Positions 1-64,000 of a DNA stretch of 64,000 nucleotides are shown in pieces; within the stretch, counting starts at the first letter, position 1, and the number at the start of each line of letters is the position of its first letter. The stretch lies in NCBI GenBank assembly GCA_964016885.1, contig OZ024756.1, positions 36,766,001 through 36,830,000 of the forward strand. The letters are read 5' to 3'. A model generated the notes under the pieces. The model worked only from the letters and a program-made list of their open reading frames with translations. It ran no database searches and was not told where the DNA came from. Both the position numbers and the translations under genes were made by a program. This DNA is from Eledone cirrhosa. Taxonomy: Eukaryota.

Positions 1-26020: not shown

Positions 26021-27807
26021 AAGCAGAGAAGAAATGAGAGGGACCTAGTATCATAATAAACGCCTCTGGGGGTTGTGTGTGGCCTAGTAGGTAGGATGTC
26101 AATCTTCAGTGAGAAAGGTACTTTATTTCTTGTTGTCTCTGTCCACTCAGCTAAGAATAAGTACTATCAGTAGGTTAACTTTGCGATGGACTAGCATCCT
26201 ATCCAGGGGCTAGTCATGTACTCCTAGTAGCTTAACAATATTGAAATAGGGATAAGCTCCATCCAACCTGATGACTCTCTAGGCTTGACATGTCTAGCAT
26301 CAGAATGTGACAACCCATTTAACCTATGCAAACATGGAAAATAAACATAAAACGATGCTGATATGTGTCCTTATTTGGGCATGTACATAGCAGTTCGACA
26401 AAAAGAGATTGATAAAATTAAGTACCTGACTGGATAAAAGTACTTGTGTCAATATGATCAACTAAATCCCTTCAAGTGAAGGTGCGTGGCTGAGTGGTGA
26501 GAGAATTGGATTCGCAACCGTGAGGTTGTGAGTTTGATTCCCGGACCAGTTGATGCGTTATGTCCTTGAGCAAGACACTTTATTTCACGTCCTTCTGCCT
26601 GGATTTATGACTGATAGATAGTATTAACAATTGGAAAGACCAATGGAAACATTGTTTCTGCGGTCTGATTTGACGAAGCCTGGGATCTTGTTGATCGACT
26701 GTCGAATCCCTTCGAGTTGATGCCCCAGTATGGCCATAGTCTAATGACTGAAACTAGTAAAAGAGAAAGAGTAGAGTCTTGGAAAATGACTTGTGAAAAG
26801 TGGTCCTGTGTTCCTTGAGTGACAGAAACAGACATGATGGTCACGACTGGATTGTCTTTGCTCACAGTTCTACAAGATGAGGCCTGACAATGGTGTTAAA
26901 CAACTTGGCGATTATTGCACTTTTAATGCTAGGACGGGGGTGTAGGAAGTGTGTGTTCTAACTTGAATGATGTCATTCTTCATCCCTTGGGGGTAAAGCT
27001 GTATTACGTCACATCCTCTCTACTCATTGTCATTTGATATAATTGAGATTTTTTGCTGTTGGTGGGTGACTGGGACGATGGATAGATGATGTCACCTTCA
27101 CATTTCATATGTTCGGTACCGACCCAAGTCACTTTCAAATTACACCCACGGGGGGTATTGAACAACATAGTCCTAGATAGACTGTGTTTGAAGAAAAAAA
27201 TATAAAAACGAGATGGTCATAGCTGGATGACACTATGATGATGGGTCTACTAGTTCAATGCTGACCTAGCGCTTGTGTATGTGTGTGTTGAAACCTAGCG
27301 GGAAAAGTTCTGTGGTCGACGAAATCCATTGAAAGCGGTGGTGCCCCAGCATGACTGCAGTCTAATCATTGAAAGCAGTTACAGAGTATGTTTCAAATAA
27401 AACATTTTTATTCCCTCTTTTAAATTAATTTTGAAAGTGGGTCAATTCAGTGATGGCCTTGTATCAGAATGTAGCCTCCTTCCTTACACACATGACCACC
27501 ACCTCCGATATGTCCCATACTGATAACATTGTGATGGCATACAGTAAGAGAGGGGAGGACTGTGCCCTTGGCCTTTGCAGGAATTCTCAGACTTGCGGCG
27601 GTAGCAGTGGAGACGGTGGCGGCCACGTGATGACTGTGACATTGATGATGGTGTCGACGGTGGTTGCCACGTGATGATGTTGCCTTTGCTGGTGTTGGTG
27701 GGGGGTGGGGGGTGGGGGGGGGGGGGGGGGGGTGGGGGGGGGGGGCTGATGGTGATGGTGGTAGTGGCGACGGTGTTAAGTGATATTTACTGGCTGCTGT
27801 GTGTATG

Positions 27808-27839
<32 letters not shown>

Positions 27840-28024
27840 ATTCCTTTATTCCTTTATTCCTTTCCTTCACCAAAAAACCGTTACTCGGTCGCTCCATCTG
27901 CTAGAAATAATAGCCATATCTCCAGACCTGTCAACTCTCCCCGTCAGACGGGGAGATCTCCCACCCTCTTTGGGGTGGGTGAGAGATGTCTTCTCTTGTG
28001 AAAATGTGTATAGCTTTCATTCAA

Positions 28025-28213
28025 GGGCGGTGGATTGGCAGTATCGGTAGAGGGTCGGACGCCATGCTTTCCAGCATAGTTACGTCCCTTTACGATCTGA
28101 GTTCAAATCCCGCCGAGGTTGACTTTGCCTTTCATCCTTACGGGGTCGATGAAATAAAGTACCAGTAACGCACTGGGTAATTGCTGGCCTTGTGCCTAAA
28201 GTAGAAACAATTA
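28025..28213 (+). mobile_element. tRNA-derived SINE, family S2 (representative full copy of ~20)
   Basis: TGGCAGTATCGG A-box, GAGTTCAAATCC B-box, GCCTTTCATCCTTACGGGGTCGATGAAATAAAGTACCAG core and GTAGAAACAATTA tail. Other copies near 3540, 15470, 15740, 15920, 20465, 29550, 30614, 33908, 35960, 41590, 43362, 46398, 49410, 52320, 52540, 58635 and 60825-61380. Confidence 0.9.
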
Positions 28214-30558
28214 TGTAAAATCTCTCCATTTTGCCTCATCTCTCCACGTTTTGGGGCACTTTTTTTCATGGTACTCCCAGTTTGGGTTTTTAGAAGTTGG
28301 CAGGTCTGTATCTCCCTCATATCCATACCCTACGGTTTTTTTACTTTAAAGAAAGACTCCAAATACACATTACATAATGTATTCCTAGATATGCTATGAC
28401 TAAAAAAAATAGACGGTATTATCACAGAACGTGTTTAATTATTAGCGTGTGACCAATAAAAACACTACTGTTACTATAAAACCCTTTATTTTCACGTTGT
28501 TCTAGTCCACTTAGCTGACAAAAATGAGTTGTACATGCGATTCAAAGGACTAGCCTCGTTATACATTGTGTCACGTCGAATCTCCCTGAGAATTATGTTA
28601 AAGTTACACGTGACTGGAATGCTCAGCCACTTGTACATTCATTTCACGAGCAGGTTGTTCCGTTGATCAAATAATTGGAACGAACCACCGACGGTGGCCC
28701 AACAAACACATCATACTGGTTTGCTGGATGGAGGGCAGACCTTGGGTTATATAACAATCGGAAGTGTTGACACGTGGAACTGCTTGCCCTCCTCCACCAC
28801 TCCCTCTTCTTCTCCCCACCCCCATATCTCCACCTTACCGTCTTCTCTTTTTAACCCACTTTTACAGTCTGTCTGTCTACCTACCAGACCTCTCCCTAAT
28901 TTTAACAGAATGACTGTCAACAGTCAATTTCGGATTAGTTTTGTGTGGGGACTGTAGCATATAAAGTGGGCCTTAAACCTTTTGATATCAAACATCCTGA
29001 AACCACCCCCTAAAAGTGTTTTTTTTTAAATTTTTAGTGTTCAGATTTATCTAAAAACCTTCCATCGTAATTCTATGTAAGAACATTCGTTAAGTTATGC
29101 CCCCAACATCAACTTGATGATGAGAAAGTTAGTTATATTACTAATTCCCTCGAAATTCTTGATTATTTTCAAAATAATTCAAAAACCCCAGACAGCGTCT
29201 TTAGAAACGTGGCAATGGAAGGGCTTAATGTGTTTATAGTTTTATGATAGACCCTTCGTTAAGTTATGTTCTCAATATCAACTTGATGGGAAAGTTATAT
29301 TACTAAATCCCTCTAAATTCTTGATTATTTTCAAAATAATGTGACAGTCACAGGCAATGTCTTTTGTTGGCAATGTCGTAACGAAAGGATGAAAATGTGA
29401 CAAACTTTCTGGGTAGTATAGTACTTTAGTATAAAGCCTTTAAAATGCCCCCACTTCTCCCCGAAAATGTAGAGTCCCATAGCAAATGCTACCCTTACTA
29501 CTAGGTTAATCCAGCACTCAACATTTCCTGATCTTGTTTATAATACTAATTAATTGTTTCTACTTTAGGCACAAGGCCAGCCATTACCCAGTACATTACT
29601 GGTACTTTATTTTATCGACCCCGTAAGGATGAAAGGCAAAGTTAACCTCGGCGGGATTTGAACTCAGACTGTAAAGGGACGTAACTATGCTAGAAAGCAT
29701 TGACATTGATGTCACCTAATTAATCACAATTCACCTCACCCCGTTCTCTGTACGAAACTAAGTTTGGGATTATTTGAACAGAGAAATTTGCCCACTATCT
29801 GCATTTATAACAGTCTAGTTGGTGGTGCTGGTGCTGGTGGTGTAATTATAATAACATTGGTAGTGTCAGTGTAGCGGCGGTGGTGATGGTGTAATATTGA
29901 CGATGGTGTGGTGGTGGTGGTGGTGGTGTAATTGTACCAATGTATTAGAGTTGGTGGCGTTGCTGATGGTGGTGTAATTAAAACTCTCGGTGACGGTGAT
30001 GTCATAACAATGGTAGTGTCAGTGTGGTGGCGGTGGTGATGGTGTAATATTGACGATGGTGAGGTGGTGGTGATGTAATAGTGGTAATGGTGTGGTAGTG
30101 GTAGCGGCGATGTAATTGGGGTAATGTTATAGAAGTGGTGGTGGTGTGTAGGTTGTTTATATATAGCTGGTAGCGGTGATAAGGATGGTGTGTTGGCAGT
30201 AGTGTTGAGTGATAGTGGTGGCGGTGGTAGTGGTGATATGGCTGTAGTAGTGGCAGTAGTGTGGTGGTAGTTGTATGGTGTTATGTTAAGGTTGTGGTAG
30301 TAGGGGAGGTGGTATTATGGTAGTTGTAGGGTTATGGTGAAAGTGTGTCATGGTAGTAGTAGTACTCGTGGTGGTGGTGGTGGTGGTGGTAGTAGTAGTA
30401 GTAGTGGTGGTGGTGGTAGTGTTATGGTGGTGTTAGAGGTGACTCTGGTACCCTATCTATAGCAGAATCTACCCCCTTTGCTAGAAATATTCCAGGGATA
30501 ACTTGAACCGTTGAGGTATATCATCCTTGGTCATGTCAAATATTTATAAAACATTTTG

Positions 30559-30795
30559 TATTTTATCTGATGATAGCGTACCAACATTTTTGGTACCCTT
30601 GAAATATATATAATTGTTTCTACTTTCAACACAAGGCCAGCAATTACCCAGTGCATTACTGGTACTTTATTTTATCGACTCCGTAAGGATGAAAGTCAAC
30701 CTCGGCGGGATCTGAACTCAGAATGGCAAGGGCCGTAACTCTAGGCGTCAAAAGCATGGCGTCAGACCCTCTACCGATACTGCCATAATAGAATA
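30559..30795 (+). ncRNA. Family G hammerhead interrupted by an S2 SINE
   Basis: TATTTTAT-CTGATGA-TAGCGTACCA..TGGTACCCTT-GAAATATATATA, then the SINE (~30614-30785), then the element resumes at ATAATAGAATAAATATGG. Confidence 0.7.
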
Positions 30796-30949
30796 AATAT
30801 GGTTTTATAAATATAGTTTCCATTTATTTAATATCATTGAATATTAAAGAAAATATTCAGAAAACTGTCGAGTGCTTTGAATCAGTTGTAAACATCTATA
30901 TTTGTTGGATTTCCAACAAATTTAATATCTCTTATATATATATATATAC

Positions 30950-30981
<32 letters not shown>

Positions 30982-31028
30982 TATGAAATACTGTGTGCTT
31001 CTTGCTCATAATAATTTCTATACTTTTC

Positions 31029-31095
<67 letters not shown>

Positions 31096-31295
31096 TATAT
31101 ATATAAATGTTTGGTACTGTAACAAGAGCTGAAGCCAGAAAGATGCGGTTATTAAGTTGAAGAAGCCATCGTAATTCTAACTAATCATATACATGGCTGA
31201 CTAACTACATACATGCCCCCCCCCACTCCAAAAAACAAATCTGTTTTTTTTTTTCTTACCGTCGTCTGTCTCTTTTTTTTCTATCTTCGATACTA

Positions 31296-31330
31296 TCTTC
31301 CGACGAAGGAAAACGTCCGAAACGTTAAGG
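31296..31330 (+). ncRNA. Minimal hammerhead-like motif, family I (U4C variant)
   Basis: TCTT-CCGACGA-AGGA-AAACG-TCC-GAAACGTT-AAGG. Degenerate relative at 41968-42005 (minus); 3' flank also at 34560-34632. Confidence 0.55.
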
Positions 31331-31578
31331 CTCTTTTCCTACTATATCAAGCGTTAAACTAATATATATGATTATTGTACTGTATTTCTCGCCTTTGTTT
31401 CTTCCTTGTTGCTCTCTCTCATATATATATATACGTATATGTATGTGTGTGTGTATATATATGTATGTGTAAATATAATTATATGTATATGTACAAATAT
31501 GTATGTATGTGTGTGTGTGTGTGTATAAATATATAATACGATATTAACAAATGGAAACTATATTTATAAAACCATATT

Positions 31579-31643
31579 TATTTTATTATACATATTTCAA
31601 GGACACCACGTTAAATTATGGTGTGCTTTCATCAGACAAAATA
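31579..31643 (-). ncRNA. Type I hammerhead ribozyme, family G, intact
   Basis: Minus strand reads TATTTTGT-CTGATGA-AAGCACACCA-loop-TGGTGTCCTT-GAAAT-ATGT-ATA/ATAAAATA. Confidence 0.85.
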
Positions 31644-31741
31644 TAATATAGATCAGTTTTATAAATAAATATTGACATACCCTTAAAAAATGCAACCATT
31701 ACTGTTGGAAGCTCCCGAAAACTATCCGAGAGCTTCCAACA

Positions 31742-31782
<41 letters not shown>

Positions 31783-31783
31783 A

Positions 31784-31850
<67 letters not shown>

Positions 31851-32094
31851 TATATGACTAGTTTTTGAATACTCAACGGAATGTAATAGTATACCATTAT
31901 ATACACTCACATGCGTATAATGAATGAAAGGCAGTGTCAATGACCTTCGCGAAGTTCTTTAGACTCTGGTTAACTACAAAGGATAGGACGGAAGTTCTTT
32001 GGAGACTGGTGGGTAAGATGAATGTGGTGGTGGAGGTGTCATATTAAACTGAAAACCCTTGTCCGGAAGTCTGTCTGATCGTCTGCCCCGTCTC

Positions 32095-32137
<43 letters not shown>

Positions 32138-32177
32138 AATAATGATGGCTGCCCGTTGCAAATGGTGGTGCATATGA

Positions 32178-32480
32178 AAAAGTGAGTCCTTCATCAGTGA
32201 CCCTCCAACCGTCCCAGGCATTTCATCGCTTTAAGGGCCATATGCCTCAGGTTGGTGCGAACAACGGCTAAAAAAAGTCGTTGGGACACGTAAATAAAGG
32301 GGACGTTAGGGTAACAAAGAAAATGGTTAAACCATTTTGTTTGTTACCCTAACGTCCCCTTTATTTACGTGTCCCGACGACTCTTTTTAGCCGTTGTTCG
32401 CACCAACCTGAGGCATATGGCCCTTAAAGCGATGAAATGCCTGGGACGGTTGGAGGGTCACTGATGAAGGACTCACTTTT
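32178..32480. repeat. ~303 bp near-perfect palindrome, family D
   Basis: Arms of ~151 bp centred at 32329 with essentially no spacer, between (TA)n tracts. Confidence 0.92.
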
Positions 32481-32484
32481 ATAT

Positions 32485-32516
<32 letters not shown>

Positions 32517-32819
32517 GCGATTATAGCCACAAGAAGAAAGCACTCACTACTTATATATGTAATATATAAACAGACTGTGTATATATGTAAATATATAAAC
32601 AGACTGTGTATATATGTAAATATATAAACAGAACTAATCTCTGTTAAATGCACTGAATGAAGGAGCGGTTTTAGAGGTGGTGGTGTTTTTAAATACGAGC
32701 CACAAGATCATGTGTTTTAGCCAGTATTCCATGTTACATAACATAACATTGGCATCAATGTCAGTCGATCGTGACAATAAGGGATTCTTCGATACACACA
32801 CACATTTATATATATATAT

Positions 32820-33038
32820 ATAGGAACGAGTAGGACCCCGACGGCTGAGCTCAAGCCGTTTCGACGGCTAGTTCTGGACTAAAAATTTTAGTCCATTTTA
32901 GTCCAGAACTAGCCGTCGAAACGGCTTGAGCTCAGCCGTCGGGGTCCTACTCGTTCCTATTACCCACTCTACTACCCTAAGTATTGAGTACTTTGGTGCG
33001 TTATGGTCCACCTGGTTCCTTACCACATTTCCTTTGTT
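32820..33038 (+). mobile_element. Palindromic element, family C copy 2, with hammerhead 3' half
   Basis: Arms 32820-32884 and 32897-32960. GAA-ACGGCT-TGAGCTC-AGCCGT-C at 32918-32940. Confidence 0.8.
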
Positions 33039-33156
33039 ATATATATATATATATATATAATGTAGGAGGTGAGTTTTATTGTAGCACAATAAAGCAATGC
33101 AAATATCGGATAAGTAGCACTCTACAGTTTGTAGGACTGGATATCATCCCATGATG

Positions 33157-33213
<57 letters not shown>

Positions 33214-33243
33214 AGATCAAAAGATGGTTAAAAGAGTTCCAAG

Positions 33244-33314
33244 TATTTTATTATGCGCATTTCAAAAACAAATATCATCATGGGATGATATCTGCGTTCT
33301 CATCAGATAAAATA
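33244..33314 (-). ncRNA. Type I hammerhead ribozyme with long stem II, family F
   Basis: Minus strand reads TATTTTAT-CTGATGA-GAACGCAGATATCATC-CCAT-GATGATATTTGTTTTT-GAAAT-GCGC-ATA/ATAAAATA. Confidence 0.85.
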
Positions 33315-33388
33315 GGGAGACATGATATGAAGCTTAAAAAACACTTGTGAATAGTGAAGTTTTAAATCAACATATGAAAAATAAATTA

Positions 33389-33438
<50 letters not shown>

Positions 33439-34045
33439 AATGTAATCTGAGTTTTTCGAATATTAATAATAACATTCGATTCGTTTGCAATTATGCAAAC
33501 AAGCCTCATTTTACAGCCATGTCAGTAGAATGAACCCTTCATTCTTGCTCTTGTGTTGGCATACACACATACAGACATCTTTTTGTAACTCTATCTTCGT
33601 TGCTTGTGTATAGGTATGACAAATGTATTGAGGTCTGACTTGGCTTGAAATTCTGCTATAACTAATCAAGACCATTACTAATATATATATATATATACCA
33701 TTTCCTCTTCCAATTAGCATAATTAACCATATAAAAAAATCAATTAGACCAGGTAATAAGAATAAAGGCTCCTATGAAGAAATTTCCGACAAATAACCGA
33801 AAGCGGCCTCTTCGTGGTGACCCCAATAGAGTATTTATCCGTGACCGGTTGCAACATATATATCTATGACTTTATGTATATGTAAATCTTTGTATATATA
33901 TATATAAATAATTGTTTCTACTTTTGGCACAAGACCACCAAGTTACCCAGTGTATTACTGGTACTTTATTTTTTCGACCCTGTAAGGATGAAAGGCAAAG
34001 TTATATAATGCTGATTGCTCTTGTCTTTCGCCTATGCCCACAACC

Positions 34046-34078
<33 letters not shown>

Positions 34079-34230
34079 CATACACACACACATTTCCTAA
34101 CGAAACATTTTCGCATATGGTCACTTGCTGGTTTGCGTATGCCGTCTGTCTGTGCCTGAAGAAAGAGTTATATAACTAGGTCAATTGGAAAACAAATACA
34201 CTACCTATCTATCTGTGTGTATGTGTGTGA

Positions 34231-34284
<54 letters not shown>

Positions 34285-34353
34285 AGGAAGCTCCAACCGT
34301 TAAGGTTGTCTTTTTTTCTGGGTATGTCAATATTTATTTATAAAACAAATCTA

Positions 34354-34419
34354 TATTTTATCTGATGAAAACGCACCATAATTTGCCTTGGTTGCCCTTG
34401 AAATATATATAATAAAATA
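34354..34419 (+). ncRNA. Type I hammerhead ribozyme, family G
   Basis: TATTTTAT-CTGATGA-AAACGCACCA..TGGTTGCCCTT-GAAAT-ATAT-ATA/ATAAAATA; stem II weakened. Confidence 0.75.
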
Positions 34420-34457
34420 AATATGGTTTTATAAATATAGTTTCCATTTATTAATAT

Positions 34458-34523
<66 letters not shown>

Positions 34524-34706
34524 TGTGTGTGTAAAAGGTAAACAGAAATAACAAAATGTCAAAACAAACGGCACAGTACATATGAAAGAAATATATTAGT
34601 TTAACGCGTGAAATAGCAGGAAGAGAGTCTTATATATATCCAGTGTTTGTGAGACACTGCCAAGTGTGTGTGTGTACATATGTATGTATATATGTGTTTG
34701 TGTGTG

Positions 34707-34738
<32 letters not shown>

Positions 34739-35339
34739 CCGAATGACTGACTCTGTGATGCTGATGACTGTATTAGATACATGTGGTGGAGAAAGTAGGA
34801 GGGGGGGGGGTTATATATTTACTCTATAGCAGTTTGTGTTGCTGTTGGTTGACATTTCCCCCCCTCCCTCCCCGATTAGTCACACACTACATACAGTACA
34901 CAACACATACGTACGTATACATCACACGTGATACATACACACTCTACACAACACTTATATCACATGCACACACGCATACATGTCGACAAAAGTATATGGA
35001 TTATTGTTAACATATACACGCACACGCATACACATATAAACATATACAAACAAGTATATTCATTCACATATATACACAAAAGATAAGCATACGTTCCCAC
35101 ACTTACATTGGCATACAAACACGCCCCCCCCCCCCATCTCTCTCACATAAAAAAGACAGACATAAGCACGTATGACTATTATCAGATATATACACTCAGG
35201 CATACATAAATATGCAACAGCACGTGTTGAAATTGACACACATACTGAAATATACACAAATGCATTGATATTGAAACATGCATGCACGTGCATGTGGATG
35301 TTAGAAATTGACACATAAACATACACAAACACTTATGGA

Positions 35340-35700
35340 AATTGACACATACATATACTGAAATATACACATACATATACTGAAATATACACATACATAT
35401 ACTGAAATATACTCAAATACGTTGATATTGACACATACATATACTGAAATATACACATACATATACTGAAATATACACATACATATACTGAAATATACAC
35501 AAATACGGTGATATTGACACATACATATACTGAAATATACACATACATATACTGAAATATACACATACATATACTGAAATATACTCAAATACGTTGATAT
35601 TGACACATACATATACTGAAATATACACATACATATACTGAAATATACACATACATATACTGAAATATACACAAATACGGTGATATTGACACATACAAAT
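35340..35700. repeat. 22 bp minisatellite with higher-order structure
   Basis: Unit ACTGAAATATACACATACATAT interspersed with AAATACG(G/T)TGATATTGACAC. Confidence 0.9.
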
Positions 35701-38034
35701 ACGTGGATGTCGACACATACATAAACATACACAATAACACGTGGATGTTAATATTCGCACACAGATAAGCAATCATAACCGTATGGATATTAACACCATT
35801 CATACACACTGACTCACACTCACGCACAGATATTGAGACACACACGCACAAACATAGATATTTACACACACACACACCAATACGTATAGATACAAAAATA
35901 TACGCAAATACATCGCTACATGGGATATTGAGATCCTCACAAAGACAAGCACAAGAATATTGGTTTCTGATTTAGGCACAAGACCAACAATTTTATGGGA
36001 GGGAAAGTCGATTAAGTGGACTCCAGTACGTTACTGGTACTTTATTTTATCAACCACGTAAGAGTGAAAAGTAAAGTTAACCTCGGCGGGATTTGAACTC
36101 AAAACGTAAAGGGACGTAACTCTAAGCTGCAAAGCAAGGTGTTCCGACGCTCTACCGATACTGCCAATCCACTGCTCTAAGACTTGCTAAATATTCAAAC
36201 ATACACGCCATCTATACTCTCTTTGTTTTTTCATCTATCTGTAAAGTACACTAAGAGATGGTGGTAGTGGTGGTGGTAGTAGTAGTGGTGGTGGTGGTGG
36301 TAGCGGTGGTGGTAGCGGTGGTGGTAGCGGTGGTGGTGGTGGTGGTAGCGGTGGTGGTAGCGGTGGTGGTAGCGGTGGTGGTAGTAGTGGTGGTAGTAGT
36401 AAATATGTTAATTAAGTAATTCCCTCCCACCACTTCTCTGCTCATCTTTTTTCTGTTTATAGTTCTGAAATGTCTTCCTCTCTCTCCCTCTCACAACCAC
36501 CTCTTTATCTCTTGTCTTCTCTCCCCCTCCATTCTGAAATATCTTCCTCTCTCTCCCTCTCACAACCACCTCTTCATCTCTTGTCTTCTCTCCTCCCTCT
36601 CCCCCTTCACACATTTTCCGCTTTCTTTCTTAGTCTACCTCTCACCCCCTCTCACTGTCTTCTTCTCTATTGCAGTCTACTGCCTCTCTCCTTACCCCCT
36701 CTCTTGCAGTCTACTGCCTCTCTCCTTACCCCCTCTCTTGCAGTCTACTGCCTCTCTCCCTTACCCCCTCTCTCTCTCTATGTTGTTCTCTATAAAATGT
36801 TATTATTCTCTCTTCTCTCTCTCTCTCTCTGTTGCTCTCCCTCCCTCTCTCGTTCTCCCTATCTGTCACTGTTCTCTCTATATTCTTTGTTGATCTCTCT
36901 ATAATCTCTGTTATTGTTCCCTATATATTCTCTCTCCCTCTCAACACACACCCTCTCATTCATTCACTCTATCTGTTGTCTTCTCTCTCCCCCTCTCATT
37001 CATTCACTCTCTATCTGTTGTCCTCTCTCTCTCCCAACCTCTCATTCATTCACTCTCTATCTGTTGTCCTCTCTCTCTCTCTTCACCTCTCATTCATTCA
37101 CTCTCTCTCTCTCTTCACCTCTCATTCATTCACTCTCTATCTGTTGTCCTCTCTCTCTCCCAACCTCTCATTCATTCACTCTCTATCTGTTGTCCCCCCT
37201 CTCTCTCTCTTCACCTCTCATTCATTCACTCTCTATCTATTTTCGTCTCTATAAATAGTCTCCACCATTTTCTTTTTCTTTCAGTTTCTAATCTCTAAAA
37301 TTTGGCAATCTTTTGTTTAAATTTCTTATCTCGTTGCACTCAACCTCCTTCCCTTTGTCTATTTTTGTGTGTATAATGTTTGTGTGTGTATGTGTATGAA
37401 CACATATTATGTATGTAAACATACATTTGTGTGTGTATATATATATATATAAACGTGTGTGTATATATATATTATATATAAACATACATGTATGTATGTA
37501 TATATGAGTGTGTGCGTGCGTGTATATATTAAAACAGATATATATATATGTTCCAAGAGATAACGGTGTCAACTACCCCCCCCCCCCCCCGCTCCTCTTA
37601 CCTGGTTCTCTTACCATTTCTTCCTCCCCCTGCTCCTCCCCCCCACCTCATTATATAACGATTTTTTAAAGTCACTGACTCACTTGCCTTATGTGTAGTA
37701 TGTGTGTGTTACACATTAAACTGAGCTTTTTGGTCATTACTCCTTTGTTTACAAACTGTAACCTGTGTATGTATGTGTGTATGCTTACCCCACCCTTGAA
37801 TTCTACTATATACACAAGGTGTAGCAACTGTCTGGGTCCCCCATAGTGGGTTTTTCTTCTTCTTCCGTATATGTTATTCATTTTTGCAAGTGTTCTGCTA
37901 CATTACAAACAAGAAAAGAAAAGAAAAATGTCTAACGTTCTCGTATTCAAATGCATACACAACTAATAAAATCAAAGACTGTTATTTTAAGCATTTACTA
38001 CGATATAGCTCTTTACCATTTTGCTTATGGAGCA

Positions 38035-38078
<44 letters not shown>

Positions 38079-38954
38079 ATACAAACATACATACGCACAT
38101 TATACAGGGTGTTAAAAAAATGTATACACACTTTGATTACCTGTACAGGCAATATTTATTAGAATGCTGTTGAAGTGTGTATACATTTTTTGGAGGAACA
38201 CCCTGTATTTATGTAACTATGATTGTCAATTAATTGCTTTAATTTGGACGTAAAACCAACCTGATCTCACCAAAGCCAATCACGATCTCAAGCAAACATA
38301 AACCATACATCTACATTCGATCTCATTCATCAGACCTAGACCGCTCAAGGAAGAGTTGAATCACATGTTCATCCATCCACGCACACATCTATAATTATAT
38401 AATATACACATGAGCTCAGGGTCGAATTCCGTCCTTTTTGTGACCCTTAAACACCTAAAAGATTATGCCCCCCGCCCCCTCATTCTCATATATAAAATCT
38501 AAAAGAACCTTAATTTCAATAAAATGGTGTCCCTTTTTCTCCGAGGCCCTTAACTTCAATAAAACGGCATCCCTTTTTACTGGAGGCCCTTAATTTCAAT
38601 AAAATGGCGTCCCTTTTTCCCTTGATGCACTTAATTTGAATAAAACAAGGTTCCTTTTCTCCCACTTGATGCTCTAAACATGTGTTTAGCGTGTTGAAAG
38701 CTTCGTCCATGAACTAACAAACGTCCCAGACTCAGTTTTGCTGACTCTACCAAAACACTACTATGAAATGCCAACACATCGATAACACACAGTGTTGCTT
38801 CTGTCATTGTTAGTATTTATTGATTTTTATTTCTTCTTCTTCTCCTTCCTTGTTGTTATTGTTTCTATTTATATGACTTGCAAGCAACAGTAGTAGTAGT
38901 AGTAGTAATAGTTGTGGTTGTTGTTTATATACTATACTGTAGTGACATAACTAC

Positions 38955-38990
<36 letters not shown>

Positions 38991-54084: not shown

Positions 54085-54210
54085 ATGTATGTTGATGCCC
54101 TAAGGACAGACACTGGTCTGTTGGAGATGCAGGATATGGCAGCGATAATGAGGGACAGAGACCGCTGGAGAGAACTCGTCCATGGATCTCGGGAATTTTA
54201 CCCGCCTTAG
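54085..54210 (+). mobile_element. RTE-type LINE 3' terminal fragment
   Basis: [35 protein letters not shown]; same family as 58125-58510. Confidence 0.7.
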
Positions 54211-54774
54211 ATAGATAGATATGTATGTATATGTATATATCTATATACATATATGTATATATATATATATATATAAATATATATTTACCTTTTGGCTAAT
54301 CTTTGTTGTTATTCCTGTTTCACTGAAATTAGTTTTTTTGGGAGTGTTTTTAATGATGGTGGCACATGGGAATGAGGGTGAGACAGTGCCCATAACTGTT
54401 TAAATGTCCGGATGATATTGAAAAGTGAAATGAAAAAAAAAAATGTAATGAAATAGGTGATATTGGTATATTAAGTAAAGGGGGGGGGGCGGTTTGGCTG
54501 AATGCCACAGGTAAAATTCTTAATTAAACTTTCTCCTCCTGGTTAAAGAAAAAAACAAATAGCCATAACAGTTACTAATCACTCTTAAATGAGATTTTTT
54601 TTCTCATTTTAAAAAATCAACTGATCAGGCAGGTTTTGTTAGTCTATACTGTGCTGGTGAGGTCTAATAGACAGAAATATATCTATGGGTGTCTCTTGCT
54701 GGTAAACAAAGATCAACTCATTCTTCTCGTTAAGAATATAAATTAATCTGTGAGAAATTTTTATTTGTAATTCT

Positions 54775-56285
54775 CTGAATTGGGAGATCACAGCTCTGAT
54801 ACTATGGGCATGTGGTAAGAATGTCTCAGGATAGAATCACTGGACAGATTTGTAGCTCGGAGATCAAAGTATCATTCCAGATAGCGCCACTACTGTTCTG
54901 AATTGAGAGATCACAGTTCTGATACTATGGGCATGTGGTTAGAATATCACAGGAAAGAATCACTGGACAGATTTGTAGCTCGGAGATCAAAGTATCATTC
55001 CAGATAGCGCCACTACTGTTCTGAATTGAGAGATCACAGTTCTGATACTATGGGCATGTGGTTAGAATATCACAGGAAAGAATCACTGGACAGATTTGTA
55101 GCTCGGAGATCAAAGTATCATTCCAGATAGCGCCACTACTGTTCTGAATTGAGAGATCACAGTTCTGATACTATGGGCATGTGGTTAGAATATCACAGGA
55201 AAGAATCACTGGACAGATTTGTAGCTCGGAGATCAAAGTGTCACTCCAGATAGAGCTGCTACTGTTCTGAATTGAGAGATCACAGTTCTGATACTATGGG
55301 CATGTGGTTAGAATATCACAGGAAAGAATCACTGGACAGATTTGTAGCTCGGAGATCAAAGTATCATTCCAGATAGCGCCACTACTGTTCTGAATTGAGA
55401 GATCACAGTTCTGATACTATGGGCATGTGGTTAGAATATCACAGGAAAGAATCACTGGACAGATTTGTAGCTCGGAGATCAAAGTGTCACTCCAGATAGA
55501 GCTGCTACTGTTCTGAATTGAGAGATCACAGTTCTGATACTATGGGCATGTGGTTAGAATATCACAGGAAAGAATCACTGGACAGATTTGTAGCTCGGAG
55601 ATCAAAGTATCATTCCAGATAGCGCCACTACTGTTCTGAATTGAGAGATCACAGTTCTGATACTATGGGCATGTGGTTAGAATATCACAGGAAAGAATCA
55701 CTGGACAGATTTGTAGCTCGGAGATCAAAGTGTCACTCCAGATAGAGCTGCTACTGTTCTGAATTGAGAGATCACAGTTCTGATACTATGGGCATGTGGT
55801 TAGAATATCACAGGAAAGAATCACTGGACAGATTTGTAGCTCGGAGATCAAAGTATCATTCCAGATAGCGCCACTACTGTTCTGAATTGAGAGATCACAG
55901 TTCTGATACTATGGGCATGTGGTTAGAATATCACAGGAAAGAATCACTGGACAGATTTGTAGCTCGGAGATCAAAGTGTCACTCCAGATAGAGTTGCTAC
56001 TGTTCTGAATTGAGAGATCACAGTTCTGATACTATGGGCATGTGGTTAGAATATCACAGGAAAGAATCACTGGACAGATTTGTAGCTCGGAGATCAAAGT
56101 GTCATTCCAGATAGCGCCACTACTGTTCTGAATTGAGAGATCACAACTCTGATACTATGGACATGTGGTTAGAATGTCTCAAGATAGAATCACTGGACAG
56201 ATTCTACAGGCAAAACCAACTAGCAGGAGACCCAGGGGTAGGCCTTGGGCAAGATCATCGTTGGATAACATCTATGAGCTTGGCT
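54775..56285 (+). repeat. 123 bp satellite (~11-12 copies) derived from an RTE LINE coding segment
   Basis: AATTGAGAGA recurs at 54901 and 55024. The last unit reads through into ERSQL*YYGHVVRMSQDRITGQILQAKPTSRRPRGRP. Confidence 0.9.
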
Positions 56286-57098
56286 CACACATACATGGAA
56301 ACTTCCCCCATCACTCACACACACATCACACATAAAGACATCTCCCTCCACACACAGACACCTCAGCTCATACACACACACACACACACACACACATCTC
56401 CACACGTACACACATACACATATAGACACTTTCATACATACACACCAGTCAGTATTGCATCATTTAAGTTGGTTGGGTTTTTTTTGTGCGTGTGATTTGG
56501 TCTCTGTGTCTTAATCTGTATTGATGTTTTTTTTAATGTATTGAGTCACACTAATGTATGTGAGTGGAGGGTAGTTTTGGTGTTTGTGAGTGGAGGGTGG
56601 TTTTGGTGTTTGTGAGTGGAGGGTGGTTTTGGTGTTTGTGAGTGGAGGGTGGTTTTGGTGTTTGTGATGTGAGTGGAGGGTGGTTTTGGTGTTTGTGATG
56701 TGAGTGGAGGGTGGTTTTGGTGTTTGAGAATGTAATGGTAGTGGTGATGGTTTTATTAAAAGTAATGGTGGTGATTGTGATGATGGTGGTGGTGGAGAGG
56801 ATTATAGTAAAAGTAATGATAGTGGTGGTGGTGATGGTGGTTTAATGATGCTGGTGGTGTTGATGATAATGCTGATGATAATGGTTGTATTGATCATAAT
56901 AGTGATGATGCTGATGATACTATAGTGTTAGTTTCTACTGGAGAATTTTCAGTTTTCCGGTTTATCTCCAATTCTCTCCTCTTCCTCCTCCCATATGTTC
57001 AGATTCAGGGAAATATGACCCTCCTCTCTTTCTTTCTCTCTCACACACACATGTAAATACATGTATGTATGTATGTATATATATATATATATATATGT

Positions 57099-57435
57099 AG
57101 GCACATGGCTTAGTGGTTAGAGCATTGGCCTTGCAATCGAAAGGTTGTGAGTTCAATTCTCAGACCGGGTGATGTTGTTTCCTTGAGCAAGACACTTTAT
57201 TTCACATTGCTCCAGTTTACTCAGCTGTAGAAATGAGATGATAGGGACTGGGGTCCCTATCATTCCACTGCAGCGTGGTCGTGGAGGTGCCACGGCAAAA
57301 AAGCACCCACCACTCACTGTAAATGAGGTTGGTGTTAGGAAGGGCATCCAGCTGTAGAAATCAAGCCAGCATCAGTTTCCGTCCCACCCTTGCAAGCAGG
57401 GAAAAGCGGACGTAAAATGAAATGATGATGATGAT
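57099..57435 (+). mobile_element. SINE S1, full length
   Basis: A/B boxes, internal hairpin ATGATAGGGAC..GTCCCTATCAT, central domain, RTE-like tail and (TGA)n. Confidence 0.88.
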
Positions 57436-57764
57436 ATATATATACATGTGTATGTTTATAAATAAATGTGTGTGTGTGCATATATTATAGGCAATCTCTT
57501 GATGTTTATAAATAGAAGTTTGTTGTTTCTTAGATTCTGCACCAATCTAAGGGCTGTTATTTAATAGATGACCTATATATAAAGGACTACGTGCGTGTGT
57601 GTGTGTGCATGTGCGTTCGTGCGTGTGCACACATACATATACAGAAGAGACATACACACAAGGTCAATTTCTCACTATCTACTATTTCTCACTCTCTCAT
57701 ATATTAAATTAACAATGAAAATAAAACAACTAAGTCAAGTTACTTTACCTATTCATATCATTGT

Positions 57765-57832
<68 letters not shown>

Positions 57833-58124
57833 CATACACACACACACAAGGTCAATTTCTCACTATCTACAAAATTTACTCACAAATTATTGGCCTGACC
57901 AGGAATATAGTTAAAACACAGTCCTGCCTGCATTGTTATCACTTTAAATTCAGTTAAAGCAACAACAAAAAGCACCAGCATTTGAATCTCAGAACAATGA
58001 AAAGAAAATATCATTGAAAAGATGAACTCTTCCTTTATAGCTTCAAAATGCCAGGGTTTGATTGATCATCCCTGTCATTCTTGTGCTAAACCACCTGAAC
58101 CTCTCCCTGGTTCTTTGATATCAT

Positions 58125-58510
58125 CTAGGGCGGGTAAGATTCTTGAGATCCATGGACGAGTTTTCTCCAGTGGTCTGTCTTTCATCATCGCTACCATGTC
58201 CTGTGTCCAGTGTATGTCCTTAGGGCTTTAACATATGTCAACCTCGGTCTCCCTCTTCCAGTGTGTCCATGTAGAGGGCTCCCACAGGAGCACTGAGTGT
58301 GCAATGTCAACTCTGAATGTTGGTGAGCATGTCCAGCTAACCTCAGTCTCCTCTGTGTCACTTTTGAGCTGACTTTTGGGAGGCTCCAGTACAGCTCTGA
58401 GTTCTTCATCCTCAGTGTATTCTGATTAATGTTCAGAGCCATCCTCAGCATCCTCGTGTAGCACCCATCCACCATCTGAGTGAGTCTCTTGGTCAATGTT
58501 CAAGTCTCAG
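58125..58510 (-). mobile_element. RTE-type LINE C-terminal fragment
   Basis: DGCYTRMLRMALNI..ELYWSLPKVSSKVTQRRLRLAGH..GRGRPRLTYVKALR. Confidence 0.85.
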
Positions 58511-59609
58511 AAAGTGTTTATATTTGTCTAAAAACCTTCCATCATAATTTTATGTAAGACTCATTATGTTCTAAACACCAAACAAAAAAAGTTAGTTTTT
58601 TTTTCTTTTTTTTTCGTTAATATAAATAAATCCTGGGGGGTTGGCAGTATCAGTAGAGTGTCAGCAACCATGCTTTGAGGCATAGAGTTACGGCCCTTTA
58701 CTTTCTGAGTTCAAATCCCGCCGAGGTTAACTTTGCCTTTCATTCTTACGGGGGTCGATAAAATAAAGTACCAGTAATGCACTGGGATAATTGCTGACCT
58801 AGTGCCAAAAGTAGAAATAATATTACTAAATCCTTCTAAGTTCTTGATTATTTTCAAAATAATTTGGAAACCAGAGGCAAAAAATCTGGTAGTGAAGAGG
58901 TTAAGCAACAATTGTTTTGGAAAGAAAGAATGAAATATTTTTTTTGTGTAGGAAAATAACTGATATTGTGTGTTACGTAGAACTGAAGTGTCTCTAGAGT
59001 AAAGTGAGGCAGACATGTTGGATTATAAATGGAATTTTTTACTAGGTGAAGCAAGAAATAGTTAGTCCGGGGATTTAACTGTTGGTGTAAACCCATTGGG
59101 AAATAGCTATTAAGGGATTCAATATAGGATGTGAACCCATTCAGGAGGCAGGACCAGGGGGAACAGGAGGAATTCAGATTATAAATGTTGCCAAAATAAT
59201 AATTATTATAAATCTTATCGGATTTTTGTTTGAAATATAAAGTTAAAATGTTTGATTTTTCTGTATTTAGATATGGTTTACTATTACCACACCTTGTCTC
59301 ACTGTTTATGTATGTGTATATATATATTATATATGTATATGCATGTGTATGTATATATCTGTGTGTGTATGTATGTATGTGTCTATGTAGGAATGGGTGT
59401 GTGTGTCTGTGACATGTTTTCCATACTTGCATGGTTTAAATGGGTTATCACATTCTGAGCCCATACAGGTCAGATGACTGCATTTCACTCATGTTCCACT
59501 CTGAAATATCCTCTTCCACTAATGCCAACCACTTCCTATTGTGTACTGGGTGCGTTTTATCACGAAACCACCATTATCTATGAATTTTAATTAATTTTTA
59601 AAATAACTA

Positions 59610-59826
59610 CCATATTTCCCCGCCGCTGAAGACACTTTGTCCTCGAGGACGCACCCTAATTTTGACAAAAATAAAAAGAAAAATAACAAACAACCTTCGG
59701 CCTCTAGGACACATGGTAGATTTTTGAGACTTCATCATGATCATCATCGTCGTTTAACGTCTATCTTCCACACTAGCATGGGTTTTTTTAGGAAAAAAGT
59801 AGTGTCTTCGATGCCAGGAAATACGG
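59610..59826. mobile_element. Tc2/pogo-like MITE remnant
   Basis: TA|CCATATTTCCC..GAAGACAC at one end and GTGTCTTC..GGAAATACGG at the other, as imperfect TIRs. Confidence 0.5.
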
Positions 59827-60029
59827 TCTCTTTCTCATTATTAATTTGGTGTTTGAAGCTTAAATTAATAAAATGTTCTTACATAAAATTATAATGGGAA
59901 GTATAGATTTAAACCTGAACACTTTAAAACAAACATTCTTTCTTTGGGTAATGACTGAAAGAACATGATCATGAATACAAGCAGCCAAAATCAGATTCGT
60001 CTGAAGTGTCTTTGGAGTAATATTATTCG

Positions 60030-60250
60030 ATAAGGTGTGTAGCTTGGAGAGCAGAGAGTCACTCCAGGTAAAGCTGGTACTTCTCTGCATTGAGAGATCA
60101 GACCTCCGATACTACGGACATGTGGTTAGAAAATCTAAGGAAAATAAAAAATTGTTGTATAAATTTTACGAGGAAAGTCAACTGGCAGGAGACCCAGAGG
60201 TAGACCATGAGTAAGATGGTTGAATAACATCCATAAGTTTGATTGGTCAC
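60030..60250 (+). mobile_element. RTE LINE C-terminal fragment homologous to the 123 bp satellite unit
   Basis: GAGAGATCAGACCTCCGATACTACGGACATGTGGTTAGA (ERSDLRYYGHVVR), followed by GGCAGGAGACCCAGAGGTAGACC. Confidence 0.75.
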
Positions 60251-60532
60251 ACTTGGGCATCCAGCCAGATCATTTGGAGACTGTTTCTGATAGGCCTCTC
60301 TCGAAGACATATCTCAGGACACTGCCCCCGTAACCCTCTCAGAATTACATGGGTGAAGAAGATTTTTCTTTATAGAACCAGAAGTGATATCGGAAGAATT
60401 AACTTCTGAAATAAAATATTATTGGTCATGTAATAATAAAATTTCAATAAATTTGACGGAGTTTTAGCCATGTTGGTGTTTAAAGATTTATACATTTGTT
60501 TCAACTTGTATTTTTTTTCTATTTTTTTCCAG

Positions 60533-60650
60533 ATAAAAAGACAATTCTTAAAAGTATATCTGGAAAATTCTGTTCTGGTCAGCTGACAGCTATCATGGGA
60601 CCGTCTGGGGCAGGGAAGTCCTCCCTAATGAATATCCTTGCTGGATACAG
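60533..60650 (+). CDS. ABCG1: ABCG1/4-like exon 2 (Walker A)
   Basis: Polypyrimidine tract plus CAG acceptor. Translates (D)[38 protein letters not shown](R) with Walker A GPSGAGKS. Donor GTAAGT at 60651, phase 2. Not in the supplied ORF track. Confidence 0.96.
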
Positions 60651-61419
60651 GTAAGTCGTGTAACTTGTTAACAAAAGTAGCACTTCTATTCCTTTTCTTG
60701 TTTCAGTTTTCTTTACCAGCTCTTCAGTAATTGGTAAAATTATTACTGGGTCGTCAAATATGAAATTTGTAGAAATTTTTTTTTTTTTTCTACAAATTTC
60801 ATACTTGACCCAATATTATTATTTGGCATAGAGTTACGGTCCTTTACGTTCTGAGTTCAAATCCCGTGGAGGTTAGCTTTGTCTTTCATCCTTACATGGT
60901 TGATAAAATAAAGTACCAGTAATGCACTGGGGTAATTTCTGGCCTTGTGCCAAAAGTAGAAACATTATATTGGCAGTATCAGTAGAGGGTTAGACGTTAT
61001 GCTTTGCAGCATAGAGTTGCGCCCCTTTACGGTCTGAGTTCAAATCCTGCCGAGATTAACTTTGCCTTTCATCCTTACAGAGGTCAATAAAATAAAGTAC
61101 CAGTAATGTACTGGGTAATTGCTGGCCTTGTGCCAAAAGTAGAAACATACATTATTATATTGTAAGGGCGGTGGATTGGCAGTATCGGTAAAGCGTCTGA
61201 CATTTTGCCACATATGGTTATGGACCTTTACATTCTGAGTTCAAACCCCACTGAGGTTATCTTTTGTCTTTTATCCTTACAGAGTCGATAAAATAAAATA
61301 CCAGTAATGTACTGGGGGTCAATTTAATCAACTTTCCCCTTCCCTTCATATTGCTGTCCTGTTGTACCAAAAGTAGAAAGAGTTATATTATATTTTACTA
61401 TGAATTGTTATTTTGACAG

Positions 61420-61609
61420 GACATCTAATGTTAGCGGAGATATCCTGATTAAAGGTAAAGAACGTAACCTCAGAACATTCCGGAAGATGTCATGTTACAT
61501 CATGCAAGATGACCACCTCCTGCCCCACCTCAGCGTGGAAGAGTCCATGATGTGTTCAGCCAACCTCAAACTTAATGAAAATACGAGTAAGGCTGAAAAA
61601 CAGAGTTTG
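61420..61609 (+). CDS. ABCG1: ABCG1/4-like exon 3 (Q-loop)
   Basis: ttttgacAG acceptor. Translates (R)[63 protein letters not shown], matching ABCG1 [22 protein letters not shown]. Donor GTGAGT at 61610, phase 0. Confidence 0.96.
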
Positions 61610-61615
61610 GTGAGT

Positions 61616-62855
61616 ATCATCATCATCATCATCATCGTCGTTTAGTATCCATTTTTCCCCACGCTAGCATTAGTTAGATAGTTTGTTCCATTTGAAGCAA
61701 GTCAGGTCAGGTGACCATGTCTTGCGCATACAGAACTGATCCTAGCTTGGTTTCTAGGGTTGGATGCCCTTCCTAACGCCAACCACTTTACAGTGTGTAC
61801 TGGGTACTTTTTGTTGTGACACCTACACAACCACTTTACAGTGTGTACTGGGTACTTTTTGTTGTGACACCTACACAACCACTTTACAGTGTGTACTGGG
61901 TATTTTTTTGTTGTGACACCTACATGACCACTTTACAGTGTGTACTGGGTGCTTTTTGTTGTGACACCTACATGACCACTTTACAGTGTGCACTGGGTGC
62001 TTTTTGTTGTGACACCTACACAACCACTTTACAGTGTGTACTGGGTATTTTTTTGTTGTGACACCTACACAACCACTTTACAGTGTGTACTGGGTATTTT
62101 TTTGTTGTGACACCTACATGACCACTTTACAGTGTGTACTGGGTGCTTTTTGTTGTGACACCTACACAACCACTTTACAGTGTGTACTGGGTATTTTTTT
62201 GTTGTGACACCTACATGACCACTTTACAGTGTGTACTGGGTACTTTTTGTTGTGACACCTACACAACCACTTTACAGTATGTACTGGGTATTTTTTTGTT
62301 GTGACACCTACATGACCACTTTACAGTGTGTACTGGGTGCTTTTTGTTGTGACACCTACACAACCACTTTACAGTGTGTACTGGGTATTTTTTTGTTGTG
62401 ACACCTACATGACCACTTTACAGTGTGTACTGGGTACTTTTTGTTGTGACACCTACACAACCACTTTACAGTGTGTACTGGGTATTTTTTTGTTGTGACA
62501 CCTACATGACCACTTTACAGTGTGTACTGGGTGCTTTTTGTTGTGACACCTACATGACCACTTTACAGTGTGTACTGGGTGCTTTTTGTTGTGACACCTA
62601 CATGACCACTTTACAGTGTGTACTGGGTGCTTTTTGTTGTGACACCTACATGACCACTTTACAGTGTGTACTGGGTGCTTTTTGTTGTGACACCTACATG
62701 ACCACTTTACAGTGTGTACTGGGTGCTTTTTGTTGTGACACCTACATGACCACTTTACAGTGTGTACTGGGTGTTTTTTGTTGACACCTACATGACCACT
62801 TTACAGTGTGTACTGGGTGCTTTTTGTTGTGACCTACACAACAATTTTATAGTGT
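61616..62855 (-). repeat. S1-related SINE whose internal 48 bp segment is amplified ~22 times
   Basis: (CAT)n tail, then GGATGCCCTTCCTAACGCCAA, then tandem CCACTTTACAGTGTGTACTGGGTGCTTTTTGTTGTGACACCTACATGA. Confidence 0.9.
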
Positions 62856-62858
62856 AAG

Positions 62859-62895
<37 letters not shown>

Positions 62896-62960
62896 ATAAA
62901 GCTTCTTTCTTTTTAGATATTGTCTCTCCTTATGTTTATCTCAAGTATGTCTGTGTGTCT

Positions 62961-62998
<38 letters not shown>

Positions 62999-63981
62999 TA
63001 CACCTGCAGGTATGTTGTTTGGTTGGGTGGGGGTGGGGTGGGTGGTTGGCTCATATCTGTCAGTACATTGTGGCCCCCACCCCATTCTCTATATCAATAG
63101 ATTGTTTACACCCCCAACCCCACCGCATCCAACTGTCTTCATATCTGTTAATAGGTTCTCTACACCCCCTCCTGTTCTCTATATCTATCAATACATTCCC
63201 CACCCCACCCCACCCCCTCTCTCTCTCTATATATATATCAATATATTACCAAGCTGTCACCCCTCTCTTCAGCTGGGGGGGGGGGGTATCTCTCCTCTCC
63301 CCCTCCCTCACCCTAGTTTTCTTATCTTGTTACATTTAATCTTGACCTACATATGTCTGTCTAAACTTGACCTACTACACCTGGCTCAGTCTAAACTTGA
63401 CCTAGAATAAATTTTTATCTTATGTATGTATACTTGTGTGTGTGTGTGTGTGTGTGATCTTCCCTGCCAATAGTGGAGGCGGTAAGACTATACACTGAAT
63501 CACACTGTGCCATGTACCTCCTGGCCACTGGCCTTGTTCTAGCTTGTAAACTTTTCTTTATCTCTGGGAGAGAGATGGTTGCCTACTCTTCAGCACTGAC
63601 CTCAGCTGGCTCTGCTCTCTTGATTGATGTTACAGGTCACTAGTTGTATAGTGACTGGTCTGTCTGATGGTCAGGTCACCAATTGTTGTACTATTACTCA
63701 GGTCACCAGTTTTATAGTGACTGGTCTGTCTGATGGTCAGATCACCAGTTGTACAGTGACTGGTCTGTTTGATGGTCAGGTCAACAGTTGTTGTACAGTG
63801 GTTGGTTTGTTTGATGGTCAGGTCAGCAGTCAGAATATTGTATTTTTTTCAAATCCATGTACTCATCATTCCTTGTCCTCTAAACACCTCCTTCAATTCC
63901 TTGTACTCTATTATGATCTTGTGTGAGGAGCAATAAACTGGCAAATATTTAGTTGTTTTTTTAATTTTATTTTGTTTTCAG

Positions 63982-64000
63982 GTTGATGAAATTCTTGATA
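63982..64000 (+). CDS. ABCG1: ABCG1/4-like exon 4 start (runs off the window)
   Basis: T-rich tract plus tttcAG at 63980-63981. Phase 0 reading VDEILD (human ABCG1 VKEILT). Only 19 nt visible. Confidence 0.8.

Follow-up and report, generated by a model that had tools for sequence, protein, structure and literature searches.

The question raised by this locus is whether the hammerhead motif at positions 33314-33244 is an active ribozyme in its own right, as an earlier note proposed in naming it the best single candidate for one, or a remnant of a mobile element. The motif lies on the minus strand of a 64,000-nucleotide stretch of the Eledone cirrhosa genome (contig OZ024756.1, positions 36,766,001 to 36,830,000; hereafter the window). 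We hold with considerable confidence that it belongs to a truncated pseudo-LTR of a Penelope-like element (PLE), likely of the Hydra clade, that its cleavage is predicted only in a double hammerhead, and that this copy is likely inactive.

The motif, located by sequence scan and folding, is a type I hammerhead covering 33244..33314. Stem I (TATTTTAT/ATAAAATA, 33314-33307 with 33251-33244) consists of A and U, is paired at 8/8 positions and equals stem I of the complete hammerhead at 34354-34419. It is followed on the minus strand by the core CTGATGA (33306-33300), by stem II with its two 16-nt arms (33299-33284 and 33279-33264) and loop CCAT (33283-33280), by GAA (33263-33261), by stem III with the palindrome ATGCGCAT (33260-33253) and by A17 (33252), and the predicted cut site falls between 33252 and 33251. 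The perfect stem I, canonical core, long stem II and palindromic stem III described earlier were thus all found again: stem II is paired at 15/16 positions when G-U pairs are counted (4 of the 15), and its sole unpaired position is a C.U at position 4. The type I features C3 U4 G5 A6 N7 G8 A9, G12 A13 A14, the A15.1-U16.1 pair, H17, the three helices and the open end at helix I are present. The G10.1-C11.1 closing pair of stem II is highly, not absolutely, conserved in hammerheads; here the 10.1-11.1 pair is G-U instead of the usual G-C. Stem III has no loop and is predicted not to close within one molecule.

At the locus, Rfam gave no hammerhead match, either at the gathering score or at E values up to 10, and a genome search with RF00163 found 18 other places among 74 scored. 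Rfam misses these motifs because they share a C.Y mismatch and have no G10.1-C11.1 pair. Matches to Rfam miRNA models stayed below the cut-off and were rejected as hairpin and repeat artefacts. Nearby, at 32821-32960, is a near-perfect 140-nt palindrome with a diverged second copy at 20134-20311; each arm of the former holds GAAACGGC...GCCGTC, like a hammerhead 3' half, and has sub-threshold miRNA-type Rfam matches. An inverted repeat pair at 32197 (minus) and 32461 (plus) carries CTGATGA with no GAAA after it and ends in (TA)n; it may be a half-core element, comparable to the Naiad type of Craig et al. (PMC8557442).

Folding, modelled as an equilibrium at 37 C, separates the behavior of one molecule from that of two. 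A single molecule is predicted to form stems I and II (P 0.70-0.96; distal stem II 0.99, proximal stem II 0.65), and the A15.1-U16.1 pair has a P of 0.001. When two copies are folded together, the minimum free energy structure is a double hammerhead with a binding energy of -10.8 to -10.9 kcal/mol, in which the stem I strands are swapped and an 8-bp stem III forms between the strands (P 0.96). This is the highest stem III dimer probability of the four complete hammerheads in the window whose stem I is identical or almost so; the other three (+10178-10242, +34354-34419 and -31643-31579) reach 0.00-0.18. Across the wider family, no stem III dimer is predicted (P 0.00-0.18) where the palindrome consists of A and U only, which is the case in 11/16 representatives. 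With 20 or more nucleotides of additional upstream flank, stem I is lost (P 0.00-0.22), both here and in identical siblings, and the predicted dimer is weak in flank context (-6.9 kcal/mol, P 0.46). On these models, the hammerhead would cleave solely as a double hammerhead, and the predicted dimer folding agrees with the dimer model and the low activity described for metazoan PLE hammerheads (PMC4209133). A helix upstream, in which the 3' strand of stem I is sequestered, resembled a designed off-switch and was rejected as one: 4/60 flank shuffles performed equally (median P 0.02 across the shuffles), for a sibling 12/60 were as good, and the helix is absent from two related subfamilies.

Two further hammerheads of the window both have the stem III ATATATAT: the complete one at 34354-34419 (plus), in which pair 3 of stem II is an A.C mismatch, and one truncated at its 3' end at 30559-30610 (plus). 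They lie 3.8 kb apart and sense in the host intron, hence would be carried by the pre-mRNA, where they might in principle make up one half of a double hammerhead; folding predicts no stem III dimer for them.

The copy number places this motif in a large family. Counted by exact word patterns, the 24-mer made of the core and the 5' strand of stem II occurs 817 times in the 3.0-Gb genome, and its reversed control does not occur. A 91-nt construct of the locus folds at -18.9 kcal/mol (z -2.46), with 5/200 shuffles as good, and from both results the motif is not a chance occurrence. Over all 71 nt, 17/30 of the first 24-mer loci are identical to the window copy, as are 23/78 blast hits spanning the motif in loci L001-L070 and the window, a set that favors identity through the 30 loci chosen by the 24-mer and may contain a few duplicates. 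The copies lie in (TA)n with variable 5' truncation, and in 15/30 an inverted piece of the same family is found upstream. The status of best single candidate therefore stands only in part: the motif has the strongest predicted dimer of the window's four and is not a unique candidate, because it represents the most frequent form of a transposon family present in many copies. Having a long stem II is a trait of this family and no sign of extra activity.

A 15-mer word of stem I and core is far more abundant, with 45,251 exact genome matches (control 7). Judged by eye, 23/30 of its first loci run into a complete motif, and 7/30 lie within the present family in the broad sense. Among 67 distinct motifs, stem II pair 1 is G-U in 38 and A-U in 29 and is never G-C, pairs 2-3 alternate between A-U and G-C, position 4 is C.U in 40, C.C in 26 and U.C in 1, and H17 is always A, the core and the stem III ends being imposed by the scan. 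In 16 chosen representatives, position 4 is unpaired in 16/16 and 9/19 pairs are changed on both sides, a value reached by 0/500 shuffles; the inner palindrome pairs also covary, in sequences that are related and where CpG decay can mimic one palindrome change. Covariation and co-folding together support a hammerhead of type I whose stem III is palindromic and dimer-forming. For comparison, 9,000 minimal motifs have been counted in Xenopus (PMC4209133) and 126,247 in axolotl (PMC7229834). The literature search gave no description of this hammerhead family, which may be catalogued in Repbase or Dfam, and the main text of PMC13282606 mentions neither hammerhead nor ribozyme.

A wider interpretation, which we regard as doubtful, takes these motifs as an undescribed subtype with tens of thousands of copies, characterized by an A/U stem I, a C.Y mismatch acting as a docking site, a loopless palindrome, the triplet AUA and dimers formed in trans. 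In this subtype stem I would be invariant, and stem II would be built from three purine-pyrimidine pairs followed by an obligatory C.Y mismatch. It seems unlikely that a tertiary or protein-docking C.Y site would replace the G-C closing pair, and we would give little weight to the idea that RNAs of different loci, host introns included, could pair in trans in a concentration-dependent manner. A separate hammerhead-like family occurs in inverted pairs at 9993-10040 (plus), 20825-20875 (plus) and 20823 (minus). It has CTGATGA, a weak stem II, GAA, a looped stem III ACAG/CTGT and a GUA triplet; it is nearer to the published Hydra motifs, and its monomer is able to form stem III.

The family's parent element can be recognized in its long copies, where a GIY-YIG-type frame lies about 1 kb upstream of the hammerhead in the same sense. 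A protein search of the genome returned 150/150 scored hits at 82-100% identity, with open frames of up to 760 aa; the 760-aa frame contains YRDDG and, at its C-terminal end, a GIY-YIG-type region. Locus L062 shows a partial tandem, with a pseudo-LTR (hammerhead and tail), an ORF and again a hammerhead with tail, in a unit of 3,668 bp. This copy has a stop near its start, and the ATG lies about 200 nt past the cut site of the upstream pseudo-LTR. Read by eye, the protein has DKT, CNCPVRTKC (CxCX5C) and CxxC-E-N-CxH and no CCHH, and at the N-terminal RWK column it has RWI, where homologues have RWK (4/6) or RWR (2/6). It aligns with homologues at 37-40%. Pfam gave no hit on two element proteins and a GIY-YIG hit on 1/3 homologues scanned; the homologues carry PF01541 or PF00078. 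Insertion in (TA)n, a sense hammerhead at the 3' end, pseudo-LTR tandems, inverted 5' copies and a tail are all Hydra-type traits, and the unit is larger than the typical, not defining, Hydra size of <3 kb. From the motifs of its protein, the element is likely a Hydra-clade PLE. Beside this family, the same (TA)n tracts (L003 1639-2115, L007 and L019) contain insertions of another PLE family, whose GIY-YIG domain differs, and frame fragments of a LINE-type reverse transcriptase (RT) lie at 14369-15149 (minus) of the window.

With the Hydra-clade PLEs, which include Hydra-1_Obim of Octopus bimaculoides, the element shares a single ORF with RT and C-terminal GIY-YIG, the DKT, CxCX5C and CxxC/CxH motifs, (TA)n targets, a sense hammerhead near the 3' end, tandem pseudo-LTRs, inverted 5' copies and an optional tail (PMC8557442). 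It differs in its length of 3.7 kb with a 3' UTR of about 1 kb, whereas Hydra elements are mostly <3 kb, in RWI instead of RWK, and in a tail of about 90 nt instead of 30-40 (PMC8557442). The hammerheads differ as well: stem II has 16 positions against 3-7 bp in the 26 Hydra rows of File S2, stem III is a loopless 8-nt palindrome where the Hydra rows are looped, and the triplet is AUA, in contrast to GUN in all 26 rows (PMC8557442). Some Hydra rows of the same file close with G-U or U.U, and a G-U closing pair is also listed there for Penelope-13_HM and Penelope-17_HM (PMC8557442). By its unlike hammerhead, the family is distinct from Hydra-1_Obim (PMC8557442). The minimal hammerheads of metazoan PLEs are likewise of type I, with a palindromic 15.2-16.2, a long helix II, truncated copies dispersed in their thousands and a predicted action as dimers; in contrast to them, the present motif lacks both a G10.1-C11.1 pair and an additional nucleotide between 9 and 10.1, and it has a longer stem I (8 bp) and a conserved C.Y at stem II position 4 (PMC4209133).

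The non-LTR retrozymes of newt and axolotl share a weak monomer and dimerization through helix III; they are short tandem repeats that give circular RNAs, whereas the present motif belongs to a dispersed PLE end (PMC7229834). That the motif is itself a unit of such a retrozyme, a short tandem repeat expressed as circular RNA, would fit its type I architecture, unstable helix III and low GC (PMC7229834), and an origin of retrozymes from PLE pseudo-LTRs has been proposed (10.64898/2026.07.22.740005). This is extremely improbable here: no hammerhead tandem array of 150-450 bp was found in the window or in the mapped loci, the copies derive from an ORF-bearing element by 5' truncation of variable extent, and the map of L031-L070 largely refutes the retrozyme reading.

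At the locus, the truncated pseudo-LTR lies among further element pieces and (TA)n tracts at 33038-33435. A 187-nt piece on the minus strand (33206..33392) is the 5'-truncated 3' end of the element (3' UTR / pseudo-LTR), with 93-100% identity to the 3' ends of ORF-bearing copies and 97% to positions 6245-6431 of L062, and it stops about 43 nt past the predicted cut, at the family's short end. The optional 3' tail of the same element (about +53 to +133 from the cut) lies separately at 33061..33141 (minus), is 100% identical to L062 6440-6518 and terminates at the family's long end. It is joined through a 2-nt GA microhomology to an inverted 21-nt fragment of stem II at 33140..33160 (plus). The inverted copy reported earlier across a (TA)n tract is therefore real, being exact over its length (22 nt with 33161); the tract itself, the (TA)n target between the two pieces, covers 33161..33208, and further (TA)n tracts adjoin the truncated 5' end (33391..33435) and the tail end (33038..33060). 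The junction of tail and 21-mer, at 33128-33149, occurs once in the genome. In Logan contigs from 4 runs the family is present, none bridges the inversion junction, and the commonest letters differ from this copy. The segment 33061-33160 is the usual product of a tail plus an inverted fragment, with an unusually short forward part, and it may have arisen with the 187-nt piece in one complex event or by two insertions into one (TA)n tract.

The 3' ends of other copies fall mostly at two distances past the predicted cut. Of 84 distinct copies with the cut-site anchor, which is blind to ends at the cut itself, 3 lie too near the locus end and 81 can be scored: 48/81 end at +34..50 past the cut and 29/81 at +127..138, in TA/CA runs, and 4 end elsewhere. 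In a set of 30 copies selected with the 5' 24-mer, the short end is found in 21 and the tail end in 7, one copy stops no more than 10 nt from the cut and one elsewhere, and 0/25 hits with a 5' end inside the 226-nt reference start within 2 nt of the cut site. The ends lie past the cut, and therefore the integrated cDNA includes an uncleaved junction. In the Poseidon element PAc of Anolis, which belongs to a different clade, two internal RT start sites, both downstream of the hammerhead, likewise bound the tail; uncleaved RNA is the main template, cleavage occurs only with protein, and the targets are AT-rich as here (PMC11167929). The PAc ORF starts inside stem II, whereas the ATG of the present element lies past the cut (PMC11167929). 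The tail opens, 3' of the short priming site, with a hairpin ACTC-CAG...CTG-NN-GAGT of variable loop (L062 6440-6480, several families), a candidate RT-binding or template-boundary element.

A mechanism that would account for this structure starts with nicking of (TA)n by the element endonuclease. AU-rich points within the uncleaved RNA, about +40 and +132 relative to the cut, would then serve the RT for priming. A premature stop would leave the copy of 187 nt, and switching of templates at the GA microhomology would join the tail to the inverted 21-mer. In element transcripts, two hammerheads, from the tandem pseudo-LTRs of one transcript or from two RNAs, may pair via AUGCGCAU and swap their stem I strands, and the double hammerhead would trim the transcripts, possibly helped by the element protein. 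Antisense read-through at this locus would be misfolded by the inverted 21-mer.

The integration of uncleaved junctions also speaks for the alternative that deserves most weight, unlikely as we consider it: the family motif would be catalytically dead or nearly so and be kept as a protein-binding RNA structure for the RT/endonuclease. Consistent with such a role, the closing pair is G-C in 0/67 distinct motifs, minimal PLE hammerheads are poor cleavers (PMC4209133), and catalysis is dispensable in vitro for PAc (PMC11167929). AUA is the slowest triplet for purified ELVd hammerheads, but active natural hammerheads with AUA exist (PMC1636495). Against a dead motif, the core, A15.1-U16.1, A17 and the covarying palindrome are kept despite diverged stem II and flanks, the core being partly imposed by the scan.

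The position within the host gene concerns the activity of this copy in particular. Most of the window lies within an intron of about 42 kb (18580..60532, plus, GT...AG, phase 1) of an ABCG1/white-like ABC transporter gene, with an upstream exon at 18258-18579 (plus; weak protein match, E 0.34), a Walker A exon at 60533-60650 (plus) and a further exon at 61420-61608 (plus; 61328-61642 in a match with E 2e-16). The motif was earlier called antisense, which is correct with respect to the host gene and not with respect to its own Penelope-like element, to which it is sense. Since it is antisense in the intron, the host pre-mRNA holds only its reverse complement. It would be very improbable for this copy to be an active, possibly domesticated, cis-acting ribozyme that cuts an antisense ABCG1-like transcript and has the inverted 21-mer for its regulatory switch. 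Its core and all helices match the commonest form of the family, the 91-nt construct alone is predicted to form stems I and II (P 0.96 and 0.99), and the 21-mer complements the stem II of the RNA that carries both. However, the youth of the family accounts for the identity to siblings, the junction is private and of a kind common among them (15/30 loci with inverted 5' pieces), no promoter or transcript is known, and stem III requires a partner. In the read-through fold with the inverted 21-mer, stem I has a P of 0.00 and stem II of 0.00-0.19, so that the 21-mer is predicted to break both stems in read-through RNA. The locus makes a poor candidate for in vivo activity, being 5'-truncated, antisense in a host intron and accompanied by an inverted fragment predicted to be disruptive. 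We return to the truncated pseudo-LTR: the hammerhead copy at 33314-33244, truncated and backwards in the host intron, is likely silent and unlikely to be an active ribozyme in vivo.

The function of PLE hammerheads has been called unclear (Craig 2021, PMC8557442), and the family found here, young and present in many copies, lends itself to testing their role. It offers near-intact ORF copies, two sharp priming sites that flank a conserved hairpin, and a palindrome rich in GC that is predicted to dimerize well, and the short 91-nt construct is well suited to testing the family in vitro. The C.Y mismatch and the absent G10.1-C11.1 pair mark a structural variant that is worth one biochemical study. 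The locus itself is ordinary transposon debris; interest is carried by the abundance of the family and its shared odd architecture, and not by the copy at 33314-33244.
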